Source: Escherichia coli (lineage in GTDB: Bacteria > Pseudomonadota > Gammaproteobacteria > Enterobacterales > Enterobacteriaceae). From it: a stretch of DNA of 64,000 nucleotides. The DNA lies in NCBI RefSeq assembly GCF_051903065.1, contig NZ_CP178438.1; one strand, given 5' to 3'. How positions within the stretch are numbered: position 1 is the stretch's first letter; each line of letters opens with the position of its first letter. The position numbers were made by a program, and so were the translations under genes. This document shows positions 1 through 64,000 of the stretch, in pieces. The notes under the pieces were generated by a model. That model searched no databases. It was not told the origin of the DNA and saw only the letters and a program-made list of their open reading frames with translations.

Positions 1-418
<418 letters not shown>

Positions 419-471
419 TAACATCCAGGCGGCGTCCGAACGCGCCGCCGCTCATCGTCTAAGGAGTACTT

Positions 472-696
472 ATGAGCGCGCTATTTCTGGCTATTCCGTT
501 AACCATTTTTGTGCTGTTTGTTTTACCGATCTGGTTATGGCTGCATTACAGCAATCGTTCTGGTCGCAGTGAATTGTCGCAAAGTGAGCAGCAGCGATTA
601 GCGCAACTGGCTGATGAAGCAAAACGGATGCGCGAACGTATTCAGGCGCTGGAATCTATTCTTGATGCAGAACATCCGAACTGGAGGGATCGCTAA
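472..696 (+). CDS. pspB: Phage shock protein B (74 aa)
   Basis: ORF-track protein MSALFLAIPLTIFVLFVLPIWLWLHYSNRS… matches PspB; stop overlaps pspC start. Confidence 0.9.
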   Translation: MSALFLAIPLTIFVLFVLPIWLWLHYSNRSGRSELSQSEQQRLAQLADEAKRMRERIQALESILDAEHPNWRDR

Positions 697-1055
697 TGGC
701 GGGCATTAATCTCAATAAAAAATTATGGCGTATTCCACAGCAGGGCATGGTCCGTGGCGTCTGCGCCGGGATTGCCAACTATTTTGATGTACCGGTAAAA
801 CTGGTGCGTATCCTGGTGGTGCTGTCGATTTTCTTCGGTCTGGCGCTGTTTACCCTGGTTGCTTACATCATTTTGTCATTTGCGCTTGATCCAATGCCGG
901 ACAACATGGCCTTTGGTGAGCAGCTACCTTCCAGCAGCGAATTGCTGGATGAAGTCGACCGTGAACTGGCGGCAAGTGAAACGCGTTTACGCGAGATGGA
1001 ACGTTATGTCACTTCCGATACTTTCACGTTACGTAGCCGTTTCCGTCAACTGTGA
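696..1055 (+). CDS. pspC: Phage shock protein C (119 aa)
   Basis: [39 protein letters not shown]… (PspC domain); operon context. Confidence 0.9.
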
Positions 1056-1063
1056 GGAAAGTT

Positions 1064-1285
1064 ATGAATACTCGCTGGCAACAGGCCGGGCAAAAGGTGA
1101 AGCCTGGTTTCAAATTAGCAGGCAAGCTGGTACTTCTTACCGCACTGCGCTATGGCCCGGCGGGTGTGGCGGGCTGGGCGATAAAATCAGTTGCTCGCCG
1201 ACCGCTGAAAATGTTGCTGGCTGTGGCGCTGGAACCGCTGTTAAGTCGGGCTGCTAATAAACTGGCACAGCGTTATAAAAGGTGA
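1064..1285 (+). CDS. pspD: Phage shock protein D (73 aa)
   Basis: ORF at 1052 contains internal Met giving [23 protein letters not shown]…; position after pspC. Confidence 0.8.
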
Positions 1286-1359
1286 GGAGAGTTTCGCAAA
1301 AATTGTTAAATCTCAGGCCTATAATGGATGGCAATTTTCATCCATAGAAGGACACTTAC

Positions 1360-1674
1360 ATGTTTAAAAAAGGCTTACTTGCTCTGGCACTGGTGTTTTC
1401 ACTGCCCGTTTTTGCCGCTGAACACTGGATCGATGTTCGTGTTCCAGAGCAGTATCAGCAAGAGCACGTTCAGGGGGCCATCAATATTCCCCTGAAGGAA
1501 GTGAAAGAGCGCATTGCCACCGTCGTTCCGGATAAAAACGACACCGTGAAAGTGTATTGCAATGCCGGACGCCAGTCAGGGCAGGCAAAAGAGATCCTTA
1601 GCGAGATGGGATATACCCACGTTGAGAACGCCGGTGGCCTGAAAGACATCGCAATGCCGAAGGTCAAAGGTTAA
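1360..1674 (+). CDS. pspE: Thiosulfate sulfurtransferase (rhodanese), periplasmic (104 aa)
   Basis: Signal peptide MFKKGLLALALVFSLPVFA plus rhodanese motif (VKVYCNAGRQSGQA). Confidence 0.9.
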   Translation: MFKKGLLALALVFSLPVFAAEHWIDVRVPEQYQQEHVQGAINIPLKEVKERIATVVPDKNDTVKVYCNAGRQSGQAKEILSEMGYTHVENAGGLKDIAMPKVKG

Positions 1675-1688
1675 AAGAATTCACCATG

Positions 1689-1714
1689 AGCGGCGCTTAT
1701 GCGCCGTTTTTTTC
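1689..1714 (+). terminator. Rho-independent terminator after pspE
   Basis: GC hairpin gcggcgcttatgcgccg followed by T7 run, immediately after the pspE stop. Confidence 0.6.
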
Positions 1715-1884
1715 TGTCACACCTTATTTACATCCCTATAGATTATTTGCGTCAGCTCACAAATACGCTTTTTCCCTGGTAAAAAATGATTTCCTGCGTG
1801 ACTAAAACCCTTGTGCTCAATTGACAGTTTATTTTCTGCGGAGTAGTCTCTCATTTCATGGGACCGCTACCACGGAAAGGCAAC

Positions 1885-3564
1885 ATGAAACAGAAAATTA
1901 CGGATTACCTGGACGAAATCTACGGTGGAACATTTACCGCAACTCATTTACAGAAACTTGTAACGCGTCTTGAGAGTGCGAAACGATTAATTACACAGCG
2001 ACGTAAAAAACACTGGGATGAAAGTGACGTCGTGTTAATTACCTATGCCGATCAATTTCACAGTAATGGTTTAAAACCACTACCCACATTTAATCAGTTT
2101 TACCATCAATGGCTGCAATGCATTTTTTCACATGTTCATTTATTACCTTTTTACCCATGGTCATCTGATGATGGATTTTCGGTAATTGATTATCATCAGG
2201 TCGCCAGTGAAGCGGGGGAGTGGCAGGATATTCAGCAGCTCGGTGAATGCAGTCATTTAATGTTTGATTTTGTCTGCAACCATATGTCGGCAAAAAGTGA
2301 ATGGTTTAAAAACTATTTGCAACAGCTTCCGGGTTTTGAAGATTTTTTTATTGCGGTTGATCCGCAAACCGATCTCAGCGCTGTCACCCGTCCGCGTGCA
2401 TTACCGCTATTAACGCCGTTTCAAATGGATGATAATTCCACGCGCCATTTATGGACCACCTTTAGCGACGATCAAATTGACCTGAATTACCGTAGCCCTG
2501 ACGTGTTGCTGGCGATGGTGGATGTTTTGCTTTGTTACCTGGAAAAGGGCGCAGAGTATGTCCGCCTGGATGCCGTTGGCTTTATGTGGAAAGAGCCGGG
2601 AACAAGCTGCATCCATCTGGAAAAAACACATCTGATTATCAAACTGTTACGGTCGATTATTGATAACGTCGCGCCAGGCACAGTGATCATTACCGAGACC
2701 AATGTTCCGCATAAAGACAACATTGCTTACTTTGGCAACGGCGATGATGAAGCCCATATGGTGTATCAGTTCTCGTTGCCGCCGCTGGTGCTGCATGCGG
2801 TGCAAAAACAGAACGTCGAGGCGCTGTGCCAGTGGGCGCAAAGTCTGAGCTTGCCCTCCGGTAAAACGACCTGGTTTAACTTCCTCGCCTCTCACGATGG
2901 CATCGGGCTGAACCCACTGCGGGGCTTGTTACCAGAAAGCGAAATATTAGCGCTGGTCGAGGCATTACAGCAGGAAGGTGCATTAGTAAACTGGAAAAAT
3001 AATCCCGACGGTACGCGCAGTCCCTATGAAATAAATGTCACCTATATGGATGCGTTAAGCCGCCGCGAGAGTAGCGATGAAGAACGTTGCGCCAGGTTTA
3101 TCCTTGCCCATGCGATTTTGTTAAGTTTCCCCGGTGTGCCAGCGATATATATTCAAAGTATTCTGGGCTCGCGTAATGATTACGCAGGTGTCGAAAAACT
3201 CGGATATAACCGTGCGATTAACCGTAAAAAATATCACAGTGAAGAGATAACCCGAGAACTGAACGATGAAGCTACATTAAGGCATGCGGTATATCATGAG
3301 TTGTCGCGTTTAATTACACTTCGTCGCAGCCATAACGAGTTTCATCCGGATAATAATTTTACCATCGATACGGTTAATTCATCCGTAATGCGTATTCAAA
3401 GAAGTAACGCAGAGGGTAATTGTCTGACCGGATTGTTTAATGTCAGTAAAAATATTCAGCATGTAAATATTACTGGCCTGCACGGTCGGGATCTGATTAG
3501 TGAAGTTGATATATTGGGTAATAAAATAACGCTGCGCCCCTGGCAGGTTATGTGGATTAAATAA
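1885..3564 (+). CDS. ycjM: Glycoside phosphorylase (sucrose/glucosylglycerate phosphorylase family, GH13_18)
   Basis: 559-aa protein from Met at 1885 (MKQKITDYLDEIYGG…); first gene of the ycjM-V cluster. Confidence 0.85.
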   Translation: MKQKITDYLDEIYGGTFTATHLQKLVTRLESAKRLITQRRKKHWDESDVVLITYADQFHSNGLKPLPTFNQFYHQWLQCIFSHVHLLPFYPWSSDDGFSVIDYHQVASEAGEWQDIQQLGECSHLMFDFVCNHMSAKSEWFKNYLQQLPGFEDFFIAVDPQTDLSAVTRPRALPLLTPFQMDDNSTRHLWTTFSDDQIDLNYRSPDVLLAMVDVLLCYLEKGAEYVRLDAVGFMWKEPGTSCIHLEKTHLIIKLLRSIIDNVAPGTVIITETNVPHKDNIAYFGNGDDEAHMVYQFSLPPLVLHAVQKQNVEALCQWAQSLSLPSGKTTWFNFLASHDGIGLNPLRGLLPESEILALVEALQQEGALVNWKNNPDGTRSPYEINVTYMDALSRRESSDEERCARFILAHAILLSFPGVPAIYIQSILGSRNDYAGVEKLGYNRAINRKKYHSEEITRELNDEATLRHAVYHELSRLITLRRSHNEFHPDNNFTIDTVNSSVMRIQRSNAEGNCLTGLFNVSKNIQHVNITGLHGRDLISEVDILGNKITLRPWQVMWIK

Positions 3565-3577
3565 AAAGGAACATCTC

Positions 3578-4870
3578 ATGATTAAATCAAAAATCGTGCT
3601 GTTATCAGCACTGGTTTCCTGCGCCCTGATTTCAGGCTGTAAAGAAGAAAATAAAACCCATGTATCCATCGAATTTATGCATTCTTCGGTGGAGCAGGAG
3701 CGTCAGGCAGTTATCAGCAAATTGATTGCCCGTTTTGAAAAAGAAAACCCAGGTATCACCGTTAAACAAGTGCCCGTGGAAGAAGACGCTTATAACACCA
3801 AAGTCATCACCCTTTCACGTAGCGGCTCGCTGCCGGAAGTGATCGAAACCAGCCATGACTACGCCAAAGTTATGGATAAAGAGCAGCTTATCGATCGCAA
3901 AGCGGTTGCCACGGTCATCAGCAACGTTGGTGAAGACGCGTTTTACGATGGCGTACTGCGTATTGTGCGTACCGAAGATGGGAGTGCCTAGACCGGTGTT
4001 CCCGTCAGCGCCTGGATTGGCGGCATCTGGTATCGCAAAGATGTGCTGGCAAAAGCCGGGCTGGAGGAGCCGAAAAACTGGCAACAGCTGCTGGACGTTG
4101 CACAGAAACTGAATGACCCGGCGAATAAAAAATACGGTATTGCGCTGCCTACGGCAGAAAGCGTGCTGACGGAACAATCCTTCTCCCAGTTTGCGTTATC
4201 CAACCAGGCCAATGTCTTTAACTCTGCAGGCAAAATCACCCTTGATACACCAGAGATGATGCAAGCACTGACCTATTACCGCGACCTTGCCACCAACACC
4301 ATGCCGGGTTCTAACGATATCATGGAAGTGAAAGACGCCTTTATGAACGGCACCGCGCCGATGGCGATTTACTCCACCTATATCCTTCCGGCTGTGATTA
4401 AAGAAGGCGATCCGAAAAACGTCGGTTTCGTCGTGCCAACGGAGAAAAACTCTGCGGTCTACGGCATGTTGACCTCGCTGACCATTACCGCCGGGCAAAA
4501 GACCGAAGAAACGGAAGCAGCAGAAAAATTCGTCACCTTTATGGAGCAGGCGGACAACATTGCCGACTGGGTGATGATGTCGCCAGGCGCGGCACTGCCG
4601 GTGAACAAAGCGGTTGTCACTACCGCCACCTGGAAAGACAACGACGTGATCAAGGCGCTGGGTGAACTGCCGAATCAGTTAATTGGTGAACTGCCAAATA
4701 TTCAGGTTTTTGGCGCAGTAGGGGATAAAAACTTTACCCGCATGGGTGATGTGACGGGTTCTGGCGTGGTGAGTTCAATGGTGCATAACGTCACCGTGGG
4801 TAAAGCCGATCTCTCTACTACGCTGCAAGCGAGCCAGAAAAAACTGGATGAACTGATCGAACAGCACTAA
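3578..4870 (+). pseudogene. ycjN: Sugar ABC transporter periplasmic binding protein, interrupted by an in-frame TAG stop at 3989-3991
   Basis: ORFs 3578..3991 and 4043..4870 are in the same frame; translation across the stop is continuous (…RIVRTEDGSA*TGVPVSAWIGGIWYRKDVLAKAG…). N-terminus has a lipoprotein signal (LISGC). Confidence 0.8.
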
Positions 4871-4890
4871 ACCCAGGACAGGAATCCGCA

Positions 4891-5772
4891 ATGAACAGGC
4901 TTTTTTCAGGTCGTTCCGATATGCCCTTTGCGCTGCTGCTTCTCGCGCCCAGCTTATTACTGCTGGGCGGTCTGGTGGCGTGGCCGATGGTGTCGAATAT
5001 CGAAATCAGTTTTTTACGTCTGCCGCTCAATCCCAACATCGAGTCAACGTTTGTTGGGGTGAGTAACTATGTACGCATTCTCTCCGATCCCGGCTTCTGG
5101 CACTCGCTGTGGATGACGGTCTGGTATACGGCGCTGGTGGTGGCGGGCAGCACCGTGCTCGGGCTGGCGGTGGCGATGTTTTTCAACCGCGAGTTCCGCC
5201 TGCGCAAAACCGCGCGTTCGCTGGTGATCCTCTCCTACGTAACGCCGTCTATTTCGCTGGTGTTTGCCTGGAAATACATGTTCAACAACGGCTACGGCAT
5301 TGTGAACTACCTCGGCGTCGATCTTCTGCATCTCTATGAGCAGGCACCGCTGTGGTTCGATAATCCGAGCAGTAGCTTTGTGCTGGTGGTGCTGTTCGCC
5401 ATCTGGCGCTACTTCCCGTATGCCTTTATCTCGTTTCTGGCGATTTTGCAGACCATCGACAAATCGCTGTACGAAGCGGCAGAGATGGATGGCGCTAATG
5501 CCTGGCAACGGTTTCGCATCGTCACGCTGCCCGCAATTATGCCGGTCCTGGCGACGGTGGTGACCCTGCGCACCATCTGGATGTTCTACATGTTCGCTGA
5601 CGTTTATCTGCTGACGACGAAGGTCGATATTCTCGGCGTTTATCTCTACAAAACCGCCTTTGCCTTTAATGACTTAGGGAAAGCGGCGGCGATCTCGGTG
5701 GTGCTCTTCATCATTATTTTCGCTGTCATTCTGCTGACCAGAAAACGGGTGAACCTCAATGGCAACAAATAA
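4891..5772 (+). CDS. ycjO: Sugar ABC transporter permease (293 aa)
   Basis: Multi-TM protein with the MalF/G-like EAA motif region; operon context. Confidence 0.85.
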   Translation: MNRLFSGRSDMPFALLLLAPSLLLLGGLVAWPMVSNIEISFLRLPLNPNIESTFVGVSNYVRILSDPGFWHSLWMTVWYTALVVAGSTVLGLAVAMFFNREFRLRKTARSLVILSYVTPSISLVFAWKYMFNNGYGIVNYLGVDLLHLYEQAPLWFDNPSSSFVLVVLFAIWRYFPYAFISFLAILQTIDKSLYEAAEMDGANAWQRFRIVTLPAIMPVLATVVTLRTIWMFYMFADVYLLTTKVDILGVYLYKTAFAFNDLGKAAAISVVLFIIIFAVILLTRKRVNLNGNK

Positions 5773-6601
5773 ACGCACACTCAGTCGCATCGGTTTTTAC
5801 TGCGGGCTGGCGCTGTTTCTCATCATCACGCTGTTTCCGTTTTTTGTGATGCTGATGACCTCGTTCAAGAGCGCAAAAGAGGCGATCTCGCTGCATCCTA
5901 CGCTGCTGCCACAGCAGTGGACGCTGGAGCATTACGTCGACATTTTTAACCCGATGATTTTCCCGTTTGTCGACTACTTCCGTAACAGCATGGTGGTGTC
6001 GGTGGTTTCATCCGTGGTGGTGGTATTTCTCGGTATTCTCGGGGCTTACGCGCTTTCTCGCCTGCGCTTTAAAGGTCGGATGACCATCAACGCCAGCTTT
6101 TACACGGTGTACATGTTCTCCGGCATTTTGCTGGTGGTGCCGCTGTTCAAAATTATCACCGCACTTGGCATTTACGACACCGAGATGGCGCTGATCATTA
6201 CCATGGTGACGCAAACTCTGCCCACCGCCGTGTTTATGCTGAAAAGTTACTTCGACACCATCCCTGATGAGATCGAAGAAGCGGCGATGATGGATGGCCT
6301 CAACCGTCTGCAAATCATCTTCCGTATCACCGTGCCCCTGGCGATGTCCGGGCTGATATCGGTGTTCGTCTACTGCTTTATGGTGGCGTGGAACGACTAT
6401 CTGTTTGCGTCGATTTTCCTCTCCAGCGCCAGCAATTTCACCTTACCGGTGGGCCTGAACGCGCTGTTCAGTACGCCTGATTACATCTGGGGACGGATGA
6501 TGGCGGCCTCGCTGGTGACCGCATTGCCGGTGGTGATTATGTATGCGCTTTCGGAACGTTTTATTAAGAGTGGTTTGACCGCCGGTGGCGTGAAGGGCTA
6601 A
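5759..6601 (+). CDS. ycjP: Sugar ABC transporter permease (280 aa)
   Basis: Multi-TM permease with EAAMMDG motif; start overlaps ycjO stop. Confidence 0.85.
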   Translation: MATNKRTLSRIGFYCGLALFLIITLFPFFVMLMTSFKSAKEAISLHPTLLPQQWTLEHYVDIFNPMIFPFVDYFRNSMVVSVVSSVVVVFLGILGAYALSRLRFKGRMTINASFYTVYMFSGILLVVPLFKIITALGIYDTEMALIITMVTQTLPTAVFMLKSYFDTIPDEIEEAAMMDGLNRLQIIFRITVPLAMSGLISVFVYCFMVAWNDYLFASIFLSSASNFTLPVGLNALFSTPDYIWGRMMAASLVTALPVVIMYALSERFIKSGLTAGGVKG

Positions 6602-6631
6602 AGCGGCCAGTTTCTTTACAAGGAGTTTTAC

Positions 6632-7684
6632 ATGAAAAAGTTAGTAGCCACAGCACCGCGCGTTGCTGCGCTGGTTGAGTATGAAGATCGGGCGATTTTA
6701 GCCAATGAAGTGAAGATCCGCGTGCGTTTCGGCGCACCGAAACACGGAACGGAAGTGGTCGACTTCCGCGCCGCCAGCCCGTTTATCGATGAAGACTTTA
6801 ACGGCGAGTGGCAGATGTTCACCCCGCGTCCGGCAGATGCGCCGCGCGGCATTGAGTTTGGCAAATTCCAGCTTGGCAACATGGTGGTTGGCGACATTAT
6901 CGAGTGCGGCAGCGACGTTACCGACTACGCGGTGGGCGACAGCGTATGCGGCTACGGCCCGCTCTCCGAGACGGTCATCATTAACGCAGTGAATAACTAC
7001 AAGCTGCGCAAAATGCCGCAAGGCAGCTCCTGGAAAAACGCCGTCTGTTACGACCCGGCGCAGTTTGCCATGAGCGGCGTGCGCGATGCCAACGTACGCG
7101 TAGGGGATTTTGTCGTGGTGGTAGGGCTTGGCGCGATCGGTCAAATTGCCATCCAACTGGCGAAACGCGCTGGCGCATCGGTGGTAATTGGCGTCGATCC
7201 TATCGCCCATCGCTGTGATATTGCCCGTCGCCACGGTGCTGATTTCTGCCTTAACCCCATTGGCACTGACGTAGGCAAAGAGATCAAAACGCTGACCGGC
7301 AAGCAGGGTGCCGATGTGATTATCGAAACCAGCGGTTACGCCGACGCGCTGCAATCGGCGCTGCGCGGTCTGGCCTACGGCGGCACCATCTCTTATGTCG
7401 CGTTTGCCAAACCATTTGCTGAAGGTTTTAACCTCGGACGCGAAGCGCATTTCAATAACGCCAAAATTGTTTTCTCCCGCGCGTGCAGCGAACCGAACCC
7501 GGATTATCCGCGCTGGAGCCGTAAGCGTATTGAAGAAACCTGCTGGGAACTGCTGATGAACGGTTATCTCAATTGCGAAGATTTAATCGACCCGGTAGTG
7601 ACCTTTGCCAACAGCCCGGAAAGCTACATGCAGTATGTCGATCAGCATCCGGAACAGAGCATCAAAATGGGCGTTACGTTTTAA
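6632..7684 (+). CDS. ycjQ: Zn-dependent alcohol/sugar dehydrogenase (350 aa)
   Basis: MDR-family features (GLGAIGQIAIQLAKRAGA Rossmann motif). Confidence 0.85.
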   Translation: MKKLVATAPRVAALVEYEDRAILANEVKIRVRFGAPKHGTEVVDFRAASPFIDEDFNGEWQMFTPRPADAPRGIEFGKFQLGNMVVGDIIECGSDVTDYAVGDSVCGYGPLSETVIINAVNNYKLRKMPQGSSWKNAVCYDPAQFAMSGVRDANVRVGDFVVVVGLGAIGQIAIQLAKRAGASVVIGVDPIAHRCDIARRHGADFCLNPIGTDVGKEIKTLTGKQGADVIIETSGYADALQSALRGLAYGGTISYVAFAKPFAEGFNLGREAHFNNAKIVFSRACSEPNPDYPRWSRKRIEETCWELLMNGYLNCEDLIDPVVTFANSPESYMQYVDQHPEQSIKMGVTF

Positions 7685-7701
7685 TTCAAAGGAATGAAAA
7701 A

Positions 7702-8490
7702 ATGAAAATAGGCACACAGAATCAGGCATTCTTTCCGGAAAATATCCGCGAGAAATTTCGTTATATCAAAGAGATGGGCTTCGATGGTTTTGAGATTGAC
7801 GGCAAACTGCTGGTCAACAACATCGAAGAAGTCAAAGCGGCGATCAAAGAAACCGGTTTACCAGTGACCACCGCCTGCGGCGGCTATGACGGCTGGATTG
7901 GTGACTTTATCGAAGAGCGTCGTCTTAATGGCTTAAAGCAGATCGAACGCATTCTCGAAGCGCTGGCAGAAGTGGGGGGTAAAGGTATCGTCGTTCCGGC
8001 AGCGTGGGGCATGTTTACCTTCCGCTTACCGCCGATGACCTCGCCGCGTAGCCTGGACGGCGACCGCAAAATGGTGAGTGATTCCCTGCGCGTACTGGAA
8101 CAGGTCGCCGCGCGTACCGGAACCGTGGTGTATCTCGAACCGTTAAACCGCTATCAGGATCATATGATCAACACCCTCGCCGATGCTCGTCGTTACATCG
8201 TCGAAAACAATCTTAAACATGTGCAGATTATCGGCGATTTCTATCACATGAACATCGAAGAAGATAACCTCGCGCAGGCGCTGCACGACAACCGTGACTT
8301 GCTCGGTCATGTGCATATTGCCGATAACCATCGTTACCAGCCGGGCAGCGGCACCCTCGATTTCCACGCGCTGTTTGAACAGCTGCGCGCCGATAACTAT
8401 CAGGGTTATGTGGTGTATGAAGGGCGTATCCGGGCAGAAGATCCTGCCCAGGCGTACCGTGATTCGTTGGCCTGGTTGCGTACCTGCTAA
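7702..8490 (+). CDS. ycjR: Sugar phosphate isomerase/epimerase (xylose-isomerase-like TIM barrel, 262 aa)
   Basis: Met at 7702 (MKIGTQNQAFFPENIREKFRYIKEMGFDGFEIDG…) preceded by RBS aaaggaatgaaaaa; the ORF-track start at 7573 lies inside ycjQ. Confidence 0.85.
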   Translation: MKIGTQNQAFFPENIREKFRYIKEMGFDGFEIDGKLLVNNIEEVKAAIKETGLPVTTACGGYDGWIGDFIEERRLNGLKQIERILEALAEVGGKGIVVPAAWGMFTFRLPPMTSPRSLDGDRKMVSDSLRVLEQVAARTGTVVYLEPLNRYQDHMINTLADARRYIVENNLKHVQIIGDFYHMNIEEDNLAQALHDNRDLLGHVHIADNHRYQPGSGTLDFHALFEQLRADNYQGYVVYEGRIRAEDPAQAYRDSLAWLRTC

Positions 8491-8499
8491 GAGGTCTTT

Positions 8500-9555
8500 G
8501 TGAAAAGTGCAATGACAAGCTCTCCGCTGCGTGTCGCGATAATAGGCGCAGGCCAGGTGGCGGATAAGGTTCATGCTTCGTACTACTGCACCCGCAACGA
8601 TCTGGAACTGGTGGCTGTCTGTGACAGCCGCCTTTCCCAGGCGCAGGCGCTGGCAGAAAAATACGGGAATGCATCCGTGTGGGACGATCCGCAGGCCATG
8701 CTGCTGGCGGTGAAACCTGATGTGGTTAGCGTCTGCTCACCTAACCGTTTTCATTACGAACATACCCTGATGGCGCTTGAAGCGGGCTGCCATGTGATGT
8801 GCGAAAAACCGCCCGCCATGACGCCAGAACAGGCGCGGGAAATGTGCGATACCGCGCGCAAACAGGGCAAGGTGCTGGCCTACGACTTTCACCATCGTTT
8901 TGCGCTCGATACGCAACAGCTGCGTGAACAGGTGACCAACGGCGTTTTGGGAGAGATTTACGTTACCACCGCCCGCGCCCTGCGTCGCTGCGGCGTTCCC
9001 GGCTGGGGTGTCTTTACCAATAAAGAACTGCAAGGTGGTGGCCCACTGATCGACATCGGCATTCATATGCTGGATGCTGCGATGTATGTGCTGGGCTTTC
9101 CGGCGGTGAAAAGCGTGAATGCGCATAGTTTTCAAAAGATCGGCACGCAAAAGAGCTGTGGTCAATTTGGCGAGTGGGATCCGGCAACTTACAGCGTCGA
9201 AGATTCGCTGTTTGGCACCATTGAATTTCATAACGGCGGCATTCTGTGGCTGGAAACGTCATTTGCACTCAACATCCGCGAACAGTCGATTATGAACGTC
9301 AGCTTTTGTGGTGATAAAGCCGGTGCGACGCTGTTTCCAGCACATATCTACACCGATAACAACGGTGAATTAATGACGCTGATGCAACGGGAAATGGCAG
9401 ACGACAACCGCCATTTGCGCAGCATGGAAGCCTTTATCAATCACGTACAGGGCAAGCCCGTGATGATAGCCGACGCCGAGCAGGGGTACATCATCCAGCA
9501 ACTGGTGGCGGCGTTATATCAATCCGCAGAAACAGGGACGCGTGTGGAATTATGA
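8500..9555 (+). CDS. ycjS: Gfo/Idh/MocA-family NAD-dependent oxidoreductase (351 aa)
   Basis: N-terminal Rossmann motif (LRVAIIGAGQVADKVH); probable GTG start. Confidence 0.85.
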   Translation: MKSAMTSSPLRVAIIGAGQVADKVHASYYCTRNDLELVAVCDSRLSQAQALAEKYGNASVWDDPQAMLLAVKPDVVSVCSPNRFHYEHTLMALEAGCHVMCEKPPAMTPEQAREMCDTARKQGKVLAYDFHHRFALDTQQLREQVTNGVLGEIYVTTARALRRCGVPGWGVFTNKELQGGGPLIDIGIHMLDAAMYVLGFPAVKSVNAHSFQKIGTQKSCGQFGEWDPATYSVEDSLFGTIEFHNGGILWLETSFALNIREQSIMNVSFCGDKAGATLFPAHIYTDNNGELMTLMQREMADDNRHLRSMEAFINHVQGKPVMIADAEQGYIIQQLVAALYQSAETGTRVEL

Positions 9556-11819
9556 CCAGGCCAGTAACGTTATCAGAACCCCATTTCAGCCAGCATACCC
9601 TGAACAAGTATGCATCGCTGATGGCGCAGGGGAACGGCTATCTTGGGCTTCGCGCCAGCCATGAAGAAGATTACACGCGCCAGACGCGAGGGATGTATCT
9701 GGCGGGGCTGTATCATCGGGCGGGAAAAGGTGAAATCAACGAACTGGTGAACCTGCCTGATATCTTGGGGATGGAGATTGCCATAAATGGTGAGGTTTTC
9801 TCGTTATCCCACGAAGCCTGGCAGCGTGAGCTTGACTTTGCCAGTGGCGAATTACGCCGCAACGTTGTCTGGCGTACCAGCAACGGCGCAGGTTACACCA
9901 TCGCCAGCCGTCGCTTTGTTTCGGCAGACCAACTGCCGCTCATTGCGCTGGAAATCACTATTACGCCACTGGACGCCGACGCGTCAGTGCTGATTTCAAC
10001 AGGTATCGACGCCACGCAAACCAACCACGGTCGCCAACATCTCGACGAAACCCAGGTGCGGGTGTTTGGTCAGCATCTGATGCAGGGGATCTACACCACC
10101 CAGGATGGACGCAGTGATGTGGCCATCAGCTGTTGCTGTAAGGTGAGCGGTGATGTGCAGCAATGCTATACCGCCAAAGAGCGCCGTTTGCTGCAACATA
10201 CCAGTGCGCAGCTTCATGCAGGCGAGACAGTGACGTTGCAAAAACTGGTGTGGATCGACTGGCGGGATGACAGGCAAGCCGTTTTAGACGAGTGGGGCAG
10301 CGCGTCGCTTCGCCAGCTTGAAATGTGCGCGCAGCAGAGTTACGACCAACTTCTTGCAGCATCAACAGAAAACTGGCGTCAATGGTGGCAGAAACGTCGT
10401 ATCACGGTAAATGGCGGCGATGCGCACGATCAGCAAGCGTTAGATTATGCGCTTTATCATCTGCGCATCATGACGCCGGCTCACGACGAGCGCAGCAGTA
10501 TTGCGGCAAAAGGCTTAACCGGCGAAGGCTACAAAGGCCACGTTTTCTGGGATACAGAAGTATTTTTGCTACCGTTTCATCTGTTTAGCGATCCGACGGT
10601 TGCCCGAAGTTTACTGCGTTATCGCTGGCACAACTTGCCTGGCGCGCAGGAGAAAGCGCGACGCAATGGCTGGCAGGGCGCGCTATTTCCGTGGGAAAGC
10701 GCGCGCAGCGGCGAAGAAGAGACGCCAGAATTTGCCGCCATTAACATTCGTACCGGGCTGCGGCAAAAAGTGGCCTCGGCGCAGGCGGAACATCATCTGG
10801 TGGCCGATATCGCCTGGGCGGTTATTCAATACTGGCAGACCACGGGGGATGAAAGTTTCATTGCTCATGAAGGCATGGCGCTACTTCTGGAAACTGCAAA
10901 GTTCTGGATTAGCCGCGCGGTGAGGGTTAACGACCGTCTGGAAATTCATGATGTTATTGGGCCAGACGAATATACCGAACATGTCAATAATAACGCCTTC
11001 ACCAGCTATATGGCGTATTACAACGTCCAGCAGGCGCTGAACATCGCCCGCCGGTTCGGCTGTAGCGACGTTGCGTTTATCCATCGCGCCGAAATGTTCC
11101 TCAAAGAGTTGTGGCTGTCAGAAATTCAGCCCGACGGCGTTTTGCCGCAGGATGATTCGTTTATGGCTAAGCCGGCGATTAATCTGGCGAAATACAAAGC
11201 GGCGGCGGGGAAGCAAACCATTCTGCTGGATTATTCACGCGCAGAAGTGAACGAGATGCAGATCCTCAAACAAGCTGATGTGGTGATGCTCAATTACATG
11301 CTGCCGGAGCAGTTCTCAGCGGCATCGTGTCTTGCCAATCTGCAATTTTATGAACCGCGCACTATTCACGACTCGTCATTAAGTAAAGCAATCCACGGCA
11401 TTGTTGCCGCACGCTGTGGCCTGCTGACCCAAAGTTATCAGTTCTGGCGCGAAGGGACTGAAATCGATCTTGGTGCTGATCCGCATAGTTGTGATGATGG
11501 TATCCATGCTGCCGCAACTGGCGCTATCTGGCTGGGGGCGATTCAGGGTTTTGCCGGGGTGAGCGTGCGTGACGGTGAATTGCATCTAAATCCGGCGTTA
11601 CCTGAGCAGTGGCAACAGTTGTCTTTCCCTCTGTTCTGGCAGGGCTGCGAATTACAGGTCACGCTCGACGCGCAGCGTATTGCGATTCGAACTTCTGCGC
11701 CCGTTTCACTGCGTTTGAACGGGCAGCTTATATCCGTGGCTGAAGAATCTGTTTTCTGTTTGGGTGATTTTATTTTGCCCTTCAATGGGACCGCTACCAC
11801 GCATCAGGAGGATGAATGA
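9552..11819 (+). CDS. ycjT: Kojibiose phosphorylase, GH65 (755 aa)
   Basis: Large GH65-like protein; start overlaps ycjS stop. Confidence 0.85.
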
Positions 11820-12475
11820 AACTGCAAGGGGTAATTTTCGATCTGGATGGTGTAATCACCGACACCGCGCATCTGCATTTCCAGGCGTGGCAGCAGATTG
11901 CCGCTGAAATTGGCATCAGCATTGATGCGCAGTTTAACGAATCCCTAAAAGGGATTAGCCGCGATGAGTCTCTGCGGCGCATTCTGCAATACGGGGGCAA
12001 AGAGGGCGACTTTAACTCGCAGGAGCGGGCGCAACTGGCGTATCGCAAAAATCTGCTCTACGTCCACTCACTGCGCGAACTGACGGTTAATGCCGTTCTG
12101 CCGGGGATCCGGCCTTTGCTGGCAGATCTCCGCGCACAGCAGATCCCGGTAGGGCTGGCTTCCGTCTCCCTGAATGCGCCGACGATTTTAGCGGCGCTGG
12201 AGCTGCGCGAGTTTTTCACCTTCTGCGCGGATGCTTCCCAACTTAAAAACTCGAAACCGGATCCGGAAATCTTTCTCGCTGCCTGTGCTGGGCTGGGCGT
12301 GCCGCCGCAGGCATGTATCGGCATTGAAGATGCGCAGGCGGGCATTGACGCCATTAACGCCAGCGGTATGCGCTCGGTGGGGATCGGCGCGGGCTTAACC
12401 GGGGCGCAATTACTGTTGCCTTCAACGGACTCCCTGACCTGGTCGCGGTTATCGGCCTTCTGGCAAAACGTATAG
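11816..12475 (+). CDS. ycjU: Beta-phosphoglucomutase, HAD superfamily (219 aa)
   Basis: HAD motif [11 protein letters not shown] at N-terminus; overlaps ycjT stop. Confidence 0.9.
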
Positions 12476-12488
12476 CAAAGGAATCAAC

Positions 12489-13571
12489 ATGGCTCAGCTT
12501 TCGTTACAACATATTCAAAAAATCTACGATAACCAGGTGCATGTGGTGAAGGACTTCAACCTGGAAATTGCCGATAAAGAGTTCATCGTATTTGTCGGCC
12601 CGTCGGGCTGCGGTAAATCGACCACCCTGCGCATGATTGCCGGGCTTGAGGAGATCAGCGGCGGCGATCTGTTGATCGACGGCAAACGAATGAATGACGT
12701 TCCAGCCAAAGCACGCAATATCGCGATGGTGTTCCAGAACTACGCGTTGTATCCGCATATGACGGTTTACGACAACATGGCGTTTGGCCTGAAGATGCAA
12801 AAAATCGCCAAAGAGGTGATTGATGAGCGGGTGAACTGGGCGGCGCAAATTCTCGGCCTGCGTGAGTACCTGAAACGCAAGCCGGGCGCGCTTTCCGGCG
12901 GGCAACGTCAGCGAGTGGCGCTCGGGCGGGCGATTGTACGCGAAGCGGGCGTGTTTTTAATGGATGAACCGCTCTCTAACCTTGATGCCAAGCTGCGCGT
13001 GCAAATGCGCGCAGAGATCAGCAAGCTGCATCAGAAACTGAACACCACCATGATCTACGTGACCCACGATCAGACCGAAGCGATGACCATGGCGACGCGG
13101 ATTGTGATTATGAAAGACGGGATTGTTCAGCAAGTGGGTGCGCCGAAAACCGTTTATAACCAACCCGCGAATATGTTTGTTGCCGGATTTATTGGATCAC
13201 CAGCGATGAATTTTATTCGCGGCACGATCGATGGCGATAAATTCGTTACGGAAACGCTTAAATTAACCATTCCCGAAGAGAAATTAGCGGTTCTGAAAAC
13301 ACAGGAAAGTTTGCATAAGCCCATCGTGATGGGAATGCGCCCGGAAGATATTCATCCGGACGCGCAAGAGGAAAATAATATTTCCGCCAAAATTAGCGTG
13401 GCAGAATTAACCGGTGCGGAATTTATGCTCTACACCACGGTTGGGGGGCACGAGTTAGTGGTCCGTGCTGGTGCGTTAAATGATTATCATGCAGGAGAAA
13501 ATATCACTATTCATTTTGATATGACTAAATGTCATTTCTTTGATGCAGAAACGGAAATAGCAATTCGCTAA
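12489..13571 (+). CDS. ycjV: ABC transporter ATP-binding protein, MalK-like (360 aa), apparently intact
   Basis: Walker A GPSGCGKST, signature LSGGQRQRV, Walker B VFLMDEP, plus a MalK-like C-terminal domain. Confidence 0.85.
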   Translation: MAQLSLQHIQKIYDNQVHVVKDFNLEIADKEFIVFVGPSGCGKSTTLRMIAGLEEISGGDLLIDGKRMNDVPAKARNIAMVFQNYALYPHMTVYDNMAFGLKMQKIAKEVIDERVNWAAQILGLREYLKRKPGALSGGQRQRVALGRAIVREAGVFLMDEPLSNLDAKLRVQMRAEISKLHQKLNTTMIYVTHDQTEAMTMATRIVIMKDGIVQQVGAPKTVYNQPANMFVAGFIGSPAMNFIRGTIDGDKFVTETLKLTIPEEKLAVLKTQESLHKPIVMGMRPEDIHPDAQEENNISAKISVAELTGAEFMLYTTVGGHELVVRAGALNDYHAGENITIHFDMTKCHFFDAETEIAIR

Positions 13572-13615
13572 ATACAGGGGGAAGGCATTCCCCCAGGATA
13601 ATACAAGGAACAATA

Positions 13616-14521
13616 ATGAAAAAGTTATTACCCTGTACCGCACTGGTGATGTGTGCGGGAATGGCCTGCGCACAGGCCGAGGAAAAGAACGACTGGCACT
13701 TTAATATCGGCGCGATGTACGAAATAGAAAACGTCGAGGGTTATGGCGAAGATATGGATGGGCTGGCGGAGCCTTCTGTCTATTTTAATGCCGCCAACGG
13801 GCCGTGGAGAATTTCTCTGGCCTATTATCAGGAAGGGCCGGTAGATTATAGCGCGGGTAAACGTGGAACGTGGTTTGATCGCCCGGAGCTGGAGGTGCAT
13901 TATCAGTTCCTCGAAAGCGATGATTTCAGTTTCGGTCTGACCGGCGGTTTCCGTAATTATGGTTATCACTACGTTGATGAACCGGGTAAAGACACGGCGA
14001 ATATGCAGCGCTGGAAAATCGCGCCAGACTGGGATGTGAAACTGACTGACGATCTACGTTTCAACGGTTGGTTGTCGATGTATAAATTTGCCAACGATTT
14101 GAACACGACCGGTTACGCTGATACCCGTGTCGAAACGGAAACAGGTCTGCAATATACCTTCAACGAAACGGTTGCTTTGCGAGTGAACTATTATCTCGAG
14201 CGCGGCTTCAATATGGACGACAGCCGCAATAACGGTGAGTTTTCCACGCAAGAAATTCGCGCCTATTTGCCGCTGACGCTCGGCAACCACTCGGTGACGC
14301 CGTATACGCGCATTGGGCTGGATCGCTGGAGTAACTGGGACTGGCAGGATGATATTGAACGTGAAGGCCATGATTTTAACCGTGTTGGTTTATTTTACGG
14401 TTATGATTTCCAGAATGGTCTTTCCATTTCGCTGGAATACGCGTTTGAGTGGCAGGATCACGACGAAGGCGACAGCGATAAATTCCATTATGCAGGTGTC
14501 GGCGTAAATTACTCGTTCTGA
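13616..14521 (+). CDS. ompG: Outer membrane porin OmpG (301 aa)
   Basis: Signal peptide MKKLLPCTALVMCAGMACA, beta-barrel sequence, C-terminal …VNYSF. Confidence 0.9.
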   Translation: MKKLLPCTALVMCAGMACAQAEEKNDWHFNIGAMYEIENVEGYGEDMDGLAEPSVYFNAANGPWRISLAYYQEGPVDYSAGKRGTWFDRPELEVHYQFLESDDFSFGLTGGFRNYGYHYVDEPGKDTANMQRWKIAPDWDVKLTDDLRFNGWLSMYKFANDLNTTGYADTRVETETGLQYTFNETVALRVNYYLERGFNMDDSRNNGEFSTQEIRAYLPLTLGNHSVTPYTRIGLDRWSNWDWQDDIEREGHDFNRVGLFYGYDFQNGLSISLEYAFEWQDHDEGDSDKFHYAGVGVNYSF

Positions 14522-14529
14522 TAATGGGC

Positions 14530-14594
14530 TAAATTGCCGGATGCGGCGCGAGTACTTTATCCGATCTATAAATGTAGGCCGGATAAGATGCGCC
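14530..14594. repeat. REP/BIME palindromic units downstream of ompG; the second unit is split by the IS at 14595 and resumes at 16028
   Basis: gccggatgcggcg… and gtaggccggataagatgcgcc | IS | gccagcatcgcatccggc; removing the IS and one GCC copy gives a palindrome gccggataagatgcgccagcatcgcatccggc. Confidence 0.75.
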
Positions 14595-15121
14595 TGAACT
14601 GCACCCCAAATGTTGGACATAATCTGACATCTGAAGGTGCAGTTTATGAAACATTCATTTGAAGTAAAACTTGCCGCTGTAAATCATTACCTGGCCGGTC
14701 ATGCAGGCATCATTTCTACGGCAAAACTCTTTCAACTTTCTCACACCAGCCTCTCACACTGGATTAATCTTTTTCTTCTTCACGGTCCTCAGGCACTGGA
14801 TTGCAGACACAAGCGTAGCTATTCTCCTGAAGATAAACTTTGCGTGGTTCTTTATGCTCTCGGGCATTCTGAGTCTCTACCCCGGGTAGCTGCCCGGTTT
14901 AACATTCCCAGCCACAACATGGTTAAAAACTGGATAAAAGGCTACCGCAAATCTGGTAATGAGGCCTTTATCAGGCGCAGGAAGGAGAAAAGCATGACCC
15001 GTTCTGATGATACCCATGAAAACGAGGCAAACATGACGCCGGAAGAGATGAAGAATGAGCTGCGTTATCTTCGCGCAGAAAATGCATATCTGAAAGCCAT
15101 GCAGGAGCATCTCCTGGAAAA

Positions 15122-16020
<899 letters not shown>

Positions 16021-16066
16021 TGTTCAGCCAGCATCGCATCCGGCATTCAGGCAAGGTCGCTGGTAT

Positions 16067-17065
16067 TTATTTCAGCGTCATATGCGTGGCAACGGTAATA
16101 TTTTGTGGTGACGGTTTTCCGGCAATTAAGCGGAATAATAACTCACAGCTTTGTTGACCTAACTCCTGCGTCGGAACATCGATGCCGCCCGGTGCAGGCG
16201 TTAAAATAAATGACAGCGTTTCATTGCTATAACCCACCACCGCTAACTGCTGCGGAATAGCAATGTTTTTCTCTGCCGCCGCACGATAAATGCTCATTAA
16301 TTTCAGGCTGTCAGTGGCAAACACTGCCTCAGGCAACGGTGACTGACTTAATAATTGCCGTGCTGCTTGCAGTGCTGTTTCATGGGTATAACCGCCATCA
16401 ACAATCCATTCATCACGCACTGCAATATTATGATCTTCCAGACTCTGCTTATAACCATTTACCCGATCCACTGAAACATGGACATCAAGCGGTGCATGCA
16501 GACAGGCAATATTTTGATGTCCACTTTCAATTAACGCATCGGTCAACGCAATGCTGTCACCAAAATTATCGGTATCGACAGAATAAACATGGGCATATTG
16601 ACCTTCAACTTTGCCAATCACCACCACAGGAATATCGTATTTATCAAGTTGCGCAAAAAATGACTCATCCGCTGGCGAACTTAGCATAATAATGCCTTTA
16701 ATCATTTTCTGCTTAATTTTGCTTTCACATTTTTGTAAGTCTTCTGCCGGGTTGTGCGACGTCTGCAATATCACGTCGAAACCTTCTTCTTCCGCTTTGG
16801 CGGTGATGGCATGTAGAACCTCTGAGAAAAACGGATTACCCGCCGTAGTTTTGGTTGAACGGGTAGAAATCACCATAATGGCATCAAAACCCGAAGAGGT
16901 CAGCGCGCGGGCCAGCTTGTTTGGCTGATACTGTAATTCTTCAATGGCCCGTAACACTTTTTCGCGCGCTTCCGGGGAGATATTAGTTTGCTTATTCAGC
17001 ACGCGTGATACGGTGGATTTTGATACGCCTGCAACCCTGGCAATATCATAAATAGTAGGGGACAT
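16067..17065 (-). CDS. ycjW: LacI-family transcriptional regulator (332 aa)
   Basis: N-terminal [27 protein letters not shown] and periplasmic-binding-like domain. Confidence 0.85.
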
Positions 17066-17219
17066 AGGTCAGGAACTCCGTCCGAACGTGAATGCTGCAC
17101 ATCTTATGGAGTTCGCCCGTCGATGACAACACGGGCAGTTGATAATCAATGGCCTGGCCCCCACATTCATATCCTTACGAACGATTTTTTTCTGGTCTTC
17201 AGAGCAGCACAGGACAGCA

Positions 17220-18617
17220 ATGAAGCGACTTAAAAATGAACTTAATGCGCTGGTGAATCGGGGTGTCGACAGACATCTGCGCCTCGCCGTAACCGGACTT
17301 AGCCGCAGCGGCAAAACGGCGTTTATCACTGCGATGGTCAATCAGTTGCTCAATATTCACGCCGGAGCACGCTTGCCGCTGTTAAGCGCGGTGCGTGAAG
17401 AACGGCTGCTGGGCGTAAAACGCATTCCCCAGCGTGACTTTGGCATTCCGCGCTTCACCTATGATGAAGGGCTGGCGCAGTTATATGGCGATCCACCTGC
17501 CTGGCCAACGCCAACGCGCGGCGTCAGCGAAATTCGCCTGGCGCTACGTTTTAAATCGAACGATTCGCTGCTACGCCACTTTAAGGATACCTCCACGCTG
17601 TATCTGGAGATTGTGGATTATCCCGGCGAATGGTTGCTCGACCTGCCGATGCTGGCGCAGGACTATTTAAGCTGGTCGCGCCAGATGACGGGCTTACTTA
17701 ATGGTCAGCGCGGCGAATGGTCGGCGAAATGGCGAATGATGTGCGAAGGGCTGGACCCGCTAGCGCCTGCCGACGAAAACCGGCTGGCAGACATTGCCGC
17801 CGCGTGGACCGATTATCTCCACCACTGTAAACAGCAGGGGCTGCACTTTATTCAGCCAGGGCGCTTTGTCTTGCCGGGAGATATGGCAGGTGCGCCCGCG
17901 CTGCAATTCTTCCCGTGGCCGGATGTCGATGCCTGGGGCGAGTCCAAACTCGCGCAGGTCGATAAGCACACCAATGCCGGAATGCTGCGCGAGCGGTTTA
18001 ATTATTACTGCGAGAAAGTGGTGAAGGGGTTCTATAAGAATCATTTTCTGCGCTTTGACCGCCAGATTGTGCTGGTGGATTGCCTGCAACCTCTCAACAG
18101 TGGGCCACAGGCATTTAATGATATGCGTCTGGCGCTGACGCAGCTGATGCAAAGTTTCCACTACGGGCAGCGTACCCTGTTCAGGCGTTTGTTTTCGCCG
18201 GTTATCGATAAGCTATTGTTTGCTGCCACTAAAGCGGACCATGTGACCATTGATCAGCACGCCAATATGGTTTCATTGCTGCAACAACTAATTCAGGATG
18301 CCTGGCAAAATGCGGCGTTCGAAGGGATCAGCATGGATTGCCTGGGGTTGGCGTCAGTTCAGGCGACCACCAGTGGCATTATTGATGTTAACGGTGAGAA
18401 AATCCCGGCGCTGCGCGGTAATCGACTTAGCGATGGCGCACCGCTCACTGTTTATCCTGGCGAAGTTCCCGCACGTTTGCCTGGTCAGGCGTTCTGGGAT
18501 AAGCAAGGCTTCCAGTTTGAGGCATTTCGTCCGCAGGTGATGGATGTCGACAAACCCCTACCGCATATTCGTCTTGATGCTGCGCTGGAATTTTTAATAG
18601 GAGATAAATTGCGATGA
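17220..18617 (+). CDS. ycjX: P-loop NTPase of unknown function (YcjX family, 465 aa)
   Basis: Met at 17220 ([15 protein letters not shown]…), Walker A GLSRSGKT. Confidence 0.8.
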
Positions 18618-19675
18618 CCGAACCGTTAAAACCACGTATTGATTTCGACGGTCCGCTGGAGGTCGATCAGAATCCAAAATTCAGGGCGCAGCAGACCTTT
18701 GACGAAACTCAGGCGCAAAATTTTGCCCCGGCCACGCTCGACGAAGCGCAGGAAGAAGAGGGGCAAGTCGAAGCGGTAATGGACGCAGCGTTACGTCCGA
18801 AACGCAGCCTGTGGCGCAAAATGGTGATGGGCGGGCTGGCTCTGTTTGGCGCAAGCGTTGTCGGGCAGGGTATACAGTGGACAATGAATGCCTGGCAAAC
18901 TCAGGACTGGGTGGCGCTGGGTGGATGTGCCGCTGGGGCATTGATTATCGGCGCTGGCGTAGGTTCTGTGGTAACAGAGTGGCGGCGCTTATGGCGCTTG
19001 CGACAGCGCGCCCATGAACGCGACGAAGCGCGTGATTTATTGCATAGCCACGGAACCGGCAAAGGCCGCGCATTTTGCGAAAAACTGGCGCAGCAGGCGG
19101 GCATCGATCAGTCACATCCGGCGCTGCAACGCTGGTATGCCTCAATCCATGAAACGCAAAACGACCGTGAAGTGGTCAGTTTGTATGCGCATTTGGTCCA
19201 GCCAGTTTTAGATGCCCAGGCGCGGCGCGAAATCAGCCGCTCAGCAGCGGAATCAACGTTGATGATTGCGGTCAGTCCGCTGGCGCTGGTGGATATGGCA
19301 TTTATCGCCTGGCGCAATCTGCGTTTGATTAATCGCATCGCCACGCTGTATGGCATTGAACTGGGATATTACAGCCGTTTGCGCCTGTTCAAGCTGGTAT
19401 TGCTGAATATCGCTTTCGCCGGAGCCAGCGAATTGGTGCGCGAAGTGGGGATGGACTGGATGTCGCAAGATCTCGCTGCTCGTTTGTCTACCCGCGCAGC
19501 TCAGGGGATTGGTGCTGGGCTTCTGACGGCACGACTCGGGATTAAAGCTATGGAGCTTTGCCGCCCACTGCCGTGGATTGACGATGACAAACCTCGCCTC
19601 GGGGATTTCCGTCGTCAGCTTATCGGTCAGGTGAAAGAAACGCTGCAAAAAGGCAAAACGCCCAGCGAAAAATAA
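18614..19675 (+). CDS. ycjF: Inner membrane protein of unknown function (YcjF family, 353 aa)
   Basis: Start overlaps ycjX stop (ATGA); hydrophobic segments. Confidence 0.8.
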
Positions 19676-19734
19676 TGCAATATCGGGTGCTGACCGGATA
19701 TCTTTACGCCGAAGTGCCCGTTTTTCCGTCTTTG

Positions 19735-19752
19735 TGTCAATGATTGTTGACA
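19735..19752. promoter_or_regulatory. Candidate TyrR box (autoregulation) upstream of tyrR
   Basis: Palindrome TGTCAATGATTGTTGACA fits the TGT-N12-ACA TyrR box pattern, about 70 bp upstream of the tyrR start. Confidence 0.55.
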
Positions 19753-19822
19753 GAAACCTTCCTGCTATCCAAATAGTGTCATATCATCATATTAATTGTT
19801 CTTTTTTCAGGTGAAGGTTCCC

Positions 19823-21364
19823 ATGCGTCTGGAAGTCTTTTGTGAAGACCGACTCGGTCTGACCCGCGAATTACTCGATCTACTCGTGCTAAGAGGCATT
19901 GATTTACGCGGTATTGAGATTGATCCCATTGGGCGAATCTACCTCAATTTTGCTGAACTGGAGTTTGAGAGTTTCAGCAGTCTGATGGCCGAAATACGCC
20001 GTATTGCAGGTGTTACCGATGTGCGTACTGTCCCGTGGATGCCTTCCGAACGTGAGCATCTGGCGTTGAGCGCGTTACTGGAGGCGTTGCCCGAACCTGT
20101 GCTCTCTGTCGATATGAAAAGCAAAGTGGATATGGCGAACCCGGCGAGCTGTCAGCTTTTTGGGCAAAAATTGGATCGCCTGCGCAACCATACCGCCGCA
20201 CAATTGATTAACGGCTTTAATTTTTTACGTTGGCTGGAAAGCGAACCGCAAGATTCGCATAACGAGCATGTCGTTATTAATGGGCAGAATTTCCTGATGG
20301 AGATTACGCCTGTTTATCTTCAGGATGAAAATGATCAACACGTCCTGACCGGTGCGGTGGTGATGTTGCGATCAACGATTCGTATGGGCCGTCAGTTGCA
20401 AAATGTCGCCGCCCTGGACGTCAGCGCCTTCAGTCAAATTGTCGCCGTCAGCCCGAAAATGAAGCATGTTGTCGAACAGGCGCAGAAACTGGCGATGCTA
20501 AGCGCGCCGCTGCTGATTACGGGTGACACAGGTACAGGTAAAGATCTTTTTGCCTACGCCTGCCATCAGGCAAGCCCCAGAGCGGGCAAACCTTACCTGG
20601 CGCTGAATTGCGCGTCTATACCGGAAGATGCGGTCGAGAGTGAATTGTTTGGTCATGCTCCGGAAGGGAAGAAAGGATTCTTTGAGCAGGCGAACGGTGG
20701 TTCGGTGCTGTTGGATGAAATAGGGGAAATGTCACCGCGGATGCAGGCGAAATTACTGCGTTTCCTTAATGATGGTACTTTCCGTCGGGTTGGTGAAGAC
20801 CATGAGGTGCATGTCGATGTGCGGGTGATTTGCGCTACGCAGAAGAATCTGGTCGAACTGGTGCAAAAAGGCATGTTCCGTGAAGATCTCTATTATCGTC
20901 TGAACGTGTTGACGCTTAATCTGCCGCCGCTACGTGACTGTCCGCAGGACATCATGCCGTTAACCGAGCTGTTCGTTGCCCGCTTTGCCGACGAGCAGGG
21001 CGTGCCGCGTCCGAAACTGGCCGCTGACCTGAATACTGTACTTACGCGTTATGCGTGGCCGGGAAATGTGCGGCAGTTAAAGAACGCTATCTATCGCGCA
21101 CTGACACAACTGGACGGCTATGAGCTGCGTCCTCAGGATATTTTGTTGCCGGATTATGACGCCGCAACGGTAGCCGTGGGCGAAGATGCGATGGAAGGTT
21201 CGCTGGACGAAATTACCAGCCGTTTTGAACGCTCGGTATTAACCCAGCTTTATCGCAATTATCCCAGCACGCGCAAACTGGCAAAACGTCTCGGCGTTTC
21301 ACATACCGCGATTGCCAATAAGTTGCGGGAATATGGCTTAAGCCAGAAGAAGAACGAAGAGTAA
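19823..21364 (+). CDS. tyrR: Transcriptional regulator TyrR (513 aa)
   Basis: MRLEVFCEDRLGLTRELLDLL…, sigma54-interaction-type AAA domain (GDTGTGKD), C-terminal HTH. Confidence 0.9.
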   Translation: MRLEVFCEDRLGLTRELLDLLVLRGIDLRGIEIDPIGRIYLNFAELEFESFSSLMAEIRRIAGVTDVRTVPWMPSEREHLALSALLEALPEPVLSVDMKSKVDMANPASCQLFGQKLDRLRNHTAAQLINGFNFLRWLESEPQDSHNEHVVINGQNFLMEITPVYLQDENDQHVLTGAVVMLRSTIRMGRQLQNVAALDVSAFSQIVAVSPKMKHVVEQAQKLAMLSAPLLITGDTGTGKDLFAYACHQASPRAGKPYLALNCASIPEDAVESELFGHAPEGKKGFFEQANGGSVLLDEIGEMSPRMQAKLLRFLNDGTFRRVGEDHEVHVDVRVICATQKNLVELVQKGMFREDLYYRLNVLTLNLPPLRDCPQDIMPLTELFVARFADEQGVPRPKLAADLNTVLTRYAWPGNVRQLKNAIYRALTQLDGYELRPQDILLPDYDAATVAVGEDAMEGSLDEITSRFERSVLTQLYRNYPSTRKLAKRLGVSHTAIANKLREYGLSQKKNEE

Positions 21365-21371
21365 GCGCGAA

Positions 21372-21403
21372 TATGCCTGATGGTGCAACACCATCAGGCA
21401 TAT
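21372..21403. terminator. Bidirectional hairpin terminator between convergent tyrR and tpx
   Basis: Perfect inverted repeat atatgcctgatggtg-caac-accatcaggcatat. Confidence 0.6.
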
Positions 21404-21407
21404 TAAC

Positions 21408-21914
21408 TTATGCTTTCAGTACAGCCAGAGCTGCTTCGTAATCCGGCTCGGTGGTGATTTCATCCACCAGCTGGCTGAAAATCACATTGTCATTTTCGTC
21501 AATAACCACAACGGCACGCGCTGCCAGACCTTTCAGTGGGCCATCAGCAATTGCCACACCGTAGGCTTGCAGGAATTCAGCGTTACGGAAAGTGGAGAGG
21601 GTGATAACGTTGTTCAGACCTTCTGCGCCGCAGAAACGAGACTGGGCGAACGGCAGATCGGCAGAGATACACAGCACAACGGTGTTGTCGATCTCGGTTG
21701 CCAGTTGGTTAAACTTACGTACTGATGCGGCGCAAACACCGGTATCAATACTCGGGAAAATGTTCAGCACTTTGCGTTTACCCGCAAACTGACCGAGGGT
21801 GACGTCAGACAGATCTTTTGCCACGAGAGTAAAAGTCTGCGCTTTGCTACCCGCCTGCGGGATGGAATTGGCGACTGTAACCGGGTTGCCCTGGAAATGA
21901 ACGGTTTGTGACAT
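21408..21914 (-). CDS. tpx: Thiol peroxidase (168 aa)
   Basis: [30 protein letters not shown]… with redox Cys ([13 protein letters not shown]). Confidence 0.9.
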
Positions 21915-22032
21915 GATTATCTTTCCTGTTTACATATAGTTAACGTCACACCTAGTTTATGCTAACTGTCAATAACACAGCAAACGCTATTTGCGCTTAA
22001 TCCGCAGACCACCGCGACAACAAGGAGTAAAG

Positions 22033-22998
22033 ATGAGAACCGTTAAGGTATTTGAGGAAGCCTGGCCCTTACATACCCCGTTTGTGATTGCCCGGGGAAG
22101 TCGCAGTGAAGCGCGCGTGGTGGTGGTTGAACTGGAAGAAGAGGGTATTAAAGGCACCGGCGAATGCACGCCGTATCCGCGTTATGGAGAAAGTGATGCC
22201 TCGGTAATGGCGCAAATTATGAGCGTCGTACCGCAATTAGAGAAAGGGCTGACACGGGAGGAGTTGCAAAAAATTCTCCCTGCCGGCGCAGCACGTAATG
22301 CGCTGGATTGTGCATTGTGGGATCTGGCGGCGCGAAAACAGCAGCAATCGCTGGCTGATTTGATCGGCATAACGCTTCCCGAGACAGTCACCACTGCACA
22401 GACGGTAGTCATCGGTACGCCTGATCAGATGGCCAATAGCGCATCAACACTCTGGCAGGCCGGCGCGAAATTATTGAAAGTGAAGCTGGATAACCATCTT
22501 ATCAGTGAGCGGATGGTGGCAATTCGCACAGCTGTGCCCGATGCCACGCTGATCGTTGATGCAAATGAATCATGGCGTGCAGAAGGGTTGGCGGCACGTT
22601 GCCAGCTATTGGCGGATTTAGGCGTTGCTATGCTTGAACAACCGCTTCCTGCGCAGGACGATGCGGCACTGGAGAATTTTATTCATCCGTTACCGATTTG
22701 TGCTGATGAAAGTTGTCATACTCGTAGCAATCTGAAGGCGCTGAAAGGGCGCTATGAGATGGTTAACATTAAGCTCGATAAAACCGGGGGTCTGACGGAA
22801 GCGCTGGCGCTGGCGACTGAAGCACGTGCACAAGGTTTTCGTCTGATGCTGGGCTGCATGTTGTGTACCTCTCGTGCCATTAGCGCCGCTTTACCGCTGG
22901 TGCCGCAGGTCAGTTTCGCCGATCTTGACGGACCGACCTGGCTGGCGGTAGATGTGGAACCGGCGCTTCAGTTCACGACGGGCGAATTGCATCTTTAG
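22033..22998 (+). CDS. ycjG: L-Ala-D/L-Glu epimerase (enolase superfamily, 321 aa)
   Basis: Met at 22033 (MRTVKVFEEAW…); enolase-superfamily fold. Confidence 0.85.
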   Translation: MRTVKVFEEAWPLHTPFVIARGSRSEARVVVVELEEEGIKGTGECTPYPRYGESDASVMAQIMSVVPQLEKGLTREELQKILPAGAARNALDCALWDLAARKQQQSLADLIGITLPETVTTAQTVVIGTPDQMANSASTLWQAGAKLLKVKLDNHLISERMVAIRTAVPDATLIVDANESWRAEGLAARCQLLADLGVAMLEQPLPAQDDAALENFIHPLPICADESCHTRSNLKALKGRYEMVNIKLDKTGGLTEALALATEARAQGFRLMLGCMLCTSRAISAALPLVPQVSFADLDGPTWLAVDVEPALQFTTGELHL

Positions 22999-23701
22999 GA
23001 TGCCAGCGCAGCAAGTTTGCCATCGCAAAGAGATATTTTTCGCTGGCTTCGTCGGAGGAGATGGGCGGAAACTCTGCGGTGATGCAATGCAAGTTCAGAT
23101 CTGCACACCAACTGCCGAAAGAGCCAGGCGTTTCATAACCGACGCTGGTTACCAGAGGCAATTCAAACGCCTGAGCCAGCCATTCGCCTAATTCGCTGTG
23201 TCTGGGATCTTCAATACAGGCCAGTGGATCGTGGAATGAGACCACCCAGGCAGGTTGAATGCGGTGTATAAGCTGGCACAGCGCCTGGGTTTCAGGTTCG
23301 GAGCCAGGTTTGTCACCAGTCAGTAATACGACATCACGTTCTTCAGCGGCGCTGTTCCAGCGATAAACCGTTTCACCTTCCTTCCAGTTTGCCGCCGGAA
23401 AGTTTCTGTTTAAATCCACACCATTAGCATTGGCCCGTAACCCCAGCTGGCAGCCGTCAGGATTCACACACAGCACCACATGATGGCGGCGCAAAGAAGG
23501 TGTCAAAGTCCGCAGAGCACAGGAGAGCGTGACGACCGAAGAGTTTTCATCACCGTGAGTGCCAGCCAGAATCAAACCACTTTCGCGACTGGCTGCAGGG
23601 GCCGGAAACCAGATTAACGGCGCGCCCAATAATGAACGTCCGTAATGTTCTGTTCCGGGCGGAAATGCGCCGCGTTCGGCGCGTGGGCGGGTTACGGTCA
23701 T
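22973..23701 (-). CDS. mpaA: Murein peptide amidase A (gamma-D-Glu-Dap amidase, 242 aa)
   Basis: Protein from internal Met (MTVTRPRAERGAFPPGTEHYGRSLLGAPLIWFPAPAAS…); M14-type motif GTHGDE. Confidence 0.85.
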   Translation of the reverse strand: MTVTRPRAERGAFPPGTEHYGRSLLGAPLIWFPAPAASRESGLILAGTHGDENSSVVTLSCALRTLTPSLRRHHVVLCVNPDGCQLGLRANANGVDLNRNFPAANWKEGETVYRWNSAAEERDVVLLTGDKPGSEPETQALCQLIHRIQPAWVVSFHDPLACIEDPRHSELGEWLAQAFELPLVTSVGYETPGSFGSWCADLNLHCITAEFPPISSDEASEKYLFAMANLLRWHPKDAIRPS

Positions 23702-23793
23702 GATCGTCTCTGGTTCAGGAAGTATTACAGGCAGTGTTGTGCAAATTTTGCGGATTATCAAATCCTTTTCTTCAACGCTATGTCATCGATCTT

Positions 23794-23827
23794 GTATCAC
23801 TTTTTTGCCGGAAGTTGTTTGTATTTT
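23794..23827 (+). promoter_or_regulatory. Conserved 34-bp motif (copy A) upstream of mpaA
   Basis: tgtatcacttttttgccggaagttgtttgtattt; 30 of 34 identical to copy B at 27783-27816. Confidence 0.5.
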
Positions 23828-23991
23828 TATTGATGTGCAGATATTAGAATTGTCGTAATGTTATATACATGGCGTATTTTATTCTTACTGGTTCTACACA
23901 TGTTAATCGCATCTGATTGATCAGTTCACCTTAATAAGTTTAATAAATCGTACTGCACATAGTACAGTACGATGGTGGCTATATAATTGAT

Positions 23992-24642
23992 TTACATGAA
24001 GAATGGCTTATCGCCATCAGTCCCGGGTTGATTGATGCCTATATTCTCACCAATGTGTTTCTCAGGTTTATCGATGATATCTGTAATTAATGCTGCGACA
24101 CTCTTACGTGATACGATCGTACCTTTGAATGGTTCATTGCGTGAGGTAAGCTCATAATCAATAATATCTTCATCCGTCAGCCAGGCAGGGCGAAGAATTG
24201 TATAATCCAGTCCAGAAGCCTCAATTGCATCCGCAGCCCTGCGGAATGGTTTTAGGGGCTCACCAATAACTGCATTATTCCATTCGCCAAATTTTCCTGG
24301 AACTTCATCATAAATGCCGAGGGAAAGAACAAAGATCAGACGTTTAACATCACAGGCTTTCATCGCAGCGATCACTGAATTTGCCTGAATATCTAAATCT
24401 TCCCCCGTAAGGTTGGCATACACAATATCCTGTCCCTGCATGGCCTGCTTCAGTGCTGCATGATTCAGTACATCCCCCATAATAATCTGGCTATTAGTTG
24501 GATAGGGTTTGTGTATTTTTGCTGGCTGACGAGCAAATAAAGTTTGTTTAATGGTTTGTTTATCTGCCAGTTGATTAATCACATGGCGGGCTATCTGACC
24601 GCCAGCACCAAGAATGAGTACTTTTTTCATAATATTTCTCAT
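23992..24642 (-). CDS. NAD(P)-binding oxidoreductase (NmrA/atypical SDR-like, about 212-216 aa); appears intact here
   Basis: Rossmann motif VLILGAGGQIARHV near the N-terminus; open frame to stop. Confidence 0.7.
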   Translation of the reverse strand: MRNIMKKVLILGAGGQIARHVINQLADKQTIKQTLFARQPAKIHKPYPTNSQIIMGDVLNHAALKQAMQGQDIVYANLTGEDLDIQANSVIAAMKACDVKRLIFVLSLGIYDEVPGKFGEWNNAVIGEPLKPFRRAADAIEASGLDYTILRPAWLTDEDIIDYELTSRNEPFKGTIVSRKSVAALITDIIDKPEKHIGENIGINQPGTDGDKPFFM

Positions 24643-24647
24643 GAAAC

Positions 24648-25580
24648 TTATCCCAGATGGGTGTTGAAAAAAGGAATAACTTTTTCCAGCGCCTCCTGAA
24701 CTGCTTCCGGTTTGTCATACAGTTCATAATGTGAGAAATCGGGTAATGAAACTAACTGACGATCCTGCGAAACCATCGCCCGGCCATAGACTTCCAGTCC
24801 ATCACGATAAGCACCGAAGGCACCGACTTTTTCACCAACTACTACCATCACCGGCTGAGTCAGTAACACTTCAGTAAATGCGAAGGCATCCCAGGCCAGC
24901 GTTTTCTGTGCATGTGAGAACAACATTTTTGTCGCACCTCCCGGTTGTTGCCCGCGTGGTGTTTTATAGTAGTCAGTTGCTTCATAAACATCGCGTTCGG
25001 TCAGTCCATGGGCTTTTGCTGCATCCAGGCTGGCGGGAAGTAATTCGTTGATCTGTAATTCTCCACCACGAGCCTCTTTGGTTCGTTGCGACGCCATTGC
25101 ATTCAATGCGCCAATCGGATCGTAATTGCTGAAACCTTCCCGAAAAAGACGCCCGATATTAACACCCGTAATACTCACTACAGCTTTAATTCGTTTTTCT
25201 GTCAGCGCGGCATTAATGGCATAGCCCCTCCCCCCACACACACCCAGCACGCCAATGCGTTCAGCATCAACATATGGCAGAGTTACTGCATAATCGATAA
25301 CACGGCTAATATCCTCTACGCGCTGTGTCGGATCTTCTATCCAACGAGGCTCCCCACCAGATTCTCCCTGGAAATTGGCGTCATAAGCGAGAACGACATA
25401 GCCTTTTTCAGCCAATGCCTTGCCATAGATATTGCCAGACGTCTGCTCCTTACAACTGCCAAAAGGATGGACGCTGATAATCGCCGGATACTGTTTTGAC
25501 TCATCAAAATTTGGTGGAAACTGAATATTGGCAGCAATATGCCAGGCCATATCACTATTGCGGATTTGAATATGTTTCAT
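24648..25580 (-). CDS. Alpha/beta hydrolase, paralog of YcjY (310 aa)
   Basis: About half its residues are identical to the adjacent YcjY ORF by eye (shared YDAxxQGESGGEPR and IGxxGxCxGxGY blocks). Confidence 0.7.
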   Translation of the reverse strand: MKHIQIRNSDMAWHIAANIQFPPNFDESKQYPAIISVHPFGSCKEQTSGNIYGKALAEKGYVVLAYDANFQGESGGEPRWIEDPTQRVEDISRVIDYAVTLPYVDAERIGVLGVCGGRGYAINAALTEKRIKAVVSITGVNIGRLFREGFSNYDPIGALNAMASQRTKEARGGELQINELLPASLDAAKAHGLTERDVYEATDYYKTPRGQQPGGATKMLFSHAQKTLAWDAFAFTEVLLTQPVMVVVGEKVGAFGAYRDGLEVYGRAMVSQDRQLVSLPDFSHYELYDKPEAVQEALEKVIPFFNTHLG

Positions 25581-26512
25581 TACAGAGTTTCCTCAAAGAA
25601 CGGAGCTAATACTGAAATTGCTTCAGCCACATAGGCTTTGCCGTCATAAAGATCCATATGGTTTGCGCCTTCAACAATGTGATAGCGTTTATCCTGGCTT
25701 GATGCCCGATCGTACAGGTCGTCACTCATCCATTTGCTCCCTGCCTGGCTGCCCGCCACAATCTGCATCGGCTGAGTCAGGTACACTTCCGCCATATGGT
25801 AAGCATCATAGGTAATAATCTGGTTAAGGCTGCGCAAAGTAGCGTAACCCGGTGCTGTTGGATACTGCGCACGAGGGGTGTGGTAATACTCCCAGGCCTG
25901 ACGCAGTTCTTCGTTCGGCGCATCGGCCTCCTTCATTGGAGCCAGTGGCATAATGGCGTATTCTTCGCTGCTAATATCGCTGGTTCGGGCGTTTGAGCCA
26001 GCTTCAATGTGTGGCAGAGCATCAATAGATTTCACATTGTTTTCCCAACCATTGCGGAACATCGAACCAATATTGACCGCACTAACGGTACCGATGGCCT
26101 TGATGCGGCGATCCTGAATTGCAGCATTGGCTGTATATCCTGCACCGGCACAAATTCCCATCGCACCAATTCGGGTATTGTCGACATAAGAAAGCGTTGT
26201 CAGGTAATCAATCACGGCACTGATGTCTTCAGTACGAATGTATGGGTTTTCTAACTGACGCGGCTCGCCGCCACTTTCACCCTGATAAGATGCGTCATAA
26301 GCAATAGTGACAAATCCCTTTTCCGCCAGTTTTTCGGCATAGGTCCCGGCCGTTTGTTCTTTAACGCCCCCACCTGGGTGAGATACCACAATTGCCGGAT
26401 ATTGACGGGTTTCATCAAATTTTGGAGGAAAATAGATCACTGCAGACAAAGAGATGGTTGGATTATTGCTGTTAGTGAAGCTGACTTTATTATTCATCAT
26501 TCCGTTCCTCAT
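25580..26512 (-). CDS. ycjY: Alpha/beta hydrolase YcjY (about 306-310 aa)
   Basis: …MNNKVSFTNSNNPTISLSAVIYFPPKFDETRQY…; the stop of this gene overlaps the start of the downstream hydrolase (ATGA at 25580). Confidence 0.8.
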   Translation of the reverse strand: MRNGMMNNKVSFTNSNNPTISLSAVIYFPPKFDETRQYPAIVVSHPGGGVKEQTAGTYAEKLAEKGFVTIAYDASYQGESGGEPRQLENPYIRTEDISAVIDYLTTLSYVDNTRIGAMGICAGAGYTANAAIQDRRIKAIGTVSAVNIGSMFRNGWENNVKSIDALPHIEAGSNARTSDISSEEYAIMPLAPMKEADAPNEELRQAWEYYHTPRAQYPTAPGYATLRSLNQIITYDAYHMAEVYLTQPMQIVAGSQAGSKWMSDDLYDRASSQDKRYHIVEGANHMDLYDGKAYVAEAISVLAPFFEETL

Positions 26513-26599
26513 GGAGTTGTTGGTTCGTTTTAACGGTTGGTGATATCACTATAGATATTGATCATTAAGTTGATTAGACCCAAAATCATGATTAGACCT

Positions 26600-26613
26600 A
26601 TCATTTAAATGAT
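26600..26613. promoter_or_regulatory. Candidate LysR-type operator (T-N11-A palindrome) in the ycjY-pgrR divergent region
   Basis: Perfect palindrome ATCATTTAAATGAT 25 bp upstream of the pgrR start; preceded by two direct copies of tgattagacc (26571-26580, 26589-26598). Confidence 0.45.
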
Positions 26614-26637
26614 TAATAGATTGTATGGAGATACTGA

Positions 26638-27537
26638 ATGAAGCGTGAAGAGATCGCTGATCTGATGGCGTTTGTCGTCGTTGCAGAGGAGCGTAGCTTC
26701 ACTCGAGCAGCAGCCCGCCTGAGCATGGCGCAGTCAGCTTTAAGCCAGATAGTGCGCCGTATAGAAGAACGATTGGGATTGCGGCTTCTGACGCGAACTA
26801 CGCGCAGCGTTGTACCAACTGAAGCGGGCGAGCATCTTTTGTCTGTTCTTGGCCCTATGTTGCATGACATAGATTCTGCCCTGACATCCCTGAGCGATCT
26901 GCAGAACCGCCCATCCGGGACAATACGTATTACTACTGTAGAACATGCAGCAAAAACGATATTGTTACCAGCCATGCGCACATTCCTGAGATCGCATCCT
27001 GAAATTGATATTCAGCTCACCATTGATTATGGTTTGACCGATGTCGTTTCTGAACGTTTTGATGCAGGCGTCCGTCTGGGTGGGGAGATGGATAAAGATA
27101 TGATCGCCATTCGAATCGGGCCAGATATACCAATGGCTATTGTTGGCTCACCGGATTATTTTTCTCGCCGAAGTGTTCCAACGTCAGTGTCACAATTAAT
27201 AGATCATCAGGCAATTAATTTGTATCTTCCCACATCGGGTACAGCAAATCGCTGGAGATTAATACGCGGTGGACGTGAAGTTCGTGTTCGCATGGAAGGT
27301 CAGCTTTTACTGAATACGATAGACCTGATCATTGATGCTGCAATTGATGGGCATGGATTGGCGTATCTACCTTATGATCAGGTTGAGCGGGCTATTAAAG
27401 AAAAAAAACTGATACGTGTTTTGGATAAATTCACACCAGATTTACCCGGTTATCACCTGTACTATCCACACCGTCGACATGCTGGCTCGGCATTCTCATT
27501 ATTTATAGATAGGCTGAAGTATAAAGGTGCTGTTTAG
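26638..27537 (+). CDS. pgrR: LysR-family regulator PgrR/YcjZ (299 aa)
   Basis: N-terminal LysR HTH (ADLMAFVVVAEERSFTRAAARLSMAQSALSQIVRRIEERLG); divergent from ycjY. Confidence 0.85.
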   Translation: MKREEIADLMAFVVVAEERSFTRAAARLSMAQSALSQIVRRIEERLGLRLLTRTTRSVVPTEAGEHLLSVLGPMLHDIDSALTSLSDLQNRPSGTIRITTVEHAAKTILLPAMRTFLRSHPEIDIQLTIDYGLTDVVSERFDAGVRLGGEMDKDMIAIRIGPDIPMAIVGSPDYFSRRSVPTSVSQLIDHQAINLYLPTSGTANRWRLIRGGREVRVRMEGQLLLNTIDLIIDAAIDGHGLAYLPYDQVERAIKEKKLIRVLDKFTPDLPGYHLYYPHRRHAGSAFSLFIDRLKYKGAV

Positions 27538-27782
27538 CACTACTTGCTGATACATTAATTTAATTCTTCTCTTAACGTATTCTCAGTTCCTTTCAACGTT
27601 TTGGTTATTTTTTATTCTTCGTACAATGGCGACAGATGCTGATTATGATACCGAAAACTGGTTTGAACGTGTGAAGCCCGAACGTAGTGTTCGGTGTTCT
27701 ATGTGCTTTGCCGCATTTTGGCGTCTATTATTTACACTAAATATGATTTAATATATTGATACATAAAACATTTTATGCTTCC

Positions 27783-27816
27783 TGTGTCACTTTTTTGATG
27801 GAAGTTGTTTGCATTT
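27783..27816 (+). promoter_or_regulatory. Conserved 34-bp motif (copy B) upstream of mppA
   Basis: tgtgtcacttttttgatggaagttgtttgcattt, ending 58 bp before the mppA ATG. Confidence 0.5.
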
Positions 27817-27873
27817 CTTTAAGGCGAAACAAATAATTACGCATCAATTTTAATGTCGGTTAGAGGGAAACTT

Positions 27874-29487
27874 ATGAAGCACTCTGTTTCAGTCACGTGT
27901 TGTGCGCTGTTGGTCAGCAGCATTTCTCTTTCGTATGCTGCAGAAGTTCCGAGCGGCACAGTACTGGCAGAGAAGCAGGAGCTGGTGCGCCACATTAAAG
28001 ATGAGCCTGCGTCGCTGGATCCCGCTAAAGCCGTGGGCCTGCCAGAGATTCAGGTCATTCGCGATCTTTTTGAAGGACTGGTGAATCAGAACGAGAAAGG
28101 GGAGATTGTCCCCGGCGTTGCGACTCAGTGGAAAAGTAATGACAACCGTATCTGGACTTTTACCCTGCGCGATAACGCAAAATGGGCGGATGGCACACCG
28201 GTAACGGCGCAAGATTTTGTCTACAGCTGGCAGCGTCTGGTGGACCCGAAAACGCTATCGCCATTTGCATGGTTTGCCGCGCTGGCGGGAATCAACAACG
28301 CACAGGCGATTATTGATGGTAAAGCTACGCCTGACCAGCTTGGCGTCACCGCAGTTGATGCCCATACTTTGAAAATTCAGCTTGATAAACCGTTGCCGTG
28401 GTTTGTGAATTTAACCGCTAACTTTGCCTTCTTCCCGGTGCAAAAAGCCAACGTAGAAAGCGGTAAAGAGTGGACGAAACCCGGAAATCTGATCGGCAAT
28501 GGCGCTTATGTTCTTAAAGAGCGCGTAGTCAATGAAAAACTGGTCGTGGTACCGAATACCCATTATTGGGATAACGCCAAAACGGTACTGCAAAAAGTGA
28601 CCTTCCTGCCAATTAATCAGGAATCCGCAGCCACTAAGCGTTACCTCGCGGGGGATATTGATATCACCGAATCCTTCCCGAAAAATATGTATCAGAAGCT
28701 GTTGAAGGATATTCCGGGGCAGGTTTATACGCCGCCGCAGCTCGGGACCTATTATTATGCGTTTAACACGCAAAAAGGGCCGACGGCAGATCAGCGCGTT
28801 CGTCTGGCATTAAGTATGACGATAGATCGCCGCCTGATGACCGAAAAAGTATTAGGGACGGGCGAAAAGCCAGCGTGGCATTTTACACCAGATGTTACCG
28901 CCGGATTTACGCCGGAACCTTCGCCGTTTGAACAAATGAGTCAGGAAGAACTGAATGCGCAGGCAAAAACTTTGTTGAGCGCAGCTGGTTATGGTCCGCA
29001 AAAACCGCTGAAGCTGACGCTTTTGTATAACACTTCAGAAAACCATCAAAAAATTGCGATTGCTGTAGCATCGATGTGGAAAAAGAACCTTGGCGTAGAT
29101 GTTAAATTGCAAAATCAGGAATGGAAAACCTATATCGATAGCCGTAACACCGGCAATTTTGATGTTATCCGCGCCTCATGGGTGGGGGATTATAATGAAC
29201 CCTCCACTTTCCTGACATTATTAACGTCAACGCATTCAGGAAATATTTCACGCTTTAACAATCCGGCATACGACAAAGTTCTGGCCCAGGCATCGACGGA
29301 AAATACCGTTAAAGCGCGTAATGCCGATTACAACGCGGCAGAAAAAATCCTCATGGAGCAAGCACCGATTGCACCAATTTATCAATATACCAATGGACGA
29401 TTAATCAAGCCGTGGCTGAAAGGTTATCCCATTAATAACCCGGAAGATGTGGCGTACAGTCGGACTATGTATATTGTGAAGCATTGA
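27874..29487 (+). CDS. mppA: Periplasmic murein tripeptide binding protein (537 aa)
   Basis: MKHSVSVTCCALLVSSISLSYA signal peptide; OppA-like SBP family 5. Confidence 0.9.
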   Translation: MKHSVSVTCCALLVSSISLSYAAEVPSGTVLAEKQELVRHIKDEPASLDPAKAVGLPEIQVIRDLFEGLVNQNEKGEIVPGVATQWKSNDNRIWTFTLRDNAKWADGTPVTAQDFVYSWQRLVDPKTLSPFAWFAALAGINNAQAIIDGKATPDQLGVTAVDAHTLKIQLDKPLPWFVNLTANFAFFPVQKANVESGKEWTKPGNLIGNGAYVLKERVVNEKLVVVPNTHYWDNAKTVLQKVTFLPINQESAATKRYLAGDIDITESFPKNMYQKLLKDIPGQVYTPPQLGTYYYAFNTQKGPTADQRVRLALSMTIDRRLMTEKVLGTGEKPAWHFTPDVTAGFTPEPSPFEQMSQEELNAQAKTLLSAAGYGPQKPLKLTLLYNTSENHQKIAIAVASMWKKNLGVDVKLQNQEWKTYIDSRNTGNFDVIRASWVGDYNEPSTFLTLLTSTHSGNISRFNNPAYDKVLAQASTENTVKARNADYNAAEKILMEQAPIAPIYQYTNGRLIKPWLKGYPINNPEDVAYSRTMYIVKH

Positions 29488-29537
29488 TGTGATGGGAACT
29501 GGCGTTACCCTTGTGGATAACGCCAGTGATGTCTGAT

Positions 29538-30569
29538 TTAGCGGCCCTGTTCCGGCGGTGTAATGTTATCCATATACAGCGTCTGGCTGGGGAAGGCAAA
29601 GTCCGCGCCGTGTGACTGTACAATATCGATAATCTTCAAATAAACGTCTTGCTGTGCAGCAAGCCACTCAGCCCATACCGTGGTTTTGGTAAAGCAATAA
29701 ACCATAATATTCAATGACGAGTCAGCAAACTGGTTGAAATAAACCAGTAAGGTTTGTCGCTGGTCGATGGCCGGGTGATTTTTCAGCATCTCACGTACGG
29801 CTTCGACGATAACGCCCACTTTTGCCGCATCCTCATAACGTAAACCAATGGTCGTGGTAATGCGGCGGTTGGTCATTCGTCCTGGGTTTTCTACGCTGAT
29901 CGACGAAAACAGCGAGTTCGGTACGTACAATGGACGATTATCAAAGGTCGTAATTTTGGTAATTCGCCAGCCAATTTCCGCTACTGTACCTTCGATATTT
30001 CTGTCCGGTGAACGGATCCAGTCGCCAATACTGAAAGGACGGTCGAAATAGAGCATGATCCCGGAAAAGAAATTACTCAGAATATCTTTACCGGCCATAC
30101 CGACAGCCAGACCACCAATACCACCAAAGGTCAGCAAGCCAGAAAGGCTCATGCCGAAATGTTCGCCATAAAGCAGAACAAGCACCACAATAATGGTGAT
30201 TTTGATAATGCGCGACATAATCCGCGCACTGGTGATATCGCGACCTTTTTTAATCTGCTGTTTTTCAAACTGATTAATCAGCAGAAATAGCTTAATCGTC
30301 AGAATAACCGCAATCAGGGACGTACAGATAAAATCGATAACGCCTGGGGTGATAAATTTGAGTTTATAGTTTTCTATAACATAATTAATAATGCTACCAA
30401 CAGCACTGATAATTATGGTGTAGATTAAAAATTGCACCGCATGGAATAAAAAACCTTTTCTTTTACGATTTCCGCGGCGAAACCAAAAGCTCATCAGAAT
30501 CAATGCTGCGCAGCTACCGAAAATAATGACCAGATTAAGCGCATTATTTGTAAACAGTTCAGCGATCAT
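29538..30569 (-). CDS. ynaI: MscS-family mechanosensitive channel (343 aa)
   Basis: Multi-TM N-terminus plus MscS-like C-terminal region. Confidence 0.85.
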
Positions 30570-30812
30570 TGTTTTATCAGGCTCCTCCAGATAATTGTCG
30601 TCATGCCGGAAACCCCTGGCGGGGCTATTTTACCGCGACAATTCATTCAGATCATCAATAGTCAGGGAAGGAAGTAGCAACATTAGCTAACTAATCAATG
30701 CGTTGATTGTAAATCCAGCTAAGAGGTGAGGTTTTCAGAGCAGACAACGGTGAAATGTCATGGTATTGTTACGTTTAGGTAACAAGAAATTTGTCTGCAC
30801 AAGGATTACATC

Positions 30813-31070
30813 ATGATTATGGCGAAACTGAAGTCAGCGAAAGGGAAGAAATTTCTCTTTGGTTTGTTGGCGGTTTTCATTATTGCGGCGTCGGTTGTGA
30901 CTCGCGCGACTATCGGCGGCGTTATAGAACAGTACAATATTCCGCTGTCTGAGTGGACGACATCAATGTATGTGATTCAGTCATCGATGATTTTTGTTTA
31001 TAGCCTGGTCTTTACTGTGTTGCTGGCAATCCCGTTGGGAATTTATTTCCTTGGCGGCGAAGAGCAGTAA
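30813..31070 (+). CDS. ynaJ: Small membrane protein (85 aa, DUF2534)
   Basis: Two hydrophobic helices; position between ynaI and uspE. Confidence 0.75.
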   Translation: MIMAKLKSAKGKKFLFGLLAVFIIAASVVTRATIGGVIEQYNIPLSEWTTSMYVIQSSMIFVYSLVFTVLLAIPLGIYFLGGEEQ

Positions 31071-31083
31071 GTAAAAAATAGGC

Positions 31084-31103
31084 CCGATAACTCGGGCCTT
31101 GTC
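31084..31103. terminator. Hairpin between convergent ynaJ and uspE
   Basis: ggcccgataactcgggcc stem-loop immediately after the ynaJ stop. Confidence 0.5.
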
Positions 31104-31119
31104 AGTTATTGAAGAGTCG

Positions 31120-32070
31120 TTAATCGTCTTCTTCGTCATCCAGTTCAACGGGTGTCTGATACTGGTCAGGTTTAATGACCAACAGATCGCAGCGAAGATG
31201 ATCAATCACCTGTTCCGCCGTGTTGCCGAGGAATGCTGCTGAAATACCGGTGCGTCCTACCGTGCCCAGAACCACAATCCCCGCCTGTAAGTGCTCCGCC
31301 AAATCAGGAATCACCTCTTCTGGCAGACCTTTTTCTACGTGCGTCATGTTTTCATTAATGCCGAATTTCTGCCGCAGGGCTTTCATTGCCAGCAAATGTT
31401 GCCCACGAATGGCATCGTTATAAACGCTCGGATCAAATTCCGGCAGTTCAATCGCGATATTAATTGGCGTTACTGGGTAAGCGCCAACCAGATGAACTTC
31501 GGTATGGTTGACTTGTTCTGCCAGTTCGATCGTCTCTTTGACCAGTTTTTCATTGAGCGCATTATGATACGGCTCTTCACTGGCGAGATTCACCGCCACC
31601 AGCGCCTTACCTCCTTCCGGCCACGGCTGGTCTTTCACCATCCACACCGGGCTTGGGCATTTGCGTAACAGATGCCAGTCCGTTGGCGTAAAAATCACCG
31701 CTTCCAGACGGTCATGTTGGTGCGCCATTTTTAGCACCAAATCGTGCCCGCCGCTGATCACTTCCTGAATGATGGCTTCGAAAGGACGGTTATGCCAGAC
31801 CACTTTAATTTCAATGGGAACGCCAGCATTGAGATAATATTTTGCCTGCTCGTGGATCCAGGCTGTACGCTGGCTGATGACGCCCTGACGCATAGCGGTA
31901 CGTTCGTCCGGGGAGAGCAGGGTGGTCATTTCGTATGAGAAGTCATAGATCGGCAAAAAGGCTTTAATTTTGCCACCAATCCGTTGATGTAAATAAACAG
32001 CTCGCCGCAATGCTGGTTGGTCGTCCTGGTTAGGATCGATAACAACGAGCATGTTCTGATACATAGCCAT
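31120..32070 (-). CDS. uspE: Universal stress protein E (tandem Usp domains, 316 aa)
   Basis: Met giving [25 protein letters not shown]…; two UspA-like domains. Confidence 0.9.
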
Positions 32071-32221
32071 ACAGGGTCTCCTTACAACAACTGTCAACGC
32101 AGTTTGTAATTAAAAGATTAACCCATATCTGGTGAATGAAACAGTGATGAACCTTCTGCCAGATCAATAAATCAGAAAAATTTAATGATATGACAGAAGG
32201 ATAGTGAGTTATGCGGAAAAA

Positions 32222-32974
32222 TCAGGCAACGTTACGCGTATGACCAGCAAGCTGGGCCAGCGCATCGTTATTTTCGATGGTGATGTATTTACCTTTGACT
32301 GCCAGCATACCGCTTTTCTGGAAGCGACCCAGCAGACGGCTGATGGTTTCTACCGTCAGGCCCAGATAGTTACCGATATCGCCACGAGTCATCGTCAGGC
32401 GGAATTCACGAGGGGAGAAGCCGCGTTGGGCAAAACGACGGGACAGGTTGTAGATGAATGCAGCCAGACGTTCCTCGGCATTTTTCTTCGACAACAGCAG
32501 GATCATGTCCTGATCGCCTTTGATTTCACCGCTCATCAGACGCATCATCTGCTGACGCAGATTCGGCATTTTACCGGACAAATCGTCCAGCGTTTCGAAC
32601 GGGATTTCACATACCATCGAGGTTTCCAGCGCCTGCGCGAAGCTCGGGTGATGGCCGCTGCCGATGGCGTCAAATCCCACCAGGTCGCCTGCTAAATGGA
32701 AACCAGTGATTTGCTCGTCGCCTTGCTCAGTGATGGTATAACTTTTAATCGTACCGGAGCGGATGGCATAAAGCGATTTAAGTTCATCACCAGCCTTAAA
32801 CAGCGTCTGGCCTTTCTGAATAGGCTTCTTCCGCTCAATGATATTATCAAGCTGATCAAGCTCATGTTCGTTGAGTGTGAACGGGATGCAAAGCTGGCTG
32901 ATGCTGCAATCCTGGCAATGGATAGCACAACCGCCAGACTGAATGCGCCGTATAATTCGCTTTTCCGGGATCAT
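32222..32974 (-). CDS. fnr: Global anaerobic regulator FNR (250 aa)
   Basis: [32 protein letters not shown]… (N-terminal Cys cluster), CRP-family HTH ([17 protein letters not shown]). Confidence 0.95.
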
Positions 32975-32993
32975 AGGTCTGCTCAAGCCGTAA

Positions 32994-33007
32994 TTGATAT
33001 TTGTCAA
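32994..33007. promoter_or_regulatory. FNR box in the fnr promoter region (autoregulation)
   Basis: TTGATATTTGTCAA matches TTGAT-N4-ATCAA with one substitution in the right half-site; about 20-35 bp upstream of the fnr start. Confidence 0.6.
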
Positions 33008-33168
33008 TTTTAACATCTTTTTAGGGAGCAAGTAAGTCTAAGCAAACCTTAACAGCAGAGAATTCCGATATTAGATGTAAATATATGTCTATCTATTTGA
33101 AAACCCTTAAGTTGTTAAGGGTAACTTTACATAAAAGTGTGAACAAGCTGGCACAAATTGTTTAATGT

Positions 33169-33684
33169 TTACAGCAAAAGATAACCTTCGTGGCGCAATA
33201 ACCACTCTTTTCGCTGAACTCCGCCTGCATATCCGGTCATGGTGCCGTTTCGGCCAATAACCCGATGGCAAGGTACGACGATGCTGATGGGATTCGATCC
33301 GTTTGCCGCACCAACGGCACGCGCCGCGCCAGGACGGCCCAATTGCTCAGCCAGTTCGCCGTAATGCATTACCTGCCCGCAGGGGATAGTGCGTAGTGTT
33401 TTCCAGACTTCGCGCTGAAATGGCGTCCCCCCCGTAGCAGTGGGAAGCGTATCAATAATGCTAAGATTACCGGCAAAATATTCACGAAGCTTGTCGCTTA
33501 AACCGCCTGGATTGGTGGCAGAAATGCGCTCATAGCCTTCTTTGCGATAATGGATGTCCAGCAGCTGCACCATGCGTTCGCTGTACTCTTCCCATTCAAC
33601 CGCCCGCAGGCGAAATTGCTCATCGCAAATCACCCACAGTGGACCCAGTGGCGTGGCAATTTTTTCTTCAAGTAATCTCAGCAT
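33169..33684 (-). CDS. ogt: O6-methylguanine-DNA methyltransferase (171 aa)
   Basis: Active-site motif VPCHRVIG and a protein I recognise as Ogt. Confidence 0.9.
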
Positions 33685-33694
33685 CCGTTCTCTC

Positions 33695-35221
33695 TTAAGA
33701 CAAACGTGGGTAAATACCCGGACCTATCGGCAGACCGACAAGATACCACGCCAGCAACATCAGCAGCCATACCACCAAAAAGATAAGTGGATAGGGCAAG
33801 ACTAACGAATAGTAAGTACCCAGTTTCGCGTCTGGTTTGTAGCGTTGCAGGAATCCAAGAAACAGTGGAACAAAAGGAGATACTGGCGCTAAAGGCAATA
33901 CGGATGAGTCGGCAATACGAAAGAGGATTTGCGCAAATGCCGGGTGAAAGCCAAGTAGCATAAACATTGGTACGAAAATGGGGGCCAGTATCGACCAGAT
34001 TGCGGAACCGCTGGCGATAAACATGCATAAGAAAGAGGAAAGCAACGCCAGACCGACAAACGCCGGGATGCCGCTAAGCCCTGAACTTTCCAGTATATCG
34101 GTCAGCCCCACGGCGATGAATTTCCCCATGTTGCTCCAGTTAAACATGGCGACAAATTGGGCGAGGGGAAAAACCATCACGATAAATCCCGCCATCTCTT
34201 TCATCGGTTCAATCATTAAATGCGGTAAATCCGCCTGACGTCGAATTGTGCGGGTAGCGATGCCATAAGCCAGCGAGACAACAAAGAAAAAAAGAATGAT
34301 CAGTGGCACGATACCTTTAATAAAGGGTGATGGCATCACGGTGTGATTAATCGGATCGCGTAATATCCCGTTTTCCGGGATCACCATCAGCGCAATCGCA
34401 GCAATAAAAAGTAGCGATACGACACCTGCTATGCGTAAACCAAAACGCTGACTTTCGGTCAATGTCTGCAGTTTCTCATCGCTGTTTCCCTGCCATTGAC
34501 CTAACCGTGGCTCGATGATTTTGTCGGTTATCAGGCCGCCAACAATCGTCAGTACGACTACGGAGCTGGCCATAAAATACCAGTTATCAATTACACTGAC
34601 GTGCATTTGCGGATTGAACGCAGCCGCCGCTTCCGTGCTGATCCCCGACAGCAACACGTCGGTTGTGACAATCAGTAAATTAGCCGTAAAGCCGCAACCT
34701 ACGCCTGCAATGGCAGCCAGTAAACCTGCAACTGGATGCCTGCCCACCGCCAGAAAAATCAGCGCACCCATCGGTGGCATGATCACTAACGCCGCATCGG
34801 AAGAAATGTGGCTGAAAAAAGCAATAAACAGCACCATATAACTGGCGTAGCGGGCATTAACATGCGATGCCATTTTAACCATTAGCGCTGGCAGTAAGCC
34901 GACGCGCTCCGCCAGACCGGCACCTAAAACCAGCGCCAGGATCGCACCAAGTGGAGCAAAACCGCTAAAGTTTTTAATAACATTGGGTAAAAACCAGTGT
35001 AATCCTTCAACACTGAGCAGGTTTTTCACCACCACCGGCGTACCATCGGTCGGGTTTTTCGCACTGACGCCAAAGGCCGACAAAATTGCCGTCGTCACCA
35101 TGAGTACGATAATCAAATAGATAAAGAGCAAAAAAGGATGGGGAACCTTGTTACCAATTCTTTCGACCCAGCCATAGAGCTTCCCGGATTGGGAGGACGA
35201 CGGTATGGATGACATACTCAT
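33695..35221 (-). CDS. abgT: p-Aminobenzoyl-glutamate transporter (AbgT family, about 508 aa)
   Basis: Large polytopic membrane protein; position upstream in the abgA/abgB operon on the minus strand. Confidence 0.85.
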
Positions 35222-35257
35222 GGGCATTCCTCGGTTGTTGTGTTTGCGTTGTTGTTG

Positions 35258-36692
35258 TTATTTTAAAGGTGACGGTGTCACGTTTTTCGGGATAGGGCAG
35301 TGGTACGGTTGCGTGTCCGTTACTTGCTGATGCTCTTGTTGGCATTCTTGCAATAGCCCTGAATCAAGGAAGAGATTGACTGTGGTTGCTGCCATAGTTT
35401 TCGCCGCCAGCAGCATTCCTTTATGAGCAATAGATGTTCGCCCCTGGCTAACCAGTTGCCACGTATGTAGGGGTGTACCGACGGCAAAACAGGGGCTGAA
35501 ACACTGGGCAACAGGCAGTTTCCAACTGACGTCGCCGACATCAGTCGATGCCGCAAGCACGTTATCGGTGGCGGCATATGGAGCGACTTCATTCGCCAGT
35601 ACCGTTTCACGATGACGTAGTGCAAAAACCTTGCCGTTTTCGCCACCGGTTGCGGCGATATTATTCAGACTGTTTTGCCGATCGTTGGAGGTGAGCGTAG
35701 CCTGAATTTGTTTCGCAAAAGCCAGTTCTTCGGAGTTCCATTCCGGGGTACCAAAATGGGATAGGGCCTGGTACATGGCATTTTCTAAGGTGCGATTCGG
35801 GAGATAACTGGAACAGGCTTTGTCGAAGCGGCATTCAACCTTGGTTTCGGTCATCAATGCCGCACCTTCGGCGATTTTGGCGACCCGATCATAAATATGC
35901 TGCACGTCGGTCATTTCGGGGGCGCGGATAAGATAAAGCACTTCTGCCTGCGCCTGGACCACGTTGGGCGAGATCCCGCCGCTATTTGTGATGGCATAGT
36001 GTACGCGCGCTTTTTCAATAATATGTTCGTTGAGGAAGTTGGTGCCAGTGGTCATCAACGTTACGGCATCAAGGGCGCTGCGTCCCAAATGAGGGGAATT
36101 CGCGGCATGTGCTGCGATCCCTTTAAAGCGCCATGATGCCTGAATGTTTGCCAGCGTGCGGGTATTGAACATACCGGCAAAGGCTTCCGGGTGCCAGGTG
36201 AGTGCCGCATCCACATCATCAAATACCCCCTCGCGAACCATGAACGTTTTACCCGAGCCGCCTTCTTCGCCAGGACAACCATAAAAGCGCACCGTGCCGC
36301 CTTGCCCATATTGTTCCAGCCATTTCTTGACGGCTATTGCAGCGGCAAAGGCGGCGGTTCCCAGCAAATTGTGTCCGCAACCGTGACCATTTTCACCGGG
36401 CGTCACGGATGTAGGTTGCGCGCAACCTGCTTGCTGACTTAAACCTGCCAGGGCGTCATATTCTCCCAGCAGGGCGATAACCGGTTTGCCTTGACCAAAC
36501 GAAGCAATAAAGGCATTTGGGATATTGCCTACGGGTGAAGCCTGCAGATTCCAGCGCCGAAGCCAGATGCTCCGCTGACCAGAACTCTTCAAAACGTGTT
36601 TCTGGATGATCCCAGATTTGATCGGCAATATCGGTATAACGTTGGCGATCGGCTTCAATCGCATCGTCGATAAAACGATAGATTTCCTGCAT
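35258..36692 (-). pseudogene. abgB: p-Aminobenzoyl-glutamate hydrolase subunit B (M20 peptidase), frameshifted near 36533
   Basis: N-terminal 78-aa ORF (36456..36692, MQEIYRFIDDAIEADRQRYTDIADQIWDHPETRFEEFWSAEHLASALESAGFT…) switches frame into the 468-aa ORF (35258..36664, …VGNIPNAFIASFGQGKPVIALLGEYD…). Confidence 0.75.
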
Positions 36693-38002
36693 CAGATACC
36701 TCGCGTCCAGGGAAAATTGAGCGCGGTGCGCGCCAGCGTTTCGACGGCAATAGCGAGAACCTGCTCGTCAAAATCGAATTTTTCGTTGTGATGACCTGCC
36801 GCCAGCTGTGTGCCAAACACCACGTAGGAGGCTTGCCCTTGATGTTGCTGCACGCGGGCCATCATTAATGTGGCATCTTCGGAACCCGCAGGCGCTTCAA
36901 CACGTTCAATGGCCTGATTAACCCCCGCTACCTGAGCCGCCTGACTTTGCAACCATGCGACCCATTGCGGCGAAGGAGAACTGGCGGTAGCTGCACCCAT
37001 CAGACGAGTTTCAACGCCGACACCATACATGGTTGCTGCGCCCTGAATCGCTTGTTGTGCACGGTCAAAAACATATTGATTAATGACGTCGCTGGCCCCG
37101 CGTGTTTCCACTTTCAGCAACGCCGAGGCAGGAACAACATTACGACCGCTTCCTGCCTGCATAACGCCCACGTTTACTCTGGAAGCGCCTTCGCTGTGCG
37201 GGGCGATTGCATGTAGAGCAAGAGTTGCTTGTGCTGCCGCCAACAAGGCATTGTGACCGTCTTCTGGTTTTGCGCCTGCGTGAGCGGCGGTCCCGGTGAA
37301 GTGCGCGTCAAATTTGGTGGTTGCCATAAAATTATCACTGCCGCACACCACGGTGCCCGCAGGTACGCCAGTGCCAATGTGCACGGCAGTAAAATAATCA
37401 ACATCATCTACGACACCTGCATCGACCATCGCCCGCGCGCCACGCGTACCTTCTTCTGCAGGTTGAAAAATCAGTTTGATGATGCCATGTAGTCCGGACT
37501 CGAACTGTTTAAGGGTATGCGCCAGCCCAAGCCCAATGGCGGTATGCCCATCATGACCACAGGCATGCATCATTCCGGCGTTACATGACGCAAAACCGTC
37601 GCGGTAGGGGCGATGGCTGACATCCTGCTCTTCACTGAGATCCAGCGCGTCCATATCGACACGGAAAGCCATCACCGGACCGGGGCGACCGGTATCCAGG
37701 GTGGCGACGATACCCGTGAAACCACCTTCAAAAGCCGCAATCCATTGTGCTAGCGCACCCTGTTGACGAGCGCGCTCGAATTCGCGTTGTAGAGTGAGTT
37801 CATCAGGTAGTCCCATCCGACTACTTTCATTAACTACTTCGCGGCCCAGCGCCAGTGAATAGCCGAGCTGCTGCAATTCTTCCGCAACAAGGGTGGCAGT
37901 GCGGAATTCCACCCAGCCAGACTCTGCATAGTGATGAAAATCACGTCGCCAGTGCGATAATTTTGGGGCAAGCGAATTAACAAATTGATTCAAAGACTCC
38001 AT
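36692..38002 (-). CDS. abgA: p-Aminobenzoyl-glutamate hydrolase subunit A (M20 peptidase, 436 aa)
   Basis: Met giving MESLNQFVNSLAPKLSHWRRDFHHYAESGW…; M20 family. Confidence 0.85.
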   Translation of the reverse strand: MESLNQFVNSLAPKLSHWRRDFHHYAESGWVEFRTATLVAEELQQLGYSLALGREVVNESSRMGLPDELTLQREFERARQQGALAQWIAAFEGGFTGIVATLDTGRPGPVMAFRVDMDALDLSEEQDVSHRPYRDGFASCNAGMMHACGHDGHTAIGLGLAHTLKQFESGLHGIIKLIFQPAEEGTRGARAMVDAGVVDDVDYFTAVHIGTGVPAGTVVCGSDNFMATTKFDAHFTGTAAHAGAKPEDGHNALLAAAQATLALHAIAPHSEGASRVNVGVMQAGSGRNVVPASALLKVETRGASDVINQYVFDRAQQAIQGAATMYGVGVETRLMGAATASSPSPQWVAWLQSQAAQVAGVNQAIERVEAPAGSEDATLMMARVQQHQGQASYVVFGTQLAAGHHNEKFDFDEQVLAIAVETLARTALNFPWTRGI

Positions 38003-38177
38003 AACCTTTCCCGTCATCAGTAAAAAGTGTGACCCGGTTCACGTAGCGATAGTTTTTACTTATCACTAACTGATTTTTCACAGTTTTAACCGTTCATAAA
38101 TTACCCTGACACAATCATCTGCATTAAAGTAGATGCCAGTTTCTTTGGTCTGATAAATAACGGTTATCGGTGGCGTC

Positions 38178-39086
38178 ATGGCTTTTCAGGTAAAAATTCA
38201 TCAAATTCGGGCTTTTGTTGAAGTGGCTCGTCAGGGCAGCATTCGCGGAGCGAGCCGAATGTTGAATATGTCGCAACCGGCACTGAGTAAATCTATTCAG
38301 GAGCTGGAAGAAGGGTTAGCGGCGCAACTCTTTTTTCGCCGTAGTAAAGGTGTGACGTTAACTGATGCCGGTGAAAGTTTTTATCAGCACGCCAGTCTTA
38401 TTCTTGAAGAGCTGCGCGCAGCCCAAGAGGATATTCGCCAACGACAAGGGCAACTGGCAGGGCAGATTAATATCGGCATGGGGGCCAGTATTTCCCGCAG
38501 TCTGATGCCAGCTGTCATATCTCGTTTTCATCAGCAGCATCCGCAGGTAAAAGTACGCATTATGGAAGGGCAACTGGTGTCGATGATTAATGAATTGCGT
38601 CAGGGAGAATTGGATTTCACCATCAATACCTATTATCAGGGACCGTACGACCACGAATTTACTTTTGAGAAATTACTGGAAAAGCAATTCGCGATCTTTT
38701 GCCGCCCGGGACACCCCGCCATTGGTGCCCGTTCGATCAAACAGTTACTGGATTACAGCTGGACAATGCCGACGCCACACGGCAGCTACTACAAACAGTT
38801 GAGTGAATTGCTTGACGATCAGGCGCAAACGCCACAGGTCGGTGTAGTCTGCGAGACGTTCTCAGCCTGTATCAGTCTGGTGGCAAAAAGCGATTTTCTC
38901 AGCATACTGCCTGAAGAAATGGGCTGCGATCCCTTGCACGGACAGGGGCTGGTGATGTTGCCGGTTAGCGAAATTTTACCGAAAGCGGCCTATTATTTGA
39001 TTCAGCGGCGTGATAGTCGCCAGACACCACTGACCGCGTCATTAATCACGCAATTCCGGCGAGAATGCGGCTATCTGCAAAGTTAA
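38178..39086 (+). CDS. abgR: LysR-family regulator AbgR (302 aa)
   Basis: LysR HTH at N-terminus; divergent from abgA. Confidence 0.85.
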   Translation: MAFQVKIHQIRAFVEVARQGSIRGASRMLNMSQPALSKSIQELEEGLAAQLFFRRSKGVTLTDAGESFYQHASLILEELRAAQEDIRQRQGQLAGQINIGMGASISRSLMPAVISRFHQQHPQVKVRIMEGQLVSMINELRQGELDFTINTYYQGPYDHEFTFEKLLEKQFAIFCRPGHPAIGARSIKQLLDYSWTMPTPHGSYYKQLSELLDDQAQTPQVGVVCETFSACISLVAKSDFLSILPEEMGCDPLHGQGLVMLPVSEILPKAAYYLIQRRDSRQTPLTASLITQFRRECGYLQS

Positions 39087-39094
39087 AACTGCAT

Positions 39095-39188
39095 AAAAAA
39101 ATAGAGTCTGTCGACATCCGCCAGACTCTACAGTACACACAGCAGTGCATCCGCGTCTTAAATCCGGCATTGTCTCCTCTGCGCCGGT
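39095..39188 (-). ncRNA. mcaS: sRNA McaS (IsrA)
   Basis: Minus-strand sequence ACCGGCGCAGAGGAGACAATGCCGGATTTAAGACGCGGATGCACTGCTGTGTGTACTGTAGAGTCTGGCGGATGTCGACAGACTCTATTTTTTT matches my memory of McaS; terminal hairpin plus T-run on the minus strand. Confidence 0.75.
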
Positions 39189-39415
39189 GACTGTGTTATA
39201 ACGGTTTTAACCTTTAGTTGCCAATTTTCTTCAGTGACAGATTTCACGAAAATATAAGTTACATTATTAATATCGTGAATGAATAATCATGCATAAGCAT
39301 TTTGCTTAAAATATCGGCAATATTTGGAACTTATTACTGGAATTTTGGGTAATACGTTGTTGGACCGACCCGGTCTGGTTATCATATCGCGCTCTTAATT
39401 GCGGGAGGATGTAAC

Positions 39416-39979
39416 ATGAACCTTGACGACAAATCGCTGTTTCTTGACGCCATGGAAGATGTCCAGCCGCTGAAACGTGCTACCGATGTCCACTGGCATC
39501 CAACGCGTAACCAACGTGCGCCGCAGCGTATCGACACGCTGCAGCTTGATAATTTCCTCACTACCGGATTTCTCGACATTATCCCGCTAAGTCAGCCGCT
39601 GGAGTTTCGGCGGGAAGGGTTGCAACATGGGGTGCTGGATAAGCTGCGTAGTGGTAAATATCCGCAACAGGCGAGCCTGAATCTTTTGCGCCAGCCGGTG
39701 GAAGAGTGCCGCAAAATGGTGTTCAGTTTCATTCAACAAGCCCTGGCGGATGGTTTGCGTAACGTGCTGATTATTCATGGTAAAGGGCGGGATGATAAAT
39801 CGCATGCCAATATTGTCCGCAGCTATGTGGCGCGCTGGCTGACCGAATTTGATGATGTTCAGGCATATTGCACCGCACTACCGCATCATGGCGGCAGCGG
39901 GGCGTGTTACGTCGCACTACGTAAAACGGCGCAGGCGAAGCAAGAAAACTGGGAGCGCCACGCTAAGCGCAGTCGTTGA
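39416..39979 (+). CDS. smrA: Smr-domain DNA endonuclease (187 aa)
   Basis: Smr-domain sequence (LIIHGKGR region); position after abgR. Confidence 0.8.
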   Translation: MNLDDKSLFLDAMEDVQPLKRATDVHWHPTRNQRAPQRIDTLQLDNFLTTGFLDIIPLSQPLEFRREGLQHGVLDKLRSGKYPQQASLNLLRQPVEECRKMVFSFIQQALADGLRNVLIIHGKGRDDKSHANIVRSYVARWLTEFDDVQAYCTALPHHGGSGACYVALRKTAQAKQENWERHAKRSR

Positions 39980-39999
39980 TCTCGAGACGCATCCGCGGC

Positions 40000-41232
40000 T
40001 TATGCCGCCAGCACGCGGTTGCGTCCATCATTTTTCGCCCGATACAAAGCATCATCAACGCGTTTAAACAGTTCATCGATGCTTTCATTTCCTTCGTGAT
40101 GCGCCACACCAATGCTGACGGTAAAGCGTGGTAAGCCCGAAATACTCACTTTTGCCACGCTTACGCGGATAGTTTCAGCCAGCGAAAGTGCAGTATCCAG
40201 TGGGGTTCTTGGTAGCAATAAGACAAACTCTTCGCCTCCCCAACGAAACACCAAATCGCCTTTGCGAGCGCAACTTTCGAGGGTGCGGGCGAGGGCGCAT
40301 AACACCTCATCACCTTTAGAATGCCCATAGAGATCGTTAATGTGTTTAAAACGATCGGTGTCGATGAGCAACAAGCTGTAATCCTGAGCGATGGCGAGAT
40401 GCTGCATTTGGCCTGGTTCCGTAATGTGATAAAACTGTCGCCGATTCAGTAATCCGGTCATCGCGTCATGGTGAGCAGCATGTTCCAGCTGCTCCTCCAG
40501 CCGTTTTTGCTCAGTAATATCATGCACAATACATAACATGAGCTTGTCGCCATAAATTTCAATCGGTCCGGCATAGGTCTGCACATGACGAGTAGAACCA
40601 TCCGCCAGCCTATGAATAAAATTCAAAGGCTTATGACCACCGGGTAAATGCGAGATTTCATGCATGATAGGCATGACGCGACGCCCGAGCATATTAATTT
40701 CCCATGTATGTTTCTGGCACATCGTTTCATGGTTATAACCATAGAAATTGAGCGCGGCGAGGTTAGCATCGACGATTTGGCCATCTCGTGAGGGGTCAAT
40801 CAACAACATTGGTGCAGAGTTAGTCAGAAAAAAGCGCGCATAAAAACCTTGTTTTTTGCGCTGATAATTTGCCGAGCGACTGGCTTTTAAACCCAGCGTT
40901 GTCGGCGCTTCGATTCCTTCGAAAATAATCACCGGTTCTGCTTCTGTCAGCTTTCGCAAAACAAGCCGACAGCTCAATGCTGTTTCCTCTTCATTGCGCT
41001 GAACGGTGAGGATTTCGATAATATCGTGTTGGTTTTGCAGATCGGAGAGGTATTTCGGCAGTTCTTTTTGTGAGGAGACGGAATAGGGACCGGTTCGTAG
41101 CTGACTAAACGTGAGGTCTTGCATCAACAGTCGCGCCGCGCTATTGGCATAAATTAACTGTTCCTCAAAGGGCGAAACGATCCAGACAGGACTGGTGAGT
41201 AAGTCCAGGGTATTGAAGTTGTGCGTAATCAT
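40000..41232 (-). CDS. dgcM: Diguanylate cyclase with PAS domains (410 aa)
   Basis: GGDEF motif (RWGGEEF) in the C-terminal domain; N-terminal PAS-like region. Confidence 0.85.
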   Translation of the reverse strand: MITHNFNTLDLLTSPVWIVSPFEEQLIYANSAARLLMQDLTFSQLRTGPYSVSSQKELPKYLSDLQNQHDIIEILTVQRNEEETALSCRLVLRKLTEAEPVIIFEGIEAPTTLGLKASRSANYQRKKQGFYARFFLTNSAPMLLIDPSRDGQIVDANLAALNFYGYNHETMCQKHTWEINMLGRRVMPIMHEISHLPGGHKPLNFIHRLADGSTRHVQTYAGPIEIYGDKLMLCIVHDITEQKRLEEQLEHAAHHDAMTGLLNRRQFYHITEPGQMQHLAIAQDYSLLLIDTDRFKHINDLYGHSKGDEVLCALARTLESCARKGDLVFRWGGEEFVLLLPRTPLDTALSLAETIRVSVAKVSISGLPRFTVSIGVAHHEGNESIDELFKRVDDALYRAKNDGRNRVLAA

Positions 41233-41465
41233 TGAGATCCCATTATTTTTATCAATTTTTGTTGCTATCCGATCGCAATAAAGTCACGTCATATGATCAG
41301 ATAATTCTGATAATGATAGACGCTATTTAACACTTCACACGGTTTGTATACGGAAAAGCATTTTGCTTTTTGTATTCAATTTAGACAGAATTTTATTAAT
41401 CATTTCAGGGTAATGGGGTGATGAGATGTTGCGTAACAGGGCCAGAAGGCTAGACTACAAAATAA

Positions 41466-42470
<1,005 letters not shown>

Positions 42471-42516
42471 CAAAAGCAATTTTTCCGGCTGTCTGTATAC
42501 AAAAACGCCGCAAAGT

Positions 42517-42530
42517 TTGAGCGAAGTCAA
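42517..42530. promoter_or_regulatory. FNR activation site for fnrS
   Basis: TTGAGCGAAGTCAA (TTGAT-N4-ATCAA-like) centred about 42 bp upstream of the predicted fnrS 5' end. Confidence 0.6.
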
Positions 42531-42565
42531 TAAACTCTCTACCCATTCAGGGCAATATCTCTCTT

Positions 42566-42687
42566 GCAGGTGAATGCAACGTCAAGCGATGGGCGTTGCG
42601 CTCCATATTGTCTTACTTCCTTTTTTGAATTACTGCATAGCACAATTGATTCGTACGACGCCGACTTTGATGAGTCGGCTTTTTTTT
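42566..42687 (+). ncRNA. fnrS: sRNA FnrS
   Basis: GCAGGTGAATGCAACGTCAAGCGATGGGCGTTGCGCTCCATATTGTCTTACTTCC… ending in hairpin gccgactttgatgagtcggc plus T7; matches my memory of FnrS and its location between zntB and dbpA. Confidence 0.8.
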
Positions 42688-42947
42688 GCCTGTTATTTAT
42701 CAGCGTCTACCCTTTAAGAGTCCACCCAATGACCAGAGGGAAATATGACGACACTTATTTATTTGCAAATTCCTGTCCCTGAACCGATTCCTGGCGATCC
42801 TGTTCCAGTGCCCGATCCGATCCCTCGCCCGCAACCCATGCCTGACCCACCACCCGATGAAGAACCGATTAAATTGTCGCATCGTGAACGTAGATCTGCG
42901 AGGATACGCGCCTGCTAACTTTGCGTCGATGACCACGAGAATAGATT

Positions 42948-44321
42948 GTGACCGCTTTTTCTACCCTGAATGTTTTGCCTCCCGCCCAACTCACGAACCT
43001 TAATGAGTTGGGTTATTTAACCATGACGCCGGTGCAGGCCGCCGCGCTTCCGGCGATCCTTGCCGGAAAAGATGTTCGCGTGCAGGCGAAAACCGGCAGC
43101 GGCAAAACGGCGGCTTTTGGCCTCGGCTTGTTACAGCAAATTGATGCGTCGCTATTTCAAACCCAGGCTTTAGTGCTGTGTCCTACGCGTGAACTGGCGG
43201 ATCAGGTGGCAGGTGAATTGCGTCGGCTGGCGCGTTTTCTGCCAAATACCAAAATTTTGACGTTGTGCGGTGGTCAACCGTTCGGTATGCAGCGTGATTC
43301 GTTGCAACATGCGCCGCATATTATCGTGGCAACGCCGGGTCGTTTGCTGGATCACTTGCAAAAAGGCACGGTATCACTGGATGCGCTGAATACTTTGGTG
43401 ATGGATGAGGCCGACCGCATGCTGGATATGGGATTTAGCGATGCCATTGATGATGTCATCCGTTTTGCGCCTGCATCTCGACAGACGCTTCTGTTTTCGG
43501 CAACCTGGCCGGAAGCCATCGCTGCAATCAGCGGACGAGTGCAACGCGATCCTTTGGCGATTGAAATTGACTCAACAGATGCTTTGCCACCCATTGATCA
43601 ACAATTTTATGAGACATCCAGTAAAGGCAAAATTCCTCTGTTGCAACGGTTATTAAGCTTGCATCAGCCATCCTCTTGCGTGGTGTTTTGCAATACCAAA
43701 AAAGATTGCCAGGCTGTCTGCGACGCGCTGAATGAAGTAGGGCAAAGTGCATTGTCATTACACGGCGATTTGGAGCAACGCGATCGTGATCAGACCTTGG
43801 TACGTTTTGCTAACGGTAGCGCCCGTGCACTGGTCGCGACTGATGTTGCTGCGCGTGGTCTGGATATTAAATCGCTTGAGCTGGTGGTGAACTTTGAGCT
43901 GGCGTGGGACCCTGAAGTTCATGTACATCGCATCGGTCGTACAGCTCGTGCAGGAAATAGCGGTCTGGCGATCAGTTTCTGTGCTCCGGAAGAAGCACAG
44001 CGGGCCAATATCATTTCTGACATGTTGCAGATAAAACTTAACTGGCAAACGCCGCCAGCTAATAGTTCCATTGTGACGCTGGAAGCAGAAATGGCAACGT
44101 TGTGTATCGATGGCGGGAAAAAAGCCAAAATGCGCCCGGGTGATGTATTAGGTGCACTGACAGGAGATATCGGGCTTGATGGCGCAGATATTGGCAAAAT
44201 CGCCGTGCATCCGGCGCATGTCTATGTCGCGGTCCGTCAGGCTGTTGCTCATAAAGCATGGAAACAGTTACAGGGCGGGAAGATTAAAGGAAAAACGTGC
44301 CGGGTGCGGTTATTAAAATAA
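42948..44321 (+). CDS. dbpA: ATP-dependent RNA helicase DbpA (DEAD box, 457 aa)
   Basis: GTG start; Walker A AKTGSGKT, DEAD motif (VMDEAD), SAT, HRIGRTAR. Confidence 0.9.
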   Translation: MTAFSTLNVLPPAQLTNLNELGYLTMTPVQAAALPAILAGKDVRVQAKTGSGKTAAFGLGLLQQIDASLFQTQALVLCPTRELADQVAGELRRLARFLPNTKILTLCGGQPFGMQRDSLQHAPHIIVATPGRLLDHLQKGTVSLDALNTLVMDEADRMLDMGFSDAIDDVIRFAPASRQTLLFSATWPEAIAAISGRVQRDPLAIEIDSTDALPPIDQQFYETSSKGKIPLLQRLLSLHQPSSCVVFCNTKKDCQAVCDALNEVGQSALSLHGDLEQRDRDQTLVRFANGSARALVATDVAARGLDIKSLELVVNFELAWDPEVHVHRIGRTARAGNSGLAISFCAPEEAQRANIISDMLQIKLNWQTPPANSSIVTLEAEMATLCIDGGKKAKMRPGDVLGALTGDIGLDGADIGKIAVHPAHVYVAVRQAVAHKAWKQLQGGKIKGKTCRVRLLK

Positions 44322-44332
44322 TGAAATGTTGA

Positions 44333-44440
44333 ATTGCCGGGTGCAAGAGTAAACATCTTATTCGGGATTGCCGGATGCGACGCTGGCCGCGTCTTATCCG
44401 GCCTCCATAAGAGTAGCCCGATACGCTTGCGCATCGGGCG
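44333..44440. repeat. REP/BIME cluster between dbpA and ttcA
   Basis: Several gccggatgcgacgctggccgcgtcttatccggcc-type palindromic units. Confidence 0.7.
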
Positions 44441-44449
44441 CTATCCTGG

Positions 44450-45385
44450 TTATTTCACTTCAACCACATTCAGCCGTAACTCATCCAACTGATTTTCATC
44501 TTCTTCTGGCTGCCAGCCCGCCGGTTGTAGTGGGATCTCTTCGCGATCAAACGCCAGATCACCCCCGTTAACCACTTCAGAACCGTGGGTGATGCCTTTG
44601 AAATCGAACAGGTTGGTATCGCACAGATGCGACGGCACCACATTCTGCATCGCGCTGAACATCGTCTCGATACGCCCTGGATAACGTTTATCCCAGTCAC
44701 GCAACATGTCAGCAATCACCTGACGTTGCAGGTTAGGCTGTGAACCGCACAGGTTGCACGGAATAATCGGGAACGCTTTTGCATCGGCAAATCGCTGAAT
44801 ATCTTTCTCGCGGCAGTAGGCCAGCGGACGAATAACGATATGTTTGCCATCATCGCTCATCAGTTTCGGAGGCATACCTTTCATCTTGCCGCCGTAGAAC
44901 ATATTTAAGAACAACGTTTGCAGGATATCGTCACGATGGTGGCCCAACGCGATCTTCGTCGCCCCCAGTTCCGTTGCGGTGCGATAAAGGATACCGCGAC
45001 GTAGCCGAGAACACAGTGAGCAAGTGGTTTTGCCCTCTGGAATCTTCTCTTTCACGATACCGTAAGTGTTCTCTTCAACAATCTTGTACTCAACGCCCAG
45101 CTTTTCAAGATACTCGGGCAGAACGTGTTCCGGGAAGCCCGGTTGCTTTTGATCGAGGTTAACAGCCACCAGCGAAAAATTGATTGGCGCGCTTTGCTGC
45201 AAATTGCGCAGAATCTCCAGCATGGTATAGCTGTCTTTACCCCCGGAGAGGCAAACCATGATGCGATCGCCTTCTTCAATCATATTGAAGTCAGCAATGG
45301 CTTCGCCCACGTTACGACGCAGGCGTTTTTGTAATTTGTTCAGATTGTATTGTTCTTTCTTGCTAATTTCTTGATTTTGCGACAT
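44450..45385 (-). CDS. ttcA: tRNA 2-thiocytidine(32) synthetase TtcA (311 aa)
   Basis: PP-loop motif (SGGKDS) and CxxC pairs. Confidence 0.9.
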
Positions 45386-45526
45386 TTAAAAGCGACTCAA
45401 TTCGTTATATGGCATCAGAAGAGTATGCGTCATGCCGGAACGCCCAGCATAAGAAATCTGATATAAAAACTGTGGCGTGTATGGTACGGATTAGAGGGGA
45501 AAATGTCAGCACATTTGCGAAATGAA

Positions 45527-45555
45527 TCAAAAAGCCCGCAGCAATGTGCGGGCGT
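45527..45555 (-). terminator. Rho-independent terminator of uspF
   Basis: Minus-strand gcccgcacattgctgcgggc followed by TTTTT just downstream of the uspF stop. Confidence 0.6.
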
Positions 45556-45560
45556 TAGTG

Positions 45561-46076
<516 letters not shown>

Positions 46077-46099
46077 TTAGATCAAAGGAGGAAGAATAA

Positions 46100-46128
46100 G
46101 CAGAAAAAGCCCGCCATAACAGCGGGCA
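46100..46128 (-). terminator. Rho-independent terminator of ompN
   Basis: Minus-strand gcccgctgttatggcgggc followed by TTTTT. Confidence 0.6.
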
Positions 46129-46135
46129 GGAGGAT

Positions 46136-47269
46136 TTAGAACTGATAAACCAGACCTAAAGCGACAATATCATCGGTAGAGATGCCGTTGGCAGCGTAGA
46201 AACTGTCATCTTCATCCAACAGGTTGATTTTATAGTCAACATAAGTGGACATGTTTTTATTGAAATAGTAAGTCGCGCCAACATCGGCGTATTTAACCAG
46301 ATCTTTATCATCAACACCTGCCGGGTTGTCTGCACCACCGGCAGCGTGCAGGTCACGGCCTTTAGACATCAGGAAAGAGACTGCCGGACGCAGACCAAAA
46401 TCAAACTGGTACTGTGCAGTGACTTCAAAGTTCTGGGTTTTGTTTGCAACAGCATAATCGCTGTCGCCAAACGGGGTCATATTACGCGTTTCTGAATACA
46501 TGGTTGCCAGGTAAATATTGTTAGCATCGTATTTTAGCCCAGCAGTCCACGCGTCTGCTTTATCACCACCCGCCGCAGTATGGTTAACCTGGTCATTGGT
46601 GCGGTCAGAAGAGGTGTATGCCGCACCAGCGCTAAAGCCCATGCCTAAATCATATGTTGTGGAAAGACCCCAGCCGTCACCGTTTTCATGGCGAACATCA
46701 CGTCCGTTGTTGGTGCCTTCCTGACCATTACTGGCTCCTTCGTTGTTACCTTGATACTGCACCGCGAAGTTCAGACCATTTACCAGACCGAAGAAATCAG
46801 TATTACGATAAGTCGCGACGCCATTGGCTCGACCAGTCATAAAGTTGTCTGCATTGGTATAAGAGTCACCGCCAAATTCAGGCTGCATATCGGTCCAGCC
46901 TTCGATGTCGTACATTACGCCATAATTACGTCCGTAATCGAAAGAACCGTAATCTGCAAATTTCAGTCCGGCAAATGCCAGACGGGTCCATGACTGGTTT
47001 TTTGAAGATTCAGTGTTGTTTGCCTGAATATTGTATTCCCATTGACCGTAGCCAGTAAGTTGATCGTTAATTTGGGTTTCGCCTTTAAAACCCAGACGCG
47101 CATAGCTCTGGTCGCCATCTTTCGCTGAATTATCAGAAAAATAATGCAGGCCATCAACTTTGCCATACAGATCTAATTTGTTGCCGTCTTTATTATAAAC
47201 TTCGGCTGCATGTGCAGCACCTGCGGCGAGCAGGGCAGGAATTAAAAGTGCCAGTACTTTGCTTTTCAT
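46136..47269 (-). CDS. ompN: Outer membrane porin OmpN (OmpC/F family, 377 aa)
   Basis: Signal peptide [21 protein letters not shown], general porin sequence, C-terminal …LVYQF. Confidence 0.9.
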
Positions 47270-47496
47270 TGAATAAATCCTTTAGTTATTTTATTTGCCT
47301 TTTATCCCCATTTCGGGGAGTGAAAACATCCTAAAGGAGAAGTTCAGTTAGCCGATAAATATCATTTGTTACGCCTTAAGTAAAACCTTAATCAAATAAT
47401 TCCTCTGAAATGATAATAAGTCTGGTGAATGTATCGAAGATAATACATACAAAATAAAAATTATACTTTTAATTTTCTATACGTTATTCTGCGCGG

Positions 47497-47608
47497 GTTA
47501 TATGCCTTTATTGTCACAGATTTTATTTTTTGTTGGGCCATTGCATTGCCACTGATTTTCCAACATATAAAAAGACAAGCCCGAACAGTCGTCCGGGCTT
47601 TTTTTTAG
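47497..47608 (+). ncRNA. micC: sRNA MicC
   Basis: GTTATATGCCTTTATTGTCACAGATTTTATTTT… ending in hairpin gcccgaacagtcgtccgggc plus T8; matches my memory of MicC, which lies between ompN and ydbK. Confidence 0.8.
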
Positions 47609-47634
47609 AATTGGATAATCCTTATCCAGAGCAT

Positions 47635-50600
47635 TTAATCGGTGTTGCTTTTTTCCGCTTTTCCGGCCATTTGTGCCAGGAAGTCATAGCGTTTTTGCAA
47701 ATCAGCTGCAGCATCTTTCCATAACTGTTCTGCCACTTCTGGCTGCTGCGAATTCAGACGACGGAAACGTTGCTCGTGAAGTAACGTTTCTTCCAGTGCT
47801 TCTGACGGCGGGCGTGAATCCAGCGCCAGCGGCAGTTTGCCTTCATCGGCACGACGCGGATCGAAGCGATATAGCGGCCAGAAGCCGGTAGCTGTGAGTT
47901 GGCGCATCTGGTCATGGCTGAGTGCCAGATCGTAACCATGCTCTTCACACGGGCTATAAGCAATGATCAGCGATGGTCCCGGATACGCTTCCGCTTCCTG
48001 AATCGCTTTCACCGTCTGGTTCAGTTGCGCGCCGAGAGAAATCTGCGCCACATAAACATGACCGTACATCATCATACTGACGCCAAGATCTTTACGCGCT
48101 TTACGTTTGCCGTGCTCGCCAAATTTAGTTACTGCACCCAGCGGTGTCGCTTTCGACGCCTGACCACCGGTGTTGGAATAGCATTGCGTATCCAGCACCA
48201 GAATGTTGACGTTTTCCGTCAAACTCAATACATGATCCAGACCGCCAAAGCCGATATCGTAAGCCCAGCCGTCGCCACCAATCAGCCAGATTGATTTTTC
48301 TACCAGTGCATCTGCGTCACGCAGCAGTTCATGTGCTTCGGCAACATCGTTGAGTTGCTGGCGTAAAGCTGCAACCTGATCACGACGAACCTCTGGCGTA
48401 GCGTCTGATTTCAACGCCGTCAGTAATTCCGCCGGGATTTTATCGGCAAATTGATCCAGCAGACGCAGCACGCGGACACGGTGTTGATCGACCGTCAGGC
48501 GGAAACCCAGGCCAAATTCGGCGTTATCTTCAAACAGCGAGTTCGCCCATGCCGGCCCGCGACCGTTGGCATCGGTAGTATACGGTGTAGAGGGCAGGTT
48601 ACCGCCATAAATTGAAGAACAGCCAGTGGCGTTAGCGATCAACATCCGGTCGCCATAGAGCTGAGTCAGCAATTTAATATACGGTGTCTCGCCACAACCG
48701 GAGCAAGCACCGGAATATTCAAACAGCGGTGTAATCAGCTGCGATGTACGAATATCAATACGTTCCAGTTTGCTACGGTCGATTTCTGGCAGGTTGAGGA
48801 AGAAATCGTAATTGATTTTCTCTTCTTCGACATGTTCCAGGCGCGACATCATATTGATGGCTTTAATCTCTGGATTCTGACGGTCTTTCGCCGGGCAAAC
48901 TTCGACGCACAGGTTACAACCGGTGCAATCTTCCGGAGCCACCTGCAAGACATATTTCTGCCCGCGCATATCACGCGATTTCACATCCAGCGAATGCAGG
49001 CTGGCAGGGGCGTTTTCCATCGCTTCAGGCGGCACCACTTTTGCGCGAATAGCTGAGTGTGGGCAAGCGGCAACGCAGTGGTTACATTGGGTACAGAGTT
49101 CCTCTTTCCAGATGGGGATCTCTTCGGCGATATTGCGTTTTTCCCAGCGTGTAGTGCCCATCGGCCAGGTGCCGTCTGGCGGCAGCGCCGAAACGGGGAG
49201 GGCATCACCAAGCCCGGCGAGCATCGCAGCGGTTACGGTTTTCACGAAATCAGGGGCGGCATCGGAAACCACAGGCGGTCGATTGGCGCTGTGCGGATTA
49301 ACCGGCTGCAACGGAACTTCTTCCACGGATTCACGCGCCAGCGCCAGAGCCTGCCAGTTGCGCTCCACCAGATCCTGACCTTTGCTACTGTAACTTTTGG
49401 CAATCGCACCCTGCAATTCTGCGAGGGCGCTATCGCCAGGCAGAATTTGCGTCAGATGGAAAAAAGCCATCTGCATGACGGTATTAATACGGGCCGCCAG
49501 GCCACATTCGCGGGCGATTTTCGCTGCGTTAATCACATAGAAGCGCGCTTTTTTCTGGTTTAGCACGGCCTGAACTTCCTGCGGCAAGCGCGACCACACT
49601 TCATCTGCGCTGTACGGCGTGTTGAGCAGGAAAATGCCGCCAGGTTTTAAACGCTCAGCCATCTGATATTTATCGATAAACTGCAACTGGTGGCAGCCAA
49701 CAAAATCAGCCTGGGAAATGAGATAAGCGGAACGAATCGGCTGTTCGCTCACGCGAAGGTGAGAAACCGTCAGGCCGCCCGCCTTTTTGGAGTCGTAAAC
49801 AAAATAGCCCTGTGCGTACCACGGCGTGGAATTACCGATAATCTTGATATTGTTTTTGGTCGCGGAAACGCTGCCATCACTACCAAGGCCATAAAACAAG
49901 GCTTCCAGTTTCGCCGAGTTTGGCAGGGTGTTTTCCGGCAACGGCAGTGACAGATTGGTCACATCATCGTAAATACCAACCGTAAAGCGCGCTTTCGGTT
50001 TAGCCGCGTTGAGCTCGGCAAATACCGCCAGTACACAGTCCGGGCCAAATTCTTTGGATGAAAGACCATAGCGCCCACCAATGACACGGGGCAGAGTTTC
50101 GCGCTCGCCATTATTAAAGGCTTCTGCCAGTGCGGTCATTACATCCAGATAGAGCGGTTCTGCCTGGGCACCGGGTTCTTTGGTTCTGTCCAGTACCGCC
50201 ACGCTGCGTACGGATCCCGGCAGAGCTTGCAGCAAGTGTTTGGCGGAGAAGGGACGGTACAGGCGAACTTTCAGCACGCCAACTTTTTCGCCACGGGTTA
50301 GCAATTCATCAACCACTTCTTCACAGGTGCCAATGGCAGAGCCCATCAGGATAATCACCCGTTCCGCTTGCGGATGCCCGTAATATTCAAACGGCTGATA
50401 CTGACGACCTGTCGCGGCAGAGAAATCATTCATCGCCTGTTCAACATGGTCATAGACCGCGTTGTACCATGGGTTGGTGGCTTCGCGAGACTGGAAATAA
50501 GTGTCAGGATTGGCTGACGTACCGCGGATCACCGGATGTTCCGGGTTGAGCGCCCGGGCGCGATGAGCATCAATTTCGGCCTGCGGCATGAGATCAAGAA

Positions 50601-51159
50601 TAGTGTCATCGGCCAGCGGGACAATTTTATTGATTTCGTGGGACGTACGGAAACCATCAAAGAAATGAATAAATGGCACGCGGCTTTTCAGCGTCGCGAT
50701 GTGCGAAATGAGAGCAAAGTCTTGCGCTTCCTGGACGTTTGCCGCACACAACATCGCGCAACCCGTCTGGCGCACCGCCATGACGTCGGAATGATCGCCA
50801 AAAATAGAGAGTGCATGTGTGGCAACGGTACGTGCCGCTACATGCAGGACAAACGGTGTGAGTTCGCCTGCCAGTTTGTACAGCGTCGGGATCATCAGCA
50901 GCAAACCCTGCGATGACGTAAACGATGTTGAAAGGGCACCCGTCTGCAAAGCGCCATGCACGGTAGCGATAGCACCCGCTTCCGACTGCATTTCAACCAC
51001 GCGTGGTGTGTCTCCCCAAACGTTCTTCAAGCCGTTTCCGGCCCAGGCATCAGCCTGTTCTGCCATCGTGGAACTGGGGGTAATAGGGTAGATGGCGATA
51101 ACTTCACTGGTGCGAAACGCCACCGAAGCAACCGCGCCATTACCGTCAATAGTAATCAT
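47635..51159 (-). CDS. ydbK: Pyruvate:flavodoxin/ferredoxin oxidoreductase (1174 aa)
   Basis: Very large PFOR-type protein with two 4Fe-4S ferredoxin motifs (CTQCNHCVAACP, CTGCNLCVEVCP) and a TPP-binding region. Confidence 0.9.
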   Translation of the reverse strand: MITIDGNGAVASVAFRTSEVIAIYPITPSSTMAEQADAWAGNGLKNVWGDTPRVVEMQSEAGAIATVHGALQTGALSTSFTSSQGLLLMIPTLYKLAGELTPFVLHVAARTVATHALSIFGDHSDVMAVRQTGCAMLCAANVQEAQDFALISHIATLKSRVPFIHFFDGFRTSHEINKIVPLADDTILDLMPQAEIDAHRARALNPEHPVIRGTSANPDTYFQSREATNPWYNAVYDHVEQAMNDFSAATGRQYQPFEYYGHPQAERVIILMGSAIGTCEEVVDELLTRGEKVGVLKVRLYRPFSAKHLLQALPGSVRSVAVLDRTKEPGAQAEPLYLDVMTALAEAFNNGERETLPRVIGGRYGLSSKEFGPDCVLAVFAELNAAKPKARFTVGIYDDVTNLSLPLPENTLPNSAKLEALFYGLGSDGSVSATKNNIKIIGNSTPWYAQGYFVYDSKKAGGLTVSHLRVSEQPIRSAYLISQADFVGCHQLQFIDKYQMAERLKPGGIFLLNTPYSADEVWSRLPQEVQAVLNQKKARFYVINAAKIARECGLAARINTVMQMAFFHLTQILPGDSALAELQGAIAKSYSSKGQDLVERNWQALALARESVEEVPLQPVNPHSANRPPVVSDAAPDFVKTVTAAMLAGLGDALPVSALPPDGTWPMGTTRWEKRNIAEEIPIWKEELCTQCNHCVAACPHSAIRAKVVPPEAMENAPASLHSLDVKSRDMRGQKYVLQVAPEDCTGCNLCVEVCPAKDRQNPEIKAINMMSRLEHVEEEKINYDFFLNLPEIDRSKLERIDIRTSQLITPLFEYSGACSGCGETPYIKLLTQLYGDRMLIANATGCSSIYGGNLPSTPYTTDANGRGPAWANSLFEDNAEFGLGFRLTVDQHRVRVLRLLDQFADKIPAELLTALKSDATPEVRRDQVAALRQQLNDVAEAHELLRDADALVEKSIWLIGGDGWAYDIGFGGLDHVLSLTENVNILVLDTQCYSNTGGQASKATPLGAVTKFGEHGKRKARKDLGVSMMMYGHVYVAQISLGAQLNQTVKAIQEAEAYPGPSLIIAYSPCEEHGYDLALSHDQMRQLTATGFWPLYRFDPRRADEGKLPLALDSRPPSEALEETLLHEQRFRRLNSQQPEVAEQLWKDAAADLQKRYDFLAQMAGKAEKSNTD

Positions 51160-51432
51160 ATGACACCCTTACATTGCGCAAATGAGGGGCGCACGAAATT
51201 GCTGCGCGCCCAGTAGTAATCCTTCAATTTTAGCAAATGGCTTTCTTCTGCATTTTCGCTTTTGTGTCCCCCACATCAGCGTAATGAATGTTTTGATCAA
51301 ACAGAGGGCAAAAAAATAGCCATAAAAAAGTAAAAATGCGGGGCAACGCGCAGGACAGCTCTCGACGCCGCCCTCTGCGCTGCCTATTATTTATGGCGGT
51401 GTCGTTTGGCTTGAAGATCAGAGGAAGAAGAG

Positions 51433-51699
51433 ATGCGAGCAGCGTTTTGGGTAGGGTGTGCCGCTTTATTGTTGTCGGCGTGTAGTAGTGAGCCTGTTCA
51501 GCAGGCGACTGCGGCGCACGTAGCGCCAGGTTTAAAAGCGTCGATGTCCAGTAGTGGAGAAGCAAATTGTGCAATGATCGGCGGTTCGCTTTCTGTTGCC
51601 CGTCAACTGGATGGTACGGCGATTGGGATGTGTGCATTACCCAACGGCAAACGCTGTAGCGAACAGTCACTTGCCGCCGGGAGCTGTGGCAGCTATTAA
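51433..51699 (+). CDS. ydbJ: Small secreted/lipoprotein (DUF333, 88 aa)
   Basis: Signal peptide with lipobox (LLSAC) and a short Cys-containing domain. Confidence 0.75.
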   Translation: MRAAFWVGCAALLLSACSSEPVQQATAAHVAPGLKASMSSSGEANCAMIGGSLSVARQLDGTAIGMCALPNGKRCSEQSLAAGSCGSY

Positions 51700-52118
51700 T
51701 TCATTAAATCCGCCAGCTTATAAGTTAATGTCTGTTTCGCGGTCGCCAGCGTTAACTGGTTCGCGGTCAGATCCACTTGTGCACCTTCTTTCAGCATTTC
51801 GCTAATGGTGTTATCGAGTTCATTAAGCTGCGGGTTAGCGCACATCATACGGGTCATTGCTAGCCCTTTGGCTGTCAGTTCACCATTAGACAGTTTGCCT
51901 TCACCGCTAAAGCGGTTACACATGCTGCCGGAAATCATCATTTTTTCACCAAAGCTGATTTCTGGCGGATTTTTATCGCTGGTCACGGGCTTACCGTTTA
52001 CGCTTTCCAGCACAAAGCGATGATGCTGTAGCTGTTCTGGCGTAACAGCAATTTTGTCGTTACTTACACATCCCGCCATCAGCAGGCTTAGCGCAACAAA
52101 CGCGGCTACTTTCTTCAT
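51696..52118 (-). CDS. hslJ: Heat-inducible lipoprotein HslJ (140 aa)
   Basis: MKKVAAFVALSLLMAGC lipoprotein signal; META domain. Confidence 0.85.
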   Translation of the reverse strand: MKKVAAFVALSLLMAGCVSNDKIAVTPEQLQHHRFVLESVNGKPVTSDKNPPEISFGEKMMISGSMCNRFSGEGKLSNGELTAKGLAMTRMMCANPQLNELDNTISEMLKEGAQVDLTANQLTLATAKQTLTYKLADLMN

Positions 52119-52228
52119 TGTGGTTCTCAATTACAGTTTCTGACTCAGGACTATTTTAAGAATAGAGAATGAAAGGTCATTGGGGATTATCTGAATCAGC
52201 TCCCCTGGAATGCAGGGGAGCGGCAAGA

Positions 52229-53218
52229 TTAAACCAGTTCGTTCGGGCAGGTTTCACCTTTTTCCAGATTGCTTAAGTTTTGCAGCGTAGTCTGAGAAAT
52301 ACTGGTCAGAGCTTCTGCTGTCAGGAATGCCTGGTGCCCGGTAAACAGCACGTTGTGGCAGGCAGACAGGCGACGGAATACGTCATCCTGGATCACGTCG
52401 TTGGATTTATCTTCAAAGAACAGATCGCGTTCGTTCTCATACACGTCCATACCCAACGAACCAATTTTCTGATTTTTCAGCGCTTCAATTGCTGCCTGAG
52501 AATCAATCAATGCACCGCGACTGGTATTGACGATCATCACGCCATTTTTCATCTGATCGAAGGCGGCTTCGTTCAACAGATGGTAGTTTTCCGGTGTCAG
52601 CGGGCAGTGCAGAGAGATAACGTCTGATTCAGAGAACAGGGTTGGCAGATCGACATACTCCACACCGAGTTCCAGCGCCGCTGCACTTGGATACGGATCG
52701 AACGCCAGCAGACGCATACCAAAACCTTTCAGAATGCGCAGCATCGCCACACCGATTTTACCGGTACCGATAACGCCTGCCGTTTTGCCATACATAGTAA
52801 AGCCGGTCAGACCTTCCAGAGAGAAGTTAGCGTCACGGGTACGCTGATACGCGCGGTGAATACGGCGGTTCAGCGTCATCATCATACCGATGGCGTGTTC
52901 AGCAACGGCCTCTGGATCATAGGCTGGAACACGGACTACTTTCAGCCCCAGTTCTTTTGCCGCATCAAGGTCGACGTTATTGAAACCGGCACAGCGCAGG
53001 GCGATATATTTAACGCCGTGCTTTTTCAGCTCTTCCAGCACCGGGCGGCTGCCGTCATCGTTTACGAAAATACATACCGCTTCGCAGCCATTGGCAGTTT
53101 TAGCGGTTTTTTCCGTCAGCAGAAAGTCAAAAAATTCCAGCTCAAAGCCAAAGGACTCGTTCACCTGTTGCAGGTACTTCTTGTCGTACTGTTTTGTGCT
53201 ATAAACGGCGAGTTTCAT
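52229..53218 (-). CDS. ldhA: Fermentative D-lactate dehydrogenase (329 aa)
   Basis: MKLAVYSTKQYDKKYLQQVNE…; D-2-hydroxyacid dehydrogenase motif GVIGTGKIG. Confidence 0.95.
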   Translation of the reverse strand: MKLAVYSTKQYDKKYLQQVNESFGFELEFFDFLLTEKTAKTANGCEAVCIFVNDDGSRPVLEELKKHGVKYIALRCAGFNNVDLDAAKELGLKVVRVPAYDPEAVAEHAIGMMMTLNRRIHRAYQRTRDANFSLEGLTGFTMYGKTAGVIGTGKIGVAMLRILKGFGMRLLAFDPYPSAAALELGVEYVDLPTLFSESDVISLHCPLTPENYHLLNEAAFDQMKNGVMIVNTSRGALIDSQAAIEALKNQKIGSLGMDVYENERDLFFEDKSNDVIQDDVFRRLSACHNVLFTGHQAFLTAEALTSISQTTLQNLSNLEKGETCPNELV

Positions 53219-53425
53219 AAGACTTTCTCCAGTGATGTTGAATCACATTTAAGCTACTAAAAATATTTTACAAAATTTCAAATTTAATTGAAAGCTATGG
53301 CGATATTGAAAAATTCATCAACAACTATGCTTAGTGTAGGCGCAACCTTCAACTGAACGGTTAAACATGCCACAATACCCGTATTGAATGCTTAATTTTT
53401 CGCTAAATCAGGATATTAACTACCC

Positions 53426-56065
53426 ATGCTGGGTAAATATAAAGCCGTTCTCGCGCTGTTATTACTGATTATTCTTGTGCCGTTGACGCTGCTGATGACG
53501 CTCGGGCTGTGGGTTCCCACGCTGGCGGGCATCTGGCTACCGCTCGGGACACGTATTGCATTAGATGAAAGTCCACGCATTACGCGTAAAGGTTTAATCA
53601 TTCCCGATCTCCGTTATCTGGTGGGAGATTGTCAGCTTGCGCATATCACCAACGCCAGCCTTTCACATCCCAGCCGCTGGTTATTGAACGTCGGCACGGT
53701 AGAACTTGATTCTGCTTGTCTGGCGAAATTGCCGCAGACGGAGCAATCGCCAGCTGCTCCAAAAACCCTTGCGCAGTGGCAGTCCATGCTGCCTAACACC
53801 TGGATCAATATCGATAAACTGATTTTTTCTCCCTGGCAGGAATGGCAGGGAAAACTCTCTCTCGCATTAACCTCTGATATCCAGCAACTGCGTTATCAGG
53901 GCGAAAAAGTTAAATTTCAAGGCCAGCTGAAAGGGCAACAACTTACAGTCAGCGAACTGGATGTCGTCGCGTTTGAAAATCAGCCGCCGGTTAAACTGGT
54001 GGGGGAATTTACTATGCCGCTCGTGCCGGATGGACTTCCTGTAAGTGGGCATGCTACTGCGACGTTAAACTTGCCGCAGGAACCGTCACTGGTGGATGCC
54101 GAGCTGGACTGGCAGGAAAATAGCGGGCAATTGATCGTGCTGGCACGGGATAACGGCGATCCGTTGCTCGATTTGCCGTGGCGAATTACTCGTCAACAAT
54201 TGACCGTAAGCGATGGTCGCTGGAGCTGGCCGTATGTAGGTTTTCCTTTGAGTGGCCGACTGGGTGTCAAAGTCGACAACTGGCAGGCAGGGCTTGAGAA
54301 CGCTCTGGTCAGCGGACGATTGAGTGTGCTGACCCAGGGGCAAGCGGGTAAGGGCAACGCGGTGCTTAATTTTGGCCCAGGAAAATTAAGCATGGATAAC
54401 AGCCAGCTGCCTCTGCAGCTGACCGGTGAAGCGAAACAGGCGGACCTCATTTTATATGCCCGTTTACCTGCGCAGGTAAGTGGAAGTCTGTCTGACCCAA
54501 CGCTGACCTTTGAGCCAGGCGCGTTACTTCGTTCAAAGGGAAGAGTCATCGATTCGCTGGACATCGATGAAATCCGCTGGCCTTTAGCGGGTGTAAAAGT
54601 CACCCAACGTGGTGTTGACGGACGTTTGCAGGCCATTTTGCAGGCGCATGAAAATGAACTGGGCGATTTCGTGCTGCATATGGATGGGCTGGCGAATGAT
54701 TTTCTCCCTGACGCTGGCCGCTGGCAGTGGCGCTACTGGGGAAAAGGGAGTTTTACACCGATGAATGCCACCTGGGATGTCGCAGGAAAAGGTGAGTGGC
54801 ATGACAGCACGATTACGCTGACCGATCTCTCCACCGGTTTCGACCAGTTACAATACGGTACGATGACGGTAGAAAAGCCGCGATTAATTCTCGACAAGCC
54901 CGTCGTCTGGGTACGTGACGCACAGCATCCCTCCTTCAGCGGCGCGCTGTCACTGGACGCCGGGCAAACGCTGTTCACTGGCGGCAGTGTGTTACCGCCA
55001 TCAACCTTAAAATTTAGCGTCGATGGGCGCGATCCGACGTATTTCCTCTTTAAAGGCGATTTACATGCTGGTGAGATTGGCCCGGTTCGGGTAAATGGTC
55101 GCTGGGACGGTATTCGTCTGCGCGGTAATGCCTGGTGGCCTAAACAATCACTGACTGTATTCCAGCCGCTGGTGCCACCCGACTGGAAGATGAACTTACG
55201 CGATGGTGAACTGTATGCTCAGGTTGCATTTTCTGCTGCGCCTGAACAAGGATTCCGCGCGGGAGGGCACGGCGTGTTGAAAGGCGGTAGTACCTGGATG
55301 CCAGATAATCAGGTGAACGGTGTCGATTTTGTCCTGCCTTTCCGTTTTGCCGATGGAGCCTGGCATCTGGGGACTCGCGGCCCCGTTACGTTGCGAATTG
55401 CCGAAGTGATTAATCTGGTGACAGCGAAAAATATTACGGCTGATTTGCAAGGGCGTTATCCGTGGACTGAAGAAGAACCCTTGCTGTTGACTGATGTTAG
55501 CGTCGATGTGTTAGGCGGTAACGTGCTGATGAAACAATTACGTATGCCGCAACATGACCCGGCGCTGTTGCGGCTGAATAATCTCTCATCCAGCGAACTG
55601 GTTAGCGCCGTCAATCCGAAACAATTCGCCATGTCCGGGGCATTTAGTGGTGCATTGCCGTTATGGCTAAACAACGAAAAATGGATAGTGAAAGATGGTT
55701 GGCTGGCAAATAGCGGGCCAATGACCTTGCGGCTGGATAAAGACACCGCAGATGCGGTGGTGAAAGACAATATGACTGCGGGTTCAGCAATTAACTGGTT
55801 GCGCTATATGGAAATTAGCCGTTCATCGACAAATATTAATTTAGATAATCTCGGTTTATTAACCATGCAGGCCAACATTTCGGGCACCAGTCGCGTCGAT
55901 GGTAAAAGCGGTACGGTAAACCTTAATTATCACCATGAAGAGAATATTTTTACGTTATGGCGCAGTTTACGCTTTGGAGATAATCTCCAGGTATGGCTGG
56001 AGCAGAATGCCCAGCTACCGGAAACTGGCTGCCCATCAGGAAAAGAGTGTGAGGAAAAACAATGA
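53426..56065 (+). CDS. ydbH: AsmA-like protein YdbH (879 aa)
   Basis: N-terminal membrane anchor and long beta-rich periplasmic protein; followed by ynbE-ydbL. Confidence 0.85.
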   Translation: MLGKYKAVLALLLLIILVPLTLLMTLGLWVPTLAGIWLPLGTRIALDESPRITRKGLIIPDLRYLVGDCQLAHITNASLSHPSRWLLNVGTVELDSACLAKLPQTEQSPAAPKTLAQWQSMLPNTWINIDKLIFSPWQEWQGKLSLALTSDIQQLRYQGEKVKFQGQLKGQQLTVSELDVVAFENQPPVKLVGEFTMPLVPDGLPVSGHATATLNLPQEPSLVDAELDWQENSGQLIVLARDNGDPLLDLPWRITRQQLTVSDGRWSWPYVGFPLSGRLGVKVDNWQAGLENALVSGRLSVLTQGQAGKGNAVLNFGPGKLSMDNSQLPLQLTGEAKQADLILYARLPAQVSGSLSDPTLTFEPGALLRSKGRVIDSLDIDEIRWPLAGVKVTQRGVDGRLQAILQAHENELGDFVLHMDGLANDFLPDAGRWQWRYWGKGSFTPMNATWDVAGKGEWHDSTITLTDLSTGFDQLQYGTMTVEKPRLILDKPVVWVRDAQHPSFSGALSLDAGQTLFTGGSVLPPSTLKFSVDGRDPTYFLFKGDLHAGEIGPVRVNGRWDGIRLRGNAWWPKQSLTVFQPLVPPDWKMNLRDGELYAQVAFSAAPEQGFRAGGHGVLKGGSTWMPDNQVNGVDFVLPFRFADGAWHLGTRGPVTLRIAEVINLVTAKNITADLQGRYPWTEEEPLLLTDVSVDVLGGNVLMKQLRMPQHDPALLRLNNLSSSELVSAVNPKQFAMSGAFSGALPLWLNNEKWIVKDGWLANSGPMTLRLDKDTADAVVKDNMTAGSAINWLRYMEISRSSTNINLDNLGLLTMQANISGTSRVDGKSGTVNLNYHHEENIFTLWRSLRFGDNLQVWLEQNAQLPETGCPSGKECEEKQ

Positions 56066-56247
56066 AAATAGTGATAGCCGCGTTTGCGTCCTCTTTTATG
56101 TTGGTTGGTTGCACGCCTCGCATTGAAGTGGCTGCGCCGAAAGAGCCAATCACCATTAATATGAACGTTAAAATTGAGCATGAAATCATCATTAAAGCGG
56201 ATAAGGACGTTGAAGACCTGCTCAAAACCCGTAGCGATCTATTTTGA
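56062..56247 (+). CDS. ynbE: Small lipoprotein YnbE (61 aa)
   Basis: MKIVIAAFASSFMLVGC lipobox; overlaps ydbH stop. Confidence 0.8.
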   Translation: MKIVIAAFASSFMLVGCTPRIEVAAPKEPITINMNVKIEHEIIIKADKDVEDLLKTRSDLF

Positions 56248-56251
56248 GGTG

Positions 56252-56578
56252 ATGATGAAAAGAACATTACTCATAGCTGTATGGGCCATTGGCCTGATGA
56301 GCGACGGTGCAATGGCTTTAACCCTGAACGAAGCCAGAAGTCAGGGGCGGGTAGGTGAAACGCTTAACGGTTACCTGGTGGCGCTACAAACGGATGCCGA
56401 AACACAGGCATTAGTAAAAGATATTAATGAAGCTCGTAACCATAGTTACCAACAACTGGCAAAGCAAAATAATGTATCCACTAAAGAGATAGCCAAACTG
56501 GCTGGACAAAAGCTTGTTGCTCGCGCGAAGTCGGGGCAATATGTTCAGGGAGTTAATGGTAAATGGTTGCGCAAATAA
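56252..56578 (+). CDS. ydbL: Periplasmic protein YdbL (DUF1318, about 108 aa)
   Basis: Internal Met giving MMKRTLLIAVWAIGLMSDGAMA signal peptide. Confidence 0.8.
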   Translation: MMKRTLLIAVWAIGLMSDGAMALTLNEARSQGRVGETLNGYLVALQTDAETQALVKDINEARNHSYQQLAKQNNVSTKEIAKLAGQKLVARAKSGQYVQGVNGKWLRK

Positions 56579-56985
56579 ATTATAGTTGGCTACAAAATGT
56601 ATCTATTAATGATCTTTTACAGTATTTAAACTGACGTTAGCATGCTTAATTACCGTGGGTATTTCTACAAAAACCTTATATATCCTTCCCTTAAATAACA
56701 AATCATTACTAATATATATGTAATCACAAAATATATATGCAGCGTCAATGAATTATTAGTGTGTTTTTGTTTTTTGTCGTTAATTTTTAGATTGAAGTGA
56801 GTTTTTTGTGGAATATAATTCCATCAACTGTTTTTTTGTATGCTTTTACTTGCCTGATTTTAATATTGATTTTGTGAATTATATAAGCATTTCTTTATTG
56901 CTTACTTCACTATGAATATTTACTACGATTTATCTTCAAATTCTGCATGGCTTGTTACGCACGGTCTAGATCTAAGGAATTTTAT

Positions 56986-64000: not shown

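Follow-up and report, generated by a model that had tools for sequence, protein, structure and literature searches.

A nonsense allele of ycjN, probably inactivating, in a sub-lineage of one Escherichia coli clone

YcjW represses the Escherichia coli operon ycjMNOPQRSTUV-ompG, with binding sites that lie upstream of ycjM and between ycjT and ycjU (PMC6599011). YcjN is the substrate-binding lipoprotein (CUT1 family, cluster D-I) of the ABC importer YcjNOPV. Lipidation of K-12 YcjN has been demonstrated, and the crystal structure (PDB 8VQK) comprises N- and C-terminal lobes, each made of non-contiguous segments; CTD1 corresponds to residues 145-298 and 359-383, and CTD2 to residues 384-430 (PMC11543891). 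A ligand search by nanoDSF found none (PMC11543891). YcjN-dependent uptake of ethidium bromide is reported by one paper (PMC13053599). In K-12 MG1655, the importer is hit in its ATPase gene: a 1-nt frameshift near codon 322 splits ycjV into ycjV' and ymjB, the rest of the cluster being intact. In a widespread K-12-like haplotype, it is ycjN that is interrupted, by a TGG to TAG change at codon 168 that is fixed there (W168*; 190/5426 complete RefSeq genomes, i.e. 3.5%, and 4824 index blocks; carriers: Sanji (NZ_CP011061.1), M217, AR_0011 and contigs L030-L033). In 23CRST027 (NZ_AP045789.1) and 23CRST031 (NZ_AP045800.1), complete RefSeq genomes of Ecuadorian isolates from human faeces, ycjN is flagged by PGAP as a pseudogene ('internal stop').

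The locus described here carries the allele of these two genomes. The window (the whole stretch of E. coli DNA that was analysed, 64 kb) includes a ycjN pseudogene at 3578..4870 on the plus strand, which is 100% identical to ycjN of 23CRST027 and 23CRST031, premature TAG included. This allele (W138*) is thus already known, being annotated as 'internal stop' in RefSeq. Over the 64 kb, the window differs from 23CRST027 by 4 SNPs (15162, 28360, 51378 and 60949) and one 11-bp deletion (36533/36534), and it represents a third isolate or assembly beside these two. Like W168*, W138* is a Trp to amber change in the same gene with the same expected consequence; it differs from W168* in its codon and its lineage and is much rarer (2/5426 genomes versus 190/5426). 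The former count comes from a 55-mer query with position 3990 at its centre, which forces each 28-base megablast seed to span the variant, and is valid for this haplotype only, since the TGG control 55-mer reached only 45 genomes. Carrier counting was therefore moved to exact look-ups of the shortened products.

The premature amber stop (codon 138, 3989..3991) is in frame with the ATG at 3578, from which it is separated by 411 nt, i.e. 137 codons. Read directly, the sequence around it is GGG AGT GCC TAG ACC GGT. The translation of 3578-4870 (...TEDGSA*TGVPVSAW...) includes this single internal stop and ends at the normal stop codon at 4868-4870. Two entries of the ORF list share this frame: 3578..3991, of 137 aa, and 4043..4870, of 275 aa when counted from the first GTG. 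The TAG splits a gene of 430 codons and is not a chance ORF boundary. The residual N-terminal ORF (3578..3988, plus strand, 137 codons) still encodes the signal peptide and, of the N-terminal domain, its first segment. A lipobox (LISGC) is present, with Cys21 encoded at 3638-3640, and residues 1-27, lipobox included, are the same as in K-12. The C-terminal remnant ORF (4043..4870, plus strand) has 275 codons counted from the in-frame GTG.

Sequence, synteny and signal peptide identify the gene as the orthologue of ycjN. It shares 95.5% DNA identity with K-12 MG1655 b1310, and the proteins have 6 amino-acid differences besides the stop. It lies between ycjM and ycjO in pspE-ycjMNOPQRSTUV-ompG-ycjW, the K-12 gene order being kept. 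A match to ycjN was found in 5001/5426 complete RefSeq E. coli genomes and covers at least 80% of the length in 4991/5426, a count that scores length coverage and not intactness; 425/5426 have no match. All the matches listed are annotated as ycjN, ABC transporter substrate-binding protein. Among genomes in which ycjN is intact, the nearest is ECNB21-M121 (NZ_CP083585.1), which differs from the window by 6 SNPs over the 16.9 kb compared. Its intact YcjN aligns with YcjN of PDB 8VQK over residues 1-430 (E=1.3e-279). The ancestral codon 138 is assigned as TGG, and the change as TGG to TAG through G3990A, because ycjN of ECNB21-M121 differs from that of the window only by a G at 3990 and because the K-12 codon is likewise TGG (Trp138). 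As in a unitary pseudogene, an in-frame stop interrupts a conserved ORF of which an intact allele is found in the closest relative. The frame for both lobes is interrupted, so the gene is to be classed as a pseudogene and not as a functional member of its family. The first-pass annotation, which was made from the sequence alone, had described a ycjN with a single in-frame TAG at 3989-3991 between two ORFs of the same frame, and had given Trp for the K-12 protein; coordinates, translation and Trp138 of both K-12 and ECNB21-M121 agree with it.

It had also raised the alternative of a sequencing error. If the assembly were wrong, the true base at 3990 would be G and ycjN would be intact; a single base that differs from the nearest relative is the pattern that an error would also give. 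Against this, the complete genomes 23CRST027 and 23CRST031, which were assembled independently, have A at 3990, and the exact 137-aa product of this haplotype was found on 49 contigs (NCBI, ENA and Logan assemblies of independent runs) that differ from one another elsewhere. The intact protein of the same haplotype was found on 104 contigs by exact look-up. Carriers of the TAG allele include GCA_949766195.1 and the Logan assemblies of ERR3317511 and SRR31115477. The three TAG contigs that were fetched differ from the window and among themselves at other sites: position 6021 is the ancestral C in L016 (GCA_949766195.1) and L017, as in the intact relative, and T in L018 and in the window. Since carriers differ elsewhere, the allele has been inherited through the diversification of the clone. 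W138* is heritable, is present in several independent isolates and is no artefact. These many independent assemblies exclude an error as the source of the allele itself, and for the window it is extremely improbable.

A further alternative is that a suppressor tRNA of the supE/supF type decodes the amber codon, full-length YcjN still being made. Such alleles do occur in E. coli. They were sought as the K-12 sequences of tRNAs that are one anticodon change from amber (glnV/X, tyrT/V, tyrU, serU, trpT, leuX) or ochre (glnU/W, tyr and lys tRNAs); the scan covers single-base anticodon mutants of these named genes. The query was a concatenation of 55-mers centred on the mutated base, which the 28-base seeds must include. 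Matches were found in 161/5426 complete genomes; those listed are mostly laboratory K-12 derivatives with a glnV (supE-type) allele (DH5alpha, C600, DH1, J53 and others), which act as a positive control. When the glnV segment is left out, 3 unrelated genomes of 5426 remain, neither 23CRST027 nor 23CRST031 being among them. Accordingly, no amber or ochre anticodon allele of tyrT/V/U, serU, trpT, leuX, glnU/W or lys tRNA genes was found by the mutated-anticodon scan in 23CRST027 or 23CRST031. Direct reading in 23CRST027 gave wild-type anticodons for glnX, glnV, glnW and glnU (CUG, CUG, UUG and UUG) and for serU (CGA), tyrT/V, tyrU, leuX and trpT being covered by the scan. The 64-kb window itself has no tRNA gene. 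The suppressor raised as an alternative in the first-pass annotation was thus looked for by both approaches in a near-identical complete genome, and none was found among the genes covered. The window isolate does differ from 23CRST027 (4 SNPs and the 11-bp deletion over 64 kb). Suppression is not supported by these results from the near-identical genome, and the probability of a suppressor elsewhere in the genome of the window isolate is put as very low, on a level with that of an error.

W138* is thus best read as a nonsense allele. Translation would end after residue 137, and the product would comprise the lipoprotein signal peptide plus the initial segment of the N-lobe. According to the 8VQK boundaries, a stop at 138 removes the hinge crossings, the whole C-lobe (residue 145 onward) and the second N-lobe segment. 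A fragment of 137 residues would be unable to form the ligand cleft, to close on a ligand or to dock on YcjOP. W138* is therefore predicted to be a loss-of-function allele of ycjN, because two thirds of the fold is removed. The C-terminal remnant (4043..4870), which lacks a signal peptide, probably gives no functional product. It is annotated by gene callers on 31 contigs. Reinitiation at the GTG at 4043 was considered and set aside: inspection of the sequence upstream revealed no Shine-Dalgarno-like motif, and the product would have no export signal.

The other genes of the cluster are intact. ycjM (1885..3564), the first gene of the operon, encodes a glucosylglycerate phosphorylase. ycjO and ycjP (4891..6601) encode the ABC permeases. 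ycjQ, ycjR, ycjS, ycjT and ycjU/pgmB (6632..12475) encode guloside/glucoside dehydrogenases, an epimerase, kojibiose phosphorylase and beta-phosphoglucomutase. ycjV (12489..13571), which encodes the ABC ATPase, is an intact ORF of 360 codons. ompG (13616..14521), which encodes a porin, is the last gene of the operon. All these genes are on the plus strand; ycjW (16067..17065), which encodes the LacI-family repressor of the operon, is on the minus strand. The neighbours of ycjN are those of K-12: pspE-ycjM upstream, ycjOPQRSTU(pgmB)V-ompG downstream, and a convergent ycjW. From ycjM to ompG, all genes except ycjN (and ycjV, which is frameshifted in K-12) have K-12 lengths and zero internal stops. 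In ycjP, a C to T change at 6021 leads to A88V, a change that arose within the TAG lineage: the window, 23CRST027, 23CRST031 and L018 have it, and L016, L017 and the intact relative do not. In L016 (GCA_949766195.1), the ycjN remnant has a 1-nt deletion equivalent to window position 4707. This may be continued decay once ycjN had been hit, or simply noise.

A point lesion affects the YcjNOPV importer both in the window and in K-12 MG1655, the rest of the cluster being intact in each; the lesion is a nonsense codon in the binding-protein gene in the former and a 1-nt frameshift in the ATPase gene in the latter. The first-pass annotation had taken ycjV to be a pseudogene in K-12, had described the remaining ycjM-V cluster as apparently intact here, ycjV included, and had concluded that this lineage would have lost the transporter through another gene. 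The split of ycjV into ycjV' and ymjB bears out the first statement, and gene lengths and reading frames the second. The gene lesions agree with the third, whose functional step would follow from them. A paralogue might replace the ATPase; the replacement of a specific binding protein seems less likely. In carriers of W138*, YcjNOPV would lack its binding protein, and the permeases, the ATPase, the catabolic enzymes, OmpG and YcjW would be kept. About 900 nt of mRNA upstream of ycjO would be untranslated, which might cause some Rho-dependent polarity from ycjO onward. The base composition of 3992-4890 includes one modest C>G stretch near 4175 and gives no clear Rho signal. The lineage is probably unable to use the YcjNOPV route for its sugar, although enzymes acting on kojibiose, glucosylglycerate and guloside are kept.

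The mutated base lies in a former Dcm site (3987..3991; ancestral CCTGG, now CCTAG). In this haplotype Ala137-Trp138 is encoded by GCC TGG, and G3990 is opposite the inner, methylatable C of the bottom-strand CCAGG. In 23CRST027, dcm (1419 nt) and vsr are annotated and carry no pseudogene flag. Deamination of 5-methylcytosine at this site, escaping repair by Vsr, is a plausible cause of G3990A because the base opposite the mutated G is the inner C of the ancestral Dcm site. Amber hotspots of lacI reportedly arise by this mechanism at Dcm sites, with CCAGG changed to CTAGG (Coulondre, Miller, Farabaugh and Gilbert, 1978). The likeness includes the inner C:G pair of CCWGG, the G:C to A:T change and the TAG product, dcm and vsr being present in 23CRST027. 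In the window, unlike lacI, the 5-methylcytosine would be on the non-coding strand, and it is a Trp codon, not a Gln codon, that becomes amber; moreover, this is a single natural event. Against this origin, spontaneous changes are most often G:C to A:T whatever the site, and stops at codon 138 are also found in lineages with GCATGG, which is not a Dcm site. The contig counts of truncated products (see below) reveal no excess of nonsense alleles at Dcm-site positions. An origin by deamination is given an even chance; if it is right, W138* would be a clean natural example of a Trp to amber change at the methylatable position of a Dcm site.

Products of 137 aa were also found on 58 contigs in a K-12-like (N28/G120) haplotype and on 29 contigs in an H28/G120 haplotype, besides the 49 contigs of the window's haplotype. 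Among the further lesions at codon 138, two K-12-like backgrounds have TGA and TAG, respectively, a 1-nt deletion creates TGA, and a distinct third haplotype again has TGA. YcjN is thus cut off at residue 137 by at least four more independent lesions. Codon 138 could accordingly be a specific mutational hotspot yielding repeated stops, as the three amino-acid haplotypes, the diversity of lesions (TAG, TGA and 1-nt deletion) and the Dcm site of the window lineage would suggest. All the further backgrounds have GCATGG, however, and codon 138 is unexceptional when compared with controls. The latter are the truncated products of ten other transition-accessible nonsense changes in YcjN, sought by exact look-up. 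All ten were found: Q40 (41 contigs), Q43 (188), Q64 (370), Q103 (57), W146 (60), W151 (104), W168 (at least 1000), Q169 (29), Q170 (45) and Q176 (27); some may stem from genes called incompletely where a contig ends, an interior position having been verified for the 137-aa and 167-aa products. A hotspot at codon 138 is very unlikely and was dropped, control truncations having similar or higher counts.

W138* is an ordinary pseudogene, with nothing outside known biology. It is very probably a real, vertically inherited loss-of-function allele of ycjN, made by a single transition in a sub-lineage of one E. coli clone: one G:C to A:T change at 3990 would have turned Trp138 into amber. It would be one of many sporadic knock-outs of ycjN, which fits weak selection on the transporter. 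Nonsense alleles of ycjN are common in public E. coli data, and the transporter appears weakly constrained, which is relevant to the assignment of its physiological role. The loss of YcjN might instead be adaptive and positively selected, for instance by blocking harmful uptake or saving a cost. Recurrent loss (the at least four independent lesions ending at residue 137), the abundance of W168* (190/5426 genomes, 4824 index blocks), the 425 complete genomes with no ycjN match, the ycjV frameshift of K-12 and YcjN-dependent ethidium bromide uptake (PMC13053599) would be in keeping with it. Nevertheless, the finding of 10/10 control nonsense positions is expected from very deep sampling of a weakly constrained gene without selection, a full-length ycjN match is kept in most E. 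coli genomes, and contig counts mirror clonal expansion and not the number of events. Adaptive loss is thus unlikely. A stronger proposal, recurrent positive selection for the inactivation of YcjN in human- and animal-associated E. coli, with an importer that admits a harmful compound or is costly, is slightly less probable still. If it were true, neutral decay would give way to convergent, adaptive loss as the reading of W138*, W168*, the ycjV frameshift of K-12 and the many other truncations.

Other features of the window were recorded. Between ompG and ycjW, an IS1397 (IS3 family, 1433 bp; 14594-16026) has inserted into a REP-like palindrome (GCCGGATAAGATGCGC|...|AGCATCGCATCCGGC). This insertion is not in K-12 and is in ECNB21-M121, 23CRST027 and 23CRST031; since it is shared with ECNB21-M121, in which ycjN is intact, it is older than the ycjN nonsense mutation. 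Position 15162, inside the IS1397 transposase gene, is A in the window versus G in these three genomes. abgB (minus strand, about 35258-36692), which encodes subunit B of p-aminobenzoyl-glutamate hydrolase, lacks at 36533/36534 the 11 bp (TTGCGGGTAAC) that 23CRST027 has. According to the ORF list, this deletion frameshifts the gene into a 78-aa N-terminal piece and a 468-aa remainder. The 111-bp junction exceeds 91% identity, the value expected with 11 extra bases, in 0/4199 matching complete genomes, and the deletion is apparently unshared. It is either a second, private pseudogene of the window isolate or an assembly error.

A large ydbA-like autotransporter gene (about 56986-63627; pectate-lyase-fold passenger and beta-barrel) is split by an IS1A (transposase at about 60754-61451); both halves are annotated by PGAP as partial pseudogenes in 23CRST027. 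The passenger includes, at 57283-57642, imperfect tandem repeats with a unit of about 30 bp. In the ttcA-uspF region (about 44450-46000), the 23CRST027 annotation gives ttcA, then uspF and ompN, and no prophage gene between them; in K-12 the Rac prophage adjoins ttcA. Between mpaA and pgrR (about 23990-26500), an intact SDR oxidoreductase gene and two alpha/beta hydrolase genes are found, where K-12 has the small ORFs ymjC and ymjD and ycjY. A 75-bp fragment of queH lies at 27635-27709, between pgrR and mppA.

Follow-up and report, generated by a model that had tools for sequence, protein, structure and literature searches.

An intact ycjV transporter ATPase gene in an Escherichia coli genome, its frameshifted counterpart in K-12 and the scattered lesions of the ycj cluster

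The ycjV gene and its product

The window, i.e. the whole stretch of 64,000 nucleotides of Escherichia coli DNA that was analysed (contig NZ_CP178438.1, RefSeq assembly GCF_051903065.1), holds between ycjU/pgmB and ompG an open reading frame that runs on the plus strand from an ATG at position 12489 to a TAA ending at 13571 and encodes 360 aa, and the RefSeq annotation of the identical genome gives ycjV the same coordinates. By this position and its near-identity to the K-12 locus the gene is the E. coli orthologue of ycjV. The distance between the stop codon of ycjU/pgmB and the ycjV start is 13 nt. The features of the gene are as follows:

12478..12482, plus strand: Shine-Dalgarno sequence AAGGA, 6 nt 5' of the ycjV ATG (direct reading of the sequence)
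12489..13571, plus strand: ycjV, coding sequence of an intact ABC transporter ATP-binding subunit of 360 aa (RefSeq WP_047624255.1)
12597..12620, plus strand: Walker A motif GPSGCGKS, residues 37-44 (motif scan)
12891..12905, plus strand: ABC signature LSGGQ, residues 135-139 (motif scan)
12951..12968, plus strand: Walker B motif VFLMDE, residues 155-160 (motif scan)
13194..13541, plus strand: C-terminal regulatory-type domain, OB_MalK plus TOBE_2 (Pfam)
13443..13448, plus strand: G6 homopolymer, codons GGG GGG for Gly319-Gly320, the site of the K-12 frameshift (pairwise alignment and run coordinates)

The motif scan furthermore located the Q-loop region at residues 82-87 and, both after Walker B, the D-loop SNLD (163-166) and the H-loop THD (192-194), so that the ABC motifs are complete and in order, with the catalytic Glu present in Walker B. 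At the level of domains, Pfam recognizes ABC_tran (PF00005) at residues 21-162 (E=1e-31, 110.6 bits against a gathering cut-off of 25), OB_MalK (PF17912) at residues 236-288 (52 bits, cut-off 27) and TOBE_2 (PF08402) at residues 282-351 (37 bits, cut-off 21). The match in motifs and domains is far beyond chance. The preliminary description of this DNA, made from the letters alone, had seen here a complete 360-aa MalK-like ATPase with Walker A, signature and Walker B motifs and a C-terminal domain, and the open reading frame, the motif scan and Pfam agree on precisely that.

With respect to the closest relatives, YcjV scores 484 bits against the NCBIfam model of the UgpC subfamily (NF008653), i.e. 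above the cut-off of 432, and 429 bits against the MalK equivalog model (NF008233), i.e. below the cut-off of 568, which implies that YcjV is a paralogue and not MalK itself. It shares the domain order and all ABC motifs with the CUT1 proteins MalK and UgpC of E. coli but resides in a different operon and has a different presumed substrate. The top match in the PDB is MsmX of B. subtilis (6yir; full length, E=3e-148), and the identity between YcjV and MsmX was reported to be 64% (PMC7658222). Both proteins have the architecture of a nucleotide-binding domain followed by C-terminal OB/TOBE domains, yet msmX is an orphan gene whose product energizes several importers, while ycjV is part of an operon. 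The purified E. coli YcjV (WP_000057985.1) was reported to have ATPase activity; it did not rescue a B. subtilis msmX null mutant, and the conserved charged residues D77, R104, E110 and K154, proposed as the signature of multitask ATPases, are missing from it (PMC7658222).

We propose that YcjV acts as the nucleotide-binding subunit of a type I (CUT1-like) sugar ABC importer composed of YcjN, YcjO, YcjP and YcjV, and that this importer, with its presumed substrate, belongs to the ycjM-ompG cluster for the catabolism of kojibiose, glucosylglycerate and glucosides/gulosides. By analogy to the MalK/MsmX family, a YcjV homodimer would dock on the permeases YcjO and YcjP, two ATP molecules would be sandwiched between the Walker A motif of one monomer and the LSGGQ motif of the other, and hydrolysis would power the import of a substrate handed over by the lipoprotein YcjN. 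The dimer would be stabilized by its C-terminal OB/TOBE domains, which may also be the target of regulatory signals. YcjN has been described as the lipoprotein binding protein of the YcjV importer (bioRxiv 10.1101/2024.09.05.611266), and in one paper maltose and ethidium were put forward as substrates of YcjNOPV (PMC13053599).

The G-run of ycjV in K-12 and in other genomes

In MG1655 (NC_000913.3) the interval between ycjU/pgmB and ompG, uninterrupted in the window, contains two pseudogenes, ycjV (b1318, 1380821-1381789) and ymjB (b4524, 1381789-1381902), which bears out the statement in the preliminary description that the K-12 gene is annotated as interrupted. The preliminary description had also named a pairwise alignment with K-12 as the check to be made; when the window ORF was aligned globally with the 1082-nt K-12 stretch, we found 13 substitutions in 1083 nt, two of them non-synonymous (A232S and M283I), and one 1-bp gap. 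The gap is a single G that is missing from K-12 at codons 319-320 (five G against six in the window), and the K-12 gene is not full length: owing to the G5 run its frame closes after residue 322, and the remaining part of the protein is encoded without change in a second frame. Only one substitution was found in the 126 nt 3' of the deletion. This frameshift is absent from the window, where the frame remains open to codon 360.

According to the scenario we propose, the loss of one G from the G6 run would have turned the K-12 gene into a 322-aa product and the leftover ORF ymjB. The product ends about 40 residues short and thereby misses roughly half of the TOBE_2 match, a truncation that suggests a loss of function. 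When the frame is restored, the K-12 protein corresponds to the common allele WP_000057985.1, which is found for example in ATCC 8739, where it has 360 aa and the same operon position as in the window; the window protein is identical to it at 358 of the 360 residues, the two exceptions being the conservative differences A232S and M283I. The 'pseudogene ycjV locus' is used by metabolic engineers as an integration site (PMC10380740). On ymjB the literature yielded nothing informative.

The frequency of both states was determined in a set of 5426 complete E. coli genomes, 5002 of which were matched by a 1301-nt ycjV region, and the integrity of the gene was surveyed by means of allele-specific short queries combined with identity bands. 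The window 61-mer centred on the G6 run occurs exactly in 4416 of the 4995 locus-bearing complete genomes and the corresponding K-12 60-mer, with five G, in 370 genomes; a 41-nt K-12 query, which is unable to seed on genomes with the G6 run, recovered 371 genomes with five G. The intact ycjV allele is present in about 93% of the locus-bearing genomes and, according to the annotation, ycjV is intact in all ten diverse genomes that were sampled from the spread of matches. An intact ycjV is therefore the default in E. coli and not a notable trait of the window strain.

The carriers of the five-G run are mostly K-12 stocks (MG1655, W3110, BW2952, C600, MC4100, XL1-Blue, J53, NCM3722 and others). 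They include WG1 (CP099590), an early K-12 stock with a hybrid assembly (PMC9997739), which implies that the slip had occurred before the laboratory lineages diverged. The first five carriers sampled had given the impression that the lesion is unique to K-12, which was ruled out by the 41-nt query and a haplotype alignment. Carriers outside K-12 comprise 95-3192 (5.39 Mb), the bovine OkiPb clone (5.30 Mb, at least three assemblies), EC6622 and PJ-T13, in all of which ycjV is annotated as 'frameshifted'; extrapolation from five clear non-K-12 cases among 60 sampled of the 371 carriers puts their number at approximately 30. In a multi-strain alignment the five-G run appears on at least four SNP backgrounds, namely those of K-12/PJ-T13, OkiPb, EC6622 and 95-3192, and as a consequence the G6 run should be seen as a recurrent slippage site and not as the seat of a K-12-specific lesion. 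Some of the five-G calls outside K-12 could be homopolymer assembly errors, but the OkiPb clone shows the short run in at least three assemblies.

The allele of PJ-T13 (NZ_CP087110.1, a 4.94-Mb genome, locus 265-1346) is identical to that of K-12, the G5 run included. PJ-T13 may be a natural relative with which K-12 has the lesion in common, or else recombination transferred the allele.

Two readings place the difference between the window and K-12 in the homopolymer itself. That it is an artefact of sequencing or assembly has some background in the fact that homopolymers are error-prone in long-read assemblies, and strain 1-62 and some others may hold such errors; nevertheless the genome counts effectively refute it, as the five-G run is found in 371 genomes that include the Sanger-era sequences of MG1655, W3110 and BW2952 and the hybrid-assembled WG1, and the exact 61-mer with six G is common to 4416 genomes, among them two assemblies that match the first 25 kb of the window without a difference. 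The other reading, in which the tract is a phase-variable contingency switch that turns the importer reversibly on and off, could appeal to the recurrence of this 1-bp loss in the G-run on at least four haplotypes, shared in the bovine clone by three assemblies. We consider such a switch extremely unlikely: functional phase-variable tracts usually measure 8 nt or more, so that six G are short for this purpose, the five-G run is present in only an estimated 30 or so non-K-12 genomes, and it has been kept in every K-12 stock listed among the 371 carriers.

With high confidence, then, we take the sequence at 12489-13571 of the window to be an ordinary wild-type ycjV allele of E. coli and the K-12 pseudogene to be the derived state. 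The intact allele, the K-12 frameshift and the 'internal stop' in ycjN discussed below are all already present in the public annotation (RefSeq). What is added here is modest and consists of the exact lesion, its frequency in the population, the finding that it recurs on several backgrounds and the broader set of lesions scattered over the cluster; all this carries little weight for biology at large. In practice, K-12 with its truncated ATPase is ill suited as a model of the Ycj importer, and transport studies of ycjN should either restore ycjV in the K-12 background or turn to a wild strain.

Lesions and selection across the ycj cluster

The genes from ycjM to ompG in the window are all colinear with their K-12 counterparts and of equal length, and their sole defect is a stop codon in ycjN. 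The features that matter here are:

3578..4870, plus strand: ycjN, periplasmic/lipoprotein binding protein of the YcjV transporter, here a pseudogene with a stop at codon 138 (RefSeq 'internal stop')
3989..3991, plus strand: TAG amber codon in place of TGG for Trp138 of ycjN, by a G-to-A change at 3990 (alignment with K-12 and ECNB21-M121)
4891..5772, plus strand: ycjO, permease subunit, intact (colinear with K-12 and of equal length; RefSeq)
5759..6601, plus strand: ycjP, permease subunit, intact (K-12 comparison; RefSeq)
13616..14521, plus strand: ompG, outer-membrane porin and last gene of the cluster, intact (ORF list, K-12 comparison, RefSeq)

Over its first 25 kb the window shows 100% identity to 23CRST027 and 23CRST031, two human faecal isolates from Ecuador, and these are the only two of the 5426 genomes with an exact match to the W138* allele of ycjN; in both, RefSeq reports the 'internal stop' in ycjN next to an intact ycjV. 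The nearly identical strain ECNB21-M121 retains TGG at codon 138, as does K-12. The W138* change is a private and very recent mutation of this clone, in which the importer is probably non-functional despite a whole ATPase, i.e. for another reason than in K-12. More generally, individual wild strains, such as this clone and all O157:H7 genomes that were sampled, can be importer-null for reasons other than a broken ycjV.

Lesions are widespread in the cluster. In the case of ycjV, besides the slips in the G-run, we encountered an IS1 composite insertion (EC96), an ISKpn26 insertion (EC102) and a 2-bp deletion (strain 1-62). In FEX669 (NZ_CP065152.1, O150:H6, locus 2056-6050) a deletion that extends from the 3' end of ycjT to a point upstream of ompG has removed ycjU and ycjV and left ompG in place, and ycjR has an internal stop, which makes this strain an example of multi-hit decay. 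In the case of ycjN, an exact Q210* allele (CAG to TAG) was found in 267 genomes and appears to be fixed in serotype O157:H7, and in an O121 strain one nucleotide is missing from an A-run, which shifts the frame. The O157:H7 strain M1300706001A (locus 885-3869) combines Q210* with a second lesion, a frameshift by a deletion in a G-run of ycjM. The latter gene is annotated as frameshifted in ATCC 8739 as well (a 1-bp insertion), and in STEC388 and ET729 it has a 2-bp (CA) deletion at alignment columns 742-743 on two different haplotypes; this deletion occurs in only two of the 5426 genomes, both within a hand-picked sample of ten, and could be an assembly artefact or the result of short-patch recombination. 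Finally, 2012C-4227 has a stop in ycjT.

At least one flagged pseudogene was present in the cluster in six of ten sampled genomes, a figure to which assembly errors may have contributed some of the 'frameshifted' flags. The view that the cluster is essentially always intact outside K-12, to which the dN/dS values and allele counts had led, was softened by this sample. The whole cluster from ycjM to ycjW is absent, with pspE and ycjX separated only by a 118-nt spacer, from 373 of the 5426 genomes (6.9%), including 042 and PCN033. This absence looks lineage-associated, the lineages concerned being presumably those of phylogroup D. An example of this arrangement without ycjM-ycjW is NZ_CP133871.1 (2176-2293).

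The preliminary description had suggested that ycjV and ycjN decay independently in different lineages, and this proved correct: the slip in K-12 ycjV stands against the W138* change of ycjN in the window, and there are further lesions elsewhere. It had gone on to read this as a sign of relaxed selection on the transporter. If YcjNOPV were generally under relaxed selection, the intact ycjV in the window and the broken one in K-12 would be two snapshots of neutral decay, and much of the above could be listed in its favour: the ycjN lesions are independent (W138*, Q210* in 267 O157:H7 genomes and the O121 frameshift), ycjV has been hit by the five-G slip on at least four backgrounds, by IS1, by ISKpn26, by the 2-bp deletion and by the deletion from ycjT' to ompG, six of ten sampled genomes have a cluster pseudogene and 373 genomes lack the cluster. 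However, between the window lineage and K-12 the dN/dS values amount to 0.031 for ycjN, 0.015 for ycjO, 0.033 for ycjP and 0.05 for ycjV, and to 0-0.12 for the enzymes of the cluster and ompG, whereas long-term neutrality would drive the ratio to about 1; such low values imply strong long-term purifying selection on the transporter genes. Furthermore, ycjV is intact in some 93% of the locus-bearing genomes, W138* is confined to two of the 5426 genomes, the lesions are all tip-level events of a single clone, a serotype or a lab strain, part of the six-in-ten figure may be assembly error, and the enzyme genes ycjM, ycjT and ycjR have been struck too, which implies that the decay is not specific to the transporter. 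The many independent lesions hence stand as described, but relaxed selection as their explanation is rather unlikely. The pattern fits the dispensability of the whole catabolic cluster and not a sustained relaxation on the transporter, and the best reading is that the losses are recent and lineage-specific, in a cluster that served E. coli for most of its history and is readily lost in some lineages. Together, the recurrent slip in the G6 run and the mosaic of lesions illustrate on a small scale how a catabolic island that is otherwise under strong purifying selection is lost in particular lineages.

Two other readings attribute the pattern to selection of a particular kind. YcjV could be a shared 'multitask' ATPase that energizes other sugar importers and is hence selected even where ycjN is dead; its nearest solved relative, MsmX, is such an ATPase, and O157:H7, O121 and the window clone have kept ycjV intact in spite of a broken ycjN. 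We hold this to be very unlikely, as ycjV sits inside its own operon, YcjV failed to replace MsmX in B. subtilis and misses the signature residues (PMC7658222), and K-12 has to do without a full-length copy, where a literature search found no report of a resulting defect in sugar transport; moreover ycjO and ycjP are equally intact, and a lack of time for decay explains the pattern just as well. It is conceivable, if on balance clearly improbable, that the repeated parallel inactivation was driven by selection for loss, e.g. by a cost of the large-pore OmpG or of the importer in some hosts. The events that could be marshalled for such selection are the G6 slips in ycjV on at least four backgrounds, the independent hits in ycjN, the lesions in ycjM, ycjT and ycjR and the absence of the cluster from about 7% of the genomes. 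If it were true, the low dN/dS would reflect a strong utility in other niches, i.e. antagonistic pleiotropy and not neutral decay.

Sequence features downstream of ycjV

The spacer that separates ycjV from ompG contains a hairpin (13577-13594) with a GC-rich stem of 7 bp (GGGGGAA-GGCA-TTCCCCC); no T-run follows, and it is therefore not a canonical intrinsic terminator. Further downstream, in the interval where the 3' ends of ompG and ycjW face each other, a 1435-bp element of the IS3 family is located at 14592-16026 (in RefSeq an IS1397 family transposase with programmed frameshift). It splits a REP/BIME-like palindrome into the parts GCCGGATAAGATGCGC and CAGCATCGCATCCGGC; in K-12 the palindrome is uninterrupted. 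IS1397 is known to target BIMEs. The same intergenic element is found in ECNB21-M121.

Follow-up and report, generated by a model that had tools for sequence, protein, structure and literature searches.

The slippery heptamer A AAA AAG near the end of orfA is, with high confidence, the programmed −1 ribosomal frameshift signal of a complete and apparently functional copy of the insertion sequence IS1397. The copy lies in a 64,000-nucleotide stretch of Escherichia coli DNA, here called the window (Table 1). The sequence and phase of the heptamer, the open −1 frame, the domains of the fused product, the family assignment, the annotation and both candidate stimulators are all present. That ribosomes do shift at this heptamer, and with what efficiency, is argued by analogy with IS150, IS911 and dnaX. 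The site itself is not new, as RefSeq annotates it and the literature lists it, and the current understanding of IS3-family recoding is left unchanged by a finding that is correct but ordinary. The sole modest addition is that the IS1397 site is displaced from the position used by its family and is accompanied by different stimulators.

Table 1. Features of the IS1397 copy and of its frameshift region, in window coordinates
Feature	Position	Strand	Basis	Description
IS1397, complete copy	14595-16026	+	megablast	1432 bp; IS3 family, IS150 group
Target-site duplication	left 14592-14594, right 16027-16029		empty-site comparison	GCC, 3 bp
IRL	14595-14619	+	20/25 match to the reverse complement of the right end	25 bp; begins 5'-TG (TGAAC...)
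IRR	16002-16026	+	20/25 match with IRL	25 bp; ends CA-3' (...GTTCA)
orfA	ATG 14646 to TGA 15165-15167	+	ORF list	173 aa; helix-turn-helix DNA-binding part and C-terminal heptad-leucine region
Shine-Dalgarno (SD)-like AGGAG	15103-15107	+	sequence	candidate upstream stimulator; 11 nt before the first base of the heptamer
Slippery heptamer A AAA AAG	15119-15125	+	sequence; invariant in 8 sampled IS1397 copies	
orfB part of the fusion	15125-15994	+	Pfam	−1 frame; 289 codons and stop; HTH_21, rve DDE core, rve_2
Predicted hairpin	15129-15166	+	RNAfold	38 nt; candidate downstream stimulator; 3-nt spacer past the heptamer
Second A run, G AAA AAA C	15140-15147	+	sequence	OrfA frame; in the hairpin loop; non-canonical X XXY YYZ
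Catalytic residues	D295 = 15527-29; D355 = 15707-09; E391 = 15815-17; K398 = 15836-38	+	alignment	

The IS1397 copy and its insertion site

Megablast matches covering at least 80% of the query were found in 1707 of 5426 complete E. coli genomes. The matching copies carry the RefSeq label ‘IS3-like element IS1397 family transposase’ at an identity of 99.9–100%, and NZ_AP045789.1 has a copy that is 100% identical over 1361 bases. IS1397 occupies up to 40 places per E. coli genome, in copies that are 97.9–100% identical to each other, and is found only once in the window. Its ends have the features of the IS3 family: terminal inverted repeats of the TG...CA type and a short target duplication, which is 3 bp here where 3–4 bp are expected. 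When the element and one GCC were removed, the 500-nt reconstructed empty site was 100% identical to the ompG–ycjW spacer of several O157:H7 genomes, and it was found at a coverage of at least 80% in 4965 genomes; this match to other genomes fixes both the boundaries of the element and the GCC duplication. Given its intact ends, the 3-bp duplication and the matching empty site, the window copy looks recently transposed.

IS1397 has inserted at the centre of a REP palindromic unit between ompG and ycjW, with gccggataagatgcGCC on the left of the element and GCCagcatcgcatccggc on the right. Once restored, the REP palindrome reads gccggataagatgcGCC joined directly to AGCatcgcatccggc and is imperfect, and the flanking sequences on either side thus place the insertion in the loop of an imperfect palindrome. 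Insertion of IS1397 into REP elements is experimentally proved according to PMC1525189, and the REP-centre position of the window copy agrees with this reported targeting. A second REP, diverged and in the opposite orientation, lies about 10 nt upstream (tgccggatgcggcgcgagtactttatccgatc; region 14534–14594 and 16027–16045), so that the target of IS1397 is a BIME-like pair between ompG and ycjW. The neighbouring genes are ycjT, pgmB, an ABC ATPase gene and ompG on one side, and ycjW and ycjX on the other. Only a few genomes share the ompG–ycjW insertion (H1–H3, megablast); at this locus IS1397 is a strain-variable insertion in a REP element.

Within the element, the window copy is set apart by position 15162, which is A here and G in all 7 other sampled IS1397 copies. 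With A, residue 173 of OrfAB is Asn rather than Ser and OrfA ends in Thr rather than Ala, and 15162 is the one base by which the window copy differs from the copy in ECNB21-M121. A simple sigma-70 scan upstream of orfA gave no convincing promoter, and hand inspection for a circle-junction promoter of IS1397 found just 3 of 6 matches per hexamer.

Some other E. coli strains carry IS1397 copies that PGAP marks as ‘frameshifted’, among them those of Nissle (L013) and MS8320 (L012). The Nissle copy is a pseudogene with a 5-nt deletion, CTGGC (= 15209–15213), just upstream of the ARSTLYY motif.

Reading frames and the fused transposase

The RefSeq CDS starts at the equivalent of 14646, with GTG 14637 as an alternative start of orfA, and Pfam HTH_28 covers residues 8–57 of OrfA. 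In the −1 frame, the last upstream stop is at 15056–15058; from 15059 the frame is open up to the stop TAA at 15992–15994, giving an overlap with OrfA of 109 nt (15059–15167) and placing orfB in the −1 frame, as the IS3 family requires. An earlier note on this DNA had placed the heptamer in the OrfA frame shortly before its stop and had described the −1 frame as open from there into the DDE domain. Sequence and phase of the heptamer agree with that description, the heptamer lies inside the OrfA/OrfB overlap, and the −1 frame runs without a stop through LARSTLYYQ and the entire catalytic domain. A stop codon between the heptamer and the DDE motifs, which the note had named as the observation that would speak against it, does not occur. 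The longest ORF with a start codon in the −1 frame begins at GTG 15272, beyond the N terminus of HTH_21, and a functional transposase therefore needs the OrfAB fusion.

For the conceptual fusion, 14646–15125 was translated and the sequence then re-read from 15125, yielding a product of 449 aa. It matches the NCBIfam model transpos_IS3 over its full length (389 bits at a cutoff of 160; model positions 1–369 of 369) and contains, in addition to HTH_28, the Pfam domains rve (E-value 2.9e-21), rve_2 (1.4e-20) and HTH_21 (2.3e-17), which bears out the proposed IS3-family OrfAB fusion. None of D295, D355, E391 and K398 varies when the product is aligned with 13 relatives (A1), and their spacing is that of IS3-family DDE transposases: 35 residues lie between D355 and E391, and K398 follows seven residues past E391. 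Judged from its translation, the transposase of the window copy looks intact and the copy apparently functional. The earlier suggestion that the gene is translationally intact gains support from these four residues as well as from the annotated product of the window allele, which is present in NCBI.

In RefSeq (PGAP), the CDS of the gene is in two pieces and bears the note ‘programmed frameshift’. At the junction, the annotated fusion proteins read either ...LLEKK-APGAG... or ...LLEKK-PPGAG..., and among the retrieved IS1397 proteins ...EKK-PPGAG... (n = 110) is more frequent than ...EKK-APGAG... (n = 19). On the DNA (AAG CGC CAG), the APGAG version corresponds to G15125 being read twice, as slippage on A AAA AAG predicts, whereas the PPGAG version requires C15126 to be read twice; the two readings thus show that the annotated join stands either at the heptamer or one base 3' of it. 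WP_225343597.1 is the exact heptamer-site fusion of a sister copy that is 1 nt apart. For the window allele, an exact look-up in the protein collection returned no entry when the fusion was made at G15125, and the same allele fused one base later (C15126 twice, ...KKPPGAG...) is present there. The one-base difference in the fusion point is annotation convention, not biology, and the Pro at residue 161 of most RefSeq IS1397 proteins is probably an artefact of join placement.

The element also appears in the survey of Sharma et al. 2014 (NAR 42:7210, PMC4066793), as the cluster ‘A_AAA_AAG_5: Fam IS3/grpIS150/IS1397 [true]’, in which ‘[true]’ means that −1 frameshifting ‘can be safely inferred’ (PMC4066793). 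Table S8 of that survey lists for this cluster an SD-like sequence in 100% of 59 genes and a hairpin in 100% of the same 59 genes, the latter with a length of 38 nt, a spacer of 3 nt and a first stem of 4 bp. Reduced synonymous variability was not found in A_AAA_AAG_5, because the divergence within the cluster is just 0.02 (PMC4066793). The mechanism put forward in the earlier note is thus the one that both the RefSeq ‘programmed frameshift’ CDS and the A_AAA_AAG cluster already record. A search of the literature outside the original IS1397 reports found no measured frameshifting for this element.

The slippery heptamer

The orfA codons at the site are CTG GAA(15117) AAA(15120) AAG(15123) CGC. 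Every orfA codon begins at a position divisible by 3, which puts the heptamer in the A AAA AAG phase needed for tandem −1 slippage. No other in-frame X XXY YYZ occurs in the 109-nt overlap, and the heptamer ends 40 nt before the OrfA stop; Sharma et al. 2014 (PMC4066793) count A_AA.A_AA.G as one of the motifs most efficient in E. coli. About 1.7% of random 109-nt stretches with the composition of the element contained an in-frame A AAA AA[G/A/C], and about 13% contained some in-frame X XXY YYZ; moreover, AAAAAAG is observed 24 times on both strands of the window, where about 8 are expected. With these chance rates and this many occurrences, the heptamer alone is weak evidence; it becomes significant because it is correctly phased, falls within the overlap and is conserved in relatives. 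The 8 sampled IS1397 copies likewise show no variation in AGGAG or in either A run, but these copies are just 0–2% divergent, so that conservation and covariation among them are uninformative for structure. A shift at the family-equivalent position, CTG AAA GCC (15090–15098), was ruled out, as the sequence there is not slippery.

The two A runs sit in a 21-nt near-repeat, equivalent to one heptad, at 15117–15158 (GAAAAAAAGCGCCAG... and GAGAAAAAACGAAAG..., encoding EKKRQEL and EKKRKSS). The database fragments P0008 and P0013 read ...EKKAPGAGEKRKSS, which implies one additional A in the first run and one A fewer in the second, either in the copies or in the reads.

An extra A in the A7 run (15118–15124) would also put orfA and orfB in frame, and it could be supplied by RNA polymerase slippage rather than by the ribosome. 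The inserted A gives GAA AAA AAA GCG CCA, which encodes a peptide identical to that of the ribosomal slip (...EKKAPGAG...), and fusion of orfA and orfB via transcriptional slippage does occur in IS elements (PMC1088944). P0008 and P0013 further indicate that A runs are unstable in length at some level, in replication, sequencing or both. However, the documented IS cases involve about 9 A or T, a length at which selection against slippage shows (PMC1088944), compared to 7 A here. The motif has exactly the phase expected for tandem slippage, an SD-like sequence and a hairpin stand on either side of it at distances that affect ribosomes, and the same heptamer acts by ribosomal slippage in IS150 and in E. 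coli dnaX. We consider transcriptional slippage very unlikely as the source of the fusion.

But what about the second A run? The −1 frame is open at both runs, and a shift occurring wholly or substantially at 15140–15147 would produce an OrfAB of the same length, with the junction ...EKKRQELEKK-TKVIQ.... This run is also invariant in the sampled IS1397 copies, contains an in-frame A_AA.A tetramer, a type of motif that can promote −1 shifting according to Sharma et al. 2014 (PMC4066793), and is followed by a stronger predicted hairpin (15169–15222, −19.9 kcal/mol). It does not, however, form a canonical X XXY YYZ, and the P-site tRNA must re-pair on GAA. The stronger hairpin starts 22 nt past the run, outside the 4–10 nt range, and contains two natural variants (15171 G>A, 15202 T>C); the run itself falls within the loop of the hairpin that belongs to the first site, and both RefSeq and Sharma et al. 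put the shift at the first run. As the main site or as a substantial contributor the second run is highly improbable, while as a minor alternative shift site it is possible.

Candidate stimulators of frameshifting

The heptamer A AAA AAG, the preferred shift site, has candidate stimulators on both sides. Upstream, the GGAG at 15104–15107 is located 12 nt before base 15120, which fits the SD criterion of Sharma et al. Downstream, the stem-loop whose presence the earlier note had suggested checking is found as a predicted hairpin with the outer stem CAGG/CCUG (4 bp), the inner stem CUGGAGA/UC(A)UCCAG and an 11-nt A-rich loop. Its RNAfold energy is −11.7 kcal/mol in the window allele, and −13.1 and −12.4 kcal/mol in two other alleles. 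Under the hairpin rules of Sharma et al. 2014, a structure starts 4–10 nt past the motif, has a G-C pair first and at least 3 further pairs, and has a dG of at least 7.6 kcal/mol. Here, the first paired base is 4 nt past the motif and the pairs are C-G, A-U, G-C and G-C, in agreement with these rules. The hairpin was predicted before the comparison with the published table and has the same size, spacer and first stem.

With 0.31 kcal/mol per nt, compared to a mean of 0.45 for IS3-family hairpins, the hairpin is at the weak, short-spacer end of the published range. Of 160 sliding 38-nt windows, 9 fold at least as well, this hairpin being among them, and the 100 nt downstream of the heptamer have a z-score of −1.9 versus shuffles. 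The variants found in the hairpin among IS1397 copies change one A-U to G-U or fall at several unpaired positions. An Rfam scan of 14400–16200 at E<=1, with the frameshift-element families included, gave no match.

A different hairpin, CUCCUGG(15111–17)/CCAGGAG(15129–35) at −10.5 kcal/mol, competes with the 38-nt hairpin as an alternative fold; it holds the heptamer in its loop and cannot act as a downstream barrier. The region contains three mutually complementary segments, CAGGAG (15102–07), CTCCTG (15111–16) and CAGGAG (15129–34). If CTCCTG pairs with the upstream segment (−8.0 kcal/mol), the SD-like sequence is masked; if it pairs with the downstream one (−10.5 kcal/mol), the heptamer is left in the loop. 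Both folds compete with the 38-nt hairpin.

Relatives and a proposed turnover of the recoding cassette

Relatives were collected by a scan of genome contigs, in which every retained locus outside E. coli is at most 57% identical to IS1397. In a search of 50%-representative proteins the next cluster was at about 50% identity to IS1397, and a protein word search filled with near-identical IS1397 sequences. Neither the contig scan nor the protein searches yielded intermediate relatives, and ISKpn1 is not among the retained loci.

In 62 distinct relatives of the IS150 group, such as IS150, ISKpn8, ISEnfa3 and ISBce15, an in-frame A AAA AAG or A AAA AAA is present in the orfA/orfB overlap. It is embedded in the motif ENAYL-KK-L and precedes the RST.YY motif of OrfB by 104–131 nt (mostly 116), compared to 89 nt in IS1397. 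At the family site, IS1397 reads ENAYL-K-A-M and has no heptamer (15084–15125 compared with L003–L096); its own is found 27 nt further 3'. Most relatives also feature a long hairpin, GCCUUAGUUCA...UGAACUAAGGC, 5–7 nt past the heptamer. In 46 aligned sequences (A3), this family hairpin is 91% paired and 8 of its 13 pairs have changed in a compensatory manner, and pairing drops to 22–43% in a control in which the partner is slid by 1–3 columns. Both of its arms are coding: one encodes ALVQ in OrfA, the other YELR in OrfB.

Although it probably operates in the manner of IS150, IS1397 is without this IS150-type cassette, and the regions equivalent to the arms do not pair on inspection of the sequence. 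Its own hairpin has a 3' arm that falls in part on the stretch corresponding to the 3' arm of the family hairpin, and relatives at about 55% identity have a hairpin different from that of IS1397. Site, SD-like sequence and hairpin of IS1397 appear to be lineage-specific. We somewhat favor the view that the IS1397 lineage swapped its recoding cassette: the ancestral ENAYL-KK-L site and its hairpin would have been lost, and a new heptamer 27 nt (9 codons) downstream, a new SD-like sequence and a new short hairpin gained. If this is true, the turnover is a clean natural example of frameshift-signal replacement within one transposase gene, and OrfA and OrfAB share nine more leucine-heptad residues than in the relatives.

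Changes at the family site are also seen elsewhere in the group. Three loci from Pseudomonas spp. (L049, L082, L084) read ENA[YV]LKE and lack the canonical heptamer, and two of them feature G AAA AAG or G AAA AAA just upstream of the orfA stop. The loss of the canonical site in these three relatives suggests that cassette turnover recurs. In several copies from Pseudomonas asuensis (L017–L019, L029), orfA and orfB are in one frame (ENAYLKQARSLG...), and a frameshift is not needed.

The position of the IS1397 heptamer off the usual family site can also be read in a different way: the heptamer could be an inactive relic, in which case the copy would make separate OrfA and OrfB-like fragments and be immobile. 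True pseudogene copies do exist in E. coli, as in Nissle with its 5-nt deletion and in MS8320 with its ‘frameshifted’ copy. The window copy, however, is without a disabling mutation and combines intact ends with a target duplication and a matching empty site. The near-identity of IS1397 copies and the number of places that they occupy per genome point to recent spread, and insertion of the element into REP sequences is the experimentally proved behavior cited above (PMC1525189). Despite the position of the heptamer, these observations make an inactive relic extremely improbable.

Discussion

On the reading that A AAA AAG is the active recoding signal, most ribosomes translating orfA would stop at 15165–15167 and release the 173-aa DNA-binding protein OrfA. 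In a minority, tRNA-Lys on AAA (15120–22, P site) and on AAG (15123–25, A site) would slip back together by one base onto AAA AAA (15119–24), and decoding would restart at GCG (15125–27). The product would be the 449-aa OrfAB transposase with its DDE core, reading ...LLEKK-APGAG... at the fusion point (junction peptide LLEKKAPGAGEK). Two elements probably stimulate the shift: the AGGAG at 15103–15107, with which the 3' end of 16S rRNA would pair 11 nt upstream, and the 38-nt hairpin that is predicted to begin 3 nt downstream of the heptamer. The resulting balance of OrfA to OrfAB would limit transposition.

How does this compare to known systems? The published IS1397 cluster (A_AAA_AAG_5) represents the same element and shares the heptamer, the SD-like sequence, the 38-nt hairpin, the 3-nt spacer and the 4-bp stem with the window copy; the differences are just allelic. 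The closest parallel with a described frameshift signal is IS150 (Vogele et al. 1991, cited in PMC4066793), which belongs to the same subgroup and likewise has A AAA AAG in the orfA/orfB overlap, a downstream hairpin and an OrfAB (InsJK-type) DDE transposase, although its OrfA is about 28% identical to that of IS1397. The IS150 heptamer lies in YL-KK-LKAL; its hairpin is 48 nt long, opens with a 10-bp stem and is separated from the heptamer by 6 nt, and there is no SD. In IS1397, by contrast, the heptamer is displaced by 27 nt in the 3' direction, a smaller and less stable hairpin follows after a 3-nt spacer, and an SD-like sequence is present.

In their arrangement of signals, dnaX, IS911 and IS1397 are alike, as in all three A AAA AAG stands between an SD-like sequence on its 5' side and a structure on its 3' side. 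The dnaX gene is unrelated, and its shift yields a shorter product; its SD is positioned about 10 nt before the heptamer. Apart from IS1397, IS911 is the one IS cluster for which Sharma et al. 2014 score an SD and a hairpin as both conserved, but it belongs to the IS3 group and its structure is larger (57 nt, spacer 6).

For the annotation of the window, this means that the ORFs at 14646–15994 are one transposase gene with a programmed frameshift, not a pseudogene, and that the IS copy is potentially mobile. Beyond this locus, the displaced IS1397 site may help the study of how recoding signals evolve.

Additional observations

A 39-nt piece from the 3' coding part of IS1397 (15962–16000) has a 97% match downstream of the ISAs1-family pseudogene yhhI, before yhhJ. 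The spot is unannotated, and the match occurs in K-12, ATCC 8739 and many strains without any other IS1397 match; it may be a relic of IS1397 or a chance similarity. Elsewhere in the 64-kb window, no tRNA genes were found, and three RNAs score above the Rfam gathering score: McaS (39093–39188, minus strand), FnrS (42566–42683, plus strand) and MicC (47494–47614, plus strand).

Follow-up and report, generated by a model that had tools for sequence, protein, structure and literature searches.

An Intact-Length Hydrolase-Reductase Cassette Inserted between mppA and mpaA in Escherichia coli

The window, a 64,000-nucleotide stretch of Escherichia coli DNA (contig NZ_CP178438.1), probably holds the undegraded form of a horizontally acquired four-gene cassette that was inserted by chance beside murein genes and is now decaying. 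Its genes are pgrR (ycjZ; positions 26638 to 27537, plus strand, from the open reading frame [ORF] list and annotation), encoding a LysR-family regulator, and three minus-strand genes: ycjY (25580 to 26512; 310 residues as the longest ORF, 306 from the K-12 start at 26500), whose alpha/beta hydrolase product is also called H1 here; H2 (24648 to 25580; 310 residues), encoding a second alpha/beta hydrolase; and SDR (23992 to 24642; 216 residues), encoding an atypical SDR (NAD_binding_10). The ORF list bears out the initial annotation in that SDR, H2, and ycjY are intact-length minus-strand ORFs in a row with mpaA (22973 to 23701, minus strand). The 4-bp stop/start overlap that it placed at 25580 is a single nucleotide shared by the ycjY stop and the H2 start (TAATG), and its 5-bp gap between SDR and H2 stands for the longest SDR ORF (start at 24642, MRNIM...) and becomes 17 nt with the PGAP start at 24630. 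Either SDR start is possible, since the upstream in-frame start is also kept in Serratia and on a Klebsiella plasmid. H2 and SDR are not new genes; RefSeq already annotates both in thousands of genomes. Searches with Rfam over 21 to 31 kb of the window and with PADLOC (anti-phage defense models) on the four cassette proteins gave no matches.

K-12 is the wrong background for YcjY, an uncharacterized "y-gene" product with a solved structure: the near-universal partner H2 and the reductase are deleted there, and YcjY itself is off at three conserved positions. The labels given in recent papers ("peptidoglycan-recycling" for PgrR and "putative peptidoglycan degradation" for YcjY) rest on adjacency, which the comparisons presented here attribute to insertion. 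The locus also records the stepwise loss of an acquired cassette in one species, in three major and several minor states, and frequently gives rise to presence/absence signals, "ymjC" among them, in pan-genome association studies (PMC9602453).

Insertion of the cassette between mppA and mpaA

Citrobacter, E. mori, and K. oxytoca lack the cassette and have mppA and mpaA as directly adjacent, divergent genes ∼185 bp apart; in E. coli, a 3,990-bp insert separates them. The insert is flanked by a 37-nt direct repeat (repeat family D2), with the left copy at 23790 to 23826 and the right copy at 27780 to 27816, ∼58 nt upstream of mppA; the copies are 32/37 identical and spaced 3990 bp apart. This 37-nt sequence is single copy in Citrobacter, and both E. 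coli copies align to that copy. The repeat is the duplicated target from the ancestral mppA-mpaA intergenic region, and these comparisons demonstrate that an E. coli ancestor gained the cassette as a 3,990-bp insertion there, duplicating 37 nt. The insert has a lower GC content than its flanks, and no integrase or transposase was found in it. The locus combines the features of a genomic islet, namely, an empty site in relatives, flanking repeats, and carriage on mobile elements elsewhere. At 37 nt, the repeat is long for a transposition target duplication, which counts against the insertion account. A candidate sigma-54 promoter within the repeat (GG-N9-GC) was rejected, its spacing being one base short of the consensus.

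The cassette (pgrR, ycjY, H2, and SDR) was also found in S. marcescens, K. variicola, and Afipia, as well as on a conjugative IncF plasmid of K. pneumoniae, next to IS110, and H2 homologs occur on 61 plasmids. Protein identity is 68 to 92% across Serratia, Klebsiella plasmids, and alphaproteobacteria, and the GC content of the cassette tracks its host (46, 58, and 62%). Between E. coli and Afipia, identity is 74% for the LysR protein, 79% for H1, 81% for H2, and 68% for SDR; pgrR shares 84 to 88% identity with its divergent LysR counterpart in the Serratia and Klebsiella cassettes. A longer LysR-H1-H2-SDR-adh_short-OYE cluster is still present in Klebsiella and Serratia, and the noncoding left end of the E. 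coli insert (23827 to 23991, minus strand) shows homology to the spacer that precedes adh_short in these genera. The insert looks like a shortened copy of this cluster. Its right end (27538 to 27779) is AT rich (GC content, 0.36 to 0.41) and noncoding; the PGAP annotation of an identical genome (NZ_AP045789.1) places a 75-nt queH-like fragment at ∼27635 to 27709, and this end, fragment included, had no homology, in DNA or in translation, to the sequences flanking the cassette in other taxa.

A locus scan with one representative genome per species yielded 56 H2-orthologue loci. H1 lies at most 400 nt from H2 in 48/56, and a PgrR-like LysR gene is found within 2.5 kb in 25/56. SDR is present at 8/56 only and so may not share one pathway with the hydrolase pair. 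Homologs of mpaA, mppA, and ycjG were found at 0/56. This last result bears on the possibility that the cluster is a genuine murein-peptide recycling system, in which the hydrolases and SDR act under PgrR on murein-derived peptides or muropeptides with MpaA, YcjG, and MppA. The cluster does sit between mpaA and mppA, and the K-12 transcription unit ycjY-ymjDC-mpaA has been placed in the PgrR regulon (PMC5934670; Shimada 2013), PgrR being described as a peptidoglycan-recycling regulator in papers that cite the latter work. Likewise, overexpression of YcjY in K-12 leads to filamentation (PMC3614548), and the Pfam matches of the hydrolases include peptidase families S15 and S9. However, no murein gene accompanies H2 at any of the 56 loci; Citrobacter, Enterobacter, and Klebsiella have mppA next to mpaA and no cassette in between; the 37-nt duplication on either side identifies the E. 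coli cassette as an insertion; the cassette is plasmid borne in Klebsiella; and most E. coli genomes have lost H2 (and many SDR) yet keep mpaA and mppA. We consider a murein-recycling role improbable, and the connection to murein-peptide catabolism that the initial annotation implied is not supported by these loci. Under the preferred reading of a chance insertion, the place beside the murein-peptide genes would be an accident. Some cell wall connection of the cassette may remain, since YcjY overexpression produces filaments and PgrR carries the peptidoglycan-recycling label.

Erosion of the cassette within E. coli

Pairwise alignment confirms the statement in the initial annotation that K-12 keeps only fragments between mpaA and ycjY. 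K-12 is missing 665 bp (window positions 23827 to 24491), comprising the 3′ part of SDR and downstream DNA, with the whole left end of the insert and its palindrome; 12 bp (24622 to 24633); and 867 bp (24659 to 25525), the last an in-frame loss that leaves the 21-codon ymjD. The ycjY-ymjD-ymjC-mpaA unit of K-12 corresponds to the same locus under the same regulator, PgrR, with a YcjY that is 97% identical to that of the window. The small K-12 genes are remnants, ymjD consisting of the first 18 to 19 and last 3 codons of H2 and ymjC of the first ∼45 codons of SDR, whereas H2 and SDR are full length in the window, which also has 165 nt of cassette DNA with the palindrome between SDR and the mpaA promoter region. 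K-12 YcjY, the crystallized protein, departs from near-invariant residues at P35Q, V39L, and M147I. An origin of K-12 ycjY by recombination of both paralogs was ruled out: the gene matches the distal gene at 97% identity along its whole length, and the remnant of H2 lies apart from it.

Across 5,426 complete E. coli genomes, ∼23% carry H2 (1271/5426 with at least 80% of the gene), ∼30% have SDR and lack H2, and ∼43% are in the K-12-like state; SDR is intact in 2898/5426. These data demonstrate that the cassette is under erosion inside E. coli, K-12 included. The 867-bp in-frame deletion took out H2 in about three quarters of E. coli genomes, and in the K-12 type, a further 665-bp deletion took the 3′ end of SDR together with the palindrome downstream of it. 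H2 of the O157:H7/O145:H28 lineage is frameshifted at a G run; the frameshift allele occurs in ∼212 genomes and is labeled "frameshifted" by PGAP. Additional deletions in the cassette were observed in strain EC28, and one assembly encodes an H2-SDR fusion protein.

The term "intact" in the initial annotation holds for H2 at the ORF level only. The H2 allele of the window has private S69N and G118R substitutions, both from nonsynonymous G-to-A changes. S69 and G118 are at least 97% invariant in 59 H2 orthologues, and S69 is invariant across 135 sequences of both paralog families. Disabling lesions, which the initial annotation named as grounds for abandoning its reading, may therefore be present in part in H2, as judged from these invariant residues. 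On the same grounds, H2 of this strain could be an ORF-intact relic, a pseudogene in the making, and the "intact cluster" would then be no more functional than the K-12 remnant. We regard this as a serious possibility that falls somewhat short of even. Both private changes strike residues conserved in their homologs (59 for G118 and 135 for S69), R118 lies three residues past the nucleophile Cys, a frameshift affects the same codons in the sister lineage, and the allele is essentially confined to one genome among the matches listed: the R118-bearing 60-mer is full length in one complete genome there (23CRST027) and in at most 11. Several points weigh against a relic. PA2218 accepts a Trp two residues past the nucleophile, and the other cassette proteins of the strain do not deviate at conserved columns (0/115 near-invariant columns in YcjY and 0/66 in SDR), bar an E. 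coli-wide R89Q in PgrR. Moreover, the neutral chance that two of two private changes fall on invariant columns is ∼0.09 (from 91/310 columns).

Predicted operator, palindrome, and control of mpaA

The divergent pgrR (plus strand) and ycjY (minus strand) are 125 to 137 nt apart, and their promoter region contains a predicted LysR-type operator, ATTAATCA-N5-ATGATAGG (26597 to 26617, minus strand), which is of the T-N11-A type with the dyad ATCA-N7-TGAT. The motif ATTnATCA....A.TGATA.G is unique within the window and is found between the LysR gene and H1 in E. coli, Serratia, Klebsiella, and ∼20 alphaproteobacterial loci. Negative autoregulation of pgrR has been published (PMC10505187). From its arrangement and operator sequence, the pgrR/ycjY pair appears to be a LysR-regulated divergent operon, in which PgrR would bind the conserved operator and control an H1-H2(-SDR) operon in response to a small molecule.

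The palindrome at the left end of the insert (23947 to 23973) has the form ATCGTACTG-N9-CAGTACGAT, followed by a T-rich tail, and its predicted RNA fold has a free energy of −19.9 kcal/mol (z = −4.0). It is kept after SDR in Pseudocitrobacter and K. variicola and before a 277-residue adh_short gene in Serratia and K. variicola, and its outer pairs covary. A consensus scan for promoters and terminators showed no surplus of sites and passed over the palindrome, which is a candidate terminator or, alternatively, a candidate operator/promoter left behind by a downstream gene since lost. In K-12, control of mpaA by PgrR might most simply be read-through, enabled or strengthened by the 665-bp deletion. 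This argument is weakened because the palindrome may be an operator, given that it precedes another gene in Klebsiella and that the terminator scan was silent.

Predicted chemistry and comparison with known systems

H2 is 43% identical to YcjY, and it was therefore rightly called paralogous. Both proteins display the hallmarks of the alpha/beta-hydrolase fold, a nucleophile elbow (GVCGG with Cys115 in H2; GICAG with Cys117 in YcjY) and a C-terminal His (H284 in H2; H281 in YcjY) that is invariant in 135 sequences of both paralog families. In both paralogs, the nucleophile position is always Cys, which aligns with the catalytic Ser (GxSxG) of serine hydrolases of known structure; no catalytic acid was identifiable in either sequence. 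Several Pfam alpha/beta families match the two hydrolases, among them S15 and DLH (DLH i-E = 1.9e-6 for H2 and 5.9e-9 for YcjY). In the PDB, YcjY matches 5XB6, the YcjY crystal structure (E = 1e-200), and H2 matches 5XB6 (E = 4e-68; ∼43% identity) and 2HDW (E = 1.5e-39). An AF2 model of H2 from a 10-sequence alignment was poor (mean pLDDT, 61.7; lid region, <50). Foldseek comparison of this model with the PDB returned 5XB6 and 2HDW and then generic esterases, lipases, thioesterases, and PETases, these further matches giving no functional specificity for H2. SDR matches PF13460 over its full length (model positions 1 to 184 of 184; E = 1.1e-54) and has a Gly-rich dinucleotide-binding motif (GAGGQIA, residues 8 to 14 of the 212-residue form), the features of an atypical SDR, and it is ∼99% identical to a crystal structure (PDB 3QVO). 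The literature searched gave no substrate for either hydrolase or the reductase, as the initial annotation had supposed, nothing on 5XB6, and nothing useful on PA2218.

We propose that H1 and H2 are Cys-His alpha/beta hydrolases whose chemistry would resemble that of dienelactone hydrolase, UilS-type lactonases being putative distant relatives, and that they may work jointly on an ester, lactone, or thioester-type substrate, either by forming a complex or by catalyzing consecutive steps. This proposed chemistry is read from the protein fold and a single residue. Invariant Arg, Lys, and Tyr residues are numerous, which makes an anionic substrate probable. SDR would reduce the hydrolase product, a step that OYE, flavodoxin-like, and classical SDR enzymes may perform elsewhere. 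A bolder version, which we put forward tentatively and consider rather doubtful, holds that YcjY and H2 are two subunits or obligately coupled steps of an unrecognized mobile Cys-hydrolase system, ∼80% conserved from enterobacteria to alphaproteobacteria and with its own LysR sensor. K-12 would then be misleading, its partner gene being deleted and its PgrR-mpaA control a by-product of the insertion and the 665-bp deletion.

NADPH-dependent SDRs that inactivate 3-oxo-N-acyl-homoserine lactones (3-oxo-AHLs) exist, which counts in favor of a different assignment, a quorum-quenching module in which H1 and H2 are AHL lactonases and SDR reduces 3-oxo-acyl chains. Consistent with such a module, both hydrolases score best in NCBIfam against the UilS family, along the whole of its profile (E = 9e-21 and 6e-25), and UilS is an experimentally supported lactonase that is annotated as a dienelactone hydrolase (PMC11633161). 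Nevertheless, the scores of 75 and 88 bits against a family cutoff of 400 confer no membership, the many invariant Arg and Lys residues make an anionic substrate a better fit than a neutral AHL, and nothing AHL related recurs in 80 loci, so that we judge quorum quenching unlikely.

Compared with known systems, the proposed Cys-His hydrolases share with dienelactone hydrolase (carboxymethylenebutenolidase; PF01738) the alpha/beta fold and a Cys instead of a Ser as the nucleophile. They differ in that the profile match covers the N-terminal half only (model positions 10 to 129 of 217), in that YcjY and H2 exceed it in length by ∼70 residues and possess a large lid (residues 141 to 239), and in that no chlorocatechol-pathway context surrounds H1/H2. 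UilS, the urea-induced AHL lactonase of Serratia marcescens (NF047920; PMC11633161), gives the best curated-family score of both hydrolases along the whole profile, but H2 (74.8 bits) and YcjY (88.5 bits) fall so far below the curated 400-bit cutoff that they are not members of its family. SDR shares PF13460, the GAGGQIA motif, and the absence of YxxxK with the BLVRB/ChuY/NmrA-like atypical SDRs (3QVO, 4HNG, 5GUY, and 1HDO), although it is only 20 to 30% similar to the characterized members (biliverdin/flavin reductase and the anaerobilin reductase ChuY). H2 has the length, GxCxG elbow, and SH..LYD motif of the YcjY/PA2218 family (COG1073; 5XB6 and 2HDW), but it forms a separate orthologue group and is nearly always found beside an H1-type gene.

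The intact cluster and its decay in K-12

Between mpaA and mppA, the window carries a four-gene cassette: pgrR, ycjY (H1), a gene for a paralogous second alpha/beta hydrolase (H2), and one for an atypical NAD(P)H-binding short-chain reductase (SDR). The initial annotation had described a minus-strand row of mpaA, an oxidoreductase, a second hydrolase, and ycjY, and the row is indeed present as four consecutive open reading frames (ORFs): mpaA (22973-23701), the 216-amino-acid SDR (23992-24642), the 310-amino-acid H2 (24648-25580), and a distal 310-amino-acid hydrolase (25580-26512) that is 97% identical to K-12 YcjY and 43% identical to H2. On the plus strand, pgrR (26638-27537) is followed by mppA. 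That observation is real, with minor errors. The reported 4-bp overlap of ycjY and H2 is a single shared base (TAATG), and the 5-bp gap between H2 and SDR holds with an SDR start at 24642, an in-frame start kept in Serratia and on a Klebsiella plasmid, and not with the PGAP start at 24630. Across the 5-kb region, the window matches E. coli 23CRST027 at 100% identity; in that genome, RefSeq labels two of the three genes "alpha/beta hydrolase" and the other "SDR family oxidoreductase." These genes are already annotated, and crystal structures exist for two of the three proteins; the fresh results here are the cassette and its insertion, and a warning about K-12.

Pairwise alignment bore out the statement that K-12 retains only fragments at this position. 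It has lost 665 bp (23827-24491; the 3' three quarters of SDR and DNA downstream), 12 bp (24622-24633), and, in frame within H2, 867 bp (24659-25525). What is left is ymjD, consisting of 18-19 N-terminal and 3 C-terminal H2 codons, and ymjC, the first ∼45 codons of SDR. We place the 12-bp and 867-bp deletions earliest because the soil strain SC434 has only those two, with the same junction as K-12. Among 5,426 complete genomes, with presence defined as at least 80% of the gene, H2 is present in 1,271 (23%) and SDR in 2,898 (53%); by subtraction, about 1,630 (30%) keep SDR with H2 deleted, and about 2,340 (43%) are K-12-like. Strain EC28 has one deletion across the 5' ends of both ycjY and pgrR. 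One E. coli assembly encodes a 489-amino-acid protein (P0002) in which almost all of H2 is joined in frame to SDR, the latter beginning at about residue 25; this is a further independent deletion at the H2-SDR junction. At the start of SDR, the 12-bp indel (ATGAGAAATATT) lies between ATGA repeats, separates H2-keeping genomes (MRNIMKK...) from H2-deleted ones (MKNV...), and moves the likely SDR start codon.

Insertion between mppA and mpaA

In E. coli, the cassette is inserted DNA. Citrobacter, Enterobacter mori, and Klebsiella oxytoca have mppA and mpaA as divergent neighbors about 185 bp apart, with ycjG, tpx, and tyrR next, as in E. coli; MpaA is 93% identical between Citrobacter and E. coli. 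The Citrobacter spacer can be aligned to each flank of the E. coli cassette, with about 30 nt shared by the two alignments. In E. coli, this stretch forms part of a direct repeat of 37 nt (copies at 23790-23826 and 27780-27816; 32/37 identical; 3,990 bp apart), a repeat not found next to the cassette in any other taxon. GC content is 0.46 in the insert versus 0.52-0.56 on the mpaA/ycjG side, and no integrase or transposase gene was found in the insert. Its left noncoding end (23920-23977) is homologous to the Klebsiella and Serratia spacer 5' of a 277-amino-acid adh_short gene, which sits downstream of SDR in those genera; a palindrome with covarying outer pairs, nnCGTACTG-N8-9-CAGTACGnn, falls in the homologous part. 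Because of this homology, the E. coli insert looks, from sequence, like a truncated LysR-H1-H2-SDR-adh_short-OYE cluster.

Further features mark the edges of the insert. In K-12, the 665-bp deletion starts at 23827, immediately past the left repeat and exactly at the cassette boundary; the data do not discriminate among coincidence, microhomology (ATTT/ATTA), and a boundary-specific mechanism. In the AT-rich pgrR-mppA spacer, the PGAP annotation of the identical genome places a 75-nt internal fragment of the epoxyqueuosine reductase gene queH (27635-27709; in-frame reading ...ENWFERVKPERSVRCSMCF...); nothing equivalent lies next to the cassette in other taxa. In E. coli MFDS1019527 (locus L092, 6827-8330; approximately window 23950), a prophage encoding a tyrosine integrase, NinB, and a replicative helicase lies between mpaA and the cassette, so the left noncoding end also serves as an integration site.

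H2 is unusually well conserved: identity is 86% for the Serratia and Klebsiella proteins and about 80% for those of Rhizobiales, Rhodobacterales, Sphingomonadales, and one myxobacterial metagenome-assembled genome. Serratia marcescens, Klebsiella variicola, and Afipia carboxidovorans all have a divergent LysR gene and then H1, H2, and a NAD_binding_10 gene (identities to E. coli: LysR, 74-88%; H1, 79-92%; H2, 81-86%; SDR, 68-85%), with cassette GC content matching that of each host. The identical four-gene arrangement lies next to IS110 on a conjugative IncF plasmid of Klebsiella pneumoniae, and H2 homologues occur on 61 plasmids. In a neighborhood scan of one genome per species (80 loci), 56 loci had an H2 orthologue (identity of at least 58%). 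An H1 gene lay within 400 nt in 48 of these (order H1-H2 in 41, H2-H1 in 7); most of the others had H1 within 1.5 kb or were at a contig end. A PgrR-like LysR gene was present in 25/56 and SDR in 8/56. Some lineages have an AraC-like or MmyB-like regulator instead of LysR, as assigned from representative sequences, and some loci have added flavodoxin-like, OYE, or classical SDR genes. The LysR-H1 intergenic region carries a conserved operator dyad, ATTnATCA-N5-ATGATAnG (window 26597-26617); PgrR is therefore the cassette's own regulator.

A genuine murein-recycling role, implied in the initial annotation by the neighboring genes, would fit the report that PgrR controls a ycjY-ymjDC-mpaA unit in K-12 (PMC5934670). 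The comparative evidence does not support it: mpaA, mppA, and ycjG homologues were found at none of the 56 H2-orthologue loci, and mppA and mpaA are adjacent without the cassette in the three relatives above. The left-end palindrome (23947-23973) lies 19 nt past the SDR stop and within the K-12 665-bp deletion; as RNA, it folds as a 12-bp stem with UUUAUU behind it (−19.9 kcal/mol; z = −4.0). Because the palindrome was lost with that deletion, the PgrR-controlled unit, by putative read-through into mpaA, may be present, or stronger, only in K-12-type strains. A consensus scan called no terminator at the palindrome, which could be an operator rather than a terminator.

Allelic variation in the cassette proteins

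Relative to every other E. coli allele examined, G-to-A changes at two positions of window H2 give S69N and G118R. All 135 sequences from both paralogue families keep S69, and G118, the third residue past the nucleophile, is invariant in 59 H2 orthologues, a ground for suspecting that H2 is functionally dead in this strain. Among the genomes listed, one matches the exact 60-mer of the allele over its full length; the upper limit is 11 genomes. In the rest of the window cassette, no deviation occurs at 115 near-invariant columns of YcjY (at least 97% invariant in 66 orthologues) or at 66 of SDR, and 1 of 79 deviates in PgrR (R89Q, as in K-12). K-12 YcjY (locus L001, 2537-3457; the crystallized protein, PDB 5XB6) has P35Q, V39L, and M147I at near-invariant columns; these are absent from YcjY of the window and of SC434 and may reflect relaxed constraint after H2 loss.

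Codons 116-119 of H2 (25227-25238), glycine codons directly 3' of the nucleophile cysteine, form a G-run. In the O157:H7/O145:H28 group, about 212 complete genomes match exactly a +1 slippage in this run, and PGAP labels the gene "frameshifted." There, a synonymous T-to-G substitution lengthened the run to G8, and one G was then gained (locus L009, 1750-1810). The coexistence of alleles of 60, 61, and 62 nt points to either slippage-prone on/off variation or simple decay.

Proposed function and known relatives

Both hydrolases have cysteine in place of the catalytic serine (GVC115GG in H2, GIC117AG in YcjY) when aligned with solved serine hydrolases, and an invariant histidine near the C terminus. 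Most likely, the LysR sensor derepresses or activates the H1/H2 pair, these cysteine-nucleophile hydrolases would act together, and accessory NAD(P)H or flavin reductases, SDR putatively among them, would process the hydrolase product. The module would then be a small catabolic or detoxification unit for an ester-, lactone-, or thioester-type compound, probably anionic given the many invariant Arg, Lys, and Tyr residues.

Several alpha/beta-hydrolase Pfam families (S15, DLH, PETase-like, and Hydrolase_4) match H2 and YcjY, all weakly. AlphaFold2 modeled H2 poorly, and a search for similar folds gave nothing specific. H2 homologues at 52% identity on some E. coli plasmids (among hits H153-H167) and at 62% in two records of about 4.9 Mb in the plasmid collection indicate that E. 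coli has more members of this family outside the ycjY locus. The nearest solved structures are YcjY itself (5XB6) and PA2218 (2HDW), both without assigned function. A role in quorum quenching by N-acyl homoserine lactone (AHL) hydrolysis would draw on the best curated family for both hydrolases, that of UilS, an AHL lactonase of Serratia (PMC11633161); their scores are 75-88 bits against a cutoff of 400. The reductase is an atypical SDR that matches NAD_binding_10 at full length; PDB 3QVO is practically identical to it, and BLVRB and ChuY are distant relatives.

Follow-up and report, generated by a model that had tools for sequence, protein, structure and literature searches.

A conserved 14-bp palindrome as a candidate primary PgrR site in the divergent ycjY-pgrR spacer of Escherichia coli

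The spacer between the divergent genes ycjY and pgrR of E. coli carries a perfect 14-bp palindrome, ATCATTTAAATGAT (ATCAT-N4-ATGAT, 26600-26613), which equals its own reverse complement, and which together with its flanks is conserved across deeply diverged orthologous loci. It is proposed here as the primary recognition site of PgrR. Positions 26548-26617 probably form a shared promoter-operator of ycjY and pgrR, in which the palindrome would be the primary PgrR site and a second, imperfect dyad would aid the repression of ycjY. All positions refer to the 64-kb stretch of DNA that was analysed, hereafter the window, unless another locus is named.

Sequence elements of the divergent spacer

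The region was identified as the divergent ycjY/pgrR spacer of E. coli. A 525-bp query spanning the feature matched 5226 of 5426 complete E. coli genomes, with strain A30 at 100% identity, and the genes annotated beneath the A30 match are pgrR and an alpha/beta hydrolase (ycjY). In K-12 MG1655, the matching spacer is flanked by ycjY (b1327) and pgrR (b1328, 'DNA-binding transcriptional repressor PgrR'), and the palindrome corresponds to U00096.3 1391953-1391966. Three differences from K-12 were found over the aligned 180 bp (26481-26660): two SNPs in the spacer, at 26521 and 26624, which are both outside all motifs, and one at 26652 in the pgrR coding sequence. The K-12 spacer is the same locus, with no biological difference from the window.

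Since RefSeq places the ycjY start at 26500, giving a protein of 306 amino acids, the spacer extends from 26501 to 26637 and measures 137 bp, not the 125 bp of the first-pass annotation. The ATG at 26512, which had been taken there as the start of a longer ycjY open reading frame, is lost in Serratia proteamaculans and is not conserved. According to the annotation and a domain search, ycjY (25580-26500, minus strand) encodes an alpha/beta hydrolase and is the first gene of the divergent operon. Its start codon (26500-26498) and its ribosome binding site AGGAA (reverse complement of 26505-26509) lie within 26493-26509 on the minus strand, where the sequence runs TTCATCAT and TTCCT are invariant. 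On the other side, pgrR (ycjZ; 26638-27537, plus strand) encodes a LysR-type regulator of 299 amino acids, as assigned by annotation and Pfam, and its ribosome binding site GGAG (26627-26630) and ATG (26638-26640) were read from the sequence (26627-26640, plus strand). The G+C content is 31% in 26513-26637, compared with 50% in the whole window.

Two Pfam domains were found in PgrR, HTH_1 at residues 7-65 (E 1.6e-21) and LysR_substrate at residues 90-294 (E 2.5e-35), each exceeding its curated cut-off. With about 300 amino acids, an N-terminal winged helix-turn-helix and a C-terminal substrate-binding domain, PgrR is a genuine LysR-type protein. The layout is also that of a LysR-type locus, with ycjY on the minus strand and pgrR on the plus strand flanking the spacer, and this arrangement is kept in all orthologous loci.

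Sequence reading and a script both reproduced the palindrome and the two copies of TGATTAGACC (26571-26580 and 26589-26598) that had been noticed in the first-pass annotation. The palindrome cannot be extended, as a T stands on either side of it (26599 and 26614). The two repeat copies are 18 bp apart from start to start, and the exact repeat cannot be extended either. When the 137-bp spacer was shuffled 5000 times with its dinucleotides preserved, 1.6% of the shuffled spacers contained a perfect palindrome of at least 14 bp, 1.6% a non-overlapping direct repeat of at least 10 bp, and 0.02% the two jointly. Across the 64-kb window, palindromes of at least 14 bp were not enriched over shuffles (4 observed, 5.2 expected). 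Palindrome length alone is therefore weak evidence, and it is position and conservation that carry the weight.

The palindrome had also been described as fitting the T-N11-A architecture of LysR-type sites, which is wrong. Since the palindrome has an even length of 14 bp, its symmetric pair is T-N10-A (T26601...A26612; ATCA-N6-TGAT). T-N11-A strings that overlap the palindrome, at 26604 and 26606, are off the dyad centre and trivially frequent in such AT-rich DNA. Compared with the usual LysR recognition site, a dyad with T-N11-A, the dyad here is perfect but the spacing is T-N10-A; the palindrome would work like a LysR box without having its literal motif. The window also holds further genes reported as PgrR targets, but no palindrome-like site was found in their upstream regions (tpx-ycjG, mpaA and mppA), and no regulon motif could be derived from them; the tpx start shares only the 7-mer ATGATTA with the spacer.

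A second dyad, which was absent from the first-pass annotation, is proposed as a secondary PgrR site. This imperfect dyad, ATCATTAAGTTGAT (ATCAT-N4-TTGAT, 26561-26574), has three mismatches to the palindrome and is one of only four matches with three or fewer mismatches in the 64-kb window. Measured against ATCAT-N4-ATGAT, its arms contain one mismatch in E. coli and are perfect in three of the orthologous loci (L006, L008 and L010). In 11 of the 12 orthologous spacers, the dyad precedes the palindrome by exactly 39 bp and has zero or one mismatch in the arms; the chance of finding one or no arm mismatch within the 99-nt flank is 0.7%. By analogy, this dyad may be comparable to the activation-binding site near -10 in the LysR family.

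The direct repeats are exact in the window, but the second copy is imperfect in other genera. The right arm of the second dyad forms the beginning of copy 1 (26571-26580, plus strand), in which TGATTAG is invariant in the orthologues. This copy also holds both the predicted ycjY -35 (TAATCA, minus strand) and the predicted pgrR -35 (TAGACC). Because it coincides with both hexamers, it need not be a regulator site. Copy 2 (26589-26598, plus strand) is partly conserved and may be a half-site to which the regulator binds near -35 in its inducer-bound state; outside Escherichia it reads TGATTGGACT in most orthologues, and CGATAGGACC or TGATTGGTCT elsewhere. Among the aligned orthologues, the perfect 10-bp repeat is Escherichia-specific, with only TGATT(A/G)GAC common to the genera. 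A 10-bp palindrome, AATCATGATT (26584-26593), was read from the sequence where it overlaps copy 2, its right arm being the beginning of that copy. It is not conserved and is replaced by AATAATGATT in most orthologues.

Conservation of the palindrome and comparison with related regulators

A scan of a genome collection with PgrR identified orthologues with 84-88% amino acid identity in Citrobacter, Kluyvera, Pseudocitrobacter, Shimwellia, Serratia and one Proteobacteria metagenome-assembled genome, and a further orthologue with 58% identity (L011). The same spacer is carried by Klebsiella plasmids. The palindrome and its flanks form a conserved block, TATCATTTAAATGATTAAT (26599-26617), which contains the invariant runs 26599-26605 and 26607-26617. 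It was unchanged in 11 of 12 aligned sequences from Citrobacter, Kluyvera, Serratia, Shimwellia and the Klebsiella plasmids, and the only change was a central T>G in L010. The other invariant runs of the alignment are 26493-26500 (the ycjY start), 26505-26509 (the ycjY ribosome binding site), 26548-26554 (ACTATAG), 26564-26568 and 26571-26577. The pgrR leader, about 20 nt following TATCATTTAAATGATTAAT, could not be aligned between genera.

The identity at four-fold degenerate sites of pgrR was 31-42% between E. coli and the orthologues and 30-43% among the main lineages, values so low that the neutral sites are saturated. Conservation in orthologous regions had been suggested as a check on the palindrome; the comparison was run, and TATCATTTAAATGATTAAT proved invariant despite the saturated synonymous sites of pgrR. 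Palindrome and flanks stay invariant even between cassettes that have diverged deeply, so that the objection of a lack of conservation fails. Within E. coli, at least 28 exact bases of the 30-mer 26590-26619 were present in 5191 genomes, compared with 5220 genomes that hold the 73-bp core block, and the one polymorphism inspected (B lineage) lies between the repeats.

The sole distant orthologue, L011 (PgrR 58% and YcjY 74% identical), has a different perfect 14-bp palindrome, TTGTTAATTAACAA, at 2949-2962 of that locus. It is 52 bp upstream of the pgrR start and has no clear second site in its spacer. The predicted recognition helix of the L011 PgrR carries three changes: A31S, V39M and R40Q. 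This single case may represent covariation of operator and recognition helix. In a homologue search for PgrR proteins at intermediate distance, all 120 proteins among the matches listed were at least 87% identical.

The nearest solved relatives of PgrR by sequence are AphB (3szp/3t1b), CrgA (3hhg) and 3mz1, which matched over the full length with E values of 5e-33 to 1e-29; neither PgrR itself nor its complex with DNA was found among the solved structures. AphB and CrgA act at divergent promoters with T-N11-A dyads. All three proteins are distant from PgrR in sequence and differ in operators and physiology. A paralogous cassette found beside the PgrR cassette in L006, L014 and L017 has the same gene organisation, with a LysR-type gene transcribed divergently from genes for an alpha/beta hydrolase and an SDR, and its regulator is 46-48% identical to PgrR. 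The dyad upstream of that regulator in L006 (~5040-5107) and L014 (~5949-6020, reverse strand), read by eye, is not the PgrR palindrome but a canonical 15-bp ATGAA-N5-TTCAT with T-N11-A; in L017 (9051-9211), the dyad read by eye is GGTTAT-N5-ATAACC.

Promoter geometry, published binding and competing explanations

For pgrR, a consensus scan predicted a sigma-70 promoter (26575-26604, plus strand) consisting of TAGACC (26575-26580), 18 nt and TATCAT (26599-26604), with a start near 26611. The weight matrix ranked it top on the plus strand, and an identical hexamer pair has been given for pgrR (PMC3946193). The predicted -35 is in repeat copy 1, the -10 TATCAT corresponds to the left arm of the palindrome, and the start falls inside the right arm. 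For ycjY, the weight-matrix scan predicted a sigma-70 promoter (26548-26576, minus strand) with the -35 TAATCA (26576-26571), 17 nt, the -10 TATAGT (26553-26548) and a start near 26541. This prediction is weak (score 4.9, third on its own strand), and the ACTATAG at 26548-26554 from which its -10 is read is invariant in all orthologues. A different pair, ATGATA-19-TCTAAT, has been proposed for ycjY (PMC3946193). A higher-scoring minus-strand candidate, TTCACG-18-TACAAT, was discounted, as it lies in non-conserved sequence and is weakened by a K-12 SNP.

A 10-codon open reading frame (26609-26641; MINRLYGDTE) begins at an ATG within the right arm of the palindrome, and its TGA stop overlaps the pgrR ATG (ATGA). 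In a protein search, many close PgrR homologues were called with 309 rather than 299 amino acids. By manual reading, the leader of the Klebsiella locus L017 is 1 nt longer, which would put the palindrome ATG in the pgrR reading frame and thereby explain the 309-residue calls. The leader is not conserved, and the predicted pgrR start is downstream of the palindrome ATG.

Relative to the predicted ycjY start at 26541, the centre of the palindrome (26606.5) is at -65.5, that of the second dyad at -26.5 and the region of repeat copy 2 at about -47 to -52. The candidate extended region comprises a second dyad 39 bp from the palindrome at about -26 and a half-site at about -47 from the predicted start. 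As in the canonical LysR-type control regions, such as those of BenM, CbnR, AtzR and DntR, the regulator gene is divergent from its target, a strong dyad would overlap the predicted regulator promoter and lie about 65 bp upstream of the predicted target start, and a weaker dyad would fall between the predicted target -35 and -10; negative autoregulation is known from published work. The span of about 60-70 bp is comparable with the canonical LysR footprints of 50-60 bp. Unlike the canonical systems, the candidate PgrR dyad has an even length of 14 bp (ATCA-N6-TGAT), which falls one base short of the canonical 13/15-bp LysR box, and the reports on PgrR describe repression only. In the general LysR-type layout, the recognition site is located at about -65 and the activation sites near -35/-10, footprints cover 50-60 bp, switching proceeds by sliding of dimers, and repression occurs when a tetramer holds the recognition site and the -10-proximal site (PMC8407307). 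The predicted layout of the spacer matches this canonical arrangement, with a geometry that rests on the weak predicted ycjY promoter.

A PgrR (YcjZ) site in the K-12 ycjY-pgrR spacer was reportedly described by Shimada, Yamazaki and Ishihama in 2013 (Genes Cells 18:123) and is said to be curated in RegulonDB/EcoCyc. PgrR has been characterised by genomic SELEX, with ycjY/ycjZ in the target list and a regulon of ycjG, ycjXF-tyrR and ycjY-ymjDC-mpaA (PMC5934670). RegulonDB holds exactly one classical PgrR site, which was recovered by both DAP-seq and gSELEX (PMC10949920). In DAP-seq, the fold value at the pgrR promoter was 5632 for PgrR, compared with 4413 for LacI at lacZYA (PMC10505187 supplement). 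Knock-down of pgrR raised the activity of the pgrR promoter in glucose (log2 0.97 in PPTP-seq), which was confirmed with a tunable-TF strain; the ycjY promoter showed a small rise that was not called significant (log2 0.28-0.60), and ycjG a small positive change (PMC10505187). Binding of PgrR to the spacer, repression of the ycjY operon and autorepression are hence already known. The binding data cited here are resolved to the spacer rather than to the palindrome, and the protected bases may be centred elsewhere. The proposal that the region is a PgrR autoregulatory and activation site could be retained in part: it is a LysR-type control region, and conservation, the domains of PgrR and the published spacer binding make the palindrome the best candidate for the primary site. 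The activation part found no support, since the published effects are all repression (PMC5934670; RefSeq 'transcriptional repressor PgrR'; signs of the PPTP-seq changes).

We infer from these data the following operator model. A dimer of PgrR DNA-binding domains on the palindrome would form the high-affinity recognition complex. Because the palindrome covers the predicted -10 and start of pgrR, bound PgrR would exclude RNA polymerase and thereby cause autorepression. The palindrome would at the same time be about 65 bp upstream of the predicted ycjY start, with the weaker second dyad between the predicted ycjY -35 and -10. By spanning the two dyads, a PgrR tetramer would bend the DNA and hold ycjY off, and mpaA as well via read-through. 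An inducer might move the distal dimer onto the TGATT(A/G)GAC element near -47, whereby the ycjY promoter would be freed or activated. This ligand-induced shift with activation is a prediction based on analogy with the LysR family.

The conserved block could instead consist mainly of two overlapping divergent core promoters, with PgrR contacting the TGATT(A/G)GAC repeats or another sequence and the symmetry of the palindrome being incidental. Both predicted -35 hexamers are indeed in repeat copy 1, and the predicted pgrR -10, which PMC3946193 also lists, is the left arm of the palindrome. In SELEX, RNA polymerase holoenzymes alone select the spacer, with a strong peak of 17.2 for RpoE and 4.4 for RpoH (PMC5493296). 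However, the 19 invariant bases exceed the needs of a -10 hexamer, both arms are symmetrically conserved, the dyad recurs at a fixed offset of 39 bp, and repeat copy 2 is the least conserved element. Judged against the sigma-E consensus, the repeats are -10-like where they read GGTCTAATCA on the ycjY strand, but a manual check found no acceptable sigma-E -35 at the right distance (16 nt) from either repeat, and a sigma-E promoter was rejected. We regard this promoter-based explanation as unlikely. Still less probable is a reading in which a different DNA-binding protein recognises the palindrome, be it H-NS or some other nucleoid protein, a Fur-like protein or another dimeric regulator. The 31% G+C content of 26513-26637 would suit such a protein, as would the rise of the ycjY promoter upon hns knock-down (log2 0.88) with its ChIP-exo evidence (PMC10505187) and the AT-rich, H-NS-type nature of other PgrR gSELEX targets, for example leuO (PMC5934670). 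Against this, a perfect dyad that is invariant base by base is atypical for H-NS, PgrR alone gave the DAP-seq signal in vitro, and the element accompanies pgrR in every genomic context, including plasmids, as a cognate operator should. Among other candidate sites considered, the IHF consensus was not fitted in a manual check, the likeness to a Fur site is merely AT-rich GAT/ATC content, and the Dam site GATC at 26560-26563 is not conserved.

That the symmetry and repetition arose by chance in AT-rich DNA, or belong to a hairpin or leader at the RNA level, is very improbable. The number of palindromes of at least 14 bp in the window, no greater than in shuffles as described above, speaks for chance, but conservation against a background of saturated synonymous divergence effectively refutes it by phylogenetic footprinting. 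With respect to RNA, no Rfam match was obtained for the spacer element at E<=1, and the RNA folded no better than shuffles (z = 0.05, -0.83 and -0.23), with no stable fold. As the predicted pgrR start is inside the palindrome, the palindrome would not be transcribed whole. Hence, the palindrome as the primary PgrR site in a shared promoter-operator is the explanation that we prefer.

A portable cassette with its own operator

In all orthologous loci, pgrR is divergent from a ycjY orthologue, which is usually followed by a second hydrolase gene and an SDR gene. None of the cassette loci outside Escherichia (L003-L014, L017 and L019) adjoins mppA, mpaA or ycjG. The flanks beyond the cassette genes are not shared with these loci, so the ends of the cassette cannot be defined more precisely. 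The cassette was also observed on Klebsiella IncF-type or conjugative plasmids. Within 23992-25580 of the window, the SDR gene (216 aa) is intact and is accompanied by a gene for a second alpha/beta hydrolase (310 aa, about 40% identical to YcjY). At the corresponding position of K-12 (L001 6681-6934), only the short remnants ymjC and ymjD are annotated, which indicates a deletion in K-12.

The SDR-hydrolase-ycjY-pgrR block is bracketed by a 37-nt direct repeat with 86% identity (23790-23826 and 27780-27816), the copies being 3990 bp apart. Of 5426 complete E. coli genomes, 174 matched an artificial junction lacking the block in one piece, at about 99% identity over its full length (100% coverage). 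Where the site is empty in this way (e.g., in CP131_Sichuan), mpaA and mppA are adjacent and divergent, and the empty site is a hybrid of the two 37-nt repeat copies. It is compatible with either a deletion by recombination or an ancestral empty site. A separate observation concerns the gap between pgrR and mppA, where RefSeq annotates in strain A30 a 75-bp internal fragment of an epoxyqueuosine reductase (queH) pseudogene (27635-27709; L002 7323-7397). This fragment may be the remnant of an earlier genomic context.

The empty sites, together with the unrelated contexts and the plasmids, suggest that the chief role of PgrR is to regulate, locally, a cassette that is portable. We tentatively raise the possibility, which we hold with some doubt, that PgrR is not primarily a regulator of peptidoglycan recycling but a local, probably inducer-responsive regulator of a self-contained accessory cassette of about 4 kb. 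On chromosomes and plasmids of Enterobacterales, this cassette would bring along an atypical operator in which two ATCAT-N4-ATGAT dyads are spaced by 39 bp and have T-N10-A instead of T-N11-A. The link to murein-peptide genes would then be a by-product of the mpaA-mppA location that the cassette has in Escherichia, through read-through into mpaA.

Overall, the gain over the existing PgrR literature and RegulonDB is little. It consists of an operator model at the level of bases, with the palindrome at -65, a dyad 39 bp away and both predicted core promoters overlapped, of the correction concerning T-N11-A, and of a portable regulator-operator-hydrolase cassette, which 174 complete E. coli genomes lack. 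The portable cassette bears on how the name 'peptidoglycan recycling regulator' is to be read. It also matters when looking for the inducer, probably a substrate of the YcjY-type hydrolases.

Follow-up and report, generated by a model that had tools for sequence, protein, structure and literature searches.

In the 64,000-nt stretch of Escherichia coli DNA that we analysed (hereafter the window), abgB has lost 11 bp within codons 54-57. We put the probability at roughly 90% that the locus is a recent, clone-private frameshift pseudogene that arose by this single deletion. Judged from the reading frames and the available translation starts, a functional AbgB is not expected in this clone. Mechanistically, nothing here is new: the gene is the well-characterised abgB of the abgABT operon, the lesion is an ordinary frameshift deletion, and the allele is already present in a public assembly.

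An 11-bp deletion divides abgB between two reading frames

The window is colinear with 1,368-1,410 kb of the K-12 chromosome at 97-99% identity, and the locus and gene order (abgR / abgA-abgB-abgT-ogt) are the same as those around K-12 abgB (b1337), which encodes subunit B of p-aminobenzoyl-glutamate hydrolase, a member of peptidase family M20. Aligned to the 1,446-bp K-12 gene (NC_000913 1401810-1403255), the 1,435-bp window copy differs by a single 11-base gap and 3 substitutions, which corresponds to 99.8% nucleotide identity outside the gap. Aligned to abgB of strain ECNB21-M121, it is identical except for the same 11-bp gap. The gap can be placed in only one way, cleanly between 36533 and 36534 on the plus strand. 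On the coding strand it removes GTTACCCGCAA, which is nt 160-170 of K-12 abgB and comprises codons V54, T55 and R56 and 2 nt of N57. No compensating indel was found: the rest of abgB and the 12.7 kb around it align without a further gap. The preliminary description had placed a frameshift near 36533 and estimated that about 11 bp were missing, by comparison with an intact sequence given as ...AGFTVTRNVGNIP...; that sequence agrees with K-12 AbgB, and both the position and the size of the lesion are borne out. It had also proposed aligning the region with abgB of K-12 and other strains, which defined the indel exactly and produced no continuous single-frame translation.

On the minus strand of window positions 35100-36900, the AbgB N-terminus can be read as far as ...ALESAGFT, after which the sequence runs on as CGT AGG CAA TAT CCC.... 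The abgB start is translationally coupled to abgA, whose stop codon overlaps it in the sequence TGATG. The open reading frame from this start, MQEIY...SAGFT followed by RRQYPKCLYCFVWSRQTGYRPAGRI and a stop, consists of 53 native and 25 nonsense residues; the frame breaks after codon 53 and ends at codon 79, with TGA at 36456-36458. Residues 58-481 of AbgB continue in another frame than residues 1-53, within a 468-aa open reading frame (35258..36664, minus strand) that opens with 44 residues read out of frame from the abgB 5′ end and is native AbgB from VGNIPNAFIASFGQGKP on, through the normal stop. Relative to intact orthologues, the indel is therefore not a multiple of three and is uncompensated, and the premature stop removes the catalytic domains. 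No uninterrupted frame of ~481 codons runs from the abgA-coupled ATG, in a genomic context (abgR / abgA-abgB-abgT) that is otherwise the one expected of a functional abgB. The coordinates of the locus and its neighbors are listed in Table 1.

Table 1. Features of the abg locus, in window coordinates.
Feature	Position	Strand	Evidence and remarks
abgB pseudogene, whole former coding region	35258..36692	-	1,435 bp (intact gene, 1,446 bp); alignments to K-12 and ECNB21-M121
Deletion junction, 11 bp gone	36533..36534	-	Alignments; no microhomology
Truncated product from the native ATG, 78 aa	36456..36692	-	ORF list; no Pfam domain
Orphaned native-frame part, residues 58-481, Peptidase_M20 and M20_dimer	35258..36533	-	Open upstream to ATG 36664, which lacks a Shine-Dalgarno sequence
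abgA, 436 aa + stop, hydrolase partner subunit	36692..38002	-	No internal stop; protein identical to ECNB21-M121 AbgA; 3 substitutions vs K-12
abgT, 508 aa + stop, p-aminobenzoyl-glutamate transporter	33695..35221	-	No internal stop; protein identical to ECNB21-M121
abgR, intact divergent LysR-type regulator	38178..39086	+	No internal stop; identical to ECNB21-M121 AbgR
ogt	33169-33684		Open; one residue differs from K-12 Ogt

Predicted effect on AbgB and on the hydrolase

In intact AbgB, Pfam assigns residues 78-308 to Peptidase_M20 (PF01546) and residues 191-280 to M20_dimer (PF07687), both wholly downstream of the lesion. The downstream-frame ORF retains PF01546 with the inserted PF07687 above the Pfam cut-off, with scores equal to those of intact AbgB from ECNB21-M121, and no Pfam domain was found in the 78-aa peptide. 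AbgB residues 8-57 give a good alignment with HmrA (3ram), a homologue of solved structure, over its residues 7-56, HPE motif included, which makes this segment conserved core rather than a dispensable leader. In the window, this N-terminal core (~8-57) is not joined to the catalytic domain, as the two lie in different frames.

We also looked for starts from which the native downstream frame might be translated. The first candidates are ATG 36664 and three TTG codons. None of these is preceded by a Shine-Dalgarno-like sequence, and no start with such a sequence occurs before the HGCGH metal-binding region; the first one in the native frame is a GTG at 36292, beyond that region. Ribosomes initiating at the native ATG, coupled to the abgA stop, would thus be predicted to leave the native frame after 53 residues and to add 25 nonsense residues before the TGA at 36456-36458, leaving the M20 catalytic and dimerisation domains (residues 58-481) untranslated.

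p-Aminobenzoyl-glutamate hydrolase (PGH) recycles a folate breakdown product. PMC5082436 (citing Carter 2007 and Green 2010) describes it as a heterotetramer of AbgA and AbgB with a requirement for Mn2+, a property known for K-12, and names AbgT as the protein that imports p-aminobenzoyl-glutamate. Because the enzyme is a heterotetramer of both subunits, hydrolase activity is likely lost without AbgB, by analogy to the K-12 enzyme: the AbgA2AbgB2 hydrolase could not form, and p-aminobenzoate would not be released from imported p-aminobenzoyl-glutamate. The earlier suggestion that the hydrolase is inactive is supported in this respect, with 53 of 481 residues in frame and no plausible restart. 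The appropriate annotation is that of an abgB pseudogene with a frameshift, and p-aminobenzoyl-glutamate hydrolase should be left out of metabolic models of the strain.

abgA and abgT, which the preliminary description had called intact, are so by sequence (Table 1). Its further claim that the transporter is retained holds for the abgT gene sequence; expression of abgT may nevertheless drop via polarity. Between the premature stop and the abgT ATG lie 1,234 nt of now untranslated mRNA, with several C-rich, G-poor stretches. A consensus scan of the abgA-abgT interval for an independent abgT promoter came up empty on the coding (-) strand, and the matches overall did not rise above chance. Given this untranslated interval and the lack of a promoter-like site in it, Rho-dependent polarity that lowers abgT expression is plausible.

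The deletion is absent from other complete genomes

We ran a 301-bp query across the deletion site against 5,426 complete E. coli genomes. The query matched 4,199 of them, each match spanning 312 subject bases; a gapless match to the 301-bp junction was found in 0/4,199, as was any length change at the site. Chance plays no part in the observed deletion, since all 4,199 genomes carry the extra 11 bases. The junction between GGCTTCACC and CGTAGGCAAT, absent from these 4,199 other complete genomes, is therefore a handy clone-specific marker. The remaining 1,227 of the 5,426 genomes (23%) do not have the queried abgB stretch, which makes the function dispensable in E. coli, and the deletion is one more example of the abg operon being dispensable in this species. 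Other truncated AbgB forms in public data, such as the 344-aa protein of KTE154 (ELG95301.1), are grouped in one 90%-identity cluster. Their lengths differ and they hence represent different lesions, many being merely cut by contig ends; with that proviso, the truncated forms in the cluster indicate that lesions in abgB are not rare.

The nearest complete genomes are ECNB21-M121 (NZ_CP083585.1, WP_001156443.1), 23CRST027 and 23CRST031, all with an intact abgB. Over 38.9 kb, the window differs from ECNB21-M121 by 10 substitutions, one 1-bp indel and the abgB deletion, which is the only multi-base indel. With so few differences, the deletion is very recent, and it is private to the clone. The abg region of ECNB21-M121 is the same as that of the window outside the gap, and this strain does not have the IS1 copy of the window at 60739-61506. 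A Shigella origin of the window, initially suggested because no exact match turned up in E. coli, was rejected in view of this near-identity to ECNB21-M121 and of the match to an E. coli draft assembly (GCA_036912935.1) described below.

Two insertion sequences distinguish this lineage. A copy of IS1397, of the IS3 family, lies at ~14594-16026 between ompG and ycjW and is absent from K-12. Among complete genomes, an IS1397 at the ompG-ycjW site is common only to the three relatives named above, making it a good lineage marker. The 768-bp IS1, flanked by a 9-bp target duplication (60730-60738 and 61507-61515), sits inside a large autotransporter gene that measures 5.9 kb in ECNB21-M121, and is a second clone-private gene disruption in the window.

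A public draft assembly carries the same allele

The N-terminus of the 468-aa ORF exists only with the deletion, making this ORF diagnostic. An exact look-up in a collection of 15 billion proteins (NCBI and Logan) placed it on 3 public contigs, which are perhaps not biologically independent, as a single isolate, or even a single read set, may underlie them. One of the three is JATALX010000030.1 (44,944 bp) of the draft assembly GCA_036912935.1. Over the 21.4 kb compared, this contig is 100% identical to window positions 25258-46664, deletion included. By coordinate conversion, it corresponds to window positions ~15905-60848 and ends ~120 nt inside IS1397 and ~110 nt inside IS1, so that this fragmented 44.9-kb contig stops within both IS copies that the window spans. 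Such ends are what short-read assembly produces from a genome bearing both of these IS insertions, and the contig and the window most likely represent the same clone. The window comes from a different assembly than the contig, because it spans both IS copies.

Origin of the deletion

No microhomology was found at the junction, and several routes to the deletion were considered and set aside. In the ancestral sequence, most of the deleted segment is enclosed by a 4-bp stem (CGTT/AACG), which might point to hairpin-mediated deletion, but the DNA folds around the segment are no more stable than those of shuffled sequence on either strand (z = +1.22 and +0.48). Slippage between two CGT direct repeats predicts a loss of 12 bp, not 11. 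Two successive slippages, of 6 bp (ACC...ACC) and then 5 bp (CG...CG), would give the same final sequence, but synthetic queries carrying either the 6-bp or the 5-bp deletion had no exact match in any of the 4,199 genomes. We prefer a single 11-bp event, as neither intermediate allele was found there. Neutral decay would be the presumed cause.

Alternative explanations

A sequencing or assembly error over an intact gene would, like the allele seen here, be missing from all 4,199 other complete genomes, and an error common to the underlying reads would also recur as the same deletion in every assembly made from them. Against this, the missing 11 bp lie in neither a homopolymer nor a repeat, the deletion stands alone as a multi-base indel in the comparison to ECNB21-M121, and the same lesion is present in the separately assembled draft contig and in Logan contigs, so that at least two assemblies agree. 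Because of this agreement, the nature of the site and the otherwise clean window, we consider an artefact very unlikely; the concern about a homopolymer or assembly error raised in the preliminary description is largely answered by the same observations. If the deletion is real, an AbgB with a short altered segment might still be made in one of two ways: ribosomes could slip by +1 while reading the 25 out-of-frame codons, for example at CCC-A or where CGT precedes the rare codon AGG, or they could initiate at ATG 36664. The frame needed is indeed +1. The out-of-frame tail contains rare codons (AGG twice, AGA and ATA), and its CCC-A, which follows the junction by five codons, could let tRNA-Pro re-pair on CCA. 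In the native downstream frame, no stop intervenes as far back as ATG 36664. We nonetheless find such a rescue highly improbable: the two-frame layout is not conserved (0/4,199 genomes), ATG 36664 and the other starts ahead of the metal-binding region all lack a Shine-Dalgarno sequence, and no stimulatory element could be recognised. The product from ATG 36664 would moreover exchange 57 conserved core residues for 44 unrelated ones, and the slip product would still be 4 residues short. Programmed ribosomal frameshifting was rejected, as all 4,199 other genomes have a single-frame, full-length site and no conserved slippery or stimulatory arrangement is present; background slippage could yield traces of AbgB at most.

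The frameshift pseudogene could also reflect selection rather than neutral loss, for example if p-aminobenzoyl-glutamate cleavage were stopped while AbgT transport was kept. abgA, abgT and abgR are untouched, and the variable presence of the operon in E. coli, together with the many other truncated AbgB forms, suggests that the locus turns over often. The event is, however, a single one, confined to one clone and neither repeated nor paralleled at the site; the private IS1 insertion in another gene of the same clone fits ordinary mutational decay, and the tendency of polarity would be to reduce abgT expression rather than to maintain it. Selected loss of AbgB is thus improbable in our view. 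A more elaborate version, an adaptive uncoupling in which AbgT and AbgA are kept and hydrolysis is lost by selection, possibly with trace AbgB from +1 slippage at the rare-codon-rich stretch, strikes us as far-fetched; if it were true, the benefit could be altered folate-catabolite salvage or antifolate handling. A neutral 11-bp deletion in a dispensable gene remains our preferred reading of the locus.

Other features of the window

At position 25229, the window reads CCCCTCCCCCC and ECNB21-M121 reads CCCCCCCCCC, one base shorter. The alpha/beta-hydrolase gene at this position is annotated as frameshifted in ECNB21-M121, whereas a 310-aa product is annotated in the draft assembly that represents the clone of the window. 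Probably it is the window that has the intact copy, and ECNB21-M121 may owe its frameshift to a homopolymer error. Positions 23831-25523 have no alignment with K-12 (ymjC/ymjD/ycjY area) and are near-identical to ECNB21-M121; by synteny with that strain, they should carry a second alpha/beta hydrolase gene and an SDR oxidoreductase gene.

Compared to K-12, the window has no IS5 between ynaI and ynaJ (~30690). At ~44.8-46.2 kb (ttcA to uspF), the window is colinear with ECNB21-M121, a strain in which no Rac prophage separates these two genes. The autotransporter gene contains, at 57283-57642, an internal array of imperfect tandem repeats with a ~30-bp period, whose offset self-matches reach 89-92% identity. 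The sRNAs McaS (39093-39188, minus strand), FnrS (42566-42683, plus strand) and MicC (47494-47614, plus strand) are all full length and score well above the Rfam gathering thresholds.

Follow-up and report, generated by a model that had tools for sequence, protein, structure and literature searches.

We found that the ttcA–uspF region of the 64,000-nt stretch of E. coli DNA analysed here (the window) is the empty chromosomal attB of Rac-type lambdoid prophages in a non-K-12 strain, a point on which we have next to no doubt. An empty site with its core inside ttcA is already published and is an ordinary state of the locus. Upstream of ttcA, the region also holds a 50-nt block (45467–45516, minus strand) that is a relic of an integrase gene and not a gene itself, and that may now serve as the ttcA promoter. 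Taken as a whole, the explanation that joins an empty attB with a domesticated integrase relic as putative ttcA promoter is one that we hold with high confidence.

In the window, ttcA, encoding the tRNA 2-thiocytidine-32 synthetase (311 aa), occupies 44450–45385 on the minus strand, and uspF, encoding universal stress protein F (144 aa), lies upstream of it at 45561–45995, also on the minus strand. Both were called from their open reading frames and are annotated at the same coordinates in the near-identical genome NZ_AP045789.1. The next minus-strand gene after uspF is ompN (46136–47269). The preliminary description had placed ttcA next to uspF at a distance of about 175 bp; the reading frames, the alignment and the annotated relative agree and give exactly 175 bp (45386–45560). 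This spacer is the K-12 DNA that flanks Rac attR and ttcC, save for 1 nt in an A run. It holds no integrase or other prophage gene, and no second copy of the att core was found between ttcA and uspF. A terminator scan placed the intrinsic terminator of uspF, GCCCGCACATTGCTGCGGGC followed by a T run, at 45524–45553 (minus strand). Between the integrase-like block and the ttcA start there is also a small inverted repeat, ATGCCGG-aacgc-CCAGCAT (45432–45450), which reads AUGCUGG..CCGGCAU on the ttcA strand. The resulting 7-bp stem could be a leader hairpin or an operator; Citrobacter and other Escherichia species have a stem of other sequence (GCCGGA..TCCGGC) at the equivalent place. An Rfam scan of 42300–47800 returned FnrS (42566–42683, plus strand, between zntB and ynaL/dbpA) and MicC (47494–47614, plus strand, between ompN and ydbK/nifJ) only, both as full-length matches.

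The gene order in MG1655 is ttcA, Rac (intR, xisR … ynaE, ynaM), ttcC, uspF, ompN and ydbK, where Rac is a cryptic prophage of 23,060 bp and ttcC a 51-bp pseudogene. Thus, K-12 carries Rac between ttcA and uspF, as the preliminary description had stated, and does not share their adjacency. Window positions 40000–45335 gave an ungapped alignment with K-12 that ends at the last base ahead of attL (98.93% identity), and positions 45336–50000 aligned to K-12 from the first attR base (98.74% identity). In K-12, the end points of the two alignments are separated by exactly 23,060 bp, which is the amount of DNA absent from the window; the published size of the Rac excision is likewise 23,060 bp (PMC11014345). 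K-12 attL and attR have a 43-nt imperfect repeat in common, the first 26 nt of which are identical (TTGTTCAGGTTGTATTGTTCTTTCTT). The alignment with attL and attR that had been proposed for 45300–45600 located the unoccupied attB core at 45336–45361, a stretch of 26 bp within ttcA codons 9–17, and the core common to the window and both K-12 copies reads TTGTTCAG[G/A]TTGTATTGTTCTTTCTT. The window core is present once and matches K-12 attL and attR at 25 of 26 bases; the single mismatch, A at 45344 where both K-12 copies have G, is synonymous in ttcA. The earlier proposal of an unoccupied attachment site thus stands, and the core falls within the interval given there (45300–45560), but it lies inside ttcA and not in the 175-bp spacer. 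This position agrees with the Rac core described inside the 5′ codons of ttcA by Liu et al. 2015 (PMC4632033), and the same 26 bp are annotated as attB for phage Rac-SA53. IntR is predicted to recombine the window attB with attP. When 45300–45600 was compared by BLAST with a phage collection, all matches were prophage records extending into bacterial flanking DNA.

Upstream of the core, the window sequence is of the attR/ttcC type of K-12. Its TtcA N-terminus, MSQNQEIS, is that of the K-12 ttcC fragment and corresponds to the prophage-free TtcA′ form, which Liu et al. 2015 (PMC4632033) describe in strains without rac and in K-12 cured of it. K-12 TtcA begins with MQENQQITKK and differs from the window N-terminus at four residues; at K-12 attL, the phage-type codons 1–8 (MQENQQIT) lie next to intR. 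With no phage at the site, ttcA retains its host-type N-terminus, and 175 bp separate the gene from uspF. Adjoining the core, 45364–45376 (plus strand, ttcA codons 4–8) matches the IHF consensus TAAnnnnTTGATW by pattern (TAATTTCTTGATT). In K-12, IHF is bound at the ttcA/attL copy, and the ttcC/attR copy has the consensus but no IHF peak (PMC8407004). The window site has the ttcC/attR sequence form.

Could the strain be a K-12 derivative cured of Rac, in the laboratory or spontaneously? Precise excision of Rac leaves exactly such a junction and such a TtcA′ N-terminus. However, comparison with MG1655 shows mismatches at 57 of 5336 positions in one flank and at 57 of 4667 in the other, a divergence of 1.1–1.3% that we take as already refuting this origin. 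A ydbA-like autotransporter gene (about 56986–63627) is split by IS1A, whose transposase lies at about 60754–61451 in the annotation of NZ_AP045789.1, and this is not one of the K-12 insertions. The fea, tynA and paa genes are absent between ydbL and the ydbA-like gene, which directly adjoin; in K-12, the feaR-feaB-tynA-paa cluster lies after ydbL. Over 39500–64000, NZ_AP045789.1 (human faeces, Ecuador) is 100% identical to the window; among the genomes matching this interval at 100%, two from human isolates do so in one piece and one from a meat isolate in three pieces. Over 12–50000, NZ_AP045789.1 differs by two mismatches and one indel. Together with A45344 in the core, these best matches leave a cured K-12 practically no chance. 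Thus, given the divergence, the IS1A and the missing fea/tynA/paa genes, the window comes from a non-K-12 lineage, as had been proposed partly on the strength of an IS1 in ydbA that our analysis confirms. The near-identical genome 23CRST027 also shows an IS3-family IS1397 in the ompG–ycjW interval and a ycjN gene with an internal stop, corresponding to window positions of about 14.6–16.0 kb and 3.6–4.9 kb (coordinates ±11 nt).

An assembly that collapsed the att repeats would also bring ttcA next to uspF, and the 26–43 bp common to attL and attR are in principle collapsible. Yet an uninterrupted ttcA–uspF junction is found in 2488 of 5426 complete E. coli genomes (~46%), three genomes match window positions 39500–64000 at 100%, and other Escherichia species and Citrobacter, where uspF also lies directly upstream of ttcA, show the same gene order. 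We therefore consider an artefact hardly conceivable, and the presence of the adjacency in these other species indicates that it is old. The window strain is marked as Rac-free, like about 46% of complete E. coli genomes, a trait that carries little weight. When junction types were read from 30 evenly spaced rows of the genome ranking, 14 matched along the full length of the query and showed the junction (in one of them, an IS200 sits in the spacer), 10 started matching exactly at the first core base, 45336, as expected of occupied sites, 5 (~17%) started at 45489 in the middle of the block, and one was otherwise truncated. In E. coli TST3 (NZ_CP154406.1), IS200C is inserted within the ttcA–uspF stretch. 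A second attachment site at 45489 was considered and rejected, as the one inspected genome of these five, E. coli MCJCHV-1, shows a decayed Rac remnant: a K-12-type attL, a 231-bp int 3′ fragment that includes the block, and unrelated DNA in place of attR. This remnant (1798–4000 of the compared piece) also holds a DUF1627 fragment and a frameshifted metal ABC permease gene; attR, ttcC and half of the host-side block are gone.

The integrase relic, which the preliminary description does not mention, emerged from a repeat search in K-12, in which 51 nt of the uspF-side flank paired with 51 nt inside intR at 76% identity. The window equivalent of this match is 45466–45516. Translated on the ttcA strand, the relic reads K-C-A-D-I-F-P-S-N-P-Y-H-T-R-H-S-F, against K-R-A-G-I-R-R-R-N-P-Y-H-T-R-H-T-F in IntR, and the codons of the fossil correspond to K-x-A-x-I-x-x-x-N-P-Y-H-T-R-H-S-F, the HxxR box of tyrosine recombinases. 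Local alignment of the spacer with intR scored 42, compared to 21.2 ± 2.4 for shuffled spacers (maximum 38; 0 of 2000 reached 42). Consistent with this similarity, an nhmmer profile built from 12 non-redundant int 3′ regions matched 45467–45516 (E = 3.7e-7) and nothing else in the spacer. Inspection by eye for more sequence of int or phage-spacer type in the stretch from the block to the start codon of E. coli ttcA gained no support from this profile, which had no match there, and we make no case for a phage origin of the proximal 80 nt or of the TtcA′ N-terminus. An intact recombinase frame is not present: about 17 codons around the HxxR box are left, a stop follows 12 codons on, and the catalytic Tyr is missing. 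A Pfam scan of the 53-aa translation across the relic returned no family, the fragment being too short. The open-access text of Liu et al. 2015 (PMC4632033) and of a prophage review mentions neither the relic in the spacer nor a ttcA promoter. K-12 also keeps the block on the attR side (30091–30141 of the compared K-12 piece), upstream of ttcC; there it faces through ttcC toward ynaM/ynaE and, if it is a promoter, may drive those genes.

How widespread is the block? Scanning one genome per species for degenerate codons of KKEQYNLNK yielded 120 ttcA loci from Escherichia, Citrobacter, Salmonella, Enterobacter, Kosakonia, Pantoea, Erwinia, Edwardsiella, Yersinia and others. The motif CCGTACCATA lies at most 400 nt upstream of the ATG in 106 of these 120 loci (~90%); in the 64-kb window it occurs once, against 0.08 expected. 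The loci form a graded series, with a full int gene next to ttcA in some species, C-terminal fragments in many and the bare block in most others. The block is absent in Kosakonia cowanii, K. oryzendophytica, Yokenella and two Phytobacter species. Salmonella enterica subsp. diarizonae and arizonae have a longer, more int-like relic (IntR residues ~313–358) about 80 nt upstream of ttcA, together with a phage-type TtcA N-terminus (MQDNQ..), and in Salmonella LT2 a further small gene, STM1653, separates ynaF/uspF from ydaO/ttcA.

Such a distribution could also be left by a neutral fossil without function, which would look conserved through frequent integration and decay and through being the part of int most easily detected. 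In favour of a neutral fossil, variation among relics is concentrated at former third-codon positions, many species carry longer and evidently recent int fragments, and the promoter consensus described below is weak; many of the relics may be young, copied from different int alleles, and this would make the block look more conserved than it is. However, several features of the decayed loci speak against it: (i) when coverage was computed with a 780-nt int-plus-spacer profile over 91 non-redundant loci without intact int, it peaked at the block (~83 of 91 loci) and fell to ~37–50 loci for the 200 nt between block and ttcA, a peak that is exaggerated because a profile search finds the most conserved part of int most easily, but which means that the block is retained about twice as often as the DNA between it and ttcA; (ii) that intervening DNA was shortened, the block starting at about −234 from the ATG in intact genes and at −224 to −50 in 57 of 80 non-redundant loci; and (iii) an old relic is orthologous between Escherichia and Citrobacter, and in it the spacer between the two candidate promoter hexamers has mutated and the hexamers have not. 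Upstream of the block, coverage declines steadily. Because coverage peaks at the block instead of rising monotonically toward ttcA, erosion was not one-sided. By eye, without computation, the sequences joined 2–25 nt past the candidate −10 element differ between genera and fall into about 15 or more types. The E. coli block is situated upstream of a ttcA 5′ end of the host type, which the block-less genera (Kosakonia, Phytobacter, Yokenella) also have; simple prophage decay at attL fails to explain this arrangement.

Intact int genes point in the same direction. In the 12 non-redundant uninterrupted int 3′ regions, the codons GTA AAA, GCT, ATT and AAT CCG TAC CAT are invariant, whereas other invariant residues use 3–5 codons. 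These frozen synonymous sites, which protein function alone leaves unexplained, are a further argument against a neutral fossil, as is the lack of the block in paralogues with other targets. Such paralogous integrases (933W, phiP27, Gifsy-2, Stx phages, and a Yersinia and a Klebsiella phage) are ~60% identical, read K-A-Y-Q-S-R-H-T-Y with free codon use, and have no TACCAT. They also carry Gln at the position of the first HxxR His of IntR (YQSRHT vs YHTRHT); this His, like the Asn-Pro beside it, is confined to the ttcA-targeting clade. We considered the reverse route, in which a phage captured a host promoter, and rejected it, the C-terminal 75 residues of IntR all being homologous to integrases with other targets. 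Overall, we judge a neutral fossil unlikely. Conservation of the block is probably due to selection, and the combined claim that it derives from int and is under selection is one that we consider likely.

What does the block do? A promoter scan of the spacer found a single promoter-like site facing ttcA, with a candidate −35 element CTGACA (45504–45509, minus strand; CTGGCA in most other species) and a candidate −10 element TACCAT (45481–45486, minus strand), the latter built from the Tyr-His codons of the integrase box. The hexamers are 17 nt apart and predict a transcription start near 45474 on the minus strand. With spacing inside the 16–18 nt range, they match the sigma-70 consensus at 9 of 12 positions, a weak fit that is at chance level when considered alone; taken singly, each hexamer has about 4 of 6 matches, the K-12 int copy of the −35 (CTGGTA) has 3 of 6, and the scan as a whole gave 2 sites against 1.7 expected from shuffles. 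Conservation adds to the case. Across species the −35 is CTGGCA, CTGGTA or CTGACA, and among 80 non-redundant block-bearing loci the −10 is TACCAT in 77 and TATCAT, TAACAT or TACCCT in one each, all of which keep A2 and T6. In Escherichia and Citrobacter, the sequence between the hexamers has diverged and the hexamers and their spacing are unchanged. No usable entry for a ttcA transcription start turned up in the accessible part of the data accompanying the Cappable-seq, ROSE, Shigella M90T and Mendoza-Vargas studies. Readings of the block as a sigma-54, sigma-32, sigma-E or sigma-S promoter, judged by eye against the consensus sequences of these factors, did not fit. On this evidence, we see it as an even question whether the block acts as the ttcA promoter.

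Alternatively, the block may be functional in another way: as a transcription-factor operator, as an RNA element of a longer ttcA leader, or as a distal attP site for the integrase or an accessory protein. Conservation spans ~45 nt and thus extends beyond the two hexamers, with ATCCG ahead of the −10 and ACACGCCA behind it also conserved, and the frozen codons of intact int would also fit a phage DNA-binding site. However, a phage arm site would not account for the persistence of the block in hosts that lack a prophage, and block and core are separated by anything from ~60 to 230 nt. The block has no typical inverted or direct repeat evident, as an operator might. For an RNA element, conservation is in the primary sequence with no sign of a structured RNA, and no Rfam family falls in the spacer. 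We rate these non-promoter functions, taken together, as fairly unlikely.

The promoter reading suggests the following mechanism. IntR-type tyrosine integrases would recombine at the 26-bp core in the 5′ end of ttcA, swapping ttcA codons 1–8 and everything upstream for phage DNA. The incoming DNA would place a new N-terminus, supplied by the phage, in front of the core, preceded by a spacer of 51 bp and the 3′ end of int. Because integration at codons 9–17 severs the upstream DNA, a promoter at the end of int would keep ttcA on in lysogens: ttcA-targeting phages may carry a sigma-70-type promoter (CTGGCA, 17 nt, TACCAT) within the 3′ part of int, which would read into ttcA and maintain its expression once integration displaces the gene's own promoter. 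On prophage decay, the block would be retained since ttcA depends on it. The 50-nt block of the window would then be a domesticated relic that now forms the ttcA promoter or an essential part of it. The general form of this proposal, that Rac-type phages carry a ttcA promoter in the HxxR codons of int and that most Enterobacterales, the prophage-free window strain among them, use the domesticated 50-nt fragment, we put forward tentatively, at slightly less than an even chance.

How does this site compare to known systems? The Rac site in ttcA of K-12 and of the rac-like CP-933R and Sp10 (PMC4632033) agrees with the window site in its 26-bp core and in its position among the 5′ codons of ttcA, and in K-12 likewise has an IHF consensus next to the core; the TtcA′ N-terminus of the window is that of cured K-12 and other rac-free strains. 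The window differs in being empty and in its one synonymous core base, A45344. Similar to SXT at prfC and to the dusA elements, Rac-type phages enter the first codons of their target and supply a replacement N-terminus, as seen at K-12 attL, and they plausibly also supply a promoter. In SXT/prfC and dusA, promoter activity has been measured, whereas the Rac-type candidate is known here from sequence; it also differs in lying inside the integrase coding sequence and in having copies that persist in element-free hosts. Contrary to these systems, e14 and phage 21, which integrate at the 3′ end of icd, and integrators into tRNA genes duplicate the end of their target gene. In these phages, a surrogate copy of the displaced gene end keeps the target intact and excision swaps a few residues; since the 3′ end is what is replaced, such elements need no promoter. 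Finally, fragments of integrase genes at integration hot spots have been described as decayed or 'grounded' prophages (PMC6379469), and Int C-terminal fragments likewise adjoin ttcA in many Enterobacterales, including E. coli MCJCHV-1. In contrast, the window fragment is an internal piece of 50 nt kept after loss of DNA on both sides. Because this internal piece outlasted the DNA around it, we favour exaptation over passive decay.

If the block is the ttcA promoter, codons for the catalytic site of an integrase would at the same time encode a promoter, a clear instance of dual coding, and the continued expression of ttcA in lysogens would be explained. It would also mean that the promoter of a core gene has been replaced by a mobile element across a whole bacterial order. 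A tRNA-modification gene with a housekeeping role would then have acquired its promoter from phages that repeatedly integrated next to it and decayed.
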